Shown piece by piece: positions 1-64,000 of a stretch of 64,000 bases of DNA; position 1 is the first letter of the stretch; each line of letters opens with the position of its first letter. Origin of the DNA: a virus (lineage: Duplodnaviria; Caudoviricetes). The stretch spans positions 1-64,000 of the IMG/VR virus record IMGVR_UViG_3300033463_000080; one strand, 5' to 3'. A program made the translations under genes and the position numbers. The notes under the pieces were generated by a model. It made no database searches. It worked only from the letters and a program-made list of their open reading frames with translations, and was not told the DNA's origin.

Positions 1-90
1 AAAAAAGAACCGCTGACGGGCAAGTGTCAGACGGTTCCGAAGGTAATGTAGCTTATAAGGATTGTAAATCAATCGGAAGGAGAAGTCAAT

Positions 91-912
91 ATGGATTATA
101 AGGTGGAACATATTACACCTGAAACTGCAGCAAAGTATCTGAAAGCGAACACCAAAAATCCGCGCGGAAGCAAACTGAATATGGTGCGTGTGCGGCAGTA
201 TGCGCACGATATGGCAAGCGGCCTGTGGGAACTGAACGGAGAGGCGATTGTATTTGACGAGAACGGCGTGTTAAAAAACGGCGCGCATCGGCTGGCAGCG
301 ATCATCCGGGCGAACGTTGCGGTGGACATGGTGGTCATTCGCGGCGTGGACGAGAATGTGACAGCCTACGACATGACTTACGTGCGGACGGTTTCACATC
401 TGGCTAACGCGGAAGACATCAACGTGCAGAAAGAGATGCTTTGCGCCGTGAAAATCCTTTACAACCTGTTGCCGGATCATATGGCAACGCACATGGAGAT
501 TAAGGAATACGCAAAGAAGAACGAGGATGAACTGAACCGGGCATACCGGAGCCTGCTGAACGGCGAATACTCCAAGCACAACAAGCGCGCAACATGCGCC
601 CTGGCGGCATACATGATGCTCCAGACGAAGACGATGCCGTTCTACGAGGTGGAACTGTTCTTCCGGATCTTTTCCAGCGGGGACGCAAAAGGCACGGACG
701 GATACGAACCGTCACCGGCGCTGATTGCAAAAAAGATTTTTCAGGACAGATGGGCAGGGAAGAGCAACAGCCGGACACAGCGGGAGCAGCTGGATGTCCT
801 GACACAGGCGATGCTTGACTTCCACGAAGGCAAAGAGCGGAAGACGAATTACAAAATCGCCCAGCCGTTCGCATATGAACCGTACGTTAAGAAGATGGGA
901 GGTGCCTGCTGA
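91..912 (+). CDS. ParB N-terminal-like domain protein
   Basis: ITPETAAKYL...WELNGEAIVFDENGVLKNGAHRLAAII resembles the phage ParB/Srx-like N-terminal motif; RBS GGAG upstream. Confidence 0.65.
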   Translation: MDYKVEHITPETAAKYLKANTKNPRGSKLNMVRVRQYAHDMASGLWELNGEAIVFDENGVLKNGAHRLAAIIRANVAVDMVVIRGVDENVTAYDMTYVRTVSHLANAEDINVQKEMLCAVKILYNLLPDHMATHMEIKEYAKKNEDELNRAYRSLLNGEYSKHNKRATCALAAYMMLQTKTMPFYEVELFFRIFSSGDAKGTDGYEPSPALIAKKIFQDRWAGKSNSRTQREQLDVLTQAMLDFHEGKERKTNYKIAQPFAYEPYVKKMGGAC

Positions 913-1685
913 TGGCAATCAAGAAAAACCGCGAAGCACAGGTTGAAGACCGGAACAAGAAAATCAAGGACATGGACTGGGAAGAAGTAAAACGGTACCT
1001 GTGCATGAAGCACTACCAGAATCCGGAGAAATGCCCGGGATGCCTGAGCCTGGACACATGCAATGCCGGACAGCGGGTAATGGAACTGATGGCGGAACGT
1101 GAAAAGCGGAAGGCTGAAGAAACGAAAGCCGAAAAGACAAGGAAGATCGGAAACACCCAGAAGGGATGGAGCAAGGCGAGGAGCGAGGAATATATCCGGC
1201 AGGTGATTGCGGCAGATGACCCACGCGAATTTCTGATGCGCGAGGAAGGACTGACAACGCAGCAGGCGCGGAAGAAACTGGAAAACTGGCGCAGAAACCA
1301 TCCGGATCTGTTCGTTGGCGTGACATGGCCCGTGGCGCATGTCGGGACAAACCATCATATGAAGAAAAAGGAGCAGGAGCAGATGAAGGAACCGGAAATT
1401 ACGGTGAATGTCGAACCGGACACGGAAGAAGCGGAGATCAGCGTGGAAGATTTCCTGAAGGACTTCGCTCCGGTTCCGTCGGCAGAAACGGTTATACACG
1501 CAGTGGAAGAACCGGCGCAGACGGACTTCGAAATCCAGCTGAAAGCGAAGTTCGACGAACTGGAAGCAGAACGGGAACGGCTGGACGATGAGATCGAACG
1601 GCTGCGTGAACGGTGTGCGTGGATTGGAAAAGCACAGGATGCCCTGGCGATGACGATAAGCTTGTTTGAAACGAAAGGAGAATGA
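912..1685 (+). CDS. hypothetical protein, N-terminal Cys cluster, coiled-coil C-terminus
   Basis: 257-aa ORF coupled to both neighbours. Confidence 0.7.
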   Translation: MAIKKNREAQVEDRNKKIKDMDWEEVKRYLCMKHYQNPEKCPGCLSLDTCNAGQRVMELMAEREKRKAEETKAEKTRKIGNTQKGWSKARSEEYIRQVIAADDPREFLMREEGLTTQQARKKLENWRRNHPDLFVGVTWPVAHVGTNHHMKKKEQEQMKEPEITVNVEPDTEEAEISVEDFLKDFAPVPSAETVIHAVEEPAQTDFEIQLKAKFDELEAERERLDDEIERLRERCAWIGKAQDALAMTISLFETKGE

Positions 1686-2233
1686 CGATGAAGAAGCCGT
1701 TCCGCGAAACCGAAGGATGGAAATGGATCCGCACACTGCTTGAGATGGCCGCGTTTGTACTTGTGTTTCTGCTTCTGCTCTGGCTGTTCGGATGGTTTGC
1801 GTCCGAGGTTCACGCAGAAAAGGAACCGCAAACCATGTGGGTGATCTGCCAGCCGGATGACGTGGTACTGGTCCGGACGGGGCCGAGCATTCGCAGCGGA
1901 TCCATCAGCGAACTGAAACCAGGCACGATGGTGCATACGGACGGGAAGCAGCGGAACGGCTTTCTCCACATCGTTGAGATGAACAGCGAAAGCGGAGAAG
2001 GATGGGTGAAGCACAAATACCTCGTGGATGAGGAACCGGAGCGCGTGGACTGCAAGGCGACGGTGGTCAGCAAAGGCAGGCTGGCGGCAAGACGATCCAT
2101 ACGCGGTGCCAGGGTGCGATGGCTGAAACCCGGCCAGACCGTTACGGTTTCATGGATAACCAGCGAGTGGTGCGTGACAGACAAAGGATATGTGATGAGA
2201 CAGTACTTGAAATTGGACGGTGAGAATGATTGA
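1682..2233 (+). CDS. membrane-anchored SH3-like domain protein
   Basis: Hydrophobic N-terminal segment (AAFVLVFLLLLWLFGWF), then two SH3b-like units (VLVRTGPS...GWV; LAARRS...EWCVTDKGYV). Confidence 0.55.
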   Translation: MTMKKPFRETEGWKWIRTLLEMAAFVLVFLLLLWLFGWFASEVHAEKEPQTMWVICQPDDVVLVRTGPSIRSGSISELKPGTMVHTDGKQRNGFLHIVEMNSESGEGWVKHKYLVDEEPERVDCKATVVSKGRLAARRSIRGARVRWLKPGQTVTVSWITSEWCVTDKGYVMRQYLKLDGEND

Positions 2234-2490
2234 AACAGTTTGAAACCCATTGCCGGAGATGCGGACAAATGATCGTGATGACATGGTGCGGAAGGGAAGG
2301 ACGGTGGGTGCCGTGTGATCCGGAACTGCGGATGTACCGGAGAAGCGGCGGACCGTTTACGTTCGTGGATACGGAAGGAAACCTCTGCCGGGGAGAGCGG
2401 GTAAGCGCCAGGTTCTTTGATCCGACCGCAGAGCCGGGATACCAGAAACACAGAATCGACTGCGCGTCAGCAGGGAGGAATGCGGTATGA
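2230..2490 (+). CDS. hypothetical protein, CxxC
   Basis: 86-aa ORF overlapping both neighbours. Confidence 0.6.
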   Translation: MKQFETHCRRCGQMIVMTWCGREGRWVPCDPELRMYRRSGGPFTFVDTEGNLCRGERVSARFFDPTAEPGYQKHRIDCASAGRNAV

Positions 2491-2972
2491 GATTTGAGAA
2501 TCCGAGCAGACCGGACGCGCGGGAACTGACCAGAAACGAAAAGACTACGCTGACATTCCTGACGAACGCACTGAGCGCGCTGGCTGAGACAAAAGACGGA
2601 CTTGCCGACAGGATAAAGATGCTCGACAAAGGGCCTGATACCATTGAACGGATCGTGAAGGAAGCACTGGATTTGCTGAACGAGATCCGGACGACCATTC
2701 CGGAAAAGCAGCGGATCAACCTGGTGAACACGGCGAAGGATTTTGAGATCAGGCTGGTGCCGAAGTTCACGCCGACGAACCACAATGTACTGGTCCCAAA
2801 GGAAGAGTTCCGGACGCTGGTCAACTCCGCCCAGGCGCGGTGCAAGGAGTGCGCGGAGGACAACGAAAGCTGCAAAGCGTGCGATCTGTACCAGTTGCTG
2901 ACGGTGGTGCTGCCGATGGACGACTACAAGTGGCACAATCTGTGTCCGTATGTTGCGGAGTGGGCCAACTGA
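2487..2972 (+). CDS. hypothetical protein with C-terminal Cys cluster
   Basis: 161-aa coupled ORF. Confidence 0.65.
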   Translation: MRFENPSRPDARELTRNEKTTLTFLTNALSALAETKDGLADRIKMLDKGPDTIERIVKEALDLLNEIRTTIPEKQRINLVNTAKDFEIRLVPKFTPTNHNVLVPKEEFRTLVNSAQARCKECAEDNESCKACDLYQLLTVVLPMDDYKWHNLCPYVAEWAN

Positions 2973-3223
2973 TGAAATACGATTATTTGCGGGGAAACAA
3001 CAGCGGATGCCCATGCAAGGAATGCGGAAAGCGTGAGATCGGATGCCACGGGCAGTGCGGCGAATACAGGGAATGGCGCGCACAGCATGACGAGCGACGG
3101 GAAGCGCGGTTCAAGGAGCGGAAACAAAAGGATACGGTCAGCGAAGCGGCCGTGAGATGGATGTGGCGGAATGCGAGGTGGAACAGACAACAGCCAGTTC
3201 GCCGCTTGGATCACGAGCGGTAA
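2972..3223 (+). CDS. hypothetical Cys-rich protein (CPCKECGKREIGCHGQC)
   Basis: ATG at 2972 overlaps the upstream TGA. Confidence 0.6.
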   Translation: MKYDYLRGNNSGCPCKECGKREIGCHGQCGEYREWRAQHDERREARFKERKQKDTVSEAAVRWMWRNARWNRQQPVRRLDHER

Positions 3224-3264
3224 TCATACCAAGGCGAAGGATTTAATCCTGAGCATGTGAACCT

Positions 3265-3392
3265 CCTCCATGTGTTCCTCTCGGAAACAGCCTGGTTTTC
3301 TTCTCTTCTTCATCAGGTGGAACACAGCAAGGGGGACTATGCCGACGGTCGGGGACAGCCGGGACCGGAAGCGGTTCAAAATCCCCTTGATA
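3265..3392 (+). ncRNA. candidate structured intergenic RNA
   Basis: TGTGTTCC/GGAACACA stem, then a CAAGGGG/CCCCTTG stem enclosing two hairpins, in a 200-nt ORF-free gap. Confidence 0.3.
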
Positions 3393-3424
3393 ACTACGAA
3401 ACGCAATAGACTGGAGGTATATAC

Positions 3425-3649
3425 GTGGTACTGAAACTGGTTAACGGATTTGTGATCGCGGAAGGCGAGTTCGGTGAACTGGCGGCATATACCGGACTTC
3501 TGTTCGATATTATGCGGCAGGTTACAGAAAACAGGGACAAGGACAAGGCCAAGAAAGAAGCGGATATGTTTAGCGAACTGATGAACATGACGTTTGAAGA
3601 ACTGATGAAGCGTGAAAACAACAATAATGAGGAGGAAGACCATGACTGA
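3425..3649 (+). CDS. hypothetical protein
   Basis: GGAGGT RBS upstream of GTG; stop overlaps next gene. Confidence 0.55.
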   Translation: MVLKLVNGFVIAEGEFGELAAYTGLLFDIMRQVTENRDKDKAKKEADMFSELMNMTFEELMKRENNNNEEEDHD

Positions 3650-4451
3650 GAAGACCTATAACCAGCGGAAGGGAATCCGCAGAAGCGACCTGTGGAAACT
3701 TAAGAGGAGTCCGGCACACTACAAGTATTCGACCGAGCATCCGGCAGAGCCGAGCGCGGCGATGACATTCGGTAGTGCGGTTCACTGCGCGGCGCTGACC
3801 CCAAAGATGTTCACGAAAGAGTATGTCGTTGCGGACTTCGACGCGCGGACGAAGGAAGGCAAGGCGCTGAAGCAGCAGTACCTGGACGAAGGAAAGGTCA
3901 TGCTGACCAGGGACCAGGGAGAGCAGATTGACGGCATGGTAGCCGCGATCAGGGCGAACCCGTTTGCACGGCGGCTGCTGACCGGGAAGCACGAGACGGC
4001 GCACTTCTGGTTCGATCCGGAAACCGGAGAGAAGTGCAAGTGCAAGACGGACTGCGAAACGGACATCAACGGCGTCCACTACATCGTGGACCTGAAGACC
4101 TGCCAGAACGCGGAGACGGATGCGTTCATGAAGGATGCGATATCCTATGGTTATTTCATGCAGGCGGCGATGTACAGCCAGGGCGTGAAGTGCCACACGG
4201 GGAAGAACAGTGTGTTCGTTTTTGTGGCGGTCGAGAAGGACCCGCCGTATGCGGTGAACGTGATCCAGTGCGGAGAAGACGAGATCCGGCTGGGGATGAA
4301 CGGGGACAAGTACGGAAGAGTGCCGGGGTTCCGGACGCTGATACAGCTTTTCCATAAGTGTAGAACAGAAAAAAAGTGGCCCGGTTACGAAGGATTTGAC
4401 AACACGATTGCGGAGATCAATCTGCCGAAATGGCTGAAAGACGAAGAGTAA
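3642..4451 (+). CDS. PD-(D/E)XK exonuclease, RecE/ExoVIII-like (DUF3799)
   Basis: RSDLWKLKRSPAHY, FGSAVH, CKCKTD...IVDLKT, YFMQAAMY motifs. Confidence 0.85.
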   Translation: MTEKTYNQRKGIRRSDLWKLKRSPAHYKYSTEHPAEPSAAMTFGSAVHCAALTPKMFTKEYVVADFDARTKEGKALKQQYLDEGKVMLTRDQGEQIDGMVAAIRANPFARRLLTGKHETAHFWFDPETGEKCKCKTDCETDINGVHYIVDLKTCQNAETDAFMKDAISYGYFMQAAMYSQGVKCHTGKNSVFVFVAVEKDPPYAVNVIQCGEDEIRLGMNGDKYGRVPGFRTLIQLFHKCRTEKKWPGYEGFDNTIAEINLPKWLKDEE

Positions 4452-4465
4452 AGGAGAACGGTACC

Positions 4466-5386
4466 ATGAGCGAGACGGGAATCATCAATCAGGAGCAGAA
4501 CACGGGGATCCAGATGCCGACACAGTACGCAATGAACGTATGGCAGAACAAGGAAGCGTTTGAGCAGACGGCGCGGGTGGCGAACATGCTGTCCAAATCC
4601 ACGATTGTTCCGGAGCAGTATCGGGGCAAGCCTGAAGACTGCTTCATCGCCGTCGAGATGGCGGCGCGGATGAACACTTCGCCGATCTTTATTATGCAGA
4701 ACCTCTACGTTGTGAAGGGCAAACCGACCTGGGCGGGACAGGCGTGCATGGCGATGATCACCAGCTGCGGAAAGTTCCGGAACGTGAGACATGTCTACAC
4801 TGGAACGCGCGGCACGGAGAACCGTGGATGCTATGTGACGGCGGAGCGCATTGCGGACGGCGAGGTGCTGCATGGGACGGAAGTCACGATTGAAATGGCG
4901 AAGGGCGAAGGCTGGTTGAACAACAGCAAGTGGAAGAACATGCCGGAACAGATGCTCGGATACAGGGCGGCATCGTTCTTCGCCAGGATGTTCTGCCCGG
5001 AAGCACTGATGGGACTCCAGACAACGGAAGAGATTTACGACGCCGATCCGGTAATGCCCGTTGCGGAAGCGCCGAGCGCAGCGAACCTGAGCAACGCGAT
5101 CCTTGAGGAAGAAACGCCGTCTGAACCGGAAAAGAAACAGACACGCAAGAAGAGCAAGACGGAAGAACCGGCTTCCGCACCGAAGTGCGTATGCGAAGTG
5201 TGCGGAAAAGAAATCATCGGTGTGAGCGGATACACGGCGGAGCAGATTGTGGCGGCCGGAAAACAGAAGTACGGCAAAGCGCTGTGCGTGGACTGCGGAC
5301 AGAAAGCGAAAGCGGAAGCTGAACGGAAGGCCGCCGAGGAACAGGACGATCTCGCCGCGCAGCTGATGGCGGCAGCAGAAGAATAA
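4466..5386 (+). CDS. RecT/Redbeta-like single-strand annealing protein
   Basis: IVPEQYRGKPEDCFIA, MQNLYVVKGKP, WKNMPEQMLGYRAASFFARMFCPEALMG; lies between exonuclease and SSB. Confidence 0.8.
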   Translation: MSETGIINQEQNTGIQMPTQYAMNVWQNKEAFEQTARVANMLSKSTIVPEQYRGKPEDCFIAVEMAARMNTSPIFIMQNLYVVKGKPTWAGQACMAMITSCGKFRNVRHVYTGTRGTENRGCYVTAERIADGEVLHGTEVTIEMAKGEGWLNNSKWKNMPEQMLGYRAASFFARMFCPEALMGLQTTEEIYDADPVMPVAEAPSAANLSNAILEEETPSEPEKKQTRKKSKTEEPASAPKCVCEVCGKEIIGVSGYTAEQIVAAGKQKYGKALCVDCGQKAKAEAERKAAEEQDDLAAQLMAAAEE

Positions 5387-5399
5387 GGAGGAATGACGG

Positions 5400-5810
5400 A
5401 TGAACAAACTGTGCATTATCGGTAATTTGTGTGCGGATCCTGTTAGTCGCAATACTCCGGATGGAAAGCCTGTGTGCAACTTTAATGTAGCGGTCAACAG
5501 AAGGAAGCGGGATGCAAACGGAAACAACGTCGCCGATTTCTTCCGGATCAGCGCGTGGGGCGCGCTTGGCGAGAACTGCCAGAAGTACCTGGCGAAGGGA
5601 CGGAAGGTGGCGGTTGCCGGTCAGGTGAGCGTGCATCCGTTTCTGGGGCAGGACGGCACGGCAAAGGCAACGATTGAAGTGTTCGCTGAGGAAGTCGAGT
5701 TCTTAAGTCCGGTTGGGACCGGAACACAGACGCAGGAACAGGCCCCGGCGGCGGCACCGGAGATTCCGGTGAATATGACGCCGGTGGAGACGGACGAATT
5801 GCCATTCTGA
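5400..5810 (+). CDS. ssb: single-stranded DNA-binding protein
   Basis: MNKLCIIGNLCADP, KYLAKGRKVAVAG, acidic C-terminus DELPF. Confidence 0.95.
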   Translation: MNKLCIIGNLCADPVSRNTPDGKPVCNFNVAVNRRKRDANGNNVADFFRISAWGALGENCQKYLAKGRKVAVAGQVSVHPFLGQDGTAKATIEVFAEEVEFLSPVGTGTQTQEQAPAAAPEIPVNMTPVETDELPF

Positions 5811-5888
5811 TAACGCGATTTCCTCGGATTAATGCGGTACAGAGATGCCCGATCCGGGGACAAATGACGATTTAAGTGAGGTTGGAAC

Positions 5889-6185
5889 ATGAACGAAGAG
5901 TTGAAAAAAGAGTTAAATAAGTACCACCGTTTTCCAAAGAAAACAGCGAAACTAAAGGACGTTCTCGCTTTAATTCGGAGTGGTGCGTATAGCAACTATG
6001 ACGAAGGTGGGGACGATCTGATTATTTGCCCGGAATGCGAAGAATGGACACACGTTAAATTCAATTCGCACAGTTGCTTGCTTGATTTGCTTGGAGATTT
6101 AACAGTTGAAAGCATTTCTGTTGAAGATGGCGCTCTTGAAATATGGATTAAGACCGATGAATTTAACTGGTTCAACGTAACTTAA
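5889..6185 (+). CDS. hypothetical cassette protein
   Basis: AT-rich 98-aa ORF ending ACT TAA inside the repeat. Confidence 0.65.
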   Translation: MNEELKKELNKYHRFPKKTAKLKDVLALIRSGAYSNYDEGGDDLIICPECEEWTHVKFNSHSCLLDLLGDLTVESISVEDGALEIWIKTDEFNWFNVT

Positions 6186-6201
6186 AGGCGGTAAGAAAAA
6201 A

Positions 6202-6399
6202 ATGGGACTGAACAAATACGGCAAAGACAAGTGGGAAGATATATCTGGTTGGACACCCGCAATGATTCACGCAAAGATACGTGAAATAGAGAACGCAAAA
6301 GAGCAAGCACGCAAGGAATATATAGATTACTGTGCTTTTCTTAATGAGCAATATGAGATTCTTCAGAACGAGATTTCAAACAGGAAGTATGTGACTTAA
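6202..6399 (+). CDS. hypothetical cassette protein
   Basis: 65-aa ORF ending ACT TAA inside the repeat. Confidence 0.6.
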   Translation: MGLNKYGKDKWEDISGWTPAMIHAKIREIENAKEQARKEYIDYCAFLNEQYEILQNEISNRKYVT

Positions 6400-6435
6400 A
6401 GGTAATTTTGACGCAATAAGTTAGATGGTGAAGAT

Positions 6436-6741
6436 ATGGAACGTATTACGATTGATAAATTATCTGAACTTTGTGGATATAGTGTCCACATCAACATTAA
6501 ACGTGCTGACAACGGCAAGGTTGTTATTAATGGGGTTAATGCTTTGAAGTACAGTAAAGACAAACGGCAGATAATGAAATGGGATGCTTTCAAAGGAAAA
6601 GAAGTCTACGGTATCAGACCATCTGTGCAGATAGAAGGGTTGAAGCGCGATGAACCTTATTTCCTTATGAGTATCGAAGCATGGATTAGCAAATATGATT
6701 GCGAGGATGCGGTTGCTGAATACAAAGCAAATGTGATTTAA
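6436..6741 (+). CDS. hypothetical cassette protein
   Basis: 101-aa ORF ending ATT TAA inside the repeat. Confidence 0.65.
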   Translation: MERITIDKLSELCGYSVHINIKRADNGKVVINGVNALKYSKDKRQIMKWDAFKGKEVYGIRPSVQIEGLKRDEPYFLMSIEAWISKYDCEDAVAEYKANVI

Positions 6742-6776
6742 AGACAATTTTGATGCAATAAGTGAGGTGAAAGCGA

Positions 6777-7100
6777 ATGCTTCATCCTGAACGAAGAAGA
6801 GAAAACATAAAGAAAATAGATGCGATGCATCACTTCTATGGATATGACCATCTTGATCGAAAATGTTCTGAGTGTGACCATCTGATTCACGGAGAATATC
6901 ACGGCAGAATGTATTACAAATGCACGGTATACGGATGTTCGCATAGCGAAGCAACAGATTGGAGAAAAAGTTATGACGCTTGCGGTTTAGTAGATCATGA
7001 CTTCCCGGAGAATGATAACAGAATCATGGATATACTTAAAACAGAACGAATTCAGAAGATAGAACAAATACCGGGACAGACAAGTATTTTTGATACTTAA
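6777..7100 (+). CDS. hypothetical Cys-rich cassette protein
   Basis: 107-aa ORF (KCSECDHL, YKCTVYG, WRKSYDACG) ending ACT TAA. Confidence 0.65.
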   Translation: MLHPERRRENIKKIDAMHHFYGYDHLDRKCSECDHLIHGEYHGRMYYKCTVYGCSHSEATDWRKSYDACGLVDHDFPENDNRIMDILKTERIQKIEQIPGQTSIFDT

Positions 7101-7127
7101 AGGCAATAATCAAGGAGGAACATTGAT

Positions 7128-7427
7128 ATGCTAAAAAACATGGTGATTGTGAAACACCTGCAGGACAACGGGAAGTTCCTGTTTTACGTGCCGAAGGGCA
7201 TTGAACTGACAGCCGGGGAGAAGGTTGTCTGCGATACGAGCCGGGGCAATGATCAGCTGGGCGTATGCTGCTGCGACAGTTTCAGCGCGGAGCCGGAGGT
7301 CGTATGTCCGCTGTTCGGAACGAAGCCGAACGTCATGAAGTACATCACCGGCCGGGTGGAGTACGAGAAATTTGAGGAAGCGCTGAACGAGGAAGAATAC
7401 GAAGAAACCCTGGGGGATGAAGAATGA
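7128..7427 (+). CDS. hypothetical protein
   Basis: GGAGG RBS, 99 aa. Confidence 0.65.
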   Translation: MLKNMVIVKHLQDNGKFLFYVPKGIELTAGEKVVCDTSRGNDQLGVCCCDSFSAEPEVVCPLFGTKPNVMKYITGRVEYEKFEEALNEEEYEETLGDEE

Positions 7428-7816
7428 ATATCGGAACATTGCAGCAGGTTGCGGAAGACATGAAAAAAGGCGTGATGGACTTCACGAAGGACGGGGAATG
7501 CTCCCAATGCGGACAATGCTGTTCCAACCTGCTGCCGCTGACGGTCGGCGAGTGCAAACGGATCCGTGAGTATGTGCGGAGAAAGCACATCAGGGAATGC
7601 GTGAATATTCCGCCGACCGTAGTTCCGGTGAAGGATTTTACCTGCCCGTTCAGGGACAACGCAAAGAAAATCTGCACGATCTATGAGATCCGTCCAGCGA
7701 TATGCCAAGAGTTCCGGTGCGACAAACCGAAGAAGGAAATCGAAGCATCCAGGGCAATGTGCAAAAGGCAACACATAATTGTGGACATGAGGGAAACGTT
7801 TTTCCCGAAGGAGTGA
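7424..7816 (+). CDS. YkgJ-family Cys-cluster (Zn/Fe-chelating) protein
   Basis: CSQCGQCC...CPF...CTIYEIRPAICQEF pattern. Confidence 0.85.
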   Translation: MNIGTLQQVAEDMKKGVMDFTKDGECSQCGQCCSNLLPLTVGECKRIREYVRRKHIRECVNIPPTVVPVKDFTCPFRDNAKKICTIYEIRPAICQEFRCDKPKKEIEASRAMCKRQHIIVDMRETFFPKE

Positions 7817-8265
7817 TGCGAGTGAAGACAGACAACAGATCCGTTGGCGGACGGTTTGAACAGGAACTGAGCCATCTGCTGGCAGAGCATGGGTTTTGGT
7901 GCCATGTGATGCAGCAGAACAAGGCAGGGCAGCCGGCGGATATTATCGCCGTGAAGGGGATGTATCACACGCTGATCGACTGCAAGGTGGTCAGCGATGA
8001 CAAGGGGTTTGAGTTCGCCAGGGTGGAGGAGAACCAACGGTATGCCATGCGGATGTTCCAGCGGAAGGCGCATGAGTTGTGCTGGTTCGCAATACGGCTG
8101 CCGGACGGGAGCGTCTGGATGGTTCCCATGGAGCGGATTGAGATCATGAAGAACAGGGGAAAACGGAGACTTACGGACAACGATATCCGAACGCAGACAA
8201 CGCCGATAGCGAAATGGTTACTGCACGGAGAAAAGAAGGTGAAGCATGAACACGACGATAGCTAA
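7816..8265 (+). CDS. Holliday junction resolvase-like PD-(D/E)XK nuclease
   Basis: GGRFEQEL, PADIIAVKG, LIDCK, ENQ motifs. Confidence 0.7.
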   Translation: MRVKTDNRSVGGRFEQELSHLLAEHGFWCHVMQQNKAGQPADIIAVKGMYHTLIDCKVVSDDKGFEFARVEENQRYAMRMFQRKAHELCWFAIRLPDGSVWMVPMERIEIMKNRGKRRLTDNDIRTQTTPIAKWLLHGEKKVKHEHDDS

Positions 8266-9640
8266 CAGGATCTACATTGAGGATCCATCGCCAGAGGTGA
8301 AGCAGTGGGCGAAGGATACGCTATGCTTCCCGAATCCTGAGTACGAGAAAAAGCAGCGCATGGGGTTCTGGCTGGGTCGGACGCCCAGGGAACTCAGGCT
8401 GTATGAATGGAACGGGAACACGCTGGTGCTGCCGTTCGGCGTAATACGCGAACTGATGCCGTTGCTCAGGGGAACCAGGGTTGACACGGACTTCCGGCAG
8501 GACAGCATCATTGATTACGGCAGCAAGGGCATGGATCTGTATGATTATCAGAAGACAGCCGTGATGAAGATGATCGACGCAAAGTATGGGATTCTGAAGG
8601 CCGGATGCGGAGCCGGGAAGACGAACTGCGGGATAGGGATCATCAAGGTACTGAGACGGCGTGCGTTGTGGCTGTGCAACAAACATGACCTGATCAAACA
8701 GAGCATGGAACGCGCCGCACAGTTTATTGATTCAAGCATGTTCGGCACCATTACGGAAGGCAAGGTGGATGTTGGGATAGGAATCACATTTGCAACCGTG
8801 CAAACGCTTTGCAAGATTGATCTGACGCAGATGCGTGATTACTGGGATGTCATCATCATCGACGAATGTCACAACGTATGCGTTTCCGCAAGCACGTTCA
8901 CGATGTACGAGAAGGTGCTGAATCATTTGGCGGCACGGCACAAGATTGGCCTAACCGCAACAGATCACAGAGCAGACGGGTTAATCAAAGCAACGTTCGC
9001 ACTGATCGGAAGCGTGATGTATGAGATCCCAAAGGAAGCGACCGCCAGCCGGACAACAGGAGTAAAGATCAAAACACTGACAACAGGAACTGACATCACG
9101 GATGATTGCCTGAATGATGACGGAACAATCAGTTATATCGGATTGATCGAACATCTGACAACGGACAAAGACCGGAACAAACTGATCGCCAGGAGGATCA
9201 TGGAAGAAAAAGGACACAGTTGCCTGATACTTTCTGATCGTTTGGCACAGCTGGAAACGATCCGAAACATGCTCCCATACGAGATGCAGGAACAATCCGT
9301 GTATATCAACGGACAGATGACGAGCAAGACAGCAAAGGCTGAACGCGAACAAGGCATCGAACAGATGCGGACCAGCGAGAAAAAGTATCTGTTCGGTTCC
9401 TACAAGATAGCGCGTGAAGGGTTGGATATTCCGTGCCTGGATCGGCTGTTTATGGCGAGTCCTGTGAAGGATGCGGCAGTTGTAGAGCAGAGCGTTGGTA
9501 GAATCCGGCGGACAAGCGAAGGAAAGACAGAGATCCCAATTGTGTATGACTTCAAGGATGAAAATATCGGGATGTGTATCGGATGGTACAAAAAGAGATG
9601 TGCGATATACCGGAAGATTGGGGCAGAGATTGAGAGGTAA
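8246..9640 (+). CDS. superfamily 2 (DEAD/DEAH-box) helicase
   Basis: LYDYQ, AGCGAGKT, IIDECH, GLTAT, EGLDIPCLD, QSVGRIRR. Confidence 0.95.
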   Translation: MNTTIANRIYIEDPSPEVKQWAKDTLCFPNPEYEKKQRMGFWLGRTPRELRLYEWNGNTLVLPFGVIRELMPLLRGTRVDTDFRQDSIIDYGSKGMDLYDYQKTAVMKMIDAKYGILKAGCGAGKTNCGIGIIKVLRRRALWLCNKHDLIKQSMERAAQFIDSSMFGTITEGKVDVGIGITFATVQTLCKIDLTQMRDYWDVIIIDECHNVCVSASTFTMYEKVLNHLAARHKIGLTATDHRADGLIKATFALIGSVMYEIPKEATASRTTGVKIKTLTTGTDITDDCLNDDGTISYIGLIEHLTTDKDRNKLIARRIMEEKGHSCLILSDRLAQLETIRNMLPYEMQEQSVYINGQMTSKTAKAEREQGIEQMRTSEKKYLFGSYKIAREGLDIPCLDRLFMASPVKDAAVVEQSVGRIRRTSEGKTEIPIVYDFKDENIGMCIGWYKKRCAIYRKIGAEIER

Positions 9641-9645
9641 TTCTG

Positions 9646-10302
9646 ATGGGAAAAGGAACACGCAAGACATATCCAAAGGAAGTCCATAATAAAAAACTTT
9701 ACAAAGCATGGCATGCAATGCTTAATCGATGCAACAATCCGAAAAACAAGTACTACGGCCGTTACGGTGGGCGTGGAATATGTGTGTGTGATGAATGGAA
9801 CGATTATATAAAATTCGCATATTGGGCATTTGAAAACGGTTTTTCAGAAAACTTATCAATTGATCGGATAGATAATGACGGAAATTATGAACCTGATAAT
9901 TGCAGATGGGTCACAATGAAAGTGCAGCATAACAACAGAAGCGGTAATAGACTTATAACAATTAATGGAATAACGAAGACGGTATCAGAATGGTGTGATG
10001 AATATGACATCAATTACAACACCGTTTTGCAAAGAATGAAATATGGAAAAGATATTATGGCTGCGCTGACAATGACTCATAAATATCGCGGAAATGGTAT
10101 TCCTGTTCGATGCATTGATACTGGAGAAACGTTCTCAAGTTCAAAGGAAGCCGCCGAGAAATATGGTGTAACTCTTGGCATGATCGCACGAGCAGCAAGA
10201 ACCGGCTGCCTGTCATGCGGAAAGCGGTGGGAACAGATATATGACGAAATTCCGGAAAAAAAGAGATATGACATATTACCGGAAGATGGGCGCGGAGATT
10301 GA
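9646..10302 (+). CDS. free-standing HNH homing endonuclease
   Basis: YGGRGICVCDEW...LSIDRIDNDGNYEPDNCRWVT; C-terminal NUMOD1-like segment; AT-rich. Confidence 0.85.
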   Translation: MGKGTRKTYPKEVHNKKLYKAWHAMLNRCNNPKNKYYGRYGGRGICVCDEWNDYIKFAYWAFENGFSENLSIDRIDNDGNYEPDNCRWVTMKVQHNNRSGNRLITINGITKTVSEWCDEYDINYNTVLQRMKYGKDIMAALTMTHKYRGNGIPVRCIDTGETFSSSKEAAEKYGVTLGMIARAARTGCLSCGKRWEQIYDEIPEKKRYDILPEDGRGD

Positions 10303-10317
10303 GAAGGAAAACAGAGA

Positions 10318-10515
10318 ATGGGTGTGAGCATATACGTAATACTGATGTCAATCCTTGTTGGCCTGTTTACGCTGATCGCAAGCGGAATGATGATAACCGG
10401 AAGCATTATATTCTGGAAAGATCGCAGCAGAATCCCGGCGGTAATCTTCTTTATTGTTGGCGTGATATTGCTGTTTGTCTGTGCTGACGTGATCATCAGG
10501 ATGTATGCAATATGA
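10318..10515 (+). CDS. small two-TM membrane protein
   Basis: Two hydrophobic stretches in 65 aa. Confidence 0.5.
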   Translation: MGVSIYVILMSILVGLFTLIASGMMITGSIIFWKDRSRIPAVIFFIVGVILLFVCADVIIRMYAI

Positions 10516-11081
10516 ACGCAAACATGAGCATTGCTGTACAGACGATCAAGGACAACGTTTCGGCGATGGATATCGGACGTGCGCTCGGTCTTGAGATCCG
10601 GCACGGGCGGTGCAAGTGTCCGATTCATGGCGGCAACGATTACAACTGCGTACTGTACAAAGGGAACCGTGGATTCTACTGCCACGTATGCAAAGAAGGC
10701 GGCGACGTTGTTTCCTTCGTCCGGAAATATTACGATATGTCATTTAAAGATGCCGTATCGTGGATAAATGCCACCTTCCACATGGGTCTTGATCTTGAAG
10801 GCAAGATTGATCGGGAAACGCAGAGACGCGCCGAAATGGCCCAAAGAATGCGAAAGAATGCTATTGAGTTCCGGGAGTGGAAAGACCGGATGCAGCTGGA
10901 CCTGGCGCTGGCGGTGGATCTGATTGTCGAAAAGCTGGAAGAGCGCCGCGATCTGCACACACCGAAGACTCCGGACGAAGCATGGGATCCACTGTTCTGC
11001 GAAGCGATTCGGGTACTTCCGGCGGCAAAAACGTTTGCGGAGAAATGTTTTGCGGAGTGCCTGAAGAAGAATGAAACTTAA
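10512..11081 (+). CDS. CHC2 zinc-finger protein (primase Zn-binding domain, no TOPRIM seen)
   Basis: CPIH...FYCHVCKEGGDVVSFV...SFKDAV. Confidence 0.85.
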   Translation: MNANMSIAVQTIKDNVSAMDIGRALGLEIRHGRCKCPIHGGNDYNCVLYKGNRGFYCHVCKEGGDVVSFVRKYYDMSFKDAVSWINATFHMGLDLEGKIDRETQRRAEMAQRMRKNAIEFREWKDRMQLDLALAVDLIVEKLEERRDLHTPKTPDEAWDPLFCEAIRVLPAAKTFAEKCFAECLKKNET

Positions 11082-11118
11082 CAAATGACGCAATAAGTTA
11101 GAACAGAAGGTCGGTGAT

Positions 11119-11301
11119 GTGGGAATGTTAACAGTTGTCTATGATGGAGTAAAGGCTTTTGTTGTGCCGGATTGTGCAGAGTGCATATTAGCAGAAAAAC
11201 ATCCTAATGATATGGACGAATGTCCATTATGGAAGTGCGAAGCAAAAGATGAATGTGACCCGGGTTGTGAGTTTTATACAGAACATTGGGAACGCACTTA
11301 A
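11119..11301 (+). CDS. hypothetical Cys-rich cassette protein
   Basis: 60 aa, ends ACT TAA. Confidence 0.55.
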   Translation: MGMLTVVYDGVKAFVVPDCAECILAEKHPNDMDECPLWKCEAKDECDPGCEFYTEHWERT

Positions 11302-11419
11302 ATGTGGGGTTTTCCTATTAACGCTCGTTAGGATGTAATAGGCTCGGATATGCCTTCCCCAAATGACTTAAAGGCGCAATAAGTGAGGCGAGAGTACTTG
11401 TGAAAAGAGGTGATGTGGA

Positions 11420-11515
11420 ATGAATGATGTGAATCGTAACATGAGTTATCGTGATGAAGCATTGCAGCGAAGTTGCTCCGGAAACGGAGCAGTTATTATA
11501 GAAATGACGCAATAA
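11420..11515 (+). CDS. 31-aa cassette peptide or remnant (MNDVNRN...EMTQ)
   Basis: GAGGTG RBS; stop lies inside the TGACGCAATAA half-repeat. Confidence 0.35.
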   Translation: MNDVNRNMSYRDEALQRSCSGNGAVIIEMTQ

Positions 11516-11528
11516 ACGGGGTGAGATA

Positions 11529-11816
11529 GTGGCAGATATTAAGAAGGTTATTAAAGCAATTGAAGGTTGTGCGTTTCACAAGAACGATTGTGTGGATTGC
11601 GATTATGACGGATGTGTTTTCAAACACGGCGATTGCAGACGGGATTTGCTTGCGGATGCTCTGGAACTGCTGAAGAAGCAGGGAGCGAAAGAAGTTGAAG
11701 CTGAAGCAATAAATGAAATTGACAGGCTATATAGATGCCCGTCATGTCACATTTCAATGATATTGCGAGGACAACCTTATTGTCATTCTTGCGGACAGGC
11801 GGTGAAATGGGAATGA
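11529..11816 (+). CDS. hypothetical zinc-ribbon protein
   Basis: CPSC...CHSCGQAVKW. Confidence 0.65.
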   Translation: MADIKKVIKAIEGCAFHKNDCVDCDYDGCVFKHGDCRRDLLADALELLKKQGAKEVEAEAINEIDRLYRCPSCHISMILRGQPYCHSCGQAVKWE

Positions 11817-11920
11817 TTCCGTATCGTGGATATCCGGGCTTCAGAAAAGCGTACAAAAAGGCACGATGGAAGAAACGCATGACACGATTTGCGAATTGGT
11901 GTGAACACGTTGGTTTATGA
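11813..11920 (+). CDS. small basic peptide
   Basis: ATGA overlap; ends at the repeat. Confidence 0.4.
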   Translation: MIPYRGYPGFRKAYKKARWKKRMTRFANWCEHVGL

Positions 11921-11960
11921 CTTAAAGGCAACAATGACACAATAAACTGGAGTTGATGAA

Positions 11961-12233
11961 ATGGACAGGGAGAAGGTAATCGTAGAAATAGAGGACGCTT
12001 TGTCCGGTAATTTAGCAAAAGCAGGACATGTTTATAAGTTGTCACTGAATAGGCTAAAAGACAAAGCATTGATAGATGCCCTTGCCATGCTGAAAGAGCA
12101 GGAAGCGGTTATCCGGTGCAAGGATTGCAAGTATGGCGAGAAATGTGCTGAACCACACAAGGATTATTGGTGCAATCTGTATGAAGAGTATAAATGGTCC
12201 GAATGGTTCTGTGCTGACGGAGAACCCAAGTGA
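11961..12233 (+). CDS. hypothetical protein (VIRCKDCKY...WFCADGE)
   Basis: Common small Firmicutes-phage Cys motif. Confidence 0.65.
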   Translation: MDREKVIVEIEDALSGNLAKAGHVYKLSLNRLKDKALIDALAMLKEQEAVIRCKDCKYGEKCAEPHKDYWCNLYEEYKWSEWFCADGEPK

Positions 12234-12264
12234 CTTAAAGGCAACAGTTATACAGGAGGATTAT

Positions 12265-12678
12265 ATGAGCGGAGGAAGTCTGAATTATTTCTACAGCGAT
12301 CTGGAAGAGCATGTCGGGGATCTCGGTGACAAGGAACTGGATGACCTGGTTAAGGATCTGTCAAAACTGTTCCATGCGCGGGAGTGGTTCCTGTCCTGCG
12401 ACACATGCGAGGGCAGCTGGGTGGAGGCCAGGGACGCATTTAAAAAGAAGTGGTTCAAGGATGGCGCGAGGAAGGACCGCATTGAGCAGTACCTGGGCGA
12501 AATTCGGAAGGAGGTGCTGAGACAGTTCGGGGTATCAGACGAGTATTGCAGGAACTGCAGGAAATGGACGCCGGAGGAGAAACCTGACGACGAGTACGGA
12601 TGGTGCAGCACGACAAAAGGATGCATGATGCACCGGAGTGAAACATGCGATGAGTTTGAAAGGCGGGAAACTGAGTGA
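12265..12678 (+). CDS. hypothetical protein
   Basis: AGGAGG RBS; MSGGSLNYFY start. Confidence 0.65.
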   Translation: MSGGSLNYFYSDLEEHVGDLGDKELDDLVKDLSKLFHAREWFLSCDTCEGSWVEARDAFKKKWFKDGARKDRIEQYLGEIRKEVLRQFGVSDEYCRNCRKWTPEEKPDDEYGWCSTTKGCMMHRSETCDEFERRETE

Positions 12679-12950
12679 CCGTTCAGATGATCGGTGAAGC
12701 GTTGGAAGAACTGCTTCAGAAGGCAAAGACTTATTGCGACCTGACGGAAGCACAGCAGATGTATTACGGAATCGCTGTAGACGGCGCGATTCAGGAGATG
12801 CGTGACCGCGCGCCGGAAGCGCCGATATTTCGGGACGGGAAGATCTACTGCGGATGGTGTAACAGGCGTATCCCCCGAAAAATTAAGGCGCACTACTGCT
12901 ACAAATGCGGAAAGGAGATCCTGTGGAATGAAGGTAAAAGACTTCGCTGA
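12675..12950 (+). CDS. hypothetical zinc-ribbon protein
   Basis: YCGWC...YCYKCGKEILW. Confidence 0.6.
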   Translation: MTVQMIGEALEELLQKAKTYCDLTEAQQMYYGIAVDGAIQEMRDRAPEAPIFRDGKIYCGWCNRRIPRKIKAHYCYKCGKEILWNEGKRLR

Positions 12951-13158
12951 AAAATACGGCGTGCCGTATCAAGTTGCATACGCATCCACCTGGTTGATGA
13001 AACCCGACTTTCGGATGCGCAGGGACAGGCAGTACGACGAGCAGGCGATGAAGGATGCAGTGACGGAACTGTTGAGTCAGCGGATCAAGCGGCATCAGTC
13101 GGAAGTGGAAAAGAATCAGCGGTTGTTGGAAAGGCTGAATGCTGTAACAGAAATTTAA
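12928..13158 (+). CDS. hypothetical protein, possible HTH
   Basis: MKVKDFAEKYGVPYQVAY. Confidence 0.5.
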   Translation: MKVKDFAEKYGVPYQVAYASTWLMKPDFRMRRDRQYDEQAMKDAVTELLSQRIKRHQSEVEKNQRLLERLNAVTEI

Positions 13159-13159
13159 T

Positions 13160-13192
13160 TTCCCATAAATTGCTTTTCGTGGTATCATTAAT
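13160..13192 (+). promoter_or_regulatory. extended -10 promoter (TGgTATCAT)
   Basis: CGTGGTATCATTAAT, 13/15 identical to the promoter at 19001. Confidence 0.45.
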
Positions 13193-13243
13193 ACATAACA
13201 AAATAAGGAGGTGCCGTATGGCAAGAGAAAAAGGTGATACAGG

Positions 13244-13486
13244 ATGACAGCGGAAGAATACTATGCTGCGCATCAGCACGCGTTCAGGAAGGCATTCGAC
13301 TTTCTGAACACGCATTTCCCGCCTGGGGACAGCAAGTGGTGGGGATCAGCGGCGGATGATCTGGCGAAAGTGTACAATGGGGAAAGCCAGCTGACGATTT
13401 TCCTGTTAATGGGCGTATGGGATTATCTGAATGAAGAATGGAAGAGGAGGAACAAGGATGCTGAATCTGGAGAGGAACAGGTATAG
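13244..13486 (+). CDS. hypothetical protein
   Basis: 80-aa ORF. Confidence 0.6.
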   Translation: MTAEEYYAAHQHAFRKAFDFLNTHFPPGDSKWWGSAADDLAKVYNGESQLTIFLLMGVWDYLNEEWKRRNKDAESGEEQV

Positions 13487-13703
13487 CGGAGGACTGGACC
13501 ACATCAAGATCACGGGATTTCACGACGGGGAACTCAATGAACTGAAGAGTATGGAACACCACGAAGCGGAGCAGAAGGTTGTGGAGATGCTCAACGACAG
13601 AAACCACGGCGAAGGAACCGCACTCGCCTGTGGGTATGGGATCTACGGTCTGTGGTTCGACAATGAAGCGGTGTATTTGAGCGTTGGGAATACCTGCGAC
13701 TGA
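13458..13703 (+). CDS. hypothetical protein
   Basis: GGAGG RBS. Confidence 0.55.
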   Translation: MLNLERNRYSGGLDHIKITGFHDGELNELKSMEHHEAEQKVVEMLNDRNHGEGTALACGYGIYGLWFDNEAVYLSVGNTCD

Positions 13704-13757
13704 TTTTTTATACTTATTGGCAACACAAATCGCGGTAAGGAGAGTGCGAATAATAAT

Positions 13758-14411
13758 ATGGGAGAGAAAAGGGAATTCGCAATATCAAGATATGATAACA
13801 ATGTCGATTTTATACCGGAATATGTTGAAGGTGAATTTGATATCCCGTTTATCAAGCCGGAATCATATGTTGAAGCGGAGTACATCCCTTTTAATTGCGC
13901 CGGAACACAATGGTATAAGCGGGAAGACAAAGGGATCCATTTTTTCACCCACGATTACCAGTTTGAACGGCTCTGGAGTTCGCGCGAAAAGTATCGTGAA
14001 ATGCTGACACAGTTTAAGGTCGTCCTGACGCCCGACTTTTCCCCGTACTACGACTGGCCGATTATGGTGCAGAGATGGAACCACTACAGGAAACACCTGC
14101 TTGGTGCATGGATGCAGGACATCGGATGCCGTGTATACCCGACGATAACATGGAGCGATAAGCGCAGCCTGGAATGGTGCTTCGACGGAGAACCATTCCG
14201 GGCGACGGTATGCGTAAGCAGCGTTGGAACGCAGAAGAGAAAAGAAGACAAGTTGCTGTTCATGCGCGGATGGGACCGGATGATGGAGGTTCTTGAACCT
14301 GAAACAATTCTTTTCTATGGGGCGATACCGGAGGAATGCTACGGAAACATTGTTCCGATGGTTGAATTTACAAAACGATTCAAGGAGACGAAGAAGCATG
14401 ATCAAACTTGA
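13758..14411 (+). CDS. DUF4417 domain protein
   Basis: GIHFFTHDYQFERLW, LTPDFS, YPTITW, CFDG, VSSVGT. Confidence 0.85.
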   Translation: MGEKREFAISRYDNNVDFIPEYVEGEFDIPFIKPESYVEAEYIPFNCAGTQWYKREDKGIHFFTHDYQFERLWSSREKYREMLTQFKVVLTPDFSPYYDWPIMVQRWNHYRKHLLGAWMQDIGCRVYPTITWSDKRSLEWCFDGEPFRATVCVSSVGTQKRKEDKLLFMRGWDRMMEVLEPETILFYGAIPEECYGNIVPMVEFTKRFKETKKHDQT

Positions 14412-14799
14412 CTTGCAGATGTTTGCAAAGACCGCGTCCCAAATGGCGGCATACCGGGCAAGCATCAAAATGGCAAAGGGGCAGATGCCCGGGAAGAAAC
14501 TGGAACAGTCACCCAGCGAAGTGGAGAACAAAACAAAGAAAGGAGAGTCCCGGGAAGATATTGAAAAGCGGATCACTAACAGCCATGGATACGTAAAAGA
14601 GATTGTGTATGGACAGAAATACACCATGTATAATTCGAACAAAAACGGAGAAAAGCTTGAGCAGTTTGACAACCATATGCCTGCTGCGGATGTGAAAGAA
14701 TGGCTGGAAGGATACTCGTACAACGAGAATACCGGAACATTTACTAACGGGGAAGGCAGACATTACCTCATCAAGCTTGAAAAGAAAAAGAAGAAATAA
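14398..14799 (+). CDS. hypothetical basic protein with N-terminal LQMFA (Prp-protease-like) motif
   Basis: Starts MIKLDLQMFAK. Confidence 0.6.
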   Translation: MIKLDLQMFAKTASQMAAYRASIKMAKGQMPGKKLEQSPSEVENKTKKGESREDIEKRITNSHGYVKEIVYGQKYTMYNSNKNGEKLEQFDNHMPAADVKEWLEGYSYNENTGTFTNGEGRHYLIKLEKKKKK

Positions 14800-14816
14800 T
14801 ACAGGAGGAAACAACC

Positions 14817-15149
14817 ATGAAGAAGATTGCGATTATTGTCCTGATTGTTGTAATGATTGGAATGCTGTTTGTGCTTTCCAGCTGTTCTGATCCGCACAAG
14901 ACCGGCAACAGAATCACCGGCGGGAAAGACGTGCAGACATTTACCTACTGCTATGTGGTGCTTGGCGGCAAGGAGATTGTAAGGGGAAGTATCACAAATT
15001 GGCGCGATTACGAGAACAGTGATACAGTTCAGGTCCTTGTTAATGGGAAATATTACCTGACACATTATACAAATGTCGTTATGATTGCCGATCCGGAACA
15101 AGGCGCCCTTTCATATGGAGATGTCAGTTGGCAAGGAGTTGAAGAATAA
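14817..15149 (+). CDS. predicted lipoprotein
   Basis: Signal peptide MKKIAIIVLIVV... with lipobox LSSC. Confidence 0.7.
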   Translation: MKKIAIIVLIVVMIGMLFVLSSCSDPHKTGNRITGGKDVQTFTYCYVVLGGKEIVRGSITNWRDYENSDTVQVLVNGKYYLTHYTNVVMIADPEQGALSYGDVSWQGVEE

Positions 15150-15150
15150 T

Positions 15151-15765
15151 ATGCCAGAAGTGAAACCTGTTCCAGGATACGAAGGAAAATATTCTGTTGA
15201 TGATACCGGAGTTGTTTATACTGCACGACGTCGCGGAACATCTGGTGGAATTCTTCCACAGCGATTGAACTCATCAGGCTATTACCGTGTTGATCTTCAG
15301 GACGGAAATAAAAAACGTTCCGTATTTGTTCATCGGATTGTTGCAAAAGCATTTATAGTGAGGAAACCTGGACGGGATTATATCAACCATAAAGATGGAA
15401 ATAAACTCAACAATCATGTTGACAATCTTGAATGGTGTACCAGGTCAGAAAACATAGTCCATGCATATAAAAATGGATTGATGCATGAATTTCATCCAAG
15501 TGGAGAAAAACACACAAACAGTAAGCTGACAGATAAAGAAGCAATTGAAATTTATCGTCTGCACTGTGCTGGGGAAAGTGGCATTCAGATTGGCAAAAGA
15601 TTTAATGTTGGTAAAAATGTTGTGTATTTTATTATTCATGGAAAAAGAAAATTAAGCAATGGAATGACAGTTAAGCAATACATTGAAACAAACAAACCCG
15701 ATCCGGAACAAGGTGCGCTGAGTTATTCGGATGTAAGTGTTGGCTGGGACAATATTAATGAGTGA
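15151..15765 (+). CDS. NUMOD4-HNH homing endonuclease
   Basis: KPVPGYEGKYSV...G, VHRIVAKAF, INHKDGNKLNNHVDNLEWCT. Confidence 0.9.
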   Translation: MPEVKPVPGYEGKYSVDDTGVVYTARRRGTSGGILPQRLNSSGYYRVDLQDGNKKRSVFVHRIVAKAFIVRKPGRDYINHKDGNKLNNHVDNLEWCTRSENIVHAYKNGLMHEFHPSGEKHTNSKLTDKEAIEIYRLHCAGESGIQIGKRFNVGKNVVYFIIHGKRKLSNGMTVKQYIETNKPDPEQGALSYSDVSVGWDNINE

Positions 15766-15774
15766 GGTGAGACA

Positions 15775-16251
15775 ATGGATATCGTTCAGGATGCAAAAGG
15801 CATACGGCTAAAATATGAAAAGGATGTATATGCGCCTGCATGTAATGGGATGAAAGTTGTGCTGGAAAACAAAGAAACGCGGATTATAGGAACAGCTTTC
15901 AGAACGGAAGCAACATGTACTATGAATGGAATCGGAGAAATGTCCGTTGATTTTTATGTGGACAAAGTGGAAGACCTGACGAAGAGAGACATTTGTCCGA
16001 AAAACCGAAACTTCTTTCAGGAATATTGTGAATACCGATATAAAATTGGTACGCAGAATGCGCTACAAGCGAAGCATGTGATCTTCAACCCGCCGGCCAC
16101 GGTTGTGCTGTGGGAAGACGGTACGAAGACCGTTGTGAAGTGCGATCCGAAAGACCCGTTCGACGAGATGAAAGGACTTGCGCTGTGCTACATGAAGAAG
16201 GCCCTGGGCAATACCAGCCGGGAACTGAATAAAGCGTTGAGGAACAGATGA
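15775..16251 (+). CDS. conserved phage hypothetical protein
   Basis: C-terminal VIFNPPATVVLWEDGTKTVVKC...KGLALCYMKK. Confidence 0.7.
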   Translation: MDIVQDAKGIRLKYEKDVYAPACNGMKVVLENKETRIIGTAFRTEATCTMNGIGEMSVDFYVDKVEDLTKRDICPKNRNFFQEYCEYRYKIGTQNALQAKHVIFNPPATVVLWEDGTKTVVKCDPKDPFDEMKGLALCYMKKALGNTSRELNKALRNR

Positions 16252-16252
16252 T

Positions 16253-16693
16253 ATGAGTAGAAGAGGATACTTTGGTATCGGGATATTCCACGGGAAAAAT
16301 GAGCAGAACATAGGTACGCTGTGGCGGAGTGCCAACATATTCGGCGCGGACTTTATATTCACTATCGGGCGGCGGTATGCCAAGCAGAGTTCGGACACCA
16401 TGAAAACGCCCAGACATATTCCGCTGTTCAACTTTGCGGACTGGGACGATTTTATGGCGCATATACCGTATGACTGCCCGGTGATTGCGGTGGAACTGGA
16501 TGACGACAGCGTTCCGATCAAGCATTTTGTTCATCCGCAACGCTGCATTTACCTGCTCGGTGCGGAGGACAGCGGCATCCCAAAAAGCGTGCTGAATCAT
16601 TGCCAGGATATTATTCAGCTTCCCGGGGATGTGTGCATGAACGTGTCTGTGGCCGGCAGCATTGTGATGTATGACAGAGTGAATAAGGAGTGA
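16253..16693 (+). CDS. SpoU/TrmH-family (SPOUT) RNA methyltransferase
   Basis: NIGTLWRSANIFG, LLGAEDSGIP, MNVSVAGSIVMYDR. Confidence 0.9.
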   Translation: MSRRGYFGIGIFHGKNEQNIGTLWRSANIFGADFIFTIGRRYAKQSSDTMKTPRHIPLFNFADWDDFMAHIPYDCPVIAVELDDDSVPIKHFVHPQRCIYLLGAEDSGIPKSVLNHCQDIIQLPGDVCMNVSVAGSIVMYDRVNKE

Positions 16694-16700
16694 CAGGACA

Positions 16701-16904
16701 ATGAATGATCTGAAAATTCTGCCTACCGGAGGAATGGGATACGATATTGTACTGAATGGGTCCAGTCTGCAAGGCGTTACGGAACTGCACATTGATATGA
16801 AAGTGAACGAGATTCCGCACGTTCATATGACATTTTTGGCCGGAGTGCTGGATATTGAACTGCCTGAAACAAACGTGGAGGTATGCAGCGATGGTTCAGA
16901 TTGA
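16701..16904 (+). CDS. hypothetical protein
   Basis: 67 aa with RBS. Confidence 0.55.
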   Translation: MNDLKILPTGGMGYDIVLNGSSLQGVTELHIDMKVNEIPHVHMTFLAGVLDIELPETNVEVCSDGSD

Positions 16905-17088
16905 TATGAATATGCCGAAAAACTGCTCCGGATGTCCGTTTGCAGAAGCCGATCTGATCGCTGGAGTGATTACATTAAGATGCGTATTACTGAACGGAAA
17001 GCGGATGTATGCGCCGGGACTGATTGACAGGAAAGACCGTCCGGACTGGTGTCCGCTGATTGAGGTGAAAGAAAATGCCGCCACATGA
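16891..17088 (+). CDS. small Cys protein (IDMxMPxxCxxCPF...RPxWCPL), paralog of 34922
   Basis: Motif shared with 34922..35239. Confidence 0.6.
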   Translation: MVQIDMNMPKNCSGCPFAEADLIAGVITLRCVLLNGKRMYAPGLIDRKDRPDWCPLIEVKENAAT

Positions 17089-17425
17089 AACGGACTGTTC
17101 CGGAACGGTAATGTACATCCGGGATGACAGCGGAAGGTATGTCCGGCTGGACCAGCTTTCGGAACTGCGGGAAGCGGATGGCGATATGTATGACGGCACC
17201 GTGCTGCACCGGTTTTCCGAATCGGCAATGCTGACCGCGACGCTGACGCACAGGTCCGCCAGGCGGATCCGGAAGATGGTGATGAAGGCAAAGAACCGGC
17301 GGTACCGGGATCGGAGAAGGTATTTCCGGATGAAAGAAAAACACAGAAGAATACTGTTGAAAGCATCAGGCAAACCGCAGACGGTATTCTGGAAAGGAAA
17401 TGCAAATGAAGATTATCGAACCTGA
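17075..17425 (+). CDS. hypothetical protein
   Basis: 116-aa coupled ORF. Confidence 0.5.
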   Translation: MPPHETDCSGTVMYIRDDSGRYVRLDQLSELREADGDMYDGTVLHRFSESAMLTATLTHRSARRIRKMVMKAKNRRYRDRRRYFRMKEKHRRILLKASGKPQTVFWKGNANEDYRT

Positions 17426-18062
17426 GTTCCATGTGTATGAAGATCTGACGGATCCAGCCGTTGTGGAAGGTATCCTGAAAAAGATTGAGGTTGTCGGGCG
17501 GAGTTGCTATGTCAGCGAGTCCGGCATATGTCCCGGATCTGCATCCGGATTCGTCCGCCGCTTGATCGAAAGAGGACATGAAGCAATGCTGGAACATGCC
17601 AGCCTTACTGTCAAGTTTATCGTGGATCGTGGCGTGAGTCATGAAATTGTCCGGCACCGGATGGCATCGTTCGCGCAGGAAAGCACTCGGTACTGCAATT
17701 ATACGCAGGATAAATTTGGTAACGAGATCACCGTAATCCATCCGTTCTATCTGAAACCAGGCACGGATGAATGGCTTGAATGGTTCGACAGCTGCAACAA
17801 GGCGGAACTTGCATACATCAATATGCTGCATAACGGATGCACCCCGCAGGAAGCCAGGGCCGTCCTTCCGAACAGCCTGAAAACAACGCTGTGGGTGACG
17901 GCGAACCTTCGGGAGTGGCGGCACATCATGAACCTTAGGGCGGCCGGCATAACAGGGAAACCGCATCCGCAGATGGCTGAGATCATGGTGCCGTTGCTGA
18001 AGTATTTCAGGGAATATCTGCCGGAAGTATTCGATGATATTGAGGTGCCAAGTAATGATTGA
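17400..18062 (+). CDS. thyX: FAD-dependent thymidylate synthase
   Basis: GHEAMLEH, RGVSHEIVRHRMASFAQESTRY, QEARAVLPNSLKT, NLREWRH. Confidence 0.95.
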   Translation: MQMKIIEPEFHVYEDLTDPAVVEGILKKIEVVGRSCYVSESGICPGSASGFVRRLIERGHEAMLEHASLTVKFIVDRGVSHEIVRHRMASFAQESTRYCNYTQDKFGNEITVIHPFYLKPGTDEWLEWFDSCNKAELAYINMLHNGCTPQEARAVLPNSLKTTLWVTANLREWRHIMNLRAAGITGKPHPQMAEIMVPLLKYFREYLPEVFDDIEVPSND

Positions 18063-18717
18063 GATTACATCATTAAGCGATGACAGGAGAACATATATCA
18101 TGGAACAATGCGATACATGCGAGAATAACGGCAAGGGTGCCGATTGTTGTAAGATTACTGCAAAAGGAAAGTGTAACTACATGCCAAATAGAAGGGCAGA
18201 TAAGGATGGATATACCATGATGGATTCAAACGACTACGGCGTACTCCTCAGCATCCACCCGGAGTGGGTGGAAAAGATTTTCAGTGGCCGGAAAACGTAC
18301 GAGGTGCGCAAGAACAAACCAAAGATGGAACCGCCGTTCACGGTATACGTTTACTGCACACTAAGTGGGAAAGAACTGTGGAAGGGCGGGATCCACGGGA
18401 ATGATAAACTCAACGGGAAAATCTGCGCCGAGTTTACATGCGATAGGATCGACAAGATCGTTGTTCGGCGTGGGATGGGCATGGTGTTGCGACGGGGAGA
18501 TGAATATATCAGGTTTGGAAAAGACAATGGGATGTGCCTGACAAAACCGGAACTGTATGAATATATTGGAAGTGGACACGGTTACGCATGGCACATATCT
18601 GACCTGATCGTGTACGACAAGCCGCTGGCGTTGGCTGACTTCACATTTGCTGGATGCGTTAATCACCTGAGGTACGCTCCGCAGGGGATTGTATATGTCA
18701 ATAAAATAAATCGTTGA
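18055..18717 (+). CDS. ASCH/PUA-like domain protein
   Basis: VLLSIHPEWVEKIFSGRKTYEVRK. Confidence 0.75.
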   Translation: MIEITSLSDDRRTYIMEQCDTCENNGKGADCCKITAKGKCNYMPNRRADKDGYTMMDSNDYGVLLSIHPEWVEKIFSGRKTYEVRKNKPKMEPPFTVYVYCTLSGKELWKGGIHGNDKLNGKICAEFTCDRIDKIVVRRGMGMVLRRGDEYIRFGKDNGMCLTKPELYEYIGSGHGYAWHISDLIVYDKPLALADFTFAGCVNHLRYAPQGIVYVNKINR

Positions 18718-18731
18718 AGGGAGAAACGACC

Positions 18732-18980
18732 ATGGCAAAGTATCGTAAAAGACCCGTAGAGGTGGAAGCAGTACAGTGGACGGGCAACAATATTCGTGAA
18801 ATCGAGTCTTTCTGTTCCGGCCCGCTGACGTTTAATCACGAGACGAAGAGCATTATCATCCATACCCTGGAAGGGAACATGACCGCATCTGACGGCGATT
18901 TCATTATTCGTGGCGTGCATGGCGAGTACTACCCGTGCAAACCGGATATATTTGAAAAAACCTACGAGCCTGTTTTTTGA
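18732..18980 (+). CDS. conserved phage protein (KRPVEVEAVQW...TLEG...GDFII...YPCKPDIF)
   Basis: Widespread small phage family motif. Confidence 0.75.
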   Translation: MAKYRKRPVEVEAVQWTGNNIREIESFCSGPLTFNHETKSIIIHTLEGNMTASDGDFIIRGVHGEYYPCKPDIFEKTYEPVF

Positions 18981-18982
18981 TG

Positions 18983-19011
18983 TTGAATGATACGACGAAA
19001 CGTGGTACTAT
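18983..19011 (+). promoter_or_regulatory. sigmaA-type promoter
   Basis: TTGAAT-17bp-TACTAT with extended TG. Confidence 0.7.
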
Positions 19012-19032
19012 TAATGCAAATACGATTAGACC

Positions 19033-19323
19033 TTGATTAAGGGGAGGATGTCCATGAAAAGTCTGCAAATCTCAAAAAAATTATTTGTTGAAACAAGCGG
19101 ATTGCATGATTCACGAAATAAAAAGAGCGAAGTAGACGAAGCAATAAGCAGTTGGTTTGATGCAAACGGATATATTTTTTACCATCGTTCATTCACGCTG
19201 ATTGACGAACTGTACAAAAGCGGAAGATTTTGGATGTGGAGCGCAGAGTCCTATCCGAAACGGTTGCTTGATCATATTGATGACTGGATCGAAACTGACC
19301 TGATTACTTTTGATTACAAGTAA
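19033..19323 (+). CDS. hypothetical protein
   Basis: Follows the promoter; exact start uncertain. Confidence 0.5.
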   Translation: MIKGRMSMKSLQISKKLFVETSGLHDSRNKKSEVDEAISSWFDANGYIFYHRSFTLIDELYKSGRFWMWSAESYPKRLLDHIDDWIETDLITFDYK

Positions 19324-19354
19324 TAAATCAATTCAGGAAGGAGGTGATTCGCTG

Positions 19355-21280
19355 ATGGATGAAAACCAAAGTACTGAATTGATTATACCTGAATGGACGC
19401 TTCAACAGTTTGAGGATACCGATGAACCGTGGCAATGGCTCGTCCAGAAAAAGAAGGAAAACCCACGGAGATTCAAACAGATACTGAATAAAGTTAAACG
19501 CATTGCAGAAAAAGTTAAGTACAAAACATTCCTGTCCACATGGAGAGACTGGGACAAGTATGACGAAAGCGGCAACAGGGTAGATAATGCCACGAATGTT
19601 CTTTCCTTTAACGGACAGGATACAAAACTCCGTTGCGGAGAATATCTGTGCGATATATACGGTGGAATCTACCGCCAGTCAGAAGTATACGGACGGGTCG
19701 ATGTATGCGCTCATCCGATCATTCCGGTTAAGCGCGTTGTCAGCGTGGACAACGGCAAGGCAAAAATGGAACTGGCATTCTGCCGTGGCAAGGATGGATG
19801 GCGGTCAATGATCGTACCGAAAACGGTTGTTGCCAGTTCGCAGAGGATTATTGAACTCGCTGATCAGAACATAGCGGTTACATCTGAAAATGCAAGGGAA
19901 CTCGTTAAGTATCTGTCTACAATTGAGAGTTTGAACTACGATGATCTTCCAACACAGTTGTCAACATCGCATCTCGGCTGGCTTCCGAACGGTGAGTTCG
20001 CACCATATGCCGAAGATGTGGTTTACGATGGCAACAGTGAGGAATATCAGAGAATATTTAATAACTTTGTTTCATTCGGAAGCGAAGATAAATGGATGGA
20101 GATCGCCAAGGCTGTACGTTCGGAAGGAAGCCTGGCCGCCAGGATCGCACTGGCAACCAGTTTTGCCGCTCCGCTCGTCAAGTTCTGCGGTGACCTTCCT
20201 TTTATTATTCATTTGTGGGGTGATACCGGATGCGGTAAGACGGTCGCATTGATCCTCGCCGCCAGCGTATGGTGCAAACCGGATCGCGGCAGCGGATACA
20301 TCAAAACGCTCGGCGATACAAAAAACGCCCAGGAGATATTCGCTGCGTTCTGCCAGAACACGCCAGTATTCTTTGACGAACTTCAGCTGGTAGCCGAGTA
20401 CAAAACATACGATGACATGATCTACAAGCTGTGCCAGGGAACAAGTAAGGGACGCGCCACACGCGATGGAAGTCTTCGGCGGCAGAATATGTGGAGCAAC
20501 TGTTTTCTGACCACAGGCGAAACTCCCATACTGCAATCGTCATCCGGTGGCGGTGCGTACAACCGATGCATTGAACTTAAGTACGGCGGTGAGCAGTTGT
20601 TCAAAAACCCTGAGTATGCTTCGTATGTGGCAGAAACCGTGAAGGAGAACTATGGGTTTGCAGGACGGAAGTTTATTGAAGCTGTCCGTAAACCGAACAT
20701 GATCGAAGCAATCAAGGCGAACTTTGAGAAGTACAAAAACCAGTTGCTGTCCGACCAGACCAAGGAACCAAAGCAGGCGATGGCCGCCGCTACCATCCTG
20801 ATCGCTGACAAGATCGCCGAGGCAGTACTGTTCCATGACGGAAAGTGCATTACAGTTGAAGAGATTAAAAACTTTTTAGTCAACTCATCAGAGATCGACG
20901 CAAACCAGCGGTGCTATCAGTACCTTATGAACTGGATTACGGAAAATCAGCAGCACTTTGAGGATGATGCGGAGGACCGTGGCGGTATCTGGGGCAAGTT
21001 TGAAGGAGACTACGTATGCATCAGTAAGAACAAGTTTGACGAAGCATTGCTTTCCGGCGGATTCAGATCCAGGGCATTCCTTGAATGGTGCAGGCAGAAA
21101 AACATGAGCATGTGTGAGTATCACGGACCGAACAGCAGTAACAATCGCCTTACCATCAGGACAACGCTTGGGCATGGCGTTGTAACTTGTGCAAAGATCC
21201 GTTTGCCAGGGGCAAAGACAGCAGAACAGGATGAGTATCAAGGGTATGTTGCAGTATCAGATCCGGATATGCCGTTCTGA
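19355..21280 (+). CDS. DUF927-domain replicative helicase (Cch-like)
   Basis: HLGW, IHLWGDTGCGKT Walker A, FFDELQ, LCQGTSKGRA, FLTTGE, ENYGFAG. Confidence 0.85.
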   Translation: MDENQSTELIIPEWTLQQFEDTDEPWQWLVQKKKENPRRFKQILNKVKRIAEKVKYKTFLSTWRDWDKYDESGNRVDNATNVLSFNGQDTKLRCGEYLCDIYGGIYRQSEVYGRVDVCAHPIIPVKRVVSVDNGKAKMELAFCRGKDGWRSMIVPKTVVASSQRIIELADQNIAVTSENARELVKYLSTIESLNYDDLPTQLSTSHLGWLPNGEFAPYAEDVVYDGNSEEYQRIFNNFVSFGSEDKWMEIAKAVRSEGSLAARIALATSFAAPLVKFCGDLPFIIHLWGDTGCGKTVALILAASVWCKPDRGSGYIKTLGDTKNAQEIFAAFCQNTPVFFDELQLVAEYKTYDDMIYKLCQGTSKGRATRDGSLRRQNMWSNCFLTTGETPILQSSSGGGAYNRCIELKYGGEQLFKNPEYASYVAETVKENYGFAGRKFIEAVRKPNMIEAIKANFEKYKNQLLSDQTKEPKQAMAAATILIADKIAEAVLFHDGKCITVEEIKNFLVNSSEIDANQRCYQYLMNWITENQQHFEDDAEDRGGIWGKFEGDYVCISKNKFDEALLSGGFRSRAFLEWCRQKNMSMCEYHGPNSSNNRLTIRTTLGHGVVTCAKIRLPGAKTAEQDEYQGYVAVSDPDMPF

Positions 21281-21284
21281 GTTA

Positions 21285-21625
21285 TGTACGGAAACGTACA
21301 GCCGTTGTACGTTTTGGGGAAATGAATTTTCAAAACGTACAGTAAACTCAGTGGCTGGAAGCATTGATTTATAAGGGGTTGAGAGTTTTGTTGTACGTTT
21401 GTACGTTTTGTACGTTCAAAATATTAAAGACTATAAGGGATATTTTTTATCATGTATGTTGTGGATTAATAAAAAAATCCTCGCGCGTAGAGTGAAAACA
21501 GAACGTACAAAACGTACAAAACGTACAAAATGTAGGAAAATCAAGGCTTAGACCATGTACGTTTATGTAAAAACGGAAACCCAAAACGTACAGTAACAAA
21601 AACAAAACGTACAAAAACGTACAGA
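21285..21625. repeat. probable replication origin: about 13 AAACGTACA/TGTACGTTT iterons around AT-rich tracts
   Basis: Tandem TGTACGTTT at 21391-21417 face tandem AACGTACAAA at 21501-21530; directly after the helicase. Confidence 0.7.
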
Positions 21626-21640
21626 AAGAGGTGAATTTTA

Positions 21641-22282
21641 GTGAAAACACTCATTGCGATCCCATGCATGGACACCGTGCCAGTCGGATTTGCACAGTCA
21701 TTGCTCTGGCTGGAGAAGGGCGAGAACGTATCCGTACTGTTCAAGCCTAACAGCCTGGTATATGACTCACGTAACCTGATCAGCCTGACGGCAATCGAAC
21801 AGGGGTTTGACCGGGTGATGTGGTTTGACTCTGACATGATGTTCACGCCGAAGACTATGAAGATCCTGCAGAACGACATGGATTTGCTGAAGTGTGACAT
21901 GATTACCGGACTGTACTTCAAGCGAAACGGAGAACACCTGCCTGTGATATACGATCAGCTGGAAATGCCCACGACAGATGAGAACGGTGTCCCGGTAAAA
22001 CGGATACACGAGTATGTGAACTATCCGGAAGACCAGCGGTTTCCGATACGCGGATGCGGATTCGGATGTGTACTCACCACGACACAACTGCTGAAGGAAG
22101 TATGGGATACCTACGGGCCGGCATTTGCTCCATTCCCCTGGGCAGGTGAAGACATCGCATTCTGCTACCGGGTAAATCAGCTGGAGCGTGACATCTGGTG
22201 CGACAGCCGGGTGAGTTGCGGACATATCGGAACGTTCGTATACACAGAGGACAATGTAAAGCGAGGTGAACGGAATGGGTAA
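21641..22282 (+). CDS. GT-A fold (GT2-like) glycosyltransferase
   Basis: LIAIP, SRN, WFDSD (DxD), GCGFGC, GEDIAFC, CGHIG. Confidence 0.75.
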   Translation: MKTLIAIPCMDTVPVGFAQSLLWLEKGENVSVLFKPNSLVYDSRNLISLTAIEQGFDRVMWFDSDMMFTPKTMKILQNDMDLLKCDMITGLYFKRNGEHLPVIYDQLEMPTTDENGVPVKRIHEYVNYPEDQRFPIRGCGFGCVLTTTQLLKEVWDTYGPAFAPFPWAGEDIAFCYRVNQLERDIWCDSRVSCGHIGTFVYTEDNVKRGERNG

Positions 22283-22478
22283 TGGAATCGGTACGCCTAC
22301 GCCAACGGTGACATTGATTCGCCGTCTGCGCCTGATGGCGGACTCCGGCGGAATGCTCTCACGGGACAGGCTGCGTACCATTATTGAAGCGGCAGACAGG
22401 CTGGAAGACCTGGACGAGCGTGTGGCAATCATGGCGGAAGGCAACAACACATCCCTGACTCCCGAGATGTTCCCATAA
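22266..22478 (+). CDS. hypothetical protein
   Basis: 70 aa. Confidence 0.5.
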   Translation: MNGMGNGIGTPTPTVTLIRRLRLMADSGGMLSRDRLRTIIEAADRLEDLDERVAIMAEGNNTSLTPEMFP

Positions 22479-22482
22479 GGAG

Positions 22483-22845
22483 GTGATGCCAGTGGTAAGA
22501 ACGATTGAATGGTGGCGCGGAACGGCAACGCATATGTGGCGTACATACTTTGCCCTTCAGCGCGACGGGTTTAACTGGGAGAAACTCTCCCTTCCGGATC
22601 AGCGTATCTACGCTGTCTGTCACCATGTGTTCCTCAGCAAGTTTATCAAGACAGACCAGGATATTCTCCAGTACTACTTCACATCACGCTGGGGCGACGA
22701 CATCTATGCCGTGGAAGACTATTCCCTGAAGCATGGTATCCCAATCAAGGTCATCTGGATGGTGATCCGACGTGCAAACCGCGCTGTGATGGAAGAAGTC
22801 GGGTTCCTGGAACGAAAGGAGGATGATGATAATGAATCGGTATGA
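22483..22845 (+). CDS. hypothetical protein, possible sigma-region-4-like late activator
   Basis: 120 aa; function is inference only. Confidence 0.5.
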   Translation: MMPVVRTIEWWRGTATHMWRTYFALQRDGFNWEKLSLPDQRIYAVCHHVFLSKFIKTDQDILQYYFTSRWGDDIYAVEDYSLKHGIPIKVIWMVIRRANRAVMEEVGFLERKEDDDNESV

Positions 22846-24169
22846 TGTAATCAATCACTTCGCAACCATTCGCGGGTACAAGTCATTCCTGGAGATCGGT
22901 ACGCTGAACGGCGAAACATTCCGCGCAGTAAAATGCCCGCATAAAGTCTCCGTGGATCCTGTGCCACGCACAAACCCTACCTACTGCATGACATCCGATG
23001 AGTTCTTTAAAACGAACAAAGAAACTTTCGATATCGTGTTCATTGACGGCCTTCACGAGTGTAACCAGGTGTGGCGCGACATCACTAACGCCCTGAAATC
23101 ACTCAACCCTGGCGGAGTCATCGTCATGCACGATTGCCACCCCACATCGGAACGGATGCAGGAACATCACACAGAGTCCCAGTACGGGTACGACTGGACC
23201 GGCGATGTCTGGAAAGCATTCGTCAAGGCACGCGCTGAACTCCCATATGAACTGTACGTCCTCGACCATGACATGGGATGCGGTATTATTGATACCACTA
23301 AACCAAAGACTACCGACACTTCATCTTACCCGACAGACATGGATCACCTGAACTACGGTCACTTCCTCGCTCATCCGGACTGGTTTAACTTCCGCCGTAC
23401 ATTCCTTCCGGAACGGATCGCAGTCTACTGCGCCACACGCAATCTCTACCACCAGATGGCAACCGTTTCTAAATCTCTCATCGCAAACAACGGAGCAGAT
23501 CGCGTCATCTTCATCACAGAGGACGATGAGTTCCCTGAAAAACTTCCGCCCTGTATCTCTACGCTAAACCTCTCCGGTCAAACATTTTTCCCACCGTCCG
23601 GACCAAACTATAAGTCCGCATGGACATGGATGGTCATGATCCGCGTCGCATTCACCAAGCTTTTCCCATACCTCGACCGTGTACTGTCCCTTGACTGCGA
23701 TATGATCGTCAATCATCCGCTCGATGAGATCTGGAATACCCAATTCGGTAACGCTTACTTCGCACTCGTCCGTGAACCGGACTGGTTCTGGAAAACTGCA
23801 CCGTTTGAATACCATAAGGTTCCGTACTTCAATTTCGGTTTGTCTTTCCAGAACCTCAACAAACTACGCAAGGATAAGATGGATGACTGGATCATCTATG
23901 CCTTAAACAACCGCAAGACGCGCTTCCCTGAACAGGATATCGTTAACCAGCTATGCAACGGACAAATCAAAGAACTCCCTGAACACCTCAATACCATGCT
24001 TCAGTTCCACAAGGACATCAATCCGACTGAACCAACGATCCTTCACTACGCAGCGATGCAATGGAAAATGCTCCAGTCAGACGAGTATAAGAAGTACGAG
24101 AAGATGTCATGGGATGAAGCGCTGAAACGGCGCGATACTATCCAGAACGGAGGCGAGAATAATGGATGA
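22832..24169 (+). CDS. class I SAM methyltransferase fused to a GT8-like glycosyltransferase
   Basis: N-half FLEIG, FDIVFIDGLH, IVMHD; C-half RVLSLDCD, YFNFG, EQDIVN, ILHYA. Confidence 0.8.
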   Translation: MNRYDVINHFATIRGYKSFLEIGTLNGETFRAVKCPHKVSVDPVPRTNPTYCMTSDEFFKTNKETFDIVFIDGLHECNQVWRDITNALKSLNPGGVIVMHDCHPTSERMQEHHTESQYGYDWTGDVWKAFVKARAELPYELYVLDHDMGCGIIDTTKPKTTDTSSYPTDMDHLNYGHFLAHPDWFNFRRTFLPERIAVYCATRNLYHQMATVSKSLIANNGADRVIFITEDDEFPEKLPPCISTLNLSGQTFFPPSGPNYKSAWTWMVMIRVAFTKLFPYLDRVLSLDCDMIVNHPLDEIWNTQFGNAYFALVREPDWFWKTAPFEYHKVPYFNFGLSFQNLNKLRKDKMDDWIIYALNNRKTRFPEQDIVNQLCNGQIKELPEHLNTMLQFHKDINPTEPTILHYAAMQWKMLQSDEYKKYEKMSWDEALKRRDTIQNGGENNG

Positions 24170-24734
24170 TAAGACCGGAACGGATCTGACAGAGGAACAG
24201 GTTACTCAGGTCGTGAAGAAAAAGAAAAACCGTGGCTCGGATTGGATGAAGGAACTGTCCGCTGACGGCGGCAATTTTGAACCGGGCGAAAATGCACGGT
24301 ATATCCGGAATGCACTAGCATCATGGGATCTTCCGCCGATTGATATCTCCGATCCGGAACAGGTGAAGGAACGACTTGCAGCTTACTTCAGACATTGCGC
24401 GGAAAACGACAGAAGACCTCAGATTGTAAGCATGTGTAACTGGCTGGGAATACATCGGGATACGCTGAATCAGTGGAAAAATGGGGATGTGCGGGCCGGT
24501 ACACATACCGACATCATTAAAAAAGCTTACGAATTAATGGAGGAAATGTGGACGGATTACATGACGAACGGAAAGATCTCGCCACCGACCGCTATATTTT
24601 TGGCGAAGAACTGGTACGGCTACAAGGATGTGGCAGATGTTGTTGTCACGCCGAACAACCCGATGCAGGGACTCGATGCGGAATCAGCGCGGAAACGGCT
24701 GGTCGATAGCATACCGGATGACGATGACGAGTAA
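24162..24734 (+). CDS. probable terminase small subunit
   Basis: HTH MCNWLGIHRDTLNQW; C-terminal AIFLAKNWYGYKD typical of gp3-like DNA packaging proteins. Confidence 0.7.
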   Translation: MDDKTGTDLTEEQVTQVVKKKKNRGSDWMKELSADGGNFEPGENARYIRNALASWDLPPIDISDPEQVKERLAAYFRHCAENDRRPQIVSMCNWLGIHRDTLNQWKNGDVRAGTHTDIIKKAYELMEEMWTDYMTNGKISPPTAIFLAKNWYGYKDVADVVVTPNNPMQGLDAESARKRLVDSIPDDDDE

Positions 24735-24740
24735 CTGAAC

Positions 24741-24776
24741 GAACAGGGACGGAGCGGATTCCGTTCCTGTTTTTTA
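24741..24776 (+). terminator. intrinsic terminator
   Basis: AACAGGGA...TTCCTGTT followed by a T-run. Confidence 0.65.
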
Positions 24777-25162
24777 GCAAGAGCAATGTGTCACGTAATA
24801 GGACTAGGATTATATGATAAATGTACATTATGTACACTCATATCTATATTTATATATCCCCAACGTAGCAGGTTGCTTTTGCTATCCGGAGAGAATCAGC
24901 GTTCGGAGTGTGCAGCTGACGGCGATCCGGAATGGATGACCTCGGATCGTGGCAACAGAATTGCGGAACGGAACGACTGCGAAGCAACTATTCGTAAAAG
25001 CATAGTTTCACGAATAGTTGATATACCATATATTGTATGCTTCATCAGGCGATGCACGAGATGATCCGAAATGAATAAATATGCAATGGCATGCACATGA
25101 ATATGCAAAAATTGCATTCATGAACGGAGCGAATATCGGCTGAATATGCAAAAAAAAGGCAC

Positions 25163-25203
25163 AAAAAAAGACCCGCCCAGGCCGAAGCCTGAGCGGGCGG
25201 GTA
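25163..25203 (-). terminator. intrinsic terminator ending the minus-strand operon
   Basis: Minus strand: GC stem with UUCG loop then a U7 run. Confidence 0.75.
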
Positions 25204-25219
25204 GGGTAACGGAGCGGAA

Positions 25220-25612
25220 TCAAAAGTCGGTGATCTCTTCCAGACAGAACGGATCGTTCGGGTTGGTGGTGTTGTCGATGACGGCGATCAGCGTATCAGG
25301 GTAGGCATTGCGCTGCTTCCTGGCCATGGTTTTTGCTTCTTCCAGGCTATAGCTGCCGGTTCCCCAGTCGTCTTCGCGGTTTGTTTGGACGGCGTACCAG
25401 AGGCGCGGAGCGGGATCGTCGTCCAGGGTGATGTCCTCGACGACGTCTTCCGGGGCGTAGATGACGTGCAGTTCGCCATCCAGGTCGTTGGCCTTGTTCT
25501 GCATGGCGAATTCGAAGTCTTCGTATTCGCCGGTCGGGTCAGAGATGTTCTTCCGGATCAGGTGGATGCCGTCGTTGGCCTCGATGACTGCGGTGTACAG
25601 GGTCTTTTCCAT
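25220..25612 (-). CDS. acidic hypothetical early protein
   Basis: AGGAGG RBS, 130 aa. Confidence 0.7.
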   Translation of the reverse strand: MEKTLYTAVIEANDGIHLIRKNISDPTGEYEDFEFAMQNKANDLDGELHVIYAPEDVVEDITLDDDPAPRLWYAVQTNREDDWGTGSYSLEEAKTMARKQRNAYPDTLIAVIDNTTNPNDPFCLEEITDF

Positions 25613-25615
25613 GGG

Positions 25616-25828
25616 TTAGTCCTCCTTCTTGTTGTCGATGATAAGAATCTTTTTAAACTCCGTGGATAGGTCTGCCCGGATCAGCTGTCGGATGTAGTCC
25701 TGCTTTGACGGAACGGATGAAAGCTTTTCGATCACGTCGGCGTCGGTCCGGTTATTGAACTTGAACGTGTAAAATGTGCAGTTTGCGCTGTCGTACTTTC
25801 GCTGCGCTATGGTGTGGTTGTTCGGCAT
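25616..25828 (-). CDS. ribbon-helix-helix-like DNA-binding protein
   Basis: FYTFKFN...DADVIEKLSSVPSKQDYIRQLIRAD pattern. Confidence 0.65.
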   Translation of the reverse strand: MPNNHTIAQRKYDSANCTFYTFKFNNRTDADVIEKLSSVPSKQDYIRQLIRADLSTEFKKILIIDNKKED

Positions 25829-25845
25829 GGTCAGTCCTCCTTGAA

Positions 25846-25887
25846 TAGGTATGGACTTATCATACCACCGGAACGATCCGGAATCAA
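25846..25887 (-). promoter_or_regulatory. sigmaA promoter with TAGGT-N4-ACTTA operator-like site
   Basis: Minus strand TTGATT-17bp-TATGAT; operator-like box at 25846-25859. Confidence 0.7.
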
Positions 25888-26159
25888 GATGTCACCTCCT
25901 TCGCTGCCCGGACTTCATCCGGGTAGTTTTCCTTCATGAAGTCGATGTAGTTGTCGGCGTCGTTGTCGATCTGGGATTCAAACATGTCCCAGTCGAAGCA
26001 TCCGTCTTCGTCGGTGGCATCGATGACGGCGTTGTCGTGGCATTCATCCATCCAGTCTTCCGGACGGATGCCTGTTTCATGTTCGATGCGGTCAAGCGCC
26101 TTGCGGACGATGCCTGTTGTGGATCCGTATCCGATGCGGATGATAGCTTTTTTGTCCAT
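25884..26159 (-). CDS. very acidic hypothetical protein
   Basis: GGAGGT RBS, 91 aa, D/E-rich. Confidence 0.7.
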   Translation of the reverse strand: MDKKAIIRIGYGSTTGIVRKALDRIEHETGIRPEDWMDECHDNAVIDATDEDGCFDWDMFESQIDNDADNYIDFMKENYPDEVRAAKEVTS

Positions 26160-26225
26160 GAGGGACCTCCTTCTCCAGCTGGTGCTGGCTACGAGAGGCG
26201 GAGGTCCGTCTCCCGGGTGCCAGGA

Positions 26226-26549
26226 TCAGGTGGCAATTGCTTCCTTGTGACGTGTCTTCAGAACGGACGTGTCGTTTCCCGGACGTTCGTAGTGGAACGG
26301 ATAGTCGACTGTGACGAACCATTCGTCATCTTTCAGCTGGATCTCGTGGATGTAACTGTTCTGGATGATGTACATTGTGTGTCCATCCACTTCGTCGTCC
26401 GATGTGCAGGTGAGATATGCCCATCCTTTTCCGATGGAAAACCAGTTGATTGTGTAGTTGATTTTTCTGGTGTCGTTGATGTCCGCCCTGCACCAGTAGC
26501 GGAACGTGCGGCCTTTCCACCAGGCCAGCGGCCGGTCCTTCAGCTTCAT
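26226..26549 (-). CDS. hypothetical early protein
   Basis: GGAGAGG RBS; stop in repeat B. Confidence 0.65.
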   Translation of the reverse strand: MKLKDRPLAWWKGRTFRYWCRADINDTRKINYTINWFSIGKGWAYLTCTSDDEVDGHTMYIIQNSYIHEIQLKDDEWFVTVDYPFHYERPGNDTSVLKTRHKEAIAT

Positions 26550-26551
26550 GC

Positions 26552-27046
26552 TCAATCCTCTCCTTTCGTCACCCAGCCGATGCGGGCCAGGTCTTTGTCG
26601 GACGGTTCCCAGTACTCGTCGTACTCGTCCGTGTCTGGATTGTACTTCGCAACGTATGCGCTGCAGTTGTAGATCATGTAGTCCCAATCAATGATCTGAT
26701 CTTCGGTCGGTCCTTCCGGATCCCACTCTTCAGATTGCTGCCACATCCAATTAAGCAGCAGGTCAAGCGTATCCTGCTTCGCCTGGGCAAAGGATACGGA
26801 ATGGAAACCGTCGCAGCAATCATCGCTGCTCCAGATGACACTCCATGTATCGCGCTTGATCGGCTTGCGCTTGCTGATCGCGATGATCGCGTTCGCAACG
26901 TCGATGTACGGAAACTGCATGCCGTCAGGGTATCCATGTTTCAAATCGGATATGATCTGTTCTCCGTCGGTTGTGCCATAGGTGTACTCATCGCATCCGT
27001 GTTCCGCCAGGACGGAACGTGCATAATCTTTGACTTCCTTGCGCAT
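26552..27046 (-). CDS. acidic hypothetical early protein
   Basis: GGAGG RBS, 164 aa. Confidence 0.7.
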   Translation of the reverse strand: MRKEVKDYARSVLAEHGCDEYTYGTTDGEQIISDLKHGYPDGMQFPYIDVANAIIAISKRKPIKRDTWSVIWSSDDCCDGFHSVSFAQAKQDTLDLLLNWMWQQSEEWDPEGPTEDQIIDWDYMIYNCSAYVAKYNPDTDEYDEYWEPSDKDLARIGWVTKGED

Positions 27047-27116
27047 GTTATGTCCTCCGTTTCTCCGGTACTGGTACCGGCTACGAGGTCTCCGGCGGAG
27101 GCCCCGTGTGCCGAGA

Positions 27117-27266
27117 TCAGGCAGGAACGATTGCGATGATGTCTGCCAGCGCGATTACTCTGCATTCATCCAGGATGATGTATCCTGGTTTCAGCGTGGC
27201 CGGTTCGATCTTGTTTGCGTAGAGGATGCGAGGCAGGTCGTTGCCTCCGACGGTGATGATCTTCAT
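27117..27266 (-). CDS. 49-aa hypothetical protein (MKIITVGGNDLPRIL...)
   Basis: TAATG coupling; stop in repeat B; below the ORF-track cutoff. Confidence 0.55.
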   Translation of the reverse strand: MKIITVGGNDLPRILYANKIEPATLKPGYIILDECRVIALADIIAIVPA

Positions 27267-27808
27267 TACTCATCTCTCCCTTCAAAATCCAGTCCGTACT
27301 CACGGACGTTGTCGCAGTAGTCCCGGTATTCCTGCTCCATCCAACGCTTGTTCTCCAGGATCGGGCCTACGAGTTCCGCCAGGTCGATCTTCACCGGATC
27401 GGAGCGGATGTCCCATACTTCCATGTTGTCCATATATCCGCATTCCCGGTCGGTTTCGTACAACTCCGCGATCTTTCTCCCGGTCTCGATACTGGCGGAG
27501 GTTTCACCGTCGATGGTAACCTTCAGCAGGTATTCCCGGTTCGGTCGTTCGCGTTCTTCCTTTTCGCGTTTTGCCCGGGCCTTGTCCTCTGTTACGCAGT
27601 AGTTCCACACAAGCAGCATGGTTGCCGGATCGTTCAGTCCGCCGATCAGCGGTTCATCAGGATCCTGGAATTCCTGCATGCCTTCGATCTGGGTCTTTGC
27701 GTCGTCCAGATTGGTCATCAGTTCCAGTTCGTCGAGATCGGCGTATGCGTTGTACTGGAAAATTACCTCGATCTCTTCGGCCAAAGCGGCCTTCATCTTC
27801 TCTGTCAT
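27266..27808 (-). CDS. acidic hypothetical early protein
   Basis: GGAGG RBS. Confidence 0.7.
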   Translation of the reverse strand: MTEKMKAALAEEIEVIFQYNAYADLDELELMTNLDDAKTQIEGMQEFQDPDEPLIGGLNDPATMLLVWNYCVTEDKARAKREKEERERPNREYLLKVTIDGETSASIETGRKIAELYETDRECGYMDNMEVWDIRSDPVKIDLAELVGPILENKRWMEQEYRDYCDNVREYGLDFEGRDE

Positions 27809-28128
27809 TGTTGATCTCCTCCATCTCTTGTCCATATAATTTCCGTGCCATCGGAGAACATGTCCAGTACCGAACGGGGGCGTCCTACTTCCATTATGTC
27901 GAACATTGAATCGTATTTTGTGTCTAAGTCTTCAAATGTCTGTGTCCTAACAAATTCCATTGCCTCGTTGTATTCGGACAAGTCCACCCAGTTTGTTATT
28001 TTCCTGTTTTTGTTGATAAGAATGGCGATGTCCTTGTACCCGTCAATGCTCGTATTCTTCATGACGGCGTATTGCCGACCGGTTCTAAGCTTTATGACCA
28101 TTCCAGTCTTCAGATCTGATATGTTCAT
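27805..28128 (-). CDS. hypothetical protein (MNISDLKTGMVIKLRTG)
   Basis: AT-richer ORF with RBS. Confidence 0.65.
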   Translation of the reverse strand: MNISDLKTGMVIKLRTGRQYAVMKNTSIDGYKDIAILINKNRKITNWVDLSEYNEAMEFVRTQTFEDLDTKYDSMFDIMEVGRPRSVLDMFSDGTEIIWTRDGGDQQ

Positions 28129-28403
28129 GCTTTTCCTCCTTTCCATTCGTCGCACAGCTTTTTCCATTCCCCGTTTGCAATGTAGTTGCTGATAAAGTCG
28201 AGCGCATCTACGAGCGACGTGACTTTTCCGATGCACTTCCTGCAGTTCGTGGGCCAGAGATCGTCTCCGATCCATTTGTGTCCTTTCTGGTAGATTAAAA
28301 TCGTTCCGCCATTTTCAGAACTAATTCTCAGGATGCCTTCGATCTTGACGCTTCCGCAGTCAATGTTCAGGACCTTCGTGGTCTTCTGCCTGTTCGCTTC
28401 CAT
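28125..28403 (-). CDS. hypothetical protein
   Basis: GGAGG RBS, coupled. Confidence 0.6.
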   Translation of the reverse strand: MEANRQKTTKVLNIDCGSVKIEGILRISSENGGTILIYQKGHKWIGDDLWPTNCRKCIGKVTSLVDALDFISNYIANGEWKKLCDEWKGGKA

Positions 28404-28471
28404 ACTCTTCCTCCTTCTTCAGCGTCTGGCGCTGACTACGGGATCCCCGGTGGAGGTCCCGTGTGTCAATG

Positions 28472-28633
28472 TCAGATGTTCCCGCAGTCGAAGTCGTTCT
28501 GGATGTCGCACAGTTCACAGTAGAGACGTTCGCCGGCGTCGCCGGCGTCTCCGGAACCGTCGTCCTCTTCGTAGTGCGTAAGCGCAGCGCACAACCGGTC
28601 GTAGAGGTTATCGAGTCTTGTCTTATCGTCCAT
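28472..28633 (-). CDS. 53-aa acidic hypothetical protein
   Basis: AGGAGG RBS; stop in repeat B. Confidence 0.55.
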   Translation of the reverse strand: MDDKTRLDNLYDRLCAALTHYEEDDGSGDAGDAGERLYCELCDIQNDFDCGNI

Positions 28634-28646
28634 GCTGATCCTCCTT

Positions 28647-28916
28647 TCAGTACCAGTATTCGTCTGGCATGTATTCCAGTTCGTATGCTCCGTCGTTGTC
28701 CGGGCCGGTCTCTTCCCAGTTGTTGATGATGTCCATGAGCAGCAGGTCCGGGGACAGGTCTCCTTCGCCGGTCGTACTGTCGAAGATGACCGTGCTGGTG
28801 CCTTCTCCGCCGCAGGACAGGTTCCCGTGTTCGTCGAGAATGTCCGGAGCGGGTACGTATCGGATAATCCGCAGATGGTCATCCGGGTGGGCGTCGATCC
28901 AGTCGTAGATTTTCAT
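28647..28916 (-). CDS. acidic hypothetical protein
   Basis: GGAGG RBS. Confidence 0.6.
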   Translation of the reverse strand: MKIYDWIDAHPDDHLRIIRYVPAPDILDEHGNLSCGGEGTSTVIFDSTTGEGDLSPDLLLMDIINNWEETGPDNDGAYELEYMPDEYWY

Positions 28917-28930
28917 GTTGTGTTTCCTCC

Positions 28931-29686
28931 TTACATTGCCGCCACACAGGCGGAGGTTGTCCACCAGTTCAGCAGGTAGTCTACCGTTTCATCCGGGTAC
29001 TTGTAGATGAACAGCTTGCTCAGATCTGCGCCGTCCCGGAGGTACCCGTAGCCTTTGCCCTCCCGTTTTGGATCTGGGAGCATCTCGCAGCCGGGAGCGT
29101 CGATCAGATACCGGGACTGCTGTTTCGTTGCTGTCCGGAGTCCAAGGACTGTGCTGAAGTTGCACTTCAGAACGGTCGGGATGGTGATCGCAAGCACGTT
29201 TTGTGTGCATGCGATGACGTGGACCCGGGCCGCGCGGCCAACCTGAGCCAGACGCTGCAGCAGCGGCAGGGCCGCTTTCTTCTGCGTCGTCATCAAGTCT
29301 GCCAGTTCGTCGATGATGACGTACATGTGCGATCCGTCGTACTCTTTCGCTCCGAACGACTGCATGGCGGAAAACCGCCGGTCTGTTTCGTCGCATGCCC
29401 ATTGCAGCGCGCGGATCATGTCTGCCGGTTCGGACGCATACTTCGCTACGTGCGGAAGGCGGCTGTATTCCACCAGTTCGACCTTTTTCGGATCGATCAG
29501 AACGAACTCGCACCGGAACGGGGACTGCGTATACAATAGGGAAGTGATGATCCCGTTCACGGCAACGGACTTTCCGGAGCCGGTCGCACCCGCGATCAGC
29601 AGATGCGGCCGGTCGGCAAGGTCGAGGAACGGCCGGTAAACGGAACCGGCAGGTGTCCTGTACGTGCGAGGGATGGCGTGCAGCAT
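28931..29686 (-). CDS. stand-alone FtsK/SpoIIIE-type ATPase motor domain
   Basis: PHLLIAGATGSGKS, FVLIDPKKVEL, YVIIDELADLM, LAQVGRAARVHVIACTQ; no TM or gamma domain. Confidence 0.9.
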   Translation of the reverse strand: MLHAIPRTYRTPAGSVYRPFLDLADRPHLLIAGATGSGKSVAVNGIITSLLYTQSPFRCEFVLIDPKKVELVEYSRLPHVAKYASEPADMIRALQWACDETDRRFSAMQSFGAKEYDGSHMYVIIDELADLMTTQKKAALPLLQRLAQVGRAARVHVIACTQNVLAITIPTVLKCNFSTVLGLRTATKQQSRYLIDAPGCEMLPDPKREGKGYGYLRDGADLSKLFIYKYPDETVDYLLNWWTTSACVAAM

Positions 29687-29865
29687 TAGCACTCCTCCTT
29701 TCCGATCCAGACGATGTTCTTGGTTTCAATACGGTAGTCATTGCCTTCCGGATCGTTGAAGTAGGCGTACTGCCCGTCGAATCCGACACCGGTTGTGTTG
29801 CACAGGTCAACTTCGACTTCGACCAGTCCGATCTCGTCGCGGTAGCAAATCTTCATCGTGTACAT
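29686..29865 (-). CDS. 59-aa hypothetical protein (MYTMKICYRDEIG...)
   Basis: GGAGG RBS, TAATG-coupled to the FtsK gene; read by hand. Confidence 0.55.
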   Translation of the reverse strand: MYTMKICYRDEIGLVEVEVDLCNTTGVGFDGQYAYFNDPEGNDYRIETKNIVWIGKEEC

Positions 29866-29881
29866 GCTTTTCCTCCTCTCG

Positions 29882-29934
29882 TAGGTATTTACCTATTCTA
29901 TTGTAACATGGATTTTGAAATAGGTCAATACCTG
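29882..29934 (-). promoter_or_regulatory. sigmaA promoter bracketed by two TAGGT-N4-ACCT operators
   Basis: Minus strand TTGACC-17bp-TACAAT; perfect palindrome TAGGTATTTACCTA at 29882-29895; TAGGTCAATACCTG at 29921-29934. Confidence 0.75.
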
Positions 29935-29998
29935 TTTTGAATTTCCCGATGACTGGCATCGGCTACGAGCGACGGTGTGCGTCGCCCGGGTGTCGGTG

Positions 29999-30250
29999 TC
30001 AGCTGTCCTTCTTTGCAGGGTTCCGGAGCGTCACGCCGCGCAGCACTTTGATAACGGCAGCGGCGTGTCCGTTCAGCGTCAGTCCGAAGACGATGTCCTT
30101 CGCGAACTCTTCGGACATGCTCATGGCCGGTTCGCCGGCCTTCCATTCGGCCTGGTTGTGCGACGGGATCCCGGTCACGTAGCGGGCGTAGATCTCCCCG
30201 TCTTCATAAAAGAAGACACACACATGCGTTTCGAATCTCGGATTGCCCAT
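29999..30250 (-). CDS. hypothetical protein
   Basis: Bounded on both sides by repeat B. Confidence 0.65.
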   Translation of the reverse strand: MGNPRFETHVCVFFYEDGEIYARYVTGIPSHNQAEWKAGEPAMSMSEEFAKDIVFGLTLNGHAAAVIKVLRGVTLRNPAKKDS

Positions 30251-30321
30251 AGATTTTCCTCACTTTCTTCGCTGTCTGGCAGCGACCACGAGCGGCCAAC
30301 GTGGGCCGCCCGGTGTCGGTG

Positions 30322-30504
30322 TCAGAGTTCCTGATAGTACTGCACACTGGTGATGGTGACCGGACACCATGTCGCCGGGTCAATCCCGGTGACGGAGCCG
30401 TCTTCCCAGCGGGCGTCCCACAGCATTGTGCTGACGGTCTCGCCGTCTTCATCGATGTAGGTCACAACGGCGCGACGTGTGGTTGTGAAGTCTTTCAGTT
30501 TCAT
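30322..30504 (-). CDS. hypothetical protein (MKLKDFT...)
   Basis: GGAGGT RBS; stop in repeat B. Confidence 0.6.
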   Translation of the reverse strand: MKLKDFTTTRRAVVTYIDEDGETVSTMLWDARWEDGSVTGIDPATWCPVTITSVQYYQEL

Positions 30505-30893
30505 GCTTTCACCTCCGTGTTGTATTCCATCCACACCCGTCCGTGACGGATGCCTTCCGGTACCCTGAACGGTTCGATTCTCTGGATGTCGTACAGCGGG
30601 TACATGTATTTGACCTTCGTTTCGTCCTGCCAGTCGTATGGACTGCCGTCGTCGATGCCTGTCCACTTCTTGCATGCGTTCCATGCGTCCCGTGAGCGGG
30701 CGACGAGCGGGTCACCGATGGTGACCATGCAGCGTGCCAGGGGCGCGCCGTGACCCGTCTCTGCCAGAATGACGCGCTGTCCGATCAGGCTGCGCAGCAT
30801 GTTGCGCGTCCGGGTCTCGTACAGTTTTGTCAGGCGGAGGATCATGTCAACGAACGGGAACAGACGGCAGTTGATAAAGACTACCGGGATCAT
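30501..30893 (-). CDS. ASCH-like hypothetical protein
   Basis: FVDMILRLTKLYETRTR...IGQRV resembles the ASCH N-terminus. Confidence 0.55.
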   Translation of the reverse strand: MIPVVFINCRLFPFVDMILRLTKLYETRTRNMLRSLIGQRVILAETGHGAPLARCMVTIGDPLVARSRDAWNACKKWTGIDDGSPYDWQDETKVKYMYPLYDIQRIEPFRVPEGIRHGRVWMEYNTEVKA

Positions 30894-31162
30894 TCGTCCA
30901 CCTCCCATGTCGGCCAGATCGGCCGGCTGAATTGATACGGAGCCGGGGCCGCAGCCGTCACGACGAGCGGAGCGGACTTGCTTGCTGTCCGGTATACCCG
31001 GAGCGTCCCGGCGCGGTACGGTATCCGGATGTGTGTGAAACCGCCTTCGGTGCTGAAGCTGTAGCGGATTCTGTGCGCGCGCAATGCTGCGGCGGCATCC
31101 TTCTCCGTCCGTATGCCCTTCAGAATGGAGCGGATACGGTTTGCTGTTACCAGAATGTTCAT
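30890..31162 (-). CDS. basic hypothetical protein
   Basis: Coupled ORF. Confidence 0.6.
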   Translation of the reverse strand: MNILVTANRIRSILKGIRTEKDAAAALRAHRIRYSFSTEGGFTHIRIPYRAGTLRVYRTASKSAPLVVTAAAPAPYQFSRPIWPTWEVDE

Positions 31163-31235
31163 ATTGCTTTCCCTGCCTTTCTCCGGTATCTGGTACCGGC
31201 TACGCTGTCCGGAGTCCGGGCAGCGGGTGCCGATG

Positions 31236-31736
31236 TCAGCGGACGACGATCATTCCGGACTGGATTCGTGCGCCCGGGAAATACTTCAGATACTCCCGGA
31301 GCGGCGCGTTCCTCTGGTACTGGTCCGGGCCTGTCTTGCGCCCGGTCCCGGAGCGGTCGCCTTCGTATACCGTGATGTATCCGATGCCGCCGGTCTGAGT
31401 CACGATGTGCTGAATCCATGCGGCGATACTTCCCACTTCAAGGTCGTTGTCGATCACGTTCAGCACGTTGCTGCAGATGACCGTCATCGGTGTGTGGGTG
31501 TGCAGCGCGATCCGGACGAGTGCCAGAGTGTCCCGGTTCACCTGTTCTGGTTGATTGAACGGGTCGTATGGCAGGTATGCCAGATGCCCGGGAAGTGCTG
31601 CCCGGATGTGATCCGTATACCGTCCGCATCCCCAGTCCAGAACGACCTTCCCGGTGAAGTACGGTACCCGGCTGTATATCGCCGGGAGTCGACGGCTGTT
31701 GATTGAAGTCGCCGCGCTTGTGCATGTTTGCGCCAT
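31236..31736 (-). CDS. class I SAM-dependent methyltransferase
   Basis: VVLDWGCGRY (motif I), YDPFN, VICSNVLNVI. Confidence 0.8.
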   Translation of the reverse strand: MAQTCTSAATSINSRRLPAIYSRVPYFTGKVVLDWGCGRYTDHIRAALPGHLAYLPYDPFNQPEQVNRDTLALVRIALHTHTPMTVICSNVLNVIDNDLEVGSIAAWIQHIVTQTGGIGYITVYEGDRSGTGRKTGPDQYQRNAPLREYLKYFPGARIQSGMIVVR

Positions 31737-31808
31737 GTTTCTTTCCTCCTTCTTCAGTGCGTCTGGCACTGACTACCGGCTCCGGTGTCCGGGGCCGGTC
31801 TGTCAATG

Positions 31809-32006
31809 TCAAGCTGTGCGTGCTGTCCGGTGTACGTTGCGCCATGCGGAATGCATGTCGTATGTATCCGGAAGAATGAACGGTTCGGGCCTCCGCTGTC
31901 TGGCCTGTGCGGATTCTATCCGCTGCCTGATTCGTCTGGCATCCAGTTCCTCGACGGTCTCGGATTCGGTCAGCGACCGAATGGCCTGATTGATCATGTC
32001 CATCAT
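31809..32006 (-). CDS. hypothetical protein
   Basis: GGAGG RBS; stop in repeat B. Confidence 0.55.
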   Translation of the reverse strand: MMDMINQAIRSLTESETVEELDARRIRQRIESAQARQRRPEPFILPDTYDMHSAWRNVHRTARTA

Positions 32007-32032
32007 GTTTCTTTCCTCCTGCTTTTTGTTGG

Positions 32033-32484
32033 GGGACTATCGCCCCGGGACTGCCTCCGTCGGAGCGGGGACAGTACCGGGGCGGCCGCCGGAGCGGCCG
32101 CCCTTCGTGATTAGCTGATCCGGAGCGGACGAGTTACCGTCTGCGTCATGTACGGGGCCAGGACTTCCGCCGGGAAGGCGGCCTTGACTTTCGTCGTGTC
32201 CAGGCGGTTACTCGTGACCGTCTTATATGTGACCTTGTACGGCCCGACGGTCGCGGTTTCGGTCTCGCCCATGGCGGCCTTGATTTTGTCCTGTGCGGCC
32301 TCGATGGCGGCGTCAAGTTCCTCGCGCATCCGCTTCAGTTCCTGAAGTTCCTGAATGTCCCGGATCATCATCGCATCGTTACCCATTGTTTTTTCCTCCT
32401 CTTTTTTTGTGGGACTATCGTCCCTGACCATCGTCCGGAGCGGACCGGGCGACGGTCAGGGACGGCCGCCGGAGCGGCCGCCCT
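32033..32484. repeat. hairpin junction repeat family C, 2 copies (GGGACTATCG-[long stem-loop]-CGGCCGCCGGAGCGGCCGCCCTT)
   Basis: Copies at about 32033-32105 and 32411-32484 share both flanks; inner stems differ. Confidence 0.8.
32111..32386 (-). CDS. hypothetical coiled-coil protein, resembles the YqaJ C-terminal region or Mu Gam-like proteins
   Basis: ELKRMREELDAAIEAAQDKIKAAMG...YKVTYKTVTSNRLDT. Confidence 0.5.
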   Translation of the reverse strand: MGNDAMMIRDIQELQELKRMREELDAAIEAAQDKIKAAMGETETATVGPYKVTYKTVTSNRLDTTKVKAAFPAEVLAPYMTQTVTRPLRIS

Positions 32485-32486
32485 TG

Positions 32487-33173
32487 TCAATGCAGGTCGA
32501 CTTCAGATGTCTCACCGAACGGGCAACCCCGGCCGGCCTTCAGACACGCTTCGCAGTTTCCGGGACATTTCCATGCGTCCGGATCGTGTTCGGTTCCGGG
32601 CATGACGCATCGGAATGTCGGCATGTTGTACGGGTTCGGGCATTCCATGCCTTCCCATATGGAAAACATGACGGACAGGTTAGCGGGCAGGTTTTCTTTT
32701 CCGTTGTCCTTCAACCACTGGTTAACCGCATAGTAGTTTTTTGTGTATGTCCAGAATATCCAGTCCGGATGATTCCGGGCGATTTTAACCATACGGTCGA
32801 AGTAGTCAGTATCCAGAATGTCCCCGGATACATGCCATCTGAAGTACTTGTGCGCCCTGCATTTTGAGATGTACCTGTCAATCTGGGCGAATGTCGCCGC
32901 CCTGTTTAGGTACATCATAGCAGTATTCTCAGCGCGCGCTATTCGTACGTTTAAGTACTGCCAACATGCTTTAATGTCGTAGCAGTACCGGACACATCCG
33001 GAGCAGTTTGCGCATGTATGGCCCGGGGCCATGCTGAAGTTATGTGTGCGGCCTATCTTCGAATTTCCTTTACTTATGTGTAACTTCAATTCGTCATAGG
33101 GTCGCGCCATAAAGCTGTCAATCAAGGCGCGCAGGGTCGCGAGGATGCGCTGTAAGGTTTCAAACATGTACAT
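32487..33173 (-). CDS. GP88-like Cys-cluster (radical-SAM-like) protein
   Basis: GNSKIG...TCANCSGCVRYCY...YFRWHVSGD...FWTYTK...NLSVMFS. Confidence 0.7.
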   Translation of the reverse strand: MYMFETLQRILATLRALIDSFMARPYDELKLHISKGNSKIGRTHNFSMAPGHTCANCSGCVRYCYDIKACWQYLNVRIARAENTAMMYLNRAATFAQIDRYISKCRAHKYFRWHVSGDILDTDYFDRMVKIARNHPDWIFWTYTKNYYAVNQWLKDNGKENLPANLSVMFSIWEGMECPNPYNMPTFRCVMPGTEHDPDAWKCPGNCEACLKAGRGCPFGETSEVDLH

Positions 33174-33179
33174 TTTTCA

Positions 33180-33653
33180 TTCCACCTTTCATTTTTTGTT
33201 CGCCTTGACAGGCGTCCGGAACCTATGCATTTTTCATGGACTCCGGACGCCTGTCATGTTTTTACATGACAGGCGGAGGAAAAAAGCAGGTTTTTCTTTA
33301 CGGCGTTGTTCAGCGGAATCAGCGAGACCCGTTACGTCAATCTCACAAGTTGTGAGACCGTCCCTGCTAGGGACTATGCTTTGCTTTGTCAAGGCGCTTA
33401 GCGTTGGGACTGCTCCAACGTTGCCCGCGTCGTTGTCTCCGACGCGGCCCGTCGTCGTTGCCTCCGACGGCCTTCCGCTTGTTCGTACCGTTTCCGCAAC
33501 TTCTCCCGGTTAACGTTTACAGGGTTATCAGTGGCCTTCTGGCTGAGCAGCGTTTCCGCTGTCCGTTGACTCTGTCCGGCCCTGTGTCGCCTTCCGTTGT
33601 CCGTTGCGGTTAAGTTGTCAAGGTTCGTTGTCGGTCGTTCGGTTCCTTTTGAC
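33180..33653 (-). ncRNA. about 480-nt highly structured leader or ncRNA of the early operon
   Basis: Lies between the promoter at 33660-33688 and the first ORF; at least six short hairpins and a 15-bp perfect inverted repeat. Confidence 0.5.
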
Positions 33654-33688
33654 AGTGTTATCATAACACTAATTCGTTATCTTTTCAA
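33654..33688 (-). promoter_or_regulatory. sigmaA promoter of the early operon, palindromic operator over the -10
   Basis: TTGAAA-17bp-TATGAT; AGTGTTATCATAACACT palindrome at 33654-33670. Confidence 0.8.
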
Positions 33689-33734
33689 TATATTTTGTTT
33701 TTCATGTGTAGGTTTGTCTTTTTCTTTTCTGATG

Positions 33735-33770
33735 CGTATAACCCCATGGGACTACCCATGGGGTTATACG
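33735..33770. repeat. perfect 16-bp inverted repeat with 4-nt spacer
   Basis: CGTATAACCCCATGGG-ACTA-CCCATGGGGTTATACG. Confidence 0.9.
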
Positions 33771-33824
33771 TGACTAACTAATACAGGCTTGTTACCCCCT
33801 CAACCACCCAAAAGTCAAAAAAGG

Positions 33825-33853
33825 TTGACACGAACACGAAATCGTGATACTAT
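33825..33853 (+). promoter_or_regulatory. sigmaA promoter, divergent from the early promoter
   Basis: TTGACA-17bp-TACTAT with extended TG. Confidence 0.8.
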
Positions 33854-33882
33854 ATTTATGATCAATTTTCGGAGGTGGATTT

Positions 33883-34155
33883 ATGAACGAGAAGGAAATT
33901 CTACGGGAAGCGATGGCTCTGTCCGGGACCAGCCAAAGTGAACTGGCAGATAGGCTTGGTTATTCTCATCAGAGTGCGATTGGCAACCTGTTTAATACGA
34001 AGGTCAGAAACAGTATGCGCGTTGATATTCTTGTGAAAATGATCAACGCGATGGGTTACGATCTGATTGTTCGCGGCCGCGAAGAGGTGCATGCTCCAGG
34101 CGGCGCATCGTACATCCCGGAATGGAAGGTCAGCTGCAATGGAAGCAAAGAGTAA
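33883..34155 (+). CDS. XRE-family HTH transcriptional regulator
   Basis: SQSELADRLGYSHQSAIGNL...VDILVKMINAMG. Confidence 0.85.
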   Translation: MNEKEILREAMALSGTSQSELADRLGYSHQSAIGNLFNTKVRNSMRVDILVKMINAMGYDLIVRGREEVHAPGGASYIPEWKVSCNGSKE

Positions 34156-34159
34156 TAGC

Positions 34160-34333
34160 ATGACGCGGGAAGAAAAGGAGTACCTGGTATCGAAGGTGAC
34201 AGATTTGCTGATGCGTGACGTGCTGAGTCGGGAAGACTCAGTAATCATCCTCCGGATATGTTCGAACGCATGCGACCGCAGGATCCGTGAACTGGAGCGG
34301 AGCGAACCCACCCGGGTCGAAAACGTGCAATAG
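34160..34333 (+). CDS. small hypothetical protein
   Basis: 57 aa; weak RBS. Confidence 0.45.
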   Translation: MTREEKEYLVSKVTDLLMRDVLSREDSVIILRICSNACDRRIRELERSEPTRVENVQ

Positions 34334-34368
34334 GTTCTAAGAAAGTTGGTTTTGAAAAATCCCGAAAA

Positions 34369-34848
34369 ATGCAAAAAGGGGGCATGTGGTTGATCACGAT
34401 TTTCATCGGATTACTGGGCGGGATACTGCTGGTGGGAATGGCGTTGGAGGGCAACTGGGGCGCGTTCGGGTTATGTGCGTTTATCCTTTTGTTTTTGTGG
34501 TTGTGCGCGTCTGATGAGCGGAAGGACTGGAAAGCGTACCAGAACCGGCGCGACTACTGGGCAATGAACGGCGCGGACCGTGCCAGAGCGAGGAAGCGAT
34601 GGCAGGACGAAGCGAAGATGCAGGACATGCGCATGCGTGCCGCGGCGGAGGAACGCAGGGCGGCCAGGATGAGGAAAGAGATGAGCGAGAGCCAGCGGGA
34701 TGAATCGGAAAGCACGGTCCGATGCTTTGTATGCGACAACTGCCACAAGGCGGTATGGAACGCAGGACATTTTTGTTTAGTGGGCGGAAAGCCTGCGATG
34801 GTGTATTACTGTCCGGAGTGCGGAAAGTGCGTAATGATCGTCAGGTAA
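34369..34848 (+). CDS. two-TM membrane protein with C-terminal zinc ribbon
   Basis: Two hydrophobic helices; CFVCDNC...CPECG. Confidence 0.65.
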   Translation: MQKGGMWLITIFIGLLGGILLVGMALEGNWGAFGLCAFILLFLWLCASDERKDWKAYQNRRDYWAMNGADRARARKRWQDEAKMQDMRMRAAAEERRAARMRKEMSESQRDESESTVRCFVCDNCHKAVWNAGHFCLVGGKPAMVYYCPECGKCVMIVR

Positions 34849-34868
34849 GATAAGTAAGACGCAGAATT

Positions 34869-34909
34869 GCGGGAATGAGCGGTGAAGAGCCGCTTGTTCC
34901 CGTTTTTTT
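34869..34909 (+). terminator. intrinsic terminator
   Basis: CGGGAATGAGCGG/CCGCTTGTTCCCG stem followed by a T-run. Confidence 0.7.
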
Positions 34910-34921
34910 ATTAAGGGAGAA

Positions 34922-35239
34922 ATGAGAATGGTAAAGATTGATATGGAAATGCCGCTGGAGTGCCACGAATGCCCGTTCCAGCTGAAGTTTAAGGATGGCG
35001 AAGCGGATGCGTTTTACATGCGCAGGTGCGTTATTGAAAACAGGCGCATTGAGTATCCGCGGCCCGAGTGGTGTCCGCTGCGGGAATGTGAGGACACAAA
35101 TGGCCTGATTCATAAGATTGGTTCAATTATTACGGTTCACGGGCAGAGCGACAGGCGGTTTCATCTTGGAGAGATCATCAGGTACGCTCCGAGCGAAGTG
35201 GAGAAGATTCTGCTTGAGCATGTGGACGAACTGAAGTAA
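34922..35239 (+). CDS. small Cys protein, paralog of 16891
   Basis: IDMEMPLECHECPF...RPEWCPL. Confidence 0.6.
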   Translation: MRMVKIDMEMPLECHECPFQLKFKDGEADAFYMRRCVIENRRIEYPRPEWCPLRECEDTNGLIHKIGSIITVHGQSDRRFHLGEIIRYAPSEVEKILLEHVDELK

Positions 35240-35252
35240 AGGCGGTGTCGGC

Positions 35253-36899
35253 ATGAACGAACTGGAACTGATCCGGAAGAGCATTGACCGGCATCCGGAC
35301 GACGCGCCGGTGTATCGGGACGCACTGGCCGTGCTGTACGAAGGGATTGAGCGCGGGGAAGCGTGGCACGGGGAGAACCGTGAACTGCGAAAGAAGATCA
35401 GCGGAGCGATCAAGCGTGCCGGTGATCAGCGAAGTGCGGAGATCCTGAATGACACGTACTATAAGAGTTTGTTGATTGACGCGCCTTATGATTATGACAG
35501 TTTTCTGTTGTATCTTGAGAAAAACAGGAAACCGGAGGACAGGTTTTATCTTCCGAGAAGGAAGGTGCTGCGTCCGATTGTGGAAGCGTTTCAGGAGGTT
35601 GCGGACGGCAAACTGGATCTACTGACGGTTAGTCAACCGAAAAGGACCGGCAAGACAACTCTTGGAACGTGGTTTGTGCTGTTCCGCGCGGGACAGCATC
35701 CAAAGGGAAGCAGCGTATGTTCGGGCGCTGGGGATATGTTGGTAAAAAGTTTCTATACGGGGATGCTGGAGGTACTTCAGCAGACGGATAAGTATGCATA
35801 CTATGATATTTTCCCTGAGGCGAAGCTTGTAAGTACGAACGCTGATGAGAAAACGTTCAACCTGATGGAAAAGAAGCGGTTTGCAACTGTAACGTGCCGT
35901 CCGATTGACGGACAGATTACAGGATCAACGGAAGCTACACCGGATGGGTTGATCTACCTGGACGATGCCGTAAAGAATGAGGAAGAGGCCGTAAACAGGG
36001 ATCGTCTGGACTTCTTGTGGGACAAGGTACGCGGCGATATTCTGGGCCGCCGGCTGGAAGGATGCCCGATTGTTGCCCAGGGAACGCGGTACAGCCTGTA
36101 TGATCCGCTGGGAAGGCTGCAGGAAGTGGCACCGGAGATGAACTGGCGAACAAAGATTCTGGAGATCCCTGCGCTGAATGAACAGGATGAAAGTAATTTT
36201 GAGATTACGTTACACGGGAAAAAGATGTTCACGAGCGCATACTACCAACACGAACGCGAACTGGTGACAGAGATGCAGTGGATGAGCCAGTTTCAGCAAC
36301 AGCCGTTTGAGGCGAAGGGACGGTTGTTCCCCGAAGATCAGTTGAACCGGTTCTTCAAACTGCCGGACCGTGATCCGGATGCGATTGTTGCAGCGTGCGA
36401 TACTGCCGAGAAGGGCAGCGACAGCGTTTGTCTTCCTGTGGCGTATATTTACGGGGACGACGTCATGATTGCGGACTGCGTGTTCAGTAACGCAACGCCG
36501 GAGCATACAAAACCGGCCTGTGCGAACGTGCTTGTACGGAACAAGGTTGCGGTGGCACAGTTTGAAAGCAACAGCGCGGGTGAGTATTTTGCCAGGGACG
36601 TAGAAAAGCTTGTGCAGAAACAGGGGGGTAAGACAAGTATCCGTCTGAAGCGAAATCAAACAAAAAAGACTACCCGGATTGAGGTGGAAAGTGATTATAT
36701 CCTGAAACATTTCTATTTCCTGGACCAGTCGATGTATAAGCGAAACAGTGATTATGGGATGATGATGCGGGAGTTTACGACATACACGCGCAACGGAGCC
36801 GTGAAGCACGACGATGCACCGGACGGACTAAGCCAACTTTCGGATTTGATCAGGAATACGGTAAGTCCGAAGGCAAAGGTGTTTGCGCGACCGTTTTAA
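35253..36899 (+). CDS. terL: terminase large subunit
   Basis: VSQPKRTGKT Walker A, YLDD, FQQQPF, CDTAEKGSD, HDDAPDGL nuclease motif. Confidence 0.92.
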   Translation: MNELELIRKSIDRHPDDAPVYRDALAVLYEGIERGEAWHGENRELRKKISGAIKRAGDQRSAEILNDTYYKSLLIDAPYDYDSFLLYLEKNRKPEDRFYLPRRKVLRPIVEAFQEVADGKLDLLTVSQPKRTGKTTLGTWFVLFRAGQHPKGSSVCSGAGDMLVKSFYTGMLEVLQQTDKYAYYDIFPEAKLVSTNADEKTFNLMEKKRFATVTCRPIDGQITGSTEATPDGLIYLDDAVKNEEEAVNRDRLDFLWDKVRGDILGRRLEGCPIVAQGTRYSLYDPLGRLQEVAPEMNWRTKILEIPALNEQDESNFEITLHGKKMFTSAYYQHERELVTEMQWMSQFQQQPFEAKGRLFPEDQLNRFFKLPDRDPDAIVAACDTAEKGSDSVCLPVAYIYGDDVMIADCVFSNATPEHTKPACANVLVRNKVAVAQFESNSAGEYFARDVEKLVQKQGGKTSIRLKRNQTKKTTRIEVESDYILKHFYFLDQSMYKRNSDYGMMMREFTTYTRNGAVKHDDAPDGLSQLSDLIRNTVSPKAKVFARPF

Positions 36900-36911
36900 G
36901 GAGAGACATGA

Positions 36912-37643
36912 ATGTATAATAAAGGCAAGCCAGCACCGAATGCTAAATACAACAACCCGGAATTCATTGGCAAAAAATTTGGACGATTGACCGTGCTTGA
37001 GATCAATCACGCCATGCAGGGAAAGTACAATAAGTGGATGTGGAAGTGCAGATGCGACTGCGGAAACATTGGAGAATATCGCAGCGAATATGTTTGCAGT
37101 GGCCATACGACGTCATGCGGATGCGCATTGCTCGATAATAAATCAAACCTACAACACGGAGAATGCAAAAGCAGATTACATACAATCTGGTGCGTAATGC
37201 GTGAGCGTTGCAGGCCGGGTCACATGGCTTCCCATTGGCATGGAGATCGTGGGATCTCGGTATGCCAAGAATGGAATGACTACAAAACGTTCGCGAAATG
37301 GGCGAAAGAGAGTGGATACAATGACACGATGAGCATTGAAAGAATAGATAATGACGGAAACTATTGCCCGGAAAACTGCAAATGGATTCAGCGCCCACTG
37401 CAGGCAAGAAACAGAAGGACAACTATGTATGTTGATTATAACGGAGAAAGAATGTCGTTGGCTGAAGCATGCGAACTTGCAAACGTTCCGTACAAACAAA
37501 CATGGGAAAGAATTAAACGCCTTGGTTGGCCTGCTGAGAAGGCATTATCAATACCGATTAACGAAACCAGAAAATGGAAGAGAAGCGAAAGATTCTGCAA
37601 GCAGGCTTTTAATTTACCATCTGATACCGCGAAATGTGATTAA
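36912..37643 (+). CDS. free-standing HNH homing endonuclease
   Basis: GKKFGRLTV, WKCRCDCG, TTSCGC, SIERIDNDGNYCPENCKW. Confidence 0.88.
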   Translation: MYNKGKPAPNAKYNNPEFIGKKFGRLTVLEINHAMQGKYNKWMWKCRCDCGNIGEYRSEYVCSGHTTSCGCALLDNKSNLQHGECKSRLHTIWCVMRERCRPGHMASHWHGDRGISVCQEWNDYKTFAKWAKESGYNDTMSIERIDNDGNYCPENCKWIQRPLQARNRRTTMYVDYNGERMSLAEACELANVPYKQTWERIKRLGWPAEKALSIPINETRKWKRSERFCKQAFNLPSDTAKCD

Positions 37644-37658
37644 AATATTACGAAACGC

Positions 37659-37788
37659 TTGACAACATACAATATCTTGTGTAATAATGCATGCGAGGAA
37701 TACTGTTCTGTTTTCTTCGTGACCCTGTGAAGAGACGGAGTACTGAGACGCTGAATGGCGAGAGATCGTTGGTTCAGCGTCTTTTTCT
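37659..37788 (+). promoter_or_regulatory. promoter plus terminator-like leader hairpin upstream of the portal gene
   Basis: TTGACA at 37659 with TAATAAT 17-18 bp downstream; GAGACGCTGAA/TTCAGCGTCTT stem followed by a T-run. Confidence 0.5.
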
Positions 37789-37813
37789 ATATCTGCGGAC
37801 GGAGGTGAGCGGG

Positions 37814-39532
37814 TTGGGCCTGGAAGTCTACGACGTCAGTACGACGGCAGGGGTGAACTTTGACACCGAAATCGCAAAGAGGCTCCGTGGCCGCAAACAA
37901 ATATTCTCATCGGTGGAGGAAGTCACGGACGAGAACGTGATCGACGTGCTGACAAAGGCGCTTCCGATTCATGAACTGAACCGGGCGGAAGAAATCTTCC
38001 TGAAAAACTACGAGCGCGGCCAGCAGCCGATTCTGTACCGCCATAAGCAGTACAACGCGGAGATTAATAACACGATTGTGGTAAATATCGCCAATGAAAT
38101 CGTGACGTTCAAAACGAGCGAGTTCGCGGGCGAACCCATCATGTATATCTCGCGCGGAAGCGGTCAGCGGGAAAAGGCCGGCGAGATCTCCGACGTTCCG
38201 GATAAGATCGCGCAGATCAACAGCATGATGGTCAGCGAGGACAAGCAGAGCGAAGACTACAAGCTGGCATACGAGATGTTTACCTGCGGTGTTGGGTACC
38301 GGCTGGTGCTGCGGGACGACAAAGGGAAGTCTCCGGACTACCTGGATGAAGCGCCGTTTGAGATTCATGTGCCGAACACGGAAAACACGTTTGTGGTTCG
38401 CCGGAGCGACGTGACCAAGCGTGTGCTGATGGGCGTCACGTATGTGTATCGCGGGGAAAACAGCACGGATCCGGAGTACGCGGTGTACACGCCGAACGTG
38501 AAATACACGATTGCGGCGGCGGACGGCGAGTCCATGAAGATCATTAAGCGTGAACAACACAACTTCGGCATGGTCACGCTGATCGAGTATCCGTGTAATC
38601 CGAACTACATGGGATCATTTGAGCCGGTCGTGCCGCTGATGGATGCGATCAACCTGACGCAGAGCAACCGTCTGGACGGTATCGAGCAGTTCATTCAGGC
38701 GCTGATGGTATTCGACGGTGTGGATATTTCCCGGGAAGACTTCCTGGAACTGAAGGATCTCGGCGCGATCAAGCTTCCGGCGACACAGAATGCCAGCGGC
38801 GGCAAGAAACTGTACTATCTGAACGAGCAGCTGGACCAAAGCCAGACGCAGACGCTCGTAAACGATATGTACAAGACGATCCTGCAGATCGTTGGCATGC
38901 CAAGCCAGGGCGACGGGAACAGCAGCGACAGCAGCAATAACGGCGCGATGATCCTGAAGAACGGCTGGTGGCACGCGGAAGCGCGGATGCTTGAAACGCA
39001 GAGCATGTGGCGCAAGGCGGAAACGGATTTCCTGAAGGTTGTGCTGAAGATCTGCGCGGACGGGAACCTCATCAGCGGCCTGAAGATTAGCGACATGGAG
39101 CCGAAGTTCTGGCGGCAGAGTTACGAGGATCTGCTGGTGAAAACCCAGAGTTTCAGCACGCTGAGGACGAGCGGAATGCCCGCGATTCAGGCGTTTACAT
39201 TCAGCCATCTGAGCCGCGATCCGGAAAGCGACGCGCTGGTGTACGAAGAGTACCAGGCGCGGCTGGCTGCCGAACTGGACCGGCTGAACGGCGTTGCGGA
39301 AGGGTTGCCGCTGGACGAGAACGACACAGTAAACCCGACAACGACGGAAGGCGTGCAGGCCGAAGCGGAAACGCAGGAAAACGAGGACGGATCCGGAAAG
39401 AGCGAGGGCCAGTGGGCCATCTGCCCGGTATGCGGCAAGCGGTTCCTGAAGAAGGAAAGCAACCAGGTGTACGACTCCATTGCGTGCGCGAACAAGGCGC
39501 GGCGTGACAGCGGGGTCGGGTTCAGGCGGTGA
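37814..39532 (+). CDS. portal protein, SPP1 gp6-like
   Basis: Position; NIANEIVTFKTSEFAGEPI, FEPVVPLMDAIN, SNRLDGIEQF; TTG start after GGAGGTG. Confidence 0.88.
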   Translation: MGLEVYDVSTTAGVNFDTEIAKRLRGRKQIFSSVEEVTDENVIDVLTKALPIHELNRAEEIFLKNYERGQQPILYRHKQYNAEINNTIVVNIANEIVTFKTSEFAGEPIMYISRGSGQREKAGEISDVPDKIAQINSMMVSEDKQSEDYKLAYEMFTCGVGYRLVLRDDKGKSPDYLDEAPFEIHVPNTENTFVVRRSDVTKRVLMGVTYVYRGENSTDPEYAVYTPNVKYTIAAADGESMKIIKREQHNFGMVTLIEYPCNPNYMGSFEPVVPLMDAINLTQSNRLDGIEQFIQALMVFDGVDISREDFLELKDLGAIKLPATQNASGGKKLYYLNEQLDQSQTQTLVNDMYKTILQIVGMPSQGDGNSSDSSNNGAMILKNGWWHAEARMLETQSMWRKAETDFLKVVLKICADGNLISGLKISDMEPKFWRQSYEDLLVKTQSFSTLRTSGMPAIQAFTFSHLSRDPESDALVYEEYQARLAAELDRLNGVAEGLPLDENDTVNPTTTEGVQAEAETQENEDGSGKSEGQWAICPVCGKRFLKKESNQVYDSIACANKARRDSGVGFRR

Positions 39533-40179
39533 CGCCGGTGAACGTAGAGAAGGTCGGGTATTACGAGGCCTGCGACGAAGCCATCAAAGCGATGAACCGG
39601 GAGAACCTGGAAGCGTTCGGTAAGCTGAAGATGGCAAGGTGGGATGAGGTAAACGTCATCCGGACGGTCACGTCAGTTTACCGGAAGAGCGCGAAGAAGG
39701 CGCGGCAGCGGTACTACGAGGTGGCATTTGAAGCATACCTGCTGATGATGGCGATGTGCGACGTAGATCCGAAGAAAGCACATCGGATGGCGGAAAAGGC
39801 GATCACGGAAGTCTGGGTGGACCGGATCCTGTCAGAAACGGACTTCGTTACGCTGTACCGGTTTGACGCGGAAACGGAGCGCAAGGCGTACCGTCTGGCG
39901 GAAACGCTGGAAGTTGCAAGCGACCGGGACGCGGAAATCAACAAGGCGCTCCGGTACTGGAGCCAGCAACTGGGGCAGTACGCGATCAACTTCACGGACT
40001 ATGCGATGATCCAGGCAATGGAAGACGCGGGCGTGGAGGAAACCGAGTGGGTGACGATGAAGGACGAGAAGGTTTGTCATTCATGTGGCCCGCTTGATGG
40101 CAAAGTTTTCCGGTTGGATGAGATCCCCACAAAGCCTCATCCCGGATGCAGATGCAGGCTTCAACCAAGAGTCAAGTGA
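39529..40179 (+). CDS. head morphogenesis protein (SPP1 gp7/Mu gpF family)
   Basis: EWVTMKDEKVCHSCGPLDGKVF...HPGCRC. Confidence 0.85.
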   Translation: MTPVNVEKVGYYEACDEAIKAMNRENLEAFGKLKMARWDEVNVIRTVTSVYRKSAKKARQRYYEVAFEAYLLMMAMCDVDPKKAHRMAEKAITEVWVDRILSETDFVTLYRFDAETERKAYRLAETLEVASDRDAEINKALRYWSQQLGQYAINFTDYAMIQAMEDAGVEETEWVTMKDEKVCHSCGPLDGKVFRLDEIPTKPHPGCRCRLQPRVK

Positions 40180-40324
40180 TGTAAACGCAATTTGCGATTA
40201 CATAAATGCGAACCTTATCAATTGAAGATGGAAACTTGGCGGATAGGCCGACGGGCCGAAGAGTGGAGACGCCTTACCACCTGCCGCCAAGTAACCATAA
40301 AGGCGAACTACGGAGGCGATAGTT

Positions 40325-40879
40325 ATGGAAGAAATTTGGAAAGACATCGAAGGGTATGAGGGATTTTATCAGGTGAGTAATTTGGGGAATGTAAAAAGCT
40401 TGAATTATGCGCATCGTGGATATCAAAAAAACCTTGTCCCAAAGTGTAATAACAGTGGCAGGCTTTGGGTTGAATTAATTAAATACGGTGCAAGAAAGCC
40501 AATGCTCATTCACAGACTTGTTGCGATGGCGTTTATTCCAAACCCATGCAACCTTCCACAAATTAATCACAAAGATGAAAACCCCAAAAACAATGCGGTT
40601 GATAATCTGGAATGGTGTACGAATAAATATAATGTTCAGTACACGGTCGATAGGCATCCTGAATGGTTTAGACGGGGAGGCAATCCCGGAAGAGAAAGAA
40701 ATAGCAAGTATCACAGAATGCCGATTAATCAGTTTGATAAAAATGGGAATTTGATAAAACAATGGGCAAATGCAAGAACGATATTTGTTCAAACTGGGAT
40801 GAGTGATTGGAGCATTGCTGAGTGTTGCAGAGGAAAAAGACACACGGCATATGGTTTCAAATGGCAATATGCCATATGA
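40325..40879 (+). CDS. NUMOD4-HNH-NUMOD1 homing endonuclease
   Basis: EIWKDIEGYEGFYQVSNLG, IHRLVAMAF, INHKDENPKNNAVDNLEW, GFKWQY. Confidence 0.92.
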   Translation: MEEIWKDIEGYEGFYQVSNLGNVKSLNYAHRGYQKNLVPKCNNSGRLWVELIKYGARKPMLIHRLVAMAFIPNPCNLPQINHKDENPKNNAVDNLEWCTNKYNVQYTVDRHPEWFRRGGNPGRERNSKYHRMPINQFDKNGNLIKQWANARTIFVQTGMSDWSIAECCRGKRHTAYGFKWQYAI

Positions 40880-40998
40880 AATAAACATCGGAGAGAACCG
40901 ATGCAAAACAAACGCAGGCTCTGAGAGAACAGAGGATAATCAAACGCAAATCATTACGGAGCGGAGATGCTACCTAAAAAGCGCAAGGGGGACTGAGC

Positions 40999-41700
40999 AT
41001 GTTGAAGAATCAGAACGGTTATTGGATGAGTCCGGGTTTCTGGGCAATGTTCGCGCCGGATGGCGGAGACGGTGCTGGCGGAGATGGAACTCCCGCCGGT
41101 GACGCAGCACCCGCAGGCGGAGAAGCATCCGGAGACGGCGAAAACGGGGCCGGCAAGGGCGGTGAAGACGGAAAGTCGGGCGAGAATTCAGCTGAAGCGC
41201 TGAGCGCCGAGATTGCCCGTTTAAAAGCCGAAATGGCGAAGCAGAAAGCGGCGATGGACAAGGCGACCAAGGAAGCCGGAGACGCCAAGAAGGCCCTGAA
41301 GCAGAAGATGACCCAGGAAGAGATTGACGCGGCTGCCAAGCAGGAAGCCGAGGAAAAAGCCGCCAAGGAACTGGACGAACTGCGCAGGGAGGTTGCCAAG
41401 GGCAAGACCGTGAAGACGGTGATGGGCAAACTCGGACTGGACGAGGATGCCGCCGGCAACCTGGCGGATCATCTGTACGGCGCGGCGGACATTGACAACG
41501 CGCTGCTGGAGATCCAGAAAGCGTGGCAGGCGAAGGAAGCTGCGCTGCGCAAGGAGTTCGGGAAGATCACCGGCCCGGGCGCGGGTGCGGACAGCAACAG
41601 TCCGGAAGCACAGGCTGTCCGGCGGGCCGCTGACATCGGCAAGGCCCGGAACGCACAGAACGAACAGGCTCAGAAAGCCATGAACGCCTATCTACGGTGA
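40999..41700 (+). CDS. capsid scaffolding protein
   Basis: Gly/Asp-rich N-terminus after FAPDGG, Ala/Lys/Glu coiled coil, upstream of the capsid genes. Confidence 0.75.
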   Translation: MLKNQNGYWMSPGFWAMFAPDGGDGAGGDGTPAGDAAPAGGEASGDGENGAGKGGEDGKSGENSAEALSAEIARLKAEMAKQKAAMDKATKEAGDAKKALKQKMTQEEIDAAAKQEAEEKAAKELDELRREVAKGKTVKTVMGKLGLDEDAAGNLADHLYGAADIDNALLEIQKAWQAKEAALRKEFGKITGPGAGADSNSPEAQAVRRAADIGKARNAQNEQAQKAMNAYLR

Positions 41701-41763
41701 GACTGAAATCGGTCAGTCTGACCGATAGGAAATATAAACCACTTTACGAAAGGAGAAACAGGT

Positions 41764-42126
41764 ATGAATTACTCCAAGACCAGCTATGGCGGAACGATTG
41801 AAATTCTGGCCAGCAAAGACTTCCAGGCGATTCCTGTGACGGTCGCTGAACCCGGAGCCGGCACTGTCGTGAAGGCCGGAACCCCGCTGAACGCGAGTGG
41901 CGAGTCCACCACCGGCAGCGGTGCCGTCGGCATCCTGCTGTACGACGTGGATACCGCGAAGAACCCGAACGGCGCGGCGGTTGTGCAGGGCATCATCGAC
42001 GCCACCAAGGCCCAGAGCCACAGCGGCGTATCCTATGTTGACGCGCTGTACAGTGCGCTGCCCGGAGTTGTGTTCCGGACCAACATCGGCGCACAGGGCG
42101 AAACCGGCGAGACCGGGGAAACCTGA
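41764..42126 (+). CDS. head decoration protein
   Basis: VKAGTPL...GILLYDVD; position; ends GETGETGET. Confidence 0.7.
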   Translation: MNYSKTSYGGTIEILASKDFQAIPVTVAEPGAGTVVKAGTPLNASGESTTGSGAVGILLYDVDTAKNPNGAAVVQGIIDATKAQSHSGVSYVDALYSALPGVVFRTNIGAQGETGETGET

Positions 42127-42140
42127 TCGGAGGATAGCCG

Positions 42141-42791
42141 ATGAAAATACTCGTTGCCGTACCGACGTTTGAAACGATTTATCCGGACACCTACAAATCG
42201 CTGTGGGATCTGGACAAGTGCGGGCATGAGGTGCTGTTTGACAGCGTGCGCGGATACGATGTCGCGACGGCGCGGAACAGGATTGCCCAGCGCGCGCTTG
42301 AACTGGAAACGGACTGGCTGCTTTCGGTGGACAACGACGTGGTGCTTCCGAAGGATGCATTGAAACTGCTCATGGAGGACGCGCGCGACGTGAACCTCGG
42401 ATACTACGCGCACAGGGACCCGAAGAACAACTACACAGGCCGGATGTGCGTGTGCAGGCTGAAGGACGCGGAAGGGAACGAGTATTACCACTATCCCAAG
42501 GAATCGCAGTACACGGCGAACGAACTGCACGCACTGGCGGCTGCCGGGGAGAAGAAGATTGAGATCCACGGCGGCGGCATGGGATGCGCGCTGATCCGGA
42601 CGGAAGTCTTCCGGAAGACCTCGTACCCATGGTACGACTGGGTGAATTACGGGGACAGAAACCGGGGAATGCTGAGTGAAGACCTGTACTTCTGCTCAGT
42701 ATGCAGGGCAAGCGGGATTGCGATTCATGCGGACGTCAGGGTAGGATGCGGACATATGTTCCGGTATATCCAGTACCCTGAAGATCTGTAG
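42141..42791 (+). CDS. GT-A fold (GT2-like) glycosyltransferase inside the head module
   Basis: ILVAVP, ARNRI, LSVDND, GGGMGCALI, SEDLYFC, CGH. Confidence 0.8.
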   Translation: MKILVAVPTFETIYPDTYKSLWDLDKCGHEVLFDSVRGYDVATARNRIAQRALELETDWLLSVDNDVVLPKDALKLLMEDARDVNLGYYAHRDPKNNYTGRMCVCRLKDAEGNEYYHYPKESQYTANELHALAAAGEKKIEIHGGGMGCALIRTEVFRKTSYPWYDWVNYGDRNRGMLSEDLYFCSVCRASGIAIHADVRVGCGHMFRYIQYPEDL

Positions 42792-42864
42792 TTTTTTTAG
42801 CCTGTGGTTATTACGAAAAGAGGTACAGGTACCACAAAGAAAGTTATGAAAGGAGAAAAACACT

Positions 42865-43932
42865 ATGCTGTTTGATGGACTGTTTAGTCCGGCCGCCATC
42901 GGCGCAAACTGGACTGAGAATGTCAGCAACCGGATCCCCTATCTGGGCGAAGGACTGTTTCCCGCCCGCAAGCAGGCTGGCCTGGATCTGAAATGGATCA
43001 AGGGAAGCAAAGGTATTCCGGTATCCCTGATGCCCACCGCGTTTGACGCGAAAGCGACCTTCCGCGACAGGATCGGCGTGGAAAAGGTTGAAACCGAAAT
43101 GCCCTTCTTCCGGGAGGGTTTCAAAATCAAGGAACGGGATCGTCAGGATATCCTGCGCGCGCAGAGCGCCAACGATCCCTATGTGAACGCCGCCATCGCG
43201 CGGGTGTTCGACGACGCCAACGAACTGATTGAAGGCGCGCTGGTTGTCGGTGAGCGTGAACGGATGCAGCTGCTGTTCCCGGTGAACGGCAACGTCGGCA
43301 TCACCATTCAGGCGAACGGTGTGGATTACACCTACAACTACGACCCGGATGGCGCGTGGAAAGCCAGCAACTACTTTGAACTGGAAGGCGATGACAAGTG
43401 GTCTGCTCCCACGACCTCTGATCCTTTCGGCGACATTCAGGATGCGAAGGATGCCATCGCCGCGAAGACCGGTTCCGATCTGCGGATCATGGTCATGAAC
43501 AAGGCGACCTTTAAATACCTGCGGAACAACACGAACATCAAGAACCGCTTCCTGACCAAGAGCGGTGCGGCGTTCGGCTACCTGACGGATGCGGAGATCA
43601 TCCAGATCCTGAAGGATACCAACGACCTGGATGGCATCGTGCTGTATGACAAGCAGTTCCGGAACGAGAACAAGGTTGCGGCCAAGTTCGTTCCCGATGG
43701 CTATGTCGCGCTGATTCCGGCCGGCTCTCTGGGCGAAACCTGCTACGGCACCACGCCCGAAGAAGCCGACCTGATGGGTAAGGGCATTGCGCAGGTTCAG
43801 ATCGTGGAAACCGGCATCGCCGTGACCCAGATCGTGGATCCGCATCCCGTGAACCTGAACACCTTTGCTTCCGAAATCGTCCTGCCCAGCTATGAACGGA
43901 TGGACGAGGTTGCCGTGCTGAAGGTTTATTGA
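42865..43932 (+). CDS. major capsid protein (lambda E-like, HK97 fold)
   Basis: YLGEGLFPA, EMPFFRE, VPDGYVALIP, YGTTPEE, VLPSYERMD. Confidence 0.88.
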   Translation: MLFDGLFSPAAIGANWTENVSNRIPYLGEGLFPARKQAGLDLKWIKGSKGIPVSLMPTAFDAKATFRDRIGVEKVETEMPFFREGFKIKERDRQDILRAQSANDPYVNAAIARVFDDANELIEGALVVGERERMQLLFPVNGNVGITIQANGVDYTYNYDPDGAWKASNYFELEGDDKWSAPTTSDPFGDIQDAKDAIAAKTGSDLRIMVMNKATFKYLRNNTNIKNRFLTKSGAAFGYLTDAEIIQILKDTNDLDGIVLYDKQFRNENKVAAKFVPDGYVALIPAGSLGETCYGTTPEEADLMGKGIAQVQIVETGIAVTQIVDPHPVNLNTFASEIVLPSYERMDEVAVLKVY

Positions 43933-44002
43933 TGACATTTCAACCTGAGCGTTCGTGAGTGGCGGGCGCTCAGGGCAGATTTCATATGAAAGGGGATTCA
44001 CC

Positions 44003-44188
44003 ATGATTGCGACGCACAATATCAAGGTGAACGGCATGTGGATTCGCGCCGGGGAGCAGTATGGCGAACCGGAAGCGAAGCAGAAAGCAGAAAAGGTGGC
44101 TGAACCCGTAGCGGCGGAAGAACCGAATGCGGAAGAACCGAAGGCTGAAAAGCCGAAGACGGCGTCTCGCCGGAAGACCACCAAGTAA
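44003..44188 (+). CDS. small head-associated protein
   Basis: HNIKVNG...AG, Lys/Glu/Pro-rich tail; follows the capsid gene. Confidence 0.55.
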   Translation: MIATHNIKVNGMWIRAGEQYGEPEAKQKAEKVAEPVAAEEPNAEEPKAEKPKTASRRKTTK

Positions 44189-44202
44189 AGGAGGCGGACA
44201 GG

Positions 44203-44529
44203 ATGACCGATGAAAAGAAACTCAGTATGCTGCGCAGTATGCTGGGAGACGACGAAATGGATGACGGCATCCTGGAAGTCTATCTTGAAATTGCCGGACA
44301 GGCGATCCTGAACCGGATGTATCCGTACAAGACGAACTATGACGGACTGACGGTTCCGGACAGGTATGTGGCGATCCAGCTGAAGGTCAGTTGCTACCTC
44401 ATCAACAAAATTGGCGCGGAAGGCGAAATCCAGCACATCGAAAACGGAATCCATCGCAATTACGGTGCGTCGGACATTCCGGACGGGATGCTGAAGGACG
44501 TCGTACCGTTCTGTCAGGCGATCCGGTAA
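44203..44529 (+). CDS. head-tail connector (gp6/gp15-like)
   Basis: Position; NKIGAEGEIQHIENGIHRNY. Confidence 0.75.
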   Translation: MTDEKKLSMLRSMLGDDEMDDGILEVYLEIAGQAILNRMYPYKTNYDGLTVPDRYVAIQLKVSCYLINKIGAEGEIQHIENGIHRNYGASDIPDGMLKDVVPFCQAIR

Positions 44530-44541
44530 GGCGGTGGTGAC

Positions 44542-44946
44542 ATGCGGCTGCTGAGACGGAACACGACAGTATTTGAGTACCTGCCCTATGACGGCACGGA
44601 AACCGATCTGAACGATGACGGTGAACATACCGGGGAGTTTCACCCGGACTACGGCACAGCGGTGACGTACAGGGGCAATATCTCCACGCCGAGCGGCCAG
44701 ACCGCGCACACGTTCTACGGCGAGGACATCCGCTACACGCACATGCTGGTCATGGATAAACCGGATGCGGCAATCAACGAACACGGCGTTGTGCTGTGGA
44801 AGGGCCACCAGTACGAGGTGACGGCGGTGCGGCCGAGCCTGAACGTTCTGAACATTGCGCTTCGGCGCATGACGGAAGACAACGGCGAACCGTATGTGCC
44901 GGACGAAGAACCCGTGACCGGAGAGACCGGCGGTGATGAACCGTGA
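44542..44946 (+). CDS. head closure/head-tail adaptor
   Basis: Position; YEVTAVRPSLN. Confidence 0.6.
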   Translation: MRLLRRNTTVFEYLPYDGTETDLNDDGEHTGEFHPDYGTAVTYRGNISTPSGQTAHTFYGEDIRYTHMLVMDKPDAAINEHGVVLWKGHQYEVTAVRPSLNVLNIALRRMTEDNGEPYVPDEEPVTGETGGDEP

Positions 44947-45503
44947 GTTATACCCTGAAGAACATTGACATGACTCTGGACGAGAGTTCAATCGAGAAGG
45001 CGATCAGGGAAGTCAATCGTTTTGCGGAACAGCTTCAGGATGCACTGGACGGTCTGTGTGAACGGCTTCTGGACGAAGGCGTTGAAGTCGTGAAGATGCA
45101 GATCCTGGCCATGCCGGCCGTGGACACCGGCGCGCTGATGGCGAGTATTGGCCACGGCGCATTCGACCGGACAAGCGGTACCGGAGTGATCTATGCCGGA
45201 GCGTACTATGCGATGTTTGTCGAGTTCGGAACGGGAATCGTAGGCAAGGCCAATCCGCATCCGATGGCCGGCAAGGTGGACTCCGCTGTGCTTGGCATGA
45301 ACGGATCCGTGTACGACCGTTACGATACAAACAAGCACGGGAACGATGGCTGGTTTTACAGGGCGGTGGGCGAGAACGGATACAGCTGGACGAAAGGTAT
45401 GCCGGCCAGACCGTTTATGTATAACGCCGGGATCACGCTGGAAGGATACGCCAGGGAACACGGGGCGGAAATCATTGCGGAATACATCAGGAGCGGGGGT
45501 TGA
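44943..45503 (+). CDS. HK97 gp10-like tail completion protein
   Basis: VDTGAL, YAMFVEFGTG, KGMPARPFMY. Confidence 0.8.
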   Translation: MSYTLKNIDMTLDESSIEKAIREVNRFAEQLQDALDGLCERLLDEGVEVVKMQILAMPAVDTGALMASIGHGAFDRTSGTGVIYAGAYYAMFVEFGTGIVGKANPHPMAGKVDSAVLGMNGSVYDRYDTNKHGNDGWFYRAVGENGYSWTKGMPARPFMYNAGITLEGYAREHGAEIIAEYIRSGG

Positions 45504-45509
45504 CGAAGC

Positions 45510-45908
45510 ATGATCGACTATGAAGTGAAAATCTTCAACAGGGTTCACGCAAAAGTCGCTCCGCTGTGTGCCAAAGGCAAGTTTGTCAGCACGATCATTA
45601 CGGAGGAGCCGACCGGATTTCCGGCGGCCAGCCTAATCGAGATCGATAATCGAACCGTGAGCGCGCGTCAGGGCAGTACTCCGAAGGAAAATTTCGCTCT
45701 GATTACATACCAGCTGGACGTGTATGCCACCACGAAGTCCAAGTGCCGCGAAGTGTTCGCCACCGCAGACGAATCCATGATTGCCATGAACTTCAACCGC
45801 GTAAGCGGACAGTACATGGACAATGCTGGAAACACGAAAGTGTTCCGGTACGTGGCGCGTTACAATGCGGAAATTGATCCGGACGGAAACATCTACCGCA
45901 GAAAGTAA
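45510..45908 (+). CDS. tail terminator-like protein
   Basis: Position and size; YQLDVY. Confidence 0.6.
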   Translation: MIDYEVKIFNRVHAKVAPLCAKGKFVSTIITEEPTGFPAASLIEIDNRTVSARQGSTPKENFALITYQLDVYATTKSKCREVFATADESMIAMNFNRVSGQYMDNAGNTKVFRYVARYNAEIDPDGNIYRRK

Positions 45909-46014
45909 CGGCCGCGAAACTGAATACATGAGAGACGCATGATTTGCGGGTATGGATTCTATCCACGCTTTCATGCGTTTTTGCTATCCATCACAACGAA
46001 AGGAGACAAAGACT

Positions 46015-46732
46015 ATGCCCAGTGTAAAAGGTATTTCGACCTATCAGACTTACCTGATGTACAGGACGACCACGAACGGCGACTATGCCAAGCTGATCGA
46101 CATCACGTCCTTCCCGGATCTGATTCCTCCGAAGGAGAGAATCGACATCACCTCGCTGAGTGACTACATGCGTAGACTGTAATGCGCCTTTGCCCGGTAA
46201 CGGGCATAGCAAACCTGTTTAATTGCCGGAAACTCTCCGCATTGATACCGGGTGCGGAGACAATCGGCAGCCAAGGCTGGAAACGGCAAGGTTCAACGAC
46301 TATCCCGAAAGGGAGTACGCCGCAAGCGATTGGCGGCGGAAATGGCAGGGATCCGGAAACGGATCGTGAGATAGTCTGATCTCCATGGCGACATGGAGCA
46401 GTCCGAAAGGACGGTTGCGGAGCAGCGACCCGCAGCGAACACAAGTGGTTTACATCAGCGGTATCGGCGATACCTCCGAGTTCCAGTTCGGTGCGAACTA
46501 CACGCCCGAGAACTATGCGAAGGTGAAGGCCCTGGAAAACAACGTCTACGGTTACGCCGTATGGTTCGGCGCGTCCGGTTCCGCAGGTTCGGAAGATCCG
46601 GACGGCCACTACGGAAAGTTCAGCTGGACCGGCGACATCTCTGCGGGTATTTCCGGCGGTGGCGTGAACGAAGCGGTTGGTATGACCATTAACTGCACGC
46701 CCAGCACGGTTGTTGTGTACAGTTCCACCTGA
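46015..46732 (+). CDS. major tail (tube) protein, spliced: exon 1 46015-46173, exon 2 46448-46732, 147 aa
   Basis: Joining gives ERIDITSLSDYMR|VYISGIGDTSEFQFGANY, a continuous tail-tube motif. Confidence 0.85.
46174..46447 (+). ncRNA. group I intron (IA-like), 274 nt, no ORF
   Basis: 5' exon ends in U, intron ends in G; P AATTGCCGGAAACTC, Q AATCGGCAGC, R TTCAACGACTA, S GAGATAGTCT; P2, P7.1, P8, P9 closed by GNRA loops. Confidence 0.9.
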
Positions 46733-46854
46733 TGAGCAATGCCATGGGGGAGGGTATCCTCCCCCGTGGCAACGGTCATAAACACACATGAGGAGGCATT
46801 GATATGCCGAGAAAGACTGTGCCGATTGATTCGGCGAGAAAGGAAGGCAAGCCA

Positions 46855-47202
46855 ATGGCTGCGGAAAAAAAGGATTTCACCAAGGTTATTATCGGAGACA
46901 AGGAAGGGAACAAATACACGCTGGAGTTCAATGCCCGCGTGGTGAAGAACATGGAGCGGAGAGGGTTCAAGATTGACACCGACTATCCGCACTCGATGAT
47001 CGACGATCTGTTCCTGGGCGCATTCCAGATGCACCACAAAAACATTATGCCGGAGCGCGTGCGCGAGATCTGGAAACAGCAGACCCACAAGGATGATCTG
47101 CTTGGCATTCTGACCAAGCTGTACATGAAACCGCTGGAGGATCTGATGGCAGAACCTGAAGGCGACGAGGAAAACGAAACCCCTACGTGGGAGACCGTCT
47201 GA
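46855..47202 (+). CDS. tail assembly chaperone
   Basis: Between tail tube and TMP; YTLEFNAR...LFLGAF...HH. Confidence 0.75.
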   Translation: MAAEKKDFTKVIIGDKEGNKYTLEFNARVVKNMERRGFKIDTDYPHSMIDDLFLGAFQMHHKNIMPERVREIWKQQTHKDDLLGILTKLYMKPLEDLMAEPEGDEENETPTWETV

Positions 47203-47669
47203 CAGACGATCAGAAGCAGACGGAGTCCCGTTCGTATGGAGATATCTTTGACGAACTGTTTCCACACTACCTGCTGATGGGCATGACCCCGGAGCAGTAC
47301 TGGGACGGCGAGAGCGGACTCAAGAAGGCATACCGGAAAGCATACGAAATGAGCGTGGAAATGGAGCAGCGGAATGCGGACCGGAACAACTGGTACATGG
47401 GGCAGTACATGATGGCGGTGCTGCAGAGCGTGCCGTTGCTTGTGGGCGGACTGAACGTGAAGCGTGGAACGCAGCTGCCTGAGTATCCGAAAGAACCGTT
47501 CCTGGAGAAGGCAATTGCCGAGAAGAAACAGGAAGTCAAAAAGAAACGCGAAGAAGACCAGATGAAACTTGCCATGGCGATGTTCCAGGCGAGTATCGCC
47601 AAGTTCAACAAGAACGTTGAAAAGCGACTCGCAACGGAAAAGAGCAGGCAAACTAATACTGGGCAGTAA
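47187..47669 (+). CDS. tail assembly chaperone extension (GT-like, -1 frame)
   Basis: Overlaps the chaperone in the -1 frame; GMTPEQYWDG. Confidence 0.65.
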   Translation: MGDRLTDDQKQTESRSYGDIFDELFPHYLLMGMTPEQYWDGESGLKKAYRKAYEMSVEMEQRNADRNNWYMGQYMMAVLQSVPLLVGGLNVKRGTQLPEYPKEPFLEKAIAEKKQEVKKKREEDQMKLAMAMFQASIAKFNKNVEKRLATEKSRQTNTGQ

Positions 47670-47704
47670 GAATATGGGGCGCGTCAGCGAGGAGGAATCA
47701 GGCT

Positions 47705-50700
47705 ATGGCCGAAGTTGGAGTATTGAATTTAACAATTCATGACAATTCTGAAGAAGCAGGCCAGGGCCTTAAAAACCTCTCTGACGCGCTTTCTGCTGTC
47801 AAAATGGCTGTTGCTGGATTTTCACTCGCCGGTGTAAACAGATCCATTAAATCAATTGTGGACGGCGTGAAAGACAACACAAAGGTTGTCAGCGAACTGG
47901 GGAAACTTTTTAGTGCATTGGCTCAGTTCGGAAAGGTGAAAAATTTCAACATCCCGACAGACCAGTTTACGGAACTGAAGAATGCAATCAACGGAATGAG
48001 CATCGGATCGACCGGTGTGCAGATGAAAGCGCTTCGTGAAGCGATTGCCGGAGAATGGAATACTGAGAATCTTTCTGCCGTAACGACCACGATGGGGAGC
48101 CTGCAAATGGCGGCCGCCGGATGGGCGCAAAGCGGAACGGCAAAAAGCATCATGGACGTTACCAAAGCCATTGAGAAGTACAACGGGGCAGTATCCAAGA
48201 TGCCGGCCGACAATCCGTTCAAGTTTGTCGTAAGCACATTCCAGACGGATCTGTCCAGAATGAGCGGCGGTATTGATAAATTAAAACAGGCTTCCGGCGA
48301 CTGGCGTAGTGCGATGGGTGACGCGACAAAGGAGATCGCCGCAAGCAGCAAAATGAAGGGCGAATTTATCGGCGACAACATGGTTGCCGGTGTGGACGAC
48401 GGCATGAAGCGCAGTATCACCATTACGACAAATACTGCGGTTCAGCTGGCCATGGCGATTTACAACGCAATCGCAAACACGCTGGGCATTTCGTCTCCCG
48501 CAAAGGAAGGTATCAAGATCGGCGAATACTTTGTGGAAGGCGTTATTATCGGCTTGCAGACGAAGAAAGGTGAACTGGCATCCGCAGCAAAAGAAATAGC
48601 GGAAGTCATGGGTTCCCTGAAAGAAATCAACAAGCTTTCCAAGGTCGGCGAGAACCTGAGATCATACGGAGACGGACTGAGAGCAATCGGTTCGGCTGTC
48701 AAGGCGCACGAAGGATCATACCACAGCATTACATATCTCGCGACCGCGATGGGGAAGCTGAAGGATTCCTTCACCGGACTCAAGATCCCGAATTTCCAGA
48801 ACCTGGTTTCTCTTGCGGAAGCACTGCAGGAGAACTACAATGCTTCGACAGAACTGAAGAAGTTCGCGGACGGCCTGGAAGCGCTGAAAGCGGCGGGCAA
48901 GGAATTCTCCATGCCGAGTTTCCGGGGACTGATCAGCGCGATGCAGGCGATCAGCGGAACGAACAGCACGCCGATGACCATGATGGCACAGGCAGCGGAC
49001 GCTGCAAAGACAATGACTTCTTCTGTCACCGAATCCGTGAAAGCGGTTCAGGCAGAGGATGTGGCTCTCACCAAAGTTGAAGAAACAGGGCAAAGCGTCA
49101 CTTCAACCATGGAAACGATGAACGGATCCATGCGTGAAATGTCGAAAACGAGCCAGGTCATGATTGACTTCTCCAGGTTCGATCCGGCCAAGCTTCCGCT
49201 GGGTGCGCTCGGCATGAGGATGGACGAAACAAGCAAGCAGATTATTCAGTTCGGCGCGGCGGCGAAGGATTCATTTGAAACGGTTCAGCGGATGGCGTCC
49301 CAGCAGTCGTTCGGGCAACTCAATATCGAGGAAGAAGCAAAGGCAAGCACACAGCAGGTTGACGAACTGAAAGAGCATGTGCTTGAACTGTTCAGCCAGT
49401 GGAAGGAAGCGCTTGCCGCCGGACGCGAGGTTGAAAAGGAATGGCGTACAACGCTGAATAATCCGGAGGCCTCTGATACTGCCAAGCTTGATATTATGGA
49501 CAAATATCATGCTGCGATGGATACCGTCAGAAATCTTCGGAATGAAATGCTTGATATTGATAAGCGCGCATCCGACATGGCGGCGTCTGTCGGAGGTGCA
49601 TATGAGAGTATTGCAAAGGCGGTTGACGAACACACAAGGGCCATTTATGGCGAAGTTCAGGCTGAAGGGGTTGCGTATAAGAATCGCCAGCTGATGATTA
49701 CGCAGATGAGACAGCTGGAGTACTATACGAAAAACTGGTCTCAGATGACCGATAAGGATCGCGCCAATTTCAAGAGCATGCATGCCGAAAACGAAATCAT
49801 GACGCAGTCGATCCAGCTGATTGATGAACGGATGGCAAAGCAGCAGGAACTGAATGCCTCTATTGAACAGACAAATACTGAAAGCATCGGTGGCGGTATC
49901 AACACAAGATCGTATGACGATATTGAGTCCAAGCTGGAACTTCTGATTGAGAAATACTATATCATTAAGGATAAACTGGAAGAAGGAATCCGGACAGGAA
50001 AGATTGACGACGAAGCAATTAACAGTTACAAACTGAGTCTCAGATCGCTTGAGGAACAGATTAACCGTCTGCAAATGAAGCAGAACGAATTGACCGACAG
50101 AAGCGGGACGGTTATCAGCGAGGACGAAGCGATCAGGGCAGCGGAGAACTATATGCAGGTTACAACCTCTGTCGATCTGCTGAAGCAAAAACTGGACGAA
50201 CTGGAAGTCAAACTTGGTCGCGGCATTACGCTCGGAACAATGGATACGAGCGAAGTCATAACAACCACAAATCAGATTGAAAAACTGCGGGAGCAAATTG
50301 CGGAACTGGAAGGGCAGACGGAGTCCATGACTTCCTCGTGGGCAAGCATGCGGTCGGACATCGGCGCATTGTTTGCTCCGCTCAAAAACCTTGCTCACCA
50401 GTTCTGGAATATCGGCCGTCGCATGATGATCCGCTCGATCATCCGGACGTTTATTTCCGGTATCAAGGAAGGGATTGAAAACACATACTATTATAGCAAG
50501 CAGATGAAGACGGACTTCGCTCCGGCAATGGATCAGGCGGCAACATCGATTACGTATCTGAAAAACAGCCTGGGCGCTGCGCTTACCCCCGCTCTTCAGG
50601 CGCTGATTCCGCTTCTGCAAACGGTGGTTGGCTGGATTGTGCAACTGGCAAACGAGGTCAACCAGATCTTGGCGCTTACAAACGGTGCAGATTCCTGGAC

Positions 50701-53170
50701 GAGATGGAAAGAATACAGTGTTGAAGCGTTCGATGATACAACGAAAGCAGCCAAGGGAACCGGTAAGGCAATCAAGGATCTGCTGGCGGACTGGGATGAA
50801 CTGAACATCATCCAGAGTGATTCCAGCGGAAGCGGCGGCGGAAGCACGAGCAAAAGCGACATCGACTGGTCTGAACGCGCAGAACAGGTGAAAACGTTCA
50901 GCGGACTCTCAAAATTGGTTTCAAAGGGCATCGATTTCCTTGGCGGGATTGACGGCACGCTTGCAACGATTGCTGGATTCATAATCGGCAAAAAGATCTG
51001 GGCGAAATTCTACGAGAACGAAGGTTTCTATAAAAAGATTATTGACATCTTTAAAGGCGATAAAGGCGGCACTACAGGCACAAATCCGAACGCTCCGGAC
51101 GGCAAAGGCCCCGGCGGAAGTACGGAAAATATCGTAAAGAAGACCGTTGAGGATGCGAAACTTGCTGTTGAAAAGGAGACGGACAAACTCAAGACGTCCA
51201 TTGAAGCGAACAAAACGGTTGTAAAGAAACTGGACGCGGCAACGGATGCGGTAAACAAAAACAACTCCCTGCTGACTACGGGCAGCAACGTGTTCCCGAA
51301 CGGCGGAATGTCTGCTGTATTTGGAAAGATCAACAGTACGCCAACAATCAATGGATTGCCTGTCGGCACAAAATTGAGCAGCATTAACGCTGCGAACCGC
51401 GCGCTGCTTCCCGAAAGCACAAGACCGTTCTCCGCGTTCAATATTCCGACATTCCAGCCGGAGAAGGTAACGATTGAAGCAAAGGCTATCGAAGTTCCGA
51501 AAGAAACAGTTAATCCGTTCGCAAATGTAGCAGAAACTGTTGCGAAGATGTCTTCAGAAACAATGACAAAACTTCGCGCATCCGGATACACGGGCGGCAT
51601 GAAAGCACTGGAACCGAAGACGGAAAAGGCGCTTGACAAGATTGCGGAATCGACAATTGAGAATGCCGCAGGCAATATTGCCGGGAAGACGCTCGGATTG
51701 CCTTCCGGAAACGCAAGTGTTATTAATGCGATTGCTGAAGCGACAACAAAAGAGTTGCTTGGGACCGGAACATCAAATAACACATTGACCGGATTCCTGG
51801 CCAATGCGGTTGAAGACATTACTGCCATTGCAAACAGCACAGTAACGGGCGGTTTCATCGGAAACGGCATTACGACATCTGTTGCCGGGTTGCTTCCGGA
51901 AACAACTGTTATTTCAGAACAGGTTGCGGTTGCAACGGAAAATATGGCGGCGGTTACAGAAACGGCTGAAACGGTTGCGCATGAAATGGGAAATGCTGCA
52001 AGTCAGGCAACTGCTGTTGCGACCGACATGCAGATCATTGTTGCAGACAATAATGCGTACAAGGATTTCTGGCAGAACGAATTTTCTGAAAACGGAGAAT
52101 TCCGTGGCGCGTTCCTTGAACTGGAAAACGGTGAGATCCAGTACCTGTCTCCGGAACAGCTTGCGGCGATTGATAAATACGGACTGCACACAGGACGGAT
52201 CTTTGGACGCGTGGATGAACCCGTGACGAATATGTCCAAGGGCGAACAGATGTGGTGGAACCTGAACAAGTATGATCTTGCAGGACTTGCAAGCAAGGGC
52301 ATTATGGCCTACATGGCGGCAAGCGTACTCACCGGACTGTACGAAGAAGACCAGGCATACGCACAGCATTATGGGGAAGCATATACCGGAAAATCTACTG
52401 CCGAAAAACGGCAGATCCGGCGTGGTTCTTCTCCTGAAACGGCGTCAGAAGATCTTGAAAATCTGAAAAATCAAATAAAGGGATATCTGCCTTATTGGGT
52501 TGTTGACGCTGCTTCTTCCGTGCTGGACGCGGCAAATGAGACAGGCGTTTTCGCAGGCGAACTCGCAAAGCCTGTTGTGGACATTGGAGAAAAGGTTCTT
52601 CAGGTGGTGGATGACGTCGGAGGAGCGGTTCTCGGATGGATCCCGGGTGCGTTGTATGCCACAACGGATCAGGAAAAATCAAATGAGATCTTTGAGGAGT
52701 GGCATCAGAACCCGATTATTCATTTCCTTGACGAAGCATTTGATGCGGCAGAAAGTGCCGCTGAAGATGTGGCCGAAGGAGTCAGTGAATTTGTCAAGAG
52801 GATCCTTCCTTCCAACTGGCCGGCGGGCGGCGGCGGCGGTGCGAACCTTGTCTATGACATGGAGCAGATTACCAATCCGATGAGATCGCCGCTTGGCGGA
52901 AGCATTTTCCGCATCAACACGAACGGCACTACTCCCGCTTACTACGGCGGAGTATCCGGATTCAACGGTGCCGGTGAAGGCGATGTGTCCGGCGACGTGC
53001 AGAAGGGAATGCAGGACACGAACGAAACGATCAGGAACGGCAACGACGAAACGAACCGGCTGCTTCGGCTGATCCTGGCAAAGAACTTCCAGTTGAACCT
53101 GAACCCGACATCCAGCTGGGGATTCTTCGGGCAGAGAAGCGACCAGATGGCGCAGGAAGTAACCGGCTAA
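47705..53170 (+). CDS. tail tape measure protein, 1821 aa
   Basis: Length, position, Ala/Ser/Thr-rich helical composition. Confidence 0.9.
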   Translation: MAEVGVLNLTIHDNSEEAGQGLKNLSDALSAVKMAVAGFSLAGVNRSIKSIVDGVKDNTKVVSELGKLFSALAQFGKVKNFNIPTDQFTELKNAINGMSIGSTGVQMKALREAIAGEWNTENLSAVTTTMGSLQMAAAGWAQSGTAKSIMDVTKAIEKYNGAVSKMPADNPFKFVVSTFQTDLSRMSGGIDKLKQASGDWRSAMGDATKEIAASSKMKGEFIGDNMVAGVDDGMKRSITITTNTAVQLAMAIYNAIANTLGISSPAKEGIKIGEYFVEGVIIGLQTKKGELASAAKEIAEVMGSLKEINKLSKVGENLRSYGDGLRAIGSAVKAHEGSYHSITYLATAMGKLKDSFTGLKIPNFQNLVSLAEALQENYNASTELKKFADGLEALKAAGKEFSMPSFRGLISAMQAISGTNSTPMTMMAQAADAAKTMTSSVTESVKAVQAEDVALTKVEETGQSVTSTMETMNGSMREMSKTSQVMIDFSRFDPAKLPLGALGMRMDETSKQIIQFGAAAKDSFETVQRMASQQSFGQLNIEEEAKASTQQVDELKEHVLELFSQWKEALAAGREVEKEWRTTLNNPEASDTAKLDIMDKYHAAMDTVRNLRNEMLDIDKRASDMAASVGGAYESIAKAVDEHTRAIYGEVQAEGVAYKNRQLMITQMRQLEYYTKNWSQMTDKDRANFKSMHAENEIMTQSIQLIDERMAKQQELNASIEQTNTESIGGGINTRSYDDIESKLELLIEKYYIIKDKLEEGIRTGKIDDEAINSYKLSLRSLEEQINRLQMKQNELTDRSGTVISEDEAIRAAENYMQVTTSVDLLKQKLDELEVKLGRGITLGTMDTSEVITTTNQIEKLREQIAELEGQTESMTSSWASMRSDIGALFAPLKNLAHQFWNIGRRMMIRSIIRTFISGIKEGIENTYYYSKQMKTDFAPAMDQAATSITYLKNSLGAALTPALQALIPLLQTVVGWIVQLANEVNQILALTNGADSWTRWKEYSVEAFDDTTKAAKGTGKAIKDLLADWDELNIIQSDSSGSGGGSTSKSDIDWSERAEQVKTFSGLSKLVSKGIDFLGGIDGTLATIAGFIIGKKIWAKFYENEGFYKKIIDIFKGDKGGTTGTNPNAPDGKGPGGSTENIVKKTVEDAKLAVEKETDKLKTSIEANKTVVKKLDAATDAVNKNNSLLTTGSNVFPNGGMSAVFGKINSTPTINGLPVGTKLSSINAANRALLPESTRPFSAFNIPTFQPEKVTIEAKAIEVPKETVNPFANVAETVAKMSSETMTKLRASGYTGGMKALEPKTEKALDKIAESTIENAAGNIAGKTLGLPSGNASVINAIAEATTKELLGTGTSNNTLTGFLANAVEDITAIANSTVTGGFIGNGITTSVAGLLPETTVISEQVAVATENMAAVTETAETVAHEMGNAASQATAVATDMQIIVADNNAYKDFWQNEFSENGEFRGAFLELENGEIQYLSPEQLAAIDKYGLHTGRIFGRVDEPVTNMSKGEQMWWNLNKYDLAGLASKGIMAYMAASVLTGLYEEDQAYAQHYGEAYTGKSTAEKRQIRRGSSPETASEDLENLKNQIKGYLPYWVVDAASSVLDAANETGVFAGELAKPVVDIGEKVLQVVDDVGGAVLGWIPGALYATTDQEKSNEIFEEWHQNPIIHFLDEAFDAAESAAEDVAEGVSEFVKRILPSNWPAGGGGGANLVYDMEQITNPMRSPLGGSIFRINTNGTTPAYYGGVSGFNGAGEGDVSGDVQKGMQDTNETIRNGNDETNRLLRLILAKNFQLNLNPTSSWGFFGQRSDQMAQEVTG

Positions 53171-53182
53171 TGAGGTGAGCGC

Positions 53183-53569
53183 ATGGCAACAAGAGCATAC
53201 AAGTACACCATGGGAATCGTCGCGAATAACGTGGCGATTCCCGACCCGTCCGAATGGAACTACCAGGTGGGAGATCTGGATACGAGCGGCAAGCGGGACG
53301 CGACCGGACTGCTTCACAGGGCATACGTGGCCACGAAGATTAACTACGAGTTCAACTGGAAGAGCCTGGACTGGGAGATGCTGCAGATAATTGTGGCGGC
53401 GGTGCAGAACCAGAAGTTCACGCTGACCGCGCCGGATCCGCGCACGTTTAACACGATGTACACCGGCGACTACTATGTGGGCGACCGGACGGGGAAGTGC
53501 CTGTACTACCTGCCGGAGAAACCGGACGTGGCGCAGTTTGATCTGAAGCTGAAGTTTATTGAGTACTGA
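53183..53569 (+). CDS. distal tail/baseplate hub protein
   Basis: Follows TMP; DLDTSGKRDATG...MYTGDYYVGDR. Confidence 0.65.
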   Translation: MATRAYKYTMGIVANNVAIPDPSEWNYQVGDLDTSGKRDATGLLHRAYVATKINYEFNWKSLDWEMLQIIVAAVQNQKFTLTAPDPRTFNTMYTGDYYVGDRTGKCLYYLPEKPDVAQFDLKLKFIEY

Positions 53570-53612
53570 CACCTCATCCGGCCTTCGGCCACCTTCCCCT
53601 CAAGGGGAAGGC
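53570..53612. repeat. REP/CIR-like palindromic element, single copy
   Basis: CACCTCATCCGGCCTTCGGCCACCTTCCCCTCAAGGGGAAGG double hairpin. Confidence 0.55.
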
Positions 53613-53716
53613 GATTTACAGGTGACAAAAACTACGATATGTAGTATTATTATTACGATTCAGGCACAAGGCGAAGTGGCACGAGAACCGTCCCCGGCGT
53701 GCCAAGGGAGGTAAAA

Positions 53717-54868
53717 ATGTACACGGCAAGCAATGAGTTCCACGAAGCGGTAGCGAACGGCGCGCCGCAGATTGCGATGCTCGTGTTTTCCGACGCGATT
53801 TTTACTAACTCGGACATCGACGTGGAAGCCGGGATCGAACTGGACGAGTACTTTGGCACGGAAGAGGACATCACCATCGGGCAGGCGTTAAGCAACGAAC
53901 TGCGGTTCACGCTGTTCAACGACAGCCGGTTGCTGAACGACTACGCGTTCGGCGAGTTCAACGCATACATCGGCGCGCGGGTGGACCGGAGCGCCACGTC
54001 CACAAGCGATCTGCACGCGTCGCTCGGATCCACATGGAAATGGAAGAACGGGAAACTGTATCGCGGGAACTCGCAGGTTTCATCCCAGCCGTCGTTCACC
54101 GTGACGAGCATCGTGATCGTCCGGGAAAAGGACGGCACGCAGAAGGTGCATGTGTTTGGCGGTGGACAATGCAAATCGTACACGTCGGCCGGGGCGGCGA
54201 TAACGTATCTGCCCAATGCCGCGATGATCGCGAAGGGAAACAGCCTTGCCGGACGCGGGTACACGGTGTACTTCGACAGTTCGTTCAACGCAACGGTGAC
54301 GGTGTTCGGTCCGGTTTACGACGAGGAATACGAGTTTGTTCCCCTGGGACGGTTCATCGCGAAGCGGCCGAACGTGCCGGACGTGAACCAGATCAATTTC
54401 ACATGCCACGACCAGATGACGAAGTTTGACACGGACATGCCGACGGCGGAAGAACTGAGCATGACCTACCCGGCGACGTTCGGAACGCTGTTCGTGCGGA
54501 TGTGTACGAAGATGAACGTGCCGTATTCCACGGCGGCATTCATCAACAACGGCGCGACGATTACGGCGGAACCGGAGGAGTTCCGGAACGCAACCATGCG
54601 CCAGGTACTGCAATGGCTGGCGGAAGCGGCCGGGAGCGTGCTGAGGTTCGACCGGGACGGTGTGCTGCGGTTCGACTGGATCCACACGAACACCGGGATC
54701 TCGCTGACGGAGACGGACTACAGCGAGTACAACCCGTACTGGTATGAGACGCCGCAGGTGGACAAGCTGTACAACCGGAACTCCCAGAGCGGAGTGGACA
54801 ACACGGTCGGAAGCGGCAGCGTCGGATACCTGATCCAGGACAATCCATTGCTGAAGGGGGTGAGTTGA
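53717..54868 (+). CDS. baseplate/tail-tip protein
   Basis: Position; FTCHDQMTKFD, RFDRDGVL. Confidence 0.7.
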   Translation: MYTASNEFHEAVANGAPQIAMLVFSDAIFTNSDIDVEAGIELDEYFGTEEDITIGQALSNELRFTLFNDSRLLNDYAFGEFNAYIGARVDRSATSTSDLHASLGSTWKWKNGKLYRGNSQVSSQPSFTVTSIVIVREKDGTQKVHVFGGGQCKSYTSAGAAITYLPNAAMIAKGNSLAGRGYTVYFDSSFNATVTVFGPVYDEEYEFVPLGRFIAKRPNVPDVNQINFTCHDQMTKFDTDMPTAEELSMTYPATFGTLFVRMCTKMNVPYSTAAFINNGATITAEPEEFRNATMRQVLQWLAEAAGSVLRFDRDGVLRFDWIHTNTGISLTETDYSEYNPYWYETPQVDKLYNRNSQSGVDNTVGSGSVGYLIQDNPLLKGVS

Positions 54869-54869
54869 G

Positions 54870-57800
54870 ATGGCGATACAGAACGCATCCCTGACGCAAA
54901 TCTACGACCGGCTGCACGGCGTGAGCGGATACCACCCGATGAGCGCGGAAACGTTCTACGACTGGAGCGTTGAAGCGGGGGACGCGGTTACGGTCAGCAG
55001 GGACAACGTGGCATACACCAGTCCGGTGAGCAGCATGAAACTGGTGTGGCGCGGAAGTCCGCAGGTGACGCTGAACGCGGCCGGAAAGCAGGAACGGGAC
55101 TCGGTCACGAAGACGAGCCAGCGGAAGTACGGACGCGGCGGCACGGCCATGCAGATGAACCAGGGCGTGTACAAGGATCTGTACAGCGACGACGGCCGGC
55201 TGCACAGCCAGTTGATGTTTACGGAGTCGAAACTTGAGATCGAGTTTCAGGCGGGGATTGAAAGCACCCGGGTGGACTTCGCCAGCGCGCTGGAATACAC
55301 GGCAAGCCATCTGGAAGTGGAGTTCGCCGCCGGGATCGAGAGTACGCGGGTTGATTTCACCAGCCAACTGGAACTGACGGCCAGCCATCTGGAAACGGAG
55401 TTCGCTGCGGGGATTGAAAGCACGCGGACGGACTTTGCCAGCCAACTGGAAATGACGGCCAGCGCGCTGACGGTGGCGTTCACCGCCGGGATCGAAAGCA
55501 CGCGGACGGATTTCCAGAGCGAACTGGAAATGACAGCCAGCAGCCTGAATGTTGCGATTGCAGATAGTGCCAGTCAGTTGCAGAGCAACATTGACGTTCA
55601 GGCCGGACGGATCAGCCTGGTTGTGACGGACGGATCCAACCCGACGATCAGGGCGGCACAGATTGCTGTTGCGATCAACAGGGACGGAAGTAACGCGTAC
55701 ATCAATGCGGACCACATTCATCTGACAGGCGAAACTACGCTGGACGGGCAACTGACGGTCCAGGACGGATCGCTGCTCGTGAAAACCGCGCTGCTTGTGA
55801 GCGGAACCACCGGCGGAAACGTATCGATCAACAACGGCAAGATTACCGCAAAGAGCCATCAGGTAAACAGTGGCGGCGATATTATCTTCGTCGGCACGGG
55901 AACAGGCGAACATTATGATATCGACGTGAACGTCCTGAAGGGAATGATCAAGAGTTTTTCCGTCAATACGCAGACGAATACGCTGACGCTTGTTCCGTTT
56001 TACGGAGATCCGGTAAATTTTAGCAAAGCTATTTCAACGACACTGACTGGCAGTTGGAGTAGCGCGCATCTGGACGTCCTTGCCAGTCCGCAGAATCAGC
56101 ATTATCACCAGTACATTATTGACAGCGCGACAAAGGAAGATATTGACGGGAACCCCGCCGCAACCGGAGCAAAGTCATGGTATGTTCCGGTTAATTACAA
56201 GAACAATCCGAGCGAAACCGGCATGGGCAATCCGACCGGACTCCGGATTGCCGTCAACGCGACATCCCTGTACAACGCCGGGTGGAACAACGCTTACGGC
56301 CAGTGCGTAATTCCGACAGCGCAGAGCCTGACCAGTGAAACGCTGAACTGCGCATGGCCGAGCAGTTCCGTGGACGGAAGCGCGCTGCCGATCAACTACA
56401 CGATCAACGTAACCCAGACGAGTGCTCAGATCCGCTACGGCACAACGGTCGTCGCCATGAAAGCGCACACGCAGTACGCGGACGGACAGGCATCGGTCAC
56501 GCTGAACGATCCCACATGGACAACGGCACCGAGCGCCAGCATTACCGGCAACAGCAACACGGCAACGGTCACAACGAACGGACGGCCCACGCAGCTGAGT
56601 AAGACCGTGCCGATCTACATGACCCAGGGCAACTGGAGCAGCAACAAGAAGTATGTGTACGCCCATGTGACGAACTCGTCGGACTCCAACCGGATCGCGC
56701 GGCTTGAAGTGGACGCCAGTACGCTGGTGACGAATGCCGGATATTCCGGACGGGCATCAGTTACGCTGCTGGATCCCACATGGACAGCCGCGCCGAATGC
56801 GAACATCACGGTCAGCAACAATACGGCGACGGTCAGCACAACGGGGCGGACGGATACAAGCGGAGCCACGGCGAACCTGAGTAAGACGGTTCCGATTTAC
56901 ATGTCCCAGGGCGACTGGAGCAGCAACAAGAAGTACGTTTACGCGCACGTTACGAACACGAATGCCGGGAACAGGATTACACGGATTCAGGTGGATGCCA
57001 GCACGCTTGTAACCAATGCAGGATATGCAGGACGCGCGGCGGTCACGCTGAACAACCCGACATGGTCCACCACGCCTGGGTCGAGCGTTTCGGTCGGAAA
57101 CAACACGGTTTCCGTTAAGACAAGCGGACGGACGAACACGGCAGGCACCGCAGACGAACAGACAAAGAGCGTTGTGCTGTACCTGAATCAGGATTCCTCA
57201 TTCGACAGCAGCTACAAGAAGTACGTGTACATCACGCACACGGATACTTCCGCATCCCACCGCGTCGCCCGGATCCAGATTGACGCCAGCAATATTGCGA
57301 ACGACCGCTGGAACAGCGGATATGACACGGCCAAAGGATACGTCAGTTGTCCTTCGTCCGCAGCCAGCGGCGGATCCATCACCATCAAAGGCCCGAACGC
57401 AGCGAGAACCGCGTCCGAAAATTACAGGACGTACACGCTGAACAACAACGGAAACAATGAAGTCATCCTGTACACGGTCGTCAACAGTTCCAATGTGACG
57501 GTCGCAAAGATTACGCACAACAAATGGAACAGCGGATACGACACGGCCAAAGGTTATGTTTCTTGCCCGACAGCCGCAGGAACCGGATCCTCGATTACGA
57601 TTAAAGGGCCGAATGCCGCGAGAACCGCGTCTGAAAACTACAGGACATACGCCCTTGCGAACAACGGCAACAACGAGGTTGTGTTGTATACGAGCGTAAA
57701 CGGATCGAATGTTAATGTGGCGAAGTTTACGCACAACAAGTACAACGCAGGCTGGGGAGCGGCTGTTGACAAGACCACCATTCCTTTAAGCGCAAACTGG

Positions 57801-58484
57801 ACAACTAGCATGGTTGTAAAGTATCCAACCAGTACGGTAGGAACCGGAAACCAGGTGACATATGTGATGACGCCAAGCGCGTGGAATGGAAACGTTATTA
57901 CAATGATGGTAAAGGCCGGTGATATATCTGGTACTACCGTTATGGCTCACGATATCAACATCACCGACAAGGTTGCCGCGAGTATCGATATGGCCGGCGG
58001 GTACAACGCGCAGGACTACAATTACTGGTGGTCACCTGAGGAATCCGGCTGGTATATGAATCCCAACATGGTTGCGAAAAATTCAAATGGAACAGCTGTA
58101 TTAACGTATAGAGTTCCGGCGATGAGAGTTCAAAACTTTGCAAATGCTATTGTAGCACAGGGATGGGATGGGTACCGAGCAGATGTAAACTGGGGATTTT
58201 TAGAAGATACGGGAGAAGTATATCGGCCTGCTGCGTGGGGTGTTGGCGGAGCAGAAACCTGGTTCAACGTGACGGACTACGGGTATACAAAGAGCAGTTA
58301 TAGTCACAGCATGACGATTACCCGCGTACCGGCCGGATATACGGATAACAAGGAGTACGTGTACTACGGGAAACTTTATTATTGGGACGAGTTCAACGCG
58401 CGGTACGTGGCAGCATACAGTTCCAACCAGTACTGGTACAGAAGCGGAACCAACAAGAGTGGTTCAACCACTGTTCATTATTAA
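54870..58484 (+). CDS. large tail-tip/host-interaction protein with three kinds of internal repeat
   Basis: 22-aa AGIESTR repeats, about 83-aa beta-rich repeats x3, about 72-aa repeats x2. Confidence 0.75.
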   Translation: MAIQNASLTQIYDRLHGVSGYHPMSAETFYDWSVEAGDAVTVSRDNVAYTSPVSSMKLVWRGSPQVTLNAAGKQERDSVTKTSQRKYGRGGTAMQMNQGVYKDLYSDDGRLHSQLMFTESKLEIEFQAGIESTRVDFASALEYTASHLEVEFAAGIESTRVDFTSQLELTASHLETEFAAGIESTRTDFASQLEMTASALTVAFTAGIESTRTDFQSELEMTASSLNVAIADSASQLQSNIDVQAGRISLVVTDGSNPTIRAAQIAVAINRDGSNAYINADHIHLTGETTLDGQLTVQDGSLLVKTALLVSGTTGGNVSINNGKITAKSHQVNSGGDIIFVGTGTGEHYDIDVNVLKGMIKSFSVNTQTNTLTLVPFYGDPVNFSKAISTTLTGSWSSAHLDVLASPQNQHYHQYIIDSATKEDIDGNPAATGAKSWYVPVNYKNNPSETGMGNPTGLRIAVNATSLYNAGWNNAYGQCVIPTAQSLTSETLNCAWPSSSVDGSALPINYTINVTQTSAQIRYGTTVVAMKAHTQYADGQASVTLNDPTWTTAPSASITGNSNTATVTTNGRPTQLSKTVPIYMTQGNWSSNKKYVYAHVTNSSDSNRIARLEVDASTLVTNAGYSGRASVTLLDPTWTAAPNANITVSNNTATVSTTGRTDTSGATANLSKTVPIYMSQGDWSSNKKYVYAHVTNTNAGNRITRIQVDASTLVTNAGYAGRAAVTLNNPTWSTTPGSSVSVGNNTVSVKTSGRTNTAGTADEQTKSVVLYLNQDSSFDSSYKKYVYITHTDTSASHRVARIQIDASNIANDRWNSGYDTAKGYVSCPSSAASGGSITIKGPNAARTASENYRTYTLNNNGNNEVILYTVVNSSNVTVAKITHNKWNSGYDTAKGYVSCPTAAGTGSSITIKGPNAARTASENYRTYALANNGNNEVVLYTSVNGSNVNVAKFTHNKYNAGWGAAVDKTTIPLSANWTTSMVVKYPTSTVGTGNQVTYVMTPSAWNGNVITMMVKAGDISGTTVMAHDINITDKVAASIDMAGGYNAQDYNYWWSPEESGWYMNPNMVAKNSNGTAVLTYRVPAMRVQNFANAIVAQGWDGYRADVNWGFLEDTGEVYRPAAWGVGGAETWFNVTDYGYTKSSYSHSMTITRVPAGYTDNKEYVYYGKLYYWDEFNARYVAAYSSNQYWYRSGTNKSGSTTVHY

Positions 58485-58498
58485 GGAGGGACAACAAA

Positions 58499-58768
58499 AT
58501 GGAGAATCAGATTACGGTAGAACAGGCGCTGGAGATCACGATCAACATGCTGAAGGATATTAATGTTCCCGTCAGTATGCTGGAGCAGATCGGGTTTCCG
58601 ATCAGCAGGGCAATCGGCAACCTGGCGCAATGCGTTGAAGCGATCCGGCGCGACCAGGCGAAGGCGCAGGATCCGGTGGAACAGGAAAAACCGGAGTTCG
58701 TTGACGCAGGTTTTGAGGAGAACAAGGAAAACCTGCCCAAGGCAGACAAAACGATTGAGGTTTCATAA
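58499..58768 (+). CDS. hypothetical tail-associated protein
   Basis: GGAGG RBS. Confidence 0.6.
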   Translation: MENQITVEQALEITINMLKDINVPVSMLEQIGFPISRAIGNLAQCVEAIRRDQAKAQDPVEQEKPEFVDAGFEENKENLPKADKTIEVS

Positions 58769-58797
58769 TCAATCCACGGAAAAGGGGGAATCTACTC

Positions 58798-61236
58798 ATG
58801 ATTGTTGACGCGAAGAAAGGCGCACCGTCCGCTGAGATCGGCCGGATCGGCGAGAACAACGCGCGGCAGATGCGGTTCTATGTCGGCGACGTGCTGGAAG
58901 AGCATCCGGACGCGATATTCAACCTGCTGAACAAGCGCCCGAAGGACACCGTTGCATACCCAGTCGCCAGCGCGAACATCCGGATTGAGGAAGGGTATCT
59001 GTACTGGACGCTCCAGAGCGCGGACATGGCGCAGAAGGGGAACGGCAAGTGCCAGCTGATCGTGCTGGACGGCGAGACAATTGTCAAAAGCACGATCTAT
59101 AACACGTTTATCGGCGACGCGCTCGACGGCAGCGGTACTCCCCCTGAACCGTGGGTCAGCTGGGTGGAGGAAGTACTGGAAGCGGCAGAGGAAGCGAAGG
59201 ACGCGGCGGCGATGCTGGAGAACTGCTCCGCCGAAGCGGAAACGCTGCCGCCGGGGACTCCGGCAACGGCCAGTTACGAGGACGGGGTGTTCCATTTCGG
59301 GATTCCGAACGGAGATCCTTCCGCGATCATCAACGACGAAGCGGGAGAAGGCGTTACCGGGCAGACTTGGAGTGCGAACAAGCTGATCGGGCAGTTCGGC
59401 GGGAAAGCGGACAAGGCGGACACCGTACTGGACACCACGCTCAGTGGTGGAAGAAAAAGCGGTACGACTGTTGGAAGCGGGAGTGTTGCATTCGGTCAGA
59501 ATGTGGAAGCAAGCGGATCGTATTCACAAGCGTTTGGTGTTGATTCTAAGGCAACCAATTTGGCGTGTCATGCCGATGGTTTTAATACGACCGCGTCAGG
59601 ATATCAAGGCGATCACGCTGAGGGTTTCGGTACGACCGCATCTGGCGGACAAGGCGCACACGCGGAAGGGTATATGACGATTGCGTCCGGTATGCGCGGA
59701 TCTCATGCGGAAGGAAATCAAACGCAAGCATTGGGCGGTGGGAGTCACGCGGAAGGACTTAAAACAATCGCATATGGTTCTTATAGCCATGCGGAAGGAC
59801 GTGAAACAAAAGCAGTCAGCGTTGGATGTCATGCGGGCGGATATTTTAATGTAGAAGAAAAAACGATTGAAGAGTGGGATGAGTTTTCAAGAGCAAATAG
59901 CTATAATGTCGGTGAAAGAGTTAAAGTCACTTCTGGTACGGCCCCCTCAGAAACAGTAAAAGGCTACGAATGTATAACGCCTGTGACACCCGGATATTCA
60001 TTTAATCCGTCAAAGTGGAAAGTTATCAGTAGCATTGCTGATTTTCTTGAAATTATCGGCAACGGAACGAGTAACAGCAAATCGAATGCAAGACAATTAG
60101 ATAAGTATGGCAATGAACGCCTTATGGGCGATGTATATGTCGGATGCAACGCGGATTCTTCCGGTGGCAGCAAGCTGGCGAAGGTCAGCGAAATCATTCC
60201 GGCAACCGAAAAGGGATCTGCAAACGGTGTTGCATCGCTTGATGCGGGCGGCAAGGTTCCTGCATCCCAGCTTCCGTCCTACGTGGACGACATCGTGAAC
60301 GGCTACTACGACGACGGCCACTTCTACGAGGACAGCCAGCACACCACGGAGATTACGGGCGAGGATGGAAAAATCTATGTAGACCTTCCGACCAACACCA
60401 CCTGGCGGTGGAGCGGGGAAGCGTTCGTGCAGATCAAGGGCGACCTGGCGCTCGGCGAAACAAGCGATACAGCATATCGCGGCGACCGTGGCAAGATGGC
60501 ATACGACCACGCGTCGGACGCGAACCGAATCACCACGGCGCAGATGAGTGGCCTGTACAAGATTGCTGTTACAGGCGAAGGGCATGTGCAGAGCGTTACG
60601 CCGGTTGAAAAGAACGATATTACGGCACTGGGAATTCCGGGGCAGGACTCGCTTTCAGCAGGGTATTATTCAAGCTATACCCGGAATGCTATGGGGAATC
60701 AAGTGAATTATGTCCTGACGATAAAGTTTACGGATTATCGCCTGCGGGAGAATAACGCGTTCATGGTCGTATTTCCGCAAAATTTCGCAACGAGCGGGGA
60801 TACAAGCAGTAATTATGTAACCATTAGCCTAAATATCAACAGCACCGGGGCAAAAACAACATATATCAACGGTGTTTCCGGAGGACTCGGATACGCAGTA
60901 TCCATCTCCGCTGGCGTATACTGGGTATATTATGACGGGACATATTATTACCTGCGGAAAGACGGTCTTTCCACGCCGAAAATCAATGGCAAAGCTGTCG
61001 GAAACGCTATTGCGAAGGACGTTGATACCAGCGTTTCGGAAGGCTCCACCAGTACAAACCTCCCGACTTCTCAGGCTGTGGCAACACTTGTAAGCACGAA
61101 AGCGAGTAAGGATACTGCCACGCAGAGCGCTGACGGTCTGATGAGTTCCACGGACAAGACGAAACTGGACGGAATTGATATTGCCACAACCGCCGAGACA
61201 CAGGCGATCATTGATGAATATGGGGTGAGCGCATGA
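58798..61236 (+). CDS. tail fibre/RBP, BppU-like N-terminus and YadA-like (ASGxxSHAEG) repeats
   Basis: IGRIGENNARQMRF...; about seven 14-aa xHAEG repeats. Confidence 0.75.
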   Translation: MIVDAKKGAPSAEIGRIGENNARQMRFYVGDVLEEHPDAIFNLLNKRPKDTVAYPVASANIRIEEGYLYWTLQSADMAQKGNGKCQLIVLDGETIVKSTIYNTFIGDALDGSGTPPEPWVSWVEEVLEAAEEAKDAAAMLENCSAEAETLPPGTPATASYEDGVFHFGIPNGDPSAIINDEAGEGVTGQTWSANKLIGQFGGKADKADTVLDTTLSGGRKSGTTVGSGSVAFGQNVEASGSYSQAFGVDSKATNLACHADGFNTTASGYQGDHAEGFGTTASGGQGAHAEGYMTIASGMRGSHAEGNQTQALGGGSHAEGLKTIAYGSYSHAEGRETKAVSVGCHAGGYFNVEEKTIEEWDEFSRANSYNVGERVKVTSGTAPSETVKGYECITPVTPGYSFNPSKWKVISSIADFLEIIGNGTSNSKSNARQLDKYGNERLMGDVYVGCNADSSGGSKLAKVSEIIPATEKGSANGVASLDAGGKVPASQLPSYVDDIVNGYYDDGHFYEDSQHTTEITGEDGKIYVDLPTNTTWRWSGEAFVQIKGDLALGETSDTAYRGDRGKMAYDHASDANRITTAQMSGLYKIAVTGEGHVQSVTPVEKNDITALGIPGQDSLSAGYYSSYTRNAMGNQVNYVLTIKFTDYRLRENNAFMVVFPQNFATSGDTSSNYVTISLNINSTGAKTTYINGVSGGLGYAVSISAGVYWVYYDGTYYYLRKDGLSTPKINGKAVGNAIAKDVDTSVSEGSTSTNLPTSQAVATLVSTKASKDTATQSADGLMSSTDKTKLDGIDIATTAETQAIIDEYGVSA

Positions 61237-63095
61237 GTATCGAAACAAATAAACTGGTAAACCTTGGGGATGCGCAGGTATTGTACAATGATCTGCGTGG
61301 ACGGGTAGACGGCAAGGCGAACGCTATTGCCGTTGCAGATAATACTTCCGAAGCGGTCAAGACGATCACGGATGGGTCAGACGGTATGCCGATGGAAGTG
61401 AGCGTAGGGATCGAACCCGTGCAGGATCTGCACGGGTATGAGTATCCGTGGCCTGCGGGGGGTGGGAAGAACCTGTTTGGCAATGGTGATCAGACTATAA
61501 CTACTGCAAAATACCAAAGGTGCGATTTAGTAAAACCGTTGCCTGTTGGAGACTATGTTGTCTCTGCCGTTGTTGTAAGCGATGATATAGATGCTTCAAC
61601 TTGCAGAATTGGATTCTATAACAGTAATGAAGAAGTAGCGGGAACAGCAATACTGTTAAACAGGAATGTACGTTCTTCTGCAACGGTTACATTGGAATCC
61701 GAGTGTACTTTTATATACTTATATACATCGGACACTGCTGTGCATGGCGCAGGAGACAGCGCAACATACACGGACATCCAGATCGAATCCGGTTCTACTG
61801 CCACTACCTATGCCCCCTACTCCAACATCTGCCCGATCAGCGGATGGGATCAGGCGAAGGTGACGAGGACGGGGAAGAATCTGTATGATGGAATTATAAT
61901 TAGTGGATATATCTCTGATGATGGGACAGAAGGAATAGACAATGCGAATATGCACTCTAATCCAATCAAAGTTAATCCCGGCGATAATTATGTCTATTCT
62001 CTTACATCAAATACTTCACAGTCCGTAAACAGACGGATTCACGCTTATGACAAGAACGGGAATTGGTTGCAAATGATTAGCAAAAACGTAACAAGCGGTA
62101 CCGGACACAAGGAGTTCCCGTTTACTGTTCCTAATAATGCACAATATGTAAAGGTGCAATTTAGGGGTGGAAGTATAGCTGATACAAATATTCAGATTGA
62201 ATCTGGTGCATCTTTTACATCATATGAAGAACCATTTGCCACCACCTACTCTATCACCTTCCCGACACCTCCCGGCACAGTATACGGCGGTACGCTGACG
62301 GTGTATAAGGACGGGACGGGGAAACTGGTGGTGGCCCATGTTGATGCCGATTTGGGGATGCTTTCTGGAACGTGGTCAACAGATGGACTTCCGTTATCAT
62401 CGAATGATGGCATTAGCACGGTTGTTAAAAAGCCTACAAATGCAACAAAAATAGACGCTATATGTTCACAGTATTCTGTTTTCTCCCGAAATGGCATTGA
62501 TTCTGAAAACATCGGTATCTGTGTAAACTATACAGGGAAAGTTATTGTAAAAGATTCTGCGCTTGTTGGGAAAACGGCACAAGAGATTGCAACATATCTT
62601 ACAGGAGCGCATTTTGTCTATCCGCTTGATACCCCCGTAGAGTACACCCTCACCGCACAGCAGATCACATCCCTGTTGGGGACGAACAACATCTGGGCAG
62701 ACACGGGTAACGTACTCAGCCTGTCCTATGACAAACCTAATACCTCAGGCATGGCATCGTCCCTGTCCTATGGTAACCGCATCCTCCCTGTGGACGGGAA
62801 AGGGAATATCATTGTTGACGAAATCGCAGTAATCACCGAAACCGTCAGCGGTACTACCCCGACCATCACAGGCGTAGCAAACCATCGGTACATCTGCGGT
62901 GAGTGCAGTACGCTGAGTATCACTCCCCCGTCCTCTGGCGTGATTGATGTCATCTTTGAGTCCGGTTCTACCGCTACGGTGCTGACACTCCCGAACACGG
63001 TTAAAATGCCCGAATGGTTTGAGGTGGAAGCAGACAAGACATACGAGATCAACATCATGGACGGGGTATACGGGAGCGTGATGGCATGGGCATGA
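61233..63095 (+). CDS. tail fibre/adsorption protein with CBM-like modules
   Basis: GGGKNL / YAPYSNICPISGW / RTGKNL linkers around variable beta-rich domains; QIESG motifs. Confidence 0.7.
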   Translation: MSIETNKLVNLGDAQVLYNDLRGRVDGKANAIAVADNTSEAVKTITDGSDGMPMEVSVGIEPVQDLHGYEYPWPAGGGKNLFGNGDQTITTAKYQRCDLVKPLPVGDYVVSAVVVSDDIDASTCRIGFYNSNEEVAGTAILLNRNVRSSATVTLESECTFIYLYTSDTAVHGAGDSATYTDIQIESGSTATTYAPYSNICPISGWDQAKVTRTGKNLYDGIIISGYISDDGTEGIDNANMHSNPIKVNPGDNYVYSLTSNTSQSVNRRIHAYDKNGNWLQMISKNVTSGTGHKEFPFTVPNNAQYVKVQFRGGSIADTNIQIESGASFTSYEEPFATTYSITFPTPPGTVYGGTLTVYKDGTGKLVVAHVDADLGMLSGTWSTDGLPLSSNDGISTVVKKPTNATKIDAICSQYSVFSRNGIDSENIGICVNYTGKVIVKDSALVGKTAQEIATYLTGAHFVYPLDTPVEYTLTAQQITSLLGTNNIWADTGNVLSLSYDKPNTSGMASSLSYGNRILPVDGKGNIIVDEIAVITETVSGTTPTITGVANHRYICGECSTLSITPPSSGVIDVIFESGSTATVLTLPNTVKMPEWFEVEADKTYEINIMDGVYGSVMAWA

Positions 63096-64000
63096 TGAAT
63101 ATCCGCAGACGGATCATTCTGAGTAATCCGCACATCGAAACGGCAAGCGGTGATGTGGCGAGTTTCAGCACGGGACTTACTCTGCCTGTTAAGCAGTTGG
63201 TTGTGGGGATTGAGCCTGTGCAGAGTGGCGAAGGTGATCCGTACCCGCCGGGGGGTGGGAAAAACAAATACAACCTTCCAGAAACAATGTCCGGTGATTA
63301 TTCTGTGTCCGATGGAGTAGTAACAATTAGTAAAGCATATGCAACAAGTGGCGTAACGATTGATAATTTTAATATGTCTGGGTTTAATGGGCAGACAGTA
63401 ACAATATCAGCAGATGTTATGATCACACAAGACGGGGAAGATACCGGTCGGTACGTTCGTATTGGAATGAGAGGAACAACAGGAAGTGGTGGATATACGA
63501 GTAACAACGTTCGTCCGAGTTCTTTTAATTCATATCAGCGGTTGAGTTCCACGATAACGATTGACAGCGACTCCGCATATCTTGCAATTCAACCAAACAG
63601 CGTGGATCATACAGTGTATTTTAAGAATGTACAGATTGAACTTGGTTCATCTGCAACATCCTATGCTCCCTACTCCAACATCCGTCCCATCAGCGGTTGG
63701 ACGGGGTGCAATGTTGTAAGGACGGGGAAGAATCTGTTAGACAGAAGCACGGAAGAAATGTACGCCATAAAAGCAGATGGGACGTTTGGAACAAACGAAT
63801 TATTTCGTCACTCACAATTAATTCCTGTTAAGGTTGGCGAAAAATATACTATTTCGCTGAATGCTGTTGTGGCAGATCAATGGCATCGTATTATTCAGTA
63901 CGATCAAAGCGGGAATTATATTGATCAGCTATTTGGGTTTCTACCTTCTTCCGGAAGTTATAATGCGACAGTTACAATCCCGCTTGGTACAAGTTATATC
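63092..64000 (+). CDS. second tail fibre/adsorption protein, 3' truncated by the window end
   Basis: ATGA overlap; MMNIRRRIILSNPHIE...GIEPVQ...GGGKN...YAPYSNIRPISGW...RTGKNL; no stop seen; absent from the ORF track. Confidence 0.7.
   Translation, partial: MMNIRRRIILSNPHIETASGDVASFSTGLTLPVKQLVVGIEPVQSGEGDPYPPGGGKNKYNLPETMSGDYSVSDGVVTISKAYATSGVTIDNFNMSGFNGQTVTISADVMITQDGEDTGRYVRIGMRGTTGSGGYTSNNVRPSSFNSYQRLSSTITIDSDSAYLAIQPNSVDHTVYFKNVQIELGSSATSYAPYSNIRPISGWTGCNVVRTGKNLLDRSTEEMYAIKADGTFGTNELFRHSQLIPVKVGEKYTISLNAVVADQWHRIIQYDQSGNYIDQLFGFLPSSGSYNATVTIPLGTSYI

Follow-up and report, generated by a model that had tools for sequence, protein, structure and literature searches.

Accessory regions of phages are a testing ground for new genes, including host-takeover and anti-defence genes, and the gain, expression and exchange of such genes are largely unexplained beyond T4-type phages. 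In T4-type phages, repeated elements called PeSLs (promoter-early stem-loops) extend from the upstream stop codon to the downstream SD and mediate shuffling (PMC2839356). At the RNA level, Bacillus subtilis RNase III recognises particular double-stranded RNA structures and cuts the early mRNA of phage SP82 (PMC4838370). At the DNA level, Lambda Red can recombine diverged sequences (PMC2327257). Here we describe a structured unit that recurs at gene junctions of a minus-strand accessory-gene operon in a phage genome of 79 kb. All coordinates refer to the window, the whole stretch of 64,000 nucleotides that was analysed, unless another source is named.

Junction units of the operon and their relatives

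The original prediction had placed seven attC-like hairpins between the genes of this operon. All seven are present at those positions: the sequence pattern gave six exact matches and none in shuffles, and the seventh element was recovered by a covariance model, not by the pattern. No further copies were found in the whole 79-kb genome. Each element is the core of a larger unit of about 75 nt, which runs from the upstream UGA through to the SD and start of the next gene. The order within the unit is UGA stop, a hairpin (hairpin A), a short segment X that provides the partner for a second helix (helix B), SD at a fixed distance and start codon.

In mRNA order on the minus strand, unit 1 (31737-31812) comprises the stop of gene 31809-32006, hairpin A at 31763-31812, the helix-B partner, an SD and the start of gene 31236-31736. 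The same arrangement was seen in unit 2 (31163-31239, hairpin A 31190-31239) between genes 31236-31736 and 30890-31162, in unit 3 (30251-30325, hairpin A 30276-30325) between genes 30322-30504 and 29999-30250, and in unit 5 (28404-28475, hairpin A 28426-28475) between genes 28472-28633 and 28125-28403. It was also seen in unit 6 (27047-27120, hairpin A 27071-27120, helix-B partner CCGGTA/TACCGG) between genes 27117-27266 and 26552-27046, and in unit 7 (26160-26229, hairpin A 26179-26229) between genes 26226-26549 and 25884-26159. Unit 4 (29866-30002, hairpin A 29953-30002) carries the stop of gene 29999-30250, and its helix-B partner is followed by a promoter and not by an immediate SD; the next gene is 29686-29865. 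This internal promoter, P2 (29900-29928, minus strand; TTGACC, 17 nt, TG-TACAAT), lies directly after the unit, and the unit-then-promoter layout recurs in relatives. Promoter P1 of the operon (33660-33688, minus strand; TTGAAA, 17 nt, TG-TATGAT) was called from a consensus scan only.

Most of the predicted anatomy was confirmed. In 7/7 copies the outer TCA of the plus strand, read on the minus strand, supplies the TGA that ends the preceding ORF; the inner stem varies in sequence with its pairing kept (9 of 10 inner pairs changed on both sides among the seven copies), and the RBS of the next gene follows the other arm. The predicted operon terminator is likewise present at 25198-25171 on the minus strand, with a 12-bp stem, a UUCG loop and a U tract. 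At the units themselves the hairpins lack a trailing T tract, and the scan for terminators had no hit. Rfam gave no covariance-model match there, either at the gathering score or at E<=1. The genes between the units are small and of unknown function, with no protein-family matches except for an FtsK-like gene and weak or uncharacterised ones. The operon also contains a second, unrelated family of structured stop-to-SD junctions, which makes an RNA need an easier explanation for such structures than a recombination site.

Members of the family number 189 and are spread over 112 contigs from phages or metagenomes. Every one of them points the same way as the genes, and no contig carries units on both strands. 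The segments between neighbouring units (n=77) have a median length of 406 nt and mostly hold single small ORFs. The promoter pattern TTGAC-N17-19-TANNNT follows only 7 of 179 units. The stop codon occupies unit positions 2-4 in 175 of 184 units, 148 of which have at least 40 open codons upstream, and the start codon lies at a median of 76 nt from unit position 1 (IQR 74-77).

Folding of the unit on the two strands

Hairpin A has 21 bp in two storeys, a lower stem of 11 bp and an upper one of about 10 bp that is rich in GC, separated by a conserved 3x2 internal loop (ASAC facing UA on the sense strand). Among 133 distinct copies 20 of the 21 pairs change on both sides, and pairing reaches 89.8% compared with 74% in shuffles. 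Segment X, which the original prediction had overlooked, competes for the 3' arm of hairpin A and forms helix B with the loop CCAGA. At least five perfect Watson-Crick pairs of helix B can be formed in 125 of 151 distinct units, and in about 24 of 151 when the partners are swapped. The energies of the two folds are close on sense RNA, with a difference of only -2.1 +/- 2.6 kcal/mol; 91 of 139 units keep the gap within 3 kcal/mol, and the MFE structure is fold A in some copies and fold B in others. The third pairing segment and the near-equal folds of the mRNA strand point to a role as RNA.

One such role would be a translational device, in which ribosomes that terminate at the UGA would open the lower stem and convert fold A into fold B, thereby coupling or re-initiating translation of the next ORF or letting ribosomes bypass the hairpin. 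The stop codon at the first paired bases, the fixed stop-to-start spacing and the two nearly equal mRNA folds would suit this, as would the retention of the UGA even where the first base pair is broken. However, the SD sits outside both helices, and forcing the 5' arm to be single-stranded leaves predicted accessibility unchanged (SD 0.66 to 0.65, start codon 0.63 to 0.61). Some units are, moreover, followed by a promoter instead of an SD. We consider this device unlikely. The SD is predicted to be alike accessible in both folds (0.66 and 0.65), which fits insulation rather than gating.

The original prediction had also argued from a strand bias, namely that the elements fold better on the plus (antisense) strand. 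This is correct for 7/7 copies here and for 132 of 151 distinct copies in the whole family. Shuffled plus strands likewise fold better (about -18 vs -14 kcal/mol), so that after composition control the mean z-scores come close to each other (-4.5 for plus and -3.8 for minus). The excess of wobbles on the antisense strand was traced to one invariant pair at lower-stem position 4, and when this position is left out the count of G.U-type pairs tips towards the sense strand (213, against 159 on the antisense strand). The bias is thus mainly one invariant position plus base composition. On the sense strand that position is a conserved A.C mismatch in 147 of 151 units, and a second A.C mismatch occurs at one upper-stem position in about 60% of units; both would be G.T wobbles on the antisense strand.

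Gene exchange at the units

That the elements delimit gene cassettes, as was originally proposed, is supported by the comparison of relatives, in which genes were gained, lost and reordered with junctions at the elements. Relatives share the flanks of the operon and differ in the ORFans between units, and the order of shared genes differs as well. In one pair of contigs (L213 and L298) the difference is exactly one unit plus one ORF. One unit with its downstream gene was found behind four different upstream genes and another behind seven. Breakpoints of homology fall at units in 19 of 82 internal cases against 2% expected, an approximately 12-fold enrichment, although these counts are not independent events. 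Many rearrangements between relatives have their junctions away from units. Unit identity is 0.80 when only the downstream gene is shared, 0.84 when only the upstream gene is shared and 0.97 when both are, over a baseline of 0.71. The hairpin of unit 5 is identical at 48 of 50 positions to a unit of the relative G001 with different neighbouring genes, and chimeric unit variants occur. As the variants track both neighbouring genes, crossover does not appear to be tied to one fixed point. The units are dispensable, since they are missing from L175, a close relative of the module with an FtsK-like protein that is 85% identical.

According to the attC-like mechanism, the folded single-stranded plus DNA would be recognised by a tyrosine recombinase (a phage Xer-like enzyme, phage integrase or host XerCD), which would exchange strands at the hairpin base and so excise or insert unit-plus-ORF cassettes as in integrons. 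The layout is integron-like, with co-oriented arrays of mostly single small ORFs, and conservation has a sharp edge at unit position 1, with the fraction of mismatches falling from about 0.7 to no more than 0.09. The clean single-cassette indel and the more stable antisense fold with its invariant G.T pair also agree with it. A search of the rest of the genome, which the original prediction had proposed, revealed two tyrosine recombinase genes, both outside the 64-kb window; one is a Xer-family recombinase (70421-71380 in G000). It revealed no Y1 HUH nuclease, no integron integrase and no serine recombinase, and the Y1 HUH transposase PF01797 (the REP/RAYT or IS200/IS605 partner) is absent from the complete genome.

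However, the Xer-like gene has no homologue in G001-G005, including the complete genome G002 with its seven units, and the best tyrosine recombinase matches the integron-integrase model TIGR02249 with 54.5 bits against a cut-off of 265. The R''/R' core sequences are absent, and there is little for a protein to read because the lower-stem sequence varies freely. The mechanism would also leave helix B without a role, sits poorly with a crossover that is not fixed, and appeals to a strand bias that shrinks once composition is controlled for. The attC-like site-specific mechanism on single-stranded DNA was therefore not borne out, and we regard it as very unlikely. Hardly less doubtful is an integron-like phage cassette system without a dedicated integrase, in which host Xer, or some other enzyme that recognises structure, would cut the CTGA base of the hairpin or use it for template switching while the DNA is single-stranded, and unit-plus-ORF modules would move between phages.

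The units could instead be DNA-level elements with no RNA role, either dispersed short homologies or fork-stalling hairpins that promote RecT/RecA exchange or template switching at gene boundaries, with the structure kept by selection for its ability to stall replication or expose single strands. The breakpoint enrichment and the chimeric variants are consistent with this. The genome encodes a RecT-family single-strand annealing protein (4466-5386, plus strand; 28.6 bits vs a cut-off of 24), which is a candidate for the factor that works in trans when units exchange. The Chi-like motif G[AG]AGCGG follows the polarity of the genome and forms a cluster in this module (13 on the plus vs 0 on the minus strand), which is consistent with a recombination-prone region, and GAGCGG occurs on the antisense strand in 22 of 151 hairpins vs 1 on the sense strand. 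Yet covarying helices and two balanced folds are unnecessary for homology alone, as are a fixed SD distance and a built-in stop codon. Homology does not demand a constant orientation relative to transcription either, and the other structured junctions of the operon indicate an RNA need. A purely DNA-level element is thus improbable in our view.

Proposed role and comparison with known systems

The best explanation, which we hold only tentatively, is that the units are sense-strand intercistronic RNA modules for processing, end protection and insulation that also serve as portable homology for cassette exchange. RNase III-type sites and phage-recombinase homology, both named as alternatives in the original prediction, fit the data better than attC. 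The unit would act within the minus-strand (sense) transcript of the accessory genes and would provide the UGA stop for whichever ORF lies upstream. Hairpin A may be a substrate of a double-strand-specific endoribonuclease such as host RNase III. After a cut near the internal loop the upper hairpin, which is stable, would form the end of the upstream cistron, and the freed 3' arm could fold with X into a 5'-terminal hairpin protecting the downstream cistron. Every ORFan would thereby obtain an insulated, stable message regardless of its neighbours. Since one and the same stretch of 70-75 nt is found again and again at gene boundaries and is shared by many phages, the units may double as short homologies, through which a RecT-type annealing protein or host recombination would swap, insert or delete unit-plus-gene cassettes.

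What was observed is how the units are built and spaced, that both helices covary, that the two folds lie close in energy, how large the family is and that relatives differ by cassettes at units; RNA cleavage, end protection and the enzyme behind the exchanges belong to the proposal. Counting against the RNA module are the conserved sense-strand A.C mismatches in hairpin A and the greater stability of the antisense fold in 132/151 units. The dispensability of the units, as seen in L175, and the many rearrangement junctions that lie away from units also count against it.

In about 75 nt the unit thus packs a stop codon, a structured RNA and a ribosome site into one small adaptor. It is present at close to 200 gene boundaries, on over 100 contigs of phages, and where it occurs cassettes have been gained, lost and reordered. 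If the RNA model is true, the unit would be a natural plug-and-play insulator for polycistronic expression, of use in synthetic biology and metagenomic phage annotation; if the DNA model is true, it would represent an integron-like system in viruses. Under either, model R1 is a searchable marker of plastic regions in gut and rumen-type phages.

Among described elements, the RNase III sites of the T7 early region and of SP82 early mRNA (cited in PMC4838370) are likewise hairpins of about 50 nt that occur repeatedly, have an internal loop between a lower and an upper stem, and are located between cistrons of an early or accessory operon, with a duplex of about two helical turns. The units have this geometry, with stems of 11 and 10 bp and a 3x2 internal loop on the sense strand between cistrons, the cleavage being putative. 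We know of no sequence similarity between the two. Stop-codon anchoring, an alternative helix B and a link to cassette shuffling are not known for the T7 and SP82 sites.

The SAS/ESAS repeats of Cluster K mycobacteriophages (PMC3203893) similarly accompany translation starts and keep a single orientation, and immediately upstream they have imperfect inverted repeats that flank a spacer of variable sequence. They are conserved with the downstream gene family and have no assigned function. Their sequence is different (SAS is GGGATAGGAGCCC), the ESAS arms are conserved sequences whereas the stems here covary freely, and no stop-codon anchoring, alternative helix or link to cassette exchange has been reported for them.

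Integron attC sites share with the units an imperfect hairpin whose base and junction regions are conserved while its terminal stem varies and covaries. They also share a stop codon in the outer arm and arrays of co-oriented, small, mostly single-gene promoterless cassettes. In contrast to them, the units have neither IntI nor RYYYAAC/GTTRRRY cores, their outer arms being CTGG.../...TCAG with variable middles. The unit lies upstream of the downstream ORF, with which it often travels, and sometimes travels with the upstream ORF; its crossover is not fixed, helix B and the SD are part of it, and the strand-specific signal is weak.

The PeSLs (PMC2839356, PMC4122927) carry a strong sigma-70 promoter, unlike nearly all of the units, and their stem-loop is a terminator or attenuator, whereas the hairpin here has no U tract. 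The units are also two-storey and covarying, with a second competing helix, and come from a Bacillota-type phage background rather than from T4-like myoviruses. Mini-circles were shown for PeSLs, whereas our search for terminally redundant mini-contigs as a sign of circular excision found none. Nevertheless, it is PeSLs that the units most resemble: both are repeated intergenic motifs that lead from a stop through a stem-loop to an SD and start in hyperplastic ORFan regions, both bound indels and replacements between related phages, and in both cases exchange is ascribed to homologous recombination between copies.

Structure and distribution of the units

The genome of the source phage (G000) is 79,252 bp long with direct terminal repeats, and the window covers its first 64 kb. 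The original prediction described seven attC-like hairpins between genes. These elements are real: a degenerate pattern made from its consensus gave six matches and none in 100 shuffles, and the seventh copy, at 31763, is one base off the pattern. No further copies were found in the complete genome. All seven sit between minus-strand ORFs (called heuristically) of one operon, which has its promoter at 33688-33660 (-), an internal promoter at 29928-29900 (-) and the expected terminator with a UUCG loop, placed at 25198-25171 (-). In the window (29900-30002) and in several relatives (G001 30388, G002 37032, L298 2416 and L235 352), one unit per array is followed by a strong sigma-70-like promoter, TTGACC-17 nt-TAnnAT, which replaces the SD and splits the array into two transcription units.

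On the mRNA each unit consists of a UGA stop codon, hairpin A (21 bp), a segment X, the SD and the next start codon. As predicted, the + strand TCA provides the upstream ORF with its stop codon in each of the seven copies. Across the family the stop codon is at positions 2-4 in 175 of 184 units, and in 148 of these 175 its frame has 40 or more open codons before it, versus 19 % for the other two frames. The RBS was correctly expected after the other arm, with the next start codon at a median of 76 nt from position 1 (IQR 74-77). The unit begins with the C that precedes UGA and reaches as far as the SD. Copies become homologous within 2 nt of that C, and their homology stops 60-83 nt later; where cores are nearly identical, mismatches drop from a fraction of about 0.7 at position -1 to at most 0.09 at positions 1-4.

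No two copies have the same inner stem sequence, yet its pairing is conserved: 9 of 10 inner pairs change on both sides among the seven. The same holds for 20 of the 21 pairs across 133 distinct copies taken from many contigs, where 89.8 % of the cells are paired (shuffles 74 %, slid controls 32-44 %). The element is also larger than first described. On the mRNA strand, the 3′ arm of hairpin A has an alternative partner in the following 5-7 nt, with which it can form helix B, with a loop of approximately CCAGA and stems such as CCGGTA/TACCGG, CAGCG/CGCTG and CCGATG/CATCGG. At least five perfect Watson-Crick pairs are present in helix B of 125 of the 151 distinct units; exchanging the downstream partners among units lowers this to about 24 of 151. 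A protein-binding palindrome at X-CTGG-X′ is ruled out by the X sequence, which varies freely among copies, and an intrinsic terminator by the lack of a U tract at the units. A translational device coupled to termination would make use of the stop codon in the stem and the narrow spacing to the start, and we consider it improbable; gating through SD exposure is unsupported, as predicted accessibility is unchanged with the 5′ arm held open.

Using the pattern and R1, a model of the unit family, we found copies in IMG/VR contigs and many metagenome contigs; the profile search recovered 189 units on 112 sequences, comprising 151 distinct hairpins. On every contig the units all lie on one strand, and the median length of the 77 segments between units is 406 nt (range 156-4616), so most of them hold one small gene. 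The cassette proteins of G000 have almost no Pfam or PHROG matches: the FtsK/SpoIIIE-like ATPase (28931-29686) is the sole clear family match, and the remaining hits are weak or of unknown function. In genome contigs, R1 found no units above chance among at least 120 loose-pattern matches, almost all of which were due to chance. The Rfam search at the units returned nothing, the literature search for four unit sequences gave no paper containing them, and megablast of the module against named phages gave no match. The family is undescribed as an RNA or DNA family. The portal protein search found as relatives only distant phages of gut Bacillota.

Other structured elements were noted in the genome. 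After the first two genes of the operon (32387-32486 and 32007-32110, both -) there is a second, unrelated family of stop-to-SD junctions, composed of a shared GGCGGCCGCTCCGGCGGCCG hairpin, a variable second hairpin, a GRCGATAGTCCC box and the SD, in this order. A third junction repeat, TGACGCAATAAGT (+), occurs in the window at 6409, 6751, 11086, 11372, 11505 and 11702; it has eight matches at up to two mismatches versus 1.3 expected, clustered in two AT-richer small-gene stretches. Rfam models matched a group I intron (RF00028, 85 bits) at 46164-46398 (+) in the tail-gene region and an int-alpA RNA (45.1 bits, gathering score 35.8) at 40236-40303 (+) within the head-gene region.

Folding strand and recombinases

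Regarding the strand that folds, the claim had been a strong wobble bias, counted by hand, in favour of the + (antisense) strand. Folded as RNA, the + strand gave -28 to -33 kcal/mol versus -18 to -29 kcal/mol for the other strand and was favoured in all seven copies; among the 151 distinct copies it folded better in 132, or 119 under DNA parameters. Shuffled + strands fold better too (about -18 versus -14), so the z-scores differ little (mean -4.5 for + and -3.8 for -). The strand bias is thus only partly confirmed and falls short of the strong one claimed. The wobble excess comes from one invariant position, the A of UGA opposite the C of CCAG, which in 147 of 151 units reads A.C on the sense strand but G.T on the antisense strand. 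Outside this position, the lower stem has 75 wobbles on the sense and 60 on the antisense strand, the upper stem 138 and 99, and each strand has its own set of conserved wobble positions. On sense RNA, fold A (hairpin A) lies within -2.1 +/- 2.6 kcal/mol of fold B (helix B). A.C-type mismatches bring the two folds near balance on this strand, which offers another explanation of why these mismatches are conserved.

The original prediction saw no recombinase in the window. The whole genome encodes two tyrosine recombinases, both outside the window, and no serine recombinase or Y1 HUH nuclease; REP/RAYT or IS200-type hairpins are ruled out by the lack of a Y1 transposase. The integrase (genome 76675-77742, -; 12675-13742 of locus L182) is conserved in the related phage G001 (69 % identity) and has distant matches in G002 and G004. 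The Xer-like recombinase (genome 70421-71380, -; L182 6421-7380) scores far under the integron-integrase cut-off, and no homologue was found in the related phages G001-G005, including the complete G002 with its seven units. The proposed attC-like recombination of folded ssDNA could draw on the more stable fold of the + strand; given that the Xer-like gene is missing from unit-bearing relatives and that the exchange point is not fixed, we do not uphold this mechanism and regard it as very unlikely.

Cassette exchange among relatives

The suggested comparison with relatives revealed gene gain, loss and reordering with junctions at units. The flanks of the operon (GP88 and a RecE-like fragment on the 5′ side, two small genes on the 3′ side) are common to G000, G001, G002 and G003, and the ORFs between units are mostly unrelated. 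Recurring in varied orders and contexts are the FtsK-like gene, which in G002 stands alone as one cassette with a unit on each side and in G001 follows the last unit, and genes 28647-28916, 30501-30893 and 31236-31736. The last of these and its two units form a block shared with G001 exactly from the start of the first unit to the end of the second. Contig L213 has one unit and one ORF more than L298, inserted between genes adjoining in L298, with the junctions at the CTGA of units. One unit with its downstream gene stands behind four different upstream genes, and in another case behind seven; other pairs share the upstream gene and hairpin and differ downstream, and some differ solely in the inner stem.

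On unit-bearing contigs, 19 of the 82 internal endpoints of high-identity alignments coincide with a unit on both aligned contigs, versus about 2 % expected (binomial p about 3e-15, with events that are not independent; breakpoint and pair counts include related contigs). Clustering of breakpoints at the two unit edges was not taken as edge-specific crossover, because megablast alignments stop at or run through units depending on unit-unit similarity. Unit identity is 0.71 in unrelated contexts and 0.97 where both neighbours are shared, with intermediate values where only the downstream (0.80) or only the upstream gene (0.84) is shared; units are thus often chimeric, and exchange is not tied to a single position. 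Many rearrangements simply join one gene to another with no unit at the junction, and a search for mini-circle-like contigs with overlapping ends gave none. L175 (IMGVR_UViG_3300031998_005484), a close relative of the module whose FtsK-like protein is the nearest match (85 % identity) and whose flank is 91 % identical, has zero units; its genes abut directly or have other GCTCCGG-containing hairpins between them.

Chi-like G[AG]AGCGG motifs are polar with the whole genome (GGAGCGG 25 on + versus 2 on -, GAAGCGG 34 versus 3, AGCGG 197 versus 64) and form a cluster at window 24750-32477; the polarity is the same in relatives, including the unit-less L175. In B. subtilis and S. aureus, respectively, AGCGG and GAAGCGG serve as Chi sites for AddAB. 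The 8-mer CGGAGCGG occurs 14 times on + versus twice on -, and 13 of the + copies fall within the minus-strand module, where they are antisense to the genes (13 versus 0 in the module). CCGCTCCG has 15 occurrences versus 2.7 expected.

Possible role and known systems

We tentatively favour the unit as a sense-strand RNA module. This reading draws on its constant orientation relative to transcription, the built-in stop codon and SD at fixed spacing, two covarying helices balanced on the mRNA only, an SD that by predicted accessibility stays open in both folds, and the presence in this operon of another, unrelated family of structured stop-to-SD junctions. An element acting solely at the DNA level, by homology or stalling, would suit the exchange seen at units; beside these sense-strand features we judge it unlikely. 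In hairpin A, stems of about 10 bp flank an internal loop on either side, a geometry that we take to be like that of phage RNase III sites. If the RNA were cleaved near this loop, the upper hairpin would cap the 3′ end of the upstream message, and helix B would cap the 5′ end of the downstream message. The role of the RNA module in shuffling would follow from its 70-75 nt of dispersed homology. A RecT-family gene is located at 4466-5386, and phage annealing proteins recombine short, diverged sequences (PMC2327257). The same logic of homology-driven shuffling applies to PeSLs, the promoter-early stem-loops of T4-type phages (PMC2839356, PMC4122927).

Among known systems, integrons share with the present family the array layout, the only one of five attC criteria tested that was clearly found here. 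PeSLs are the closest known kind, both being stop-to-start regulatory cassettes that mediate modular exchange in plastic, ORFan-rich regions. In contrast to PeSLs, the units lack a promoter and terminator, their hairpin is two-storey and covarying with a competing helix, the stop codon is anchored inside the stem, and the family is found in a different phage group.

Follow-up and report, generated by a model that had tools for sequence, protein, structure and literature searches.

In the textbook picture, phage introns reside in genes of DNA metabolism. The introns in gene orf142 of phage Twort were reportedly described by Landthaler and Shub in 1999. According to two papers (PMC10136302, PMC11878797), orf142 is now recognised as the gene of a tail tube protein and contains three introns, two of which are similar to each other, belong to subgroup IA2 and are separated by an exon of 23 nt that can be skipped. 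A tail tube gene carrying a group I intron is also found in a prophage of the Bacillus cereus group (PMC2504315). In the cluster J mycobacteriophages (Pope et al. 2013), a minor tail gene of BAKA contains a 265-bp group I intron without an ORF and a related intron resides in the capsid gene of LittleE (PMC3706429). In this cluster, RT-PCR showed splicing for introns of minor tail and capsid genes, both those lacking an ORF and those bearing an endonuclease gene (PMC3706429). Collaborative homing, with an ORF-less intron and free-standing homing endonuclease genes in one phage, has been reviewed (PMC3984707), and the mobE/I-TevIII case of T4 is dealt with in PMC2790892.

The DNA analysed here, in the following called the window, comprises the first 64 kb (64,000 nt) of a 79,252-bp complete virus record with direct terminal repeats. 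The phage is of a complete 79-kb siphovirus type, uncultured and from gut or rumen. We assign a probability of roughly 0.9 to the reading that the window carries a functional self-splicing intron of IA type without endonuclease gene, which would interrupt a late gene encoding a tail tube protein resembling lambda gpV and would be mobile now or have been so recently.

As in the Bacillus cereus-group prophage, a group I intron interrupts the tail tube gene, but host lineage and protein are different. The likeness to Twort lies in ORF-less group I ribozymes in a highly expressed late tube gene, and in the short exon between two similar introns (23 nt in Twort, 15 nt in one relative of the window, contig L023). 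However, the host of Twort, a myovirus, is a Bacillota pathogen, and no sequence similarity was detectable between the tube proteins of Twort and the window. Exon skipping is demonstrated for Twort. The present population goes beyond Twort in comprising tube genes with none, either or both of the introns. The cluster J phages are similar in that some members only carry the intron and in that their genomes are rich in free-standing HNH genes (PMC3706429). They differ in their high-GC actinobacterial host and in the gene concerned, which encodes a minor tail protein and not the tube, and their splicing was seen directly, whereas that of the window intron is deduced from its sequence. Tail-tube introns were already known; the interest of the present case lies in the population data with four insertion registers, a retargeted guide and an allele interrupted twice around a 15-nt exon.

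The interrupted tail tube gene

Exon 1 (46015-46173; like exon 2, the intron with its helices and the two HNH genes of the window, it lies on the plus strand) starts with an ATG at 46015 behind an AAGGAG ribosome-binding site, comprises 53 codons and ends in ...SDYMR with U46173 as its last base. It shares 75-98% identity with exon 1 of close relatives. Exon 2 (46448-46732) consists of 94 codons and a stop codon and on its own already matches the major tail protein family phrog_158. For full-length queries we used uninterrupted homologues; the window's own exons were never joined for any tool. A full-length intronless homologue matched phrog_158 with an E-value of 2.4e-12 and Pfam Phage_TTP_11 with 27.3 bits, slightly below the cut-off of 28.4. 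Searched against Pfam, each exon alone hit no family, and a PDB sequence search with the full-length homologue gave nothing meaningful. An AlphaFold model (25 homologues, pLDDT 77) resembled tail tube protein V of lambda and other tube proteins with a Foldseek probability of 1.0 and a TM score of about 0.55-0.60. On one flank of the gene are an HK97 gp10-like gene and a tail terminator; a DUF5055 chaperone and a tape measure of 1,821 residues lie on the other. PHROG, Pfam, predicted fold and gene order identify the product of the interrupted gene as a tail tube protein of lambda gpV type, and the initial annotation, which had named a major tail protein gene as the host of the intron, agrees with the family match, the tube fold and the position in the tail module. 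The insertion sites correspond to residues 42-58, a loop of low confidence in the monomer model. A scan for consensus promoters and terminators around the tube gene gave results no better than shuffled sequences. In the head region of the window, an ORF at 42141-42791, situated between head genes and the major capsid gene, has a weak, sub-threshold match to Pfam Anp1 (glycosyltransferase-like).

With exon 2 alone as query we retrieved 46 loci from IMG/VR, 68 from metagenomes and 4 from MAGs, together with 4 GenBank phage records, the sequences of two of which were taken in. After removal of duplicates, 77 unique homologous tail tube alleles were left. A megablast search of GenBank phages with 45500-47300 gave no match, and by these searches close relatives are confined to metagenomes.

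In 65 of the 77 alleles the gene is continuous exactly at the predicted junction, with zero gap; three have small indels there and nine contain an insert of 274-538 nt. Because the intronless alleles read through at the junction (e.g. ...SDYMRTYINGIGD...), the intron boundaries are fixed by comparison, beyond what a model alone provides. Deletion of 46174-46447 (274 nt) yields ...SDYMR|VYISGIGD..., and the reading frame is restored only with the boundary at 46447, the terminal G at the 3' splice site, which is an invariant column in our alignment of intron copies (A1). The tail tube frame runs into a TAA at 46180-46182, three codons into the intron in the loop of P1, and continues from 46448. 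Both the stop at 46182 with resumption of the frame downstream and the restored junction peptide had been described before, and we find them unchanged. A stop lies 3-6 codons past the splice site in every sister copy, too. Such a stop codon soon after the start of the intron is what phage introns generally show (PMC2504315).

A search with covariance models had been proposed as a check of the intron. It returned a match to Rfam RF00028 at 46164-46398 with 85 bits (E 3.4e-20) over the full model, positions 1-253, the gathering score being 50, and this was the sole group I match in the whole 79-kb genome. Sister copies scored 84-104 bits against the same model. The match stops at 46398 because the Rfam model ends after P9. 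Taken together with the intronless alleles and the covariation described below, 46174-46447 is by its sequence features a group I intron without an ORF, of subgroup IA-like type, and it presumably splices.

Structure of the intron RNA and predicted splicing

Alignment A1 contains eleven intron copies, nine of them distinct, onto which sixteen helices were mapped from the window copy. Across the nine distinct copies 94.5% of the cells are standard pairs, compared to 36-45% after a displacement of the 3' partners by 1-3 columns. Changes on both sides were found for 34 of the 80 pairs, a number reached by none of 500 shuffles. An independent minimum free energy fold of the window copy recovered P2 to P9.2 (z = -5.5). 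Compensatory changes are present in P2, P4, P6a, P7.2, P8, P9, P9.1 and P9.2. In P3 a single pair varies, and on one side only, and no change occurs in P7 and P7.1, so that these helices are uninformative on covariation; P5a is poorly aligned in A1. The core helices from P3 to P8, with the pseudoknot of P3 and P7 and the P4-P6 domain, are 100% paired in all nine distinct copies.

P1 (46170-46187) is formed by the exon bases GCGU together with A, the base that opens the intron (46170-46174), and the intron sequence UGCGC (46183-46187). The 5' splice site lies in the wobble pair U46173.G46184, and this U.G is kept in 9/9 distinct copies. The third pair of P1 covaries with the exon, being G-C at the insertion site of the window (site A) and A-U at a second site described below (site B). 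P2 (46191-46206) is a hairpin with a GUAA loop in which 6/6 pairs are compensatory. The 5' strand of P3, CCUGUU (46214-46219), pairs with GGCAGG at 46344-46349. Between P3 and P7 lies the P4-P5-P5a-P6-P6a domain (46224-46292), in which all four pairs of P6a (46276-46287) are compensatory. P7 consists of GACUA (46298-46302) and UAGUC (46372-46376), invariant in all copies. It is followed by P7.1 (46303-46314) and P7.2 (46318-46338), the latter with 2 compensatory pairs. P8 (46350-46365), with a GAAA loop, shows 4 such pairs. In the 3' part (46381-46435), P9 (46381-46398), P9.1 (46401-46412) and P9.2 (46415-46435) show 5, 1 and 4, respectively. The initial annotation had listed P1, P2, P3, P7, P7.1, P7.2, P8, P9 and the terminal G from the letters of a single copy; all are present, each helix being 100% paired in the nine copies. 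The P10 pairing UGUAA/UUACA, also proposed there, exists in the window copy but is weak, with 58% paired across relatives.

The extra hairpins P7.1 and P7.2 are typical of subgroup IA. By these hairpins and by P9.1/P9.2, and not by subgroup-specific models, the intron is placed in subgroup IA, with an IA2-like appearance.

From this structure the following course of expression can be proposed. A ribosome translating exon 1 would halt three codons inside the intron, at the TAA, and would leave the ribozyme core free to fold. A guanosine would then attack after U46173, held in P1 by the U.G pair with the internal guide GCGC. Joining of the exons past G46447 would finally give a tube protein of 147 residues. 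An earlier suggestion that splicing gates an abundant virion protein is trivially true, as exon 2 needs splicing, but nothing suggests regulation.

It is very improbable that the insert is a decayed remnant which no longer splices, leaving a tube gene that is broken or made as two pieces. The shortness of P1, with just 4 base pairs in its exon part, would fit such a decay. However, compensatory changes maintain all core helices among copies differing by 14-31%, and the complete phage genome has a single tube gene, whose exon 2 has neither a start codon nor a ribosome-binding site of its own at 46448. Furthermore, constraint on the codon preceding the intron preserves P1: CGT is the last exon codon in 5/5 same-phase A alleles vs 6/51 intronless alleles (p = 1.2e-4, protein-guided set).

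Insertion sites and movement among related phages

Nine of the 77 unique alleles (about 12%) bear an intron. An intron at site A, after CGT, was seen in the window and in L004, L012, L017 and L221, and likewise in L065 and L088, which were found via the intron motif; the last two also have CGT before the intron, and their introns are 89% identical to that of the window. A sister intron, located 17 nt downstream at site B within ...GGCAT|CGGC..., is present in L032, L038, L205 and L207. Its identity is 69-80% in A1, and local BLAST alignments give up to about 83%. The pairing in P1 follows the site: GCGU pairs with GCGC at site A, and GGCAU with GUGCC at site B, a single change in the guide matching a single change in the exon.

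Using a junction pattern, a doubly interrupted allele was found in the L023 contig alone (IMGVR_UViG_3300033463_002477), whose tube gene carries both introns (Rfam 84 and 95 bits). At 2447-2999 of L023, introns of 272 and 266 nt flank the 15-nt exon; skipping of this exon would delete five codons and keep the frame. The arginine codon of L023 is CGC and its intron A lies 2 nt later (CGC GT|G TAC), still after a GCGU word. Alternative boundaries for this intron, with an A as exon end and the second G as intron end, were rejected because they violate the U.G rule and put the intron out of alignment with the remaining copies. A divergent tube clade (L081, L100, L102, L103, L147, L159) shows an apparent split at a third site, visible as a break in the exon profile alignment. 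The exact junction, read in L102 only (3665-3944, minus strand) as ...TTCGT|intron|GCCTGG, is situated 8 nt downstream of site A and belongs to an intron of the same lineage with the guide GCGA. This amounts to four insertion registers within 17 nt.

At least three gains or losses of intron A are required on a tree built from the spliced genes. The clearest sign of transfer is given by L012 and L017, found in different metagenomes: their introns are 98% identical, whereas their flanking exons and neighbouring genes share 63-80%. The tract of high identity ends at most about 15 nt from either intron end, so that little or no co-conversion appears to have taken place around this intron. These comparisons of sequences show that the intron is polymorphic and has moved horizontally among related phages.

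The 17-nt stretch of the tube gene may be an insertion hot spot, entered by one lineage in at least four registers with the guide matching the local exon word and with almost no co-conversion, a view we regard as doubtful. If true, it would provide natural evidence for guide-directed transposition of a phage group I intron, i.e. by reverse splicing; the other option is that several introns act as alternative shields against one nuclease targeting the stretch.

For spread at the RNA level, the intron would reverse-splice into the tube mRNA at guide words (GCGU, GCAU, UCGU) and then be reverse-transcribed and recombined into phage DNA, from which new registers and the sister introns would arise. 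The shifted intron of L023, which follows the same GCGU|G word but lies 2 nt farther along the reading frame than its window counterpart, and the change of the guide from GCGC to GUGC, which parallels the change in the exon from site A to site B, would be expected from such a route, as would the near absence of co-conversion around a 98%-identical intron. But a search of the genome for a reverse transcriptase gene found none, a guide of 4-5 nt cannot account for all registers within 17 nt of one gene, and the register shift comes from a single contig of 7.4 kb. We know of no demonstration of spread by reverse splicing for phage introns in nature, and we consider this route distinctly unlikely.

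Our leading guess for the spread is DNA-level homing in trans by I-HmuI-like HNH nucleases as in the sister introns, with reverse splicing as the main alternative. The initial annotation had suggested that mobility could be borrowed from one of four free-standing HNH genes in the sense of collaborative homing. Whole-genome searches (Pfam HNH, HNH_2, HNH_3, HNH_4, HNH_5 and GIY-YIG, and phmmer for paralogues) reduced this number to two, both of NUMOD4+HNH_3 type; matches to HNH, HNH_2, HNH_4, HNH_5 and GIY-YIG were absent from the genome. The gene at 40325-40879, a candidate for a trans-acting homing enzyme, encodes a full-length homologue of I-HmuI (PDB 1U3E, E 7e-17) and lies 5.3 kb upstream of the intron. 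The second, at 15085-15765, is 31 kb away. Directly upstream of the 40325 gene, 40236-40303 matches the Rfam family int-alpA (45 bits, gathering score 35.8). The setting at 40236-40303 differs from the integrase/alpA context that gave this family its name.

The intron itself was rightly described as ORF-less, no ORF above 65 codons being found in its 274 nt. Homologues of both HNH proteins (30-45% identity) are located inside sister introns, for example those of L163, L090, L056, L099 and L124, on the intron strand between the 5' strand of P6 and J6/7; this corresponds to the GAAA loop of P6a in the window copy. HNH ORFs of about 180 codons were seen in L6 at 2446-3200 of L163 (major head), 13048-13700 of L090 (NrdD) and 1416-2150 of L056 (large terminase). 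Because these homologues sit inside sister introns, the lineage has both endonuclease-bearing and ORF-less members. The resemblance to the DNA polymerase intron of Bacillus phage SPO1 and its I-HmuI consists in the homologue at 40325-40879 and in the sister introns with an internal gene, but in the window the nuclease gene lies outside the intron and far away.

Under collaborative homing, a free-standing I-HmuI-like HNH enzyme would cut or nick intronless tube alleles close to the insertion site during co-infection, and repair would copy the intron and thereby destroy the site. The introns at the four registers (A, A', B and C) could then be alternative disruptions of one nuclease target, and four registers in 17 nt point to a DNA target region more than to a 4-nt RNA word. 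The full-length I-HmuI homologue at 40325 and the HNH genes in L6 of introns of the same lineage likewise argue for this route, and the window resembles collaborative homing systems in combining an ORF-less intron with free-standing homing endonuclease genes. In the published cases, to our knowledge, the nuclease gene adjoins the intron-bearing gene and the cut site is the insertion site. By contrast, the two HNH genes of the window are not adjacent, and an endonuclease or other extra gene was found within 2.5-3 kb of the tube gene in none of the 77 alleles, the gene order being identical.

The distribution of HNH_3 genes among relatives points in both directions. Only 1/19 related records, the genome G004 with an intron at site B, has one. 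Among complete genomes HNH_3 is present in 2/2 intron-bearing ones (the window phage and G004) vs 0/6 intronless ones, a difference that is nominally significant and based on few genomes. Yet no HNH_3 gene was detected in three contigs of 36-44 kb with an intron at site A. Because they are absent from 18/19 related records, including six complete genomes, the two HNH_3 genes of the window phage are recent insertions. Co-conversion of at most 15 nt also speaks against homing of this kind, and the 2-nt register shift of L023 is impossible by simple homologous copying. Published precedents for collaborative homing exist (PMC3984707, PMC2790892). On balance we consider this route less likely than not: the I-HmuI-like family carried by the sister introns makes homing in trans possible and plausible in kind, but the number and position of the HNH genes leave it unsupported in detail.

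Host genes of the intron lineage

A census with a 26-nt core covering J6/7, P7 and P7.1 found the lineage in at least 116 viral contigs of IMG/VR. Host genes were assigned by Rfam, PHROG and profile searches; for head, terminase, NrdD and primase genes, assignment means proximity (within 1.5 kb of the motif) and not proven interruption, and the tail tube count refers to split matches to the tube-protein profile. Among the matches listed, at least 34 copies are near the major head protein, some genes having two or three introns, 10 are in the tail tube gene and 7 near the large terminase, with 1 copy each for NrdD and primase/helicase; the remaining copies among these matches are unassigned or fall to genes of unknown family. 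Two or three tandem introns of the same lineage were observed in phrog_1328 major head protein genes of uncultured phages at 1542-2906 of L067, 655-2019 of L118, 883-1608 of L057 and 685-1411 of L116. By blastn, cultured phages match the core within genes for terminase, DNA polymerase and ribonucleotide reductase.

The statement of the initial annotation that virion genes are rarer hosts of phage introns is not borne out for this lineage: with at least 116 contigs sampled, at least 34 copies adjoin major head genes and 10 are in tube genes, and introns in tube genes have been published before. At least 44 copies in or next to capsid or tube genes, among at least 116, suggest that the textbook picture of introns in DNA-metabolism genes is biased by cultured phages.

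For annotation, our data mean that the tube gene of this phage and of its relatives is to be counted as a single gene and not as two fragments. Without a model of introns, gene callers will get wrong both the tube gene and the many major head genes that are split in related contigs. With empty, single and double alleles, a sister intron with a retargeted guide and endonuclease-bearing cousins, this natural population makes the spread of ORF-less phage introns directly testable.
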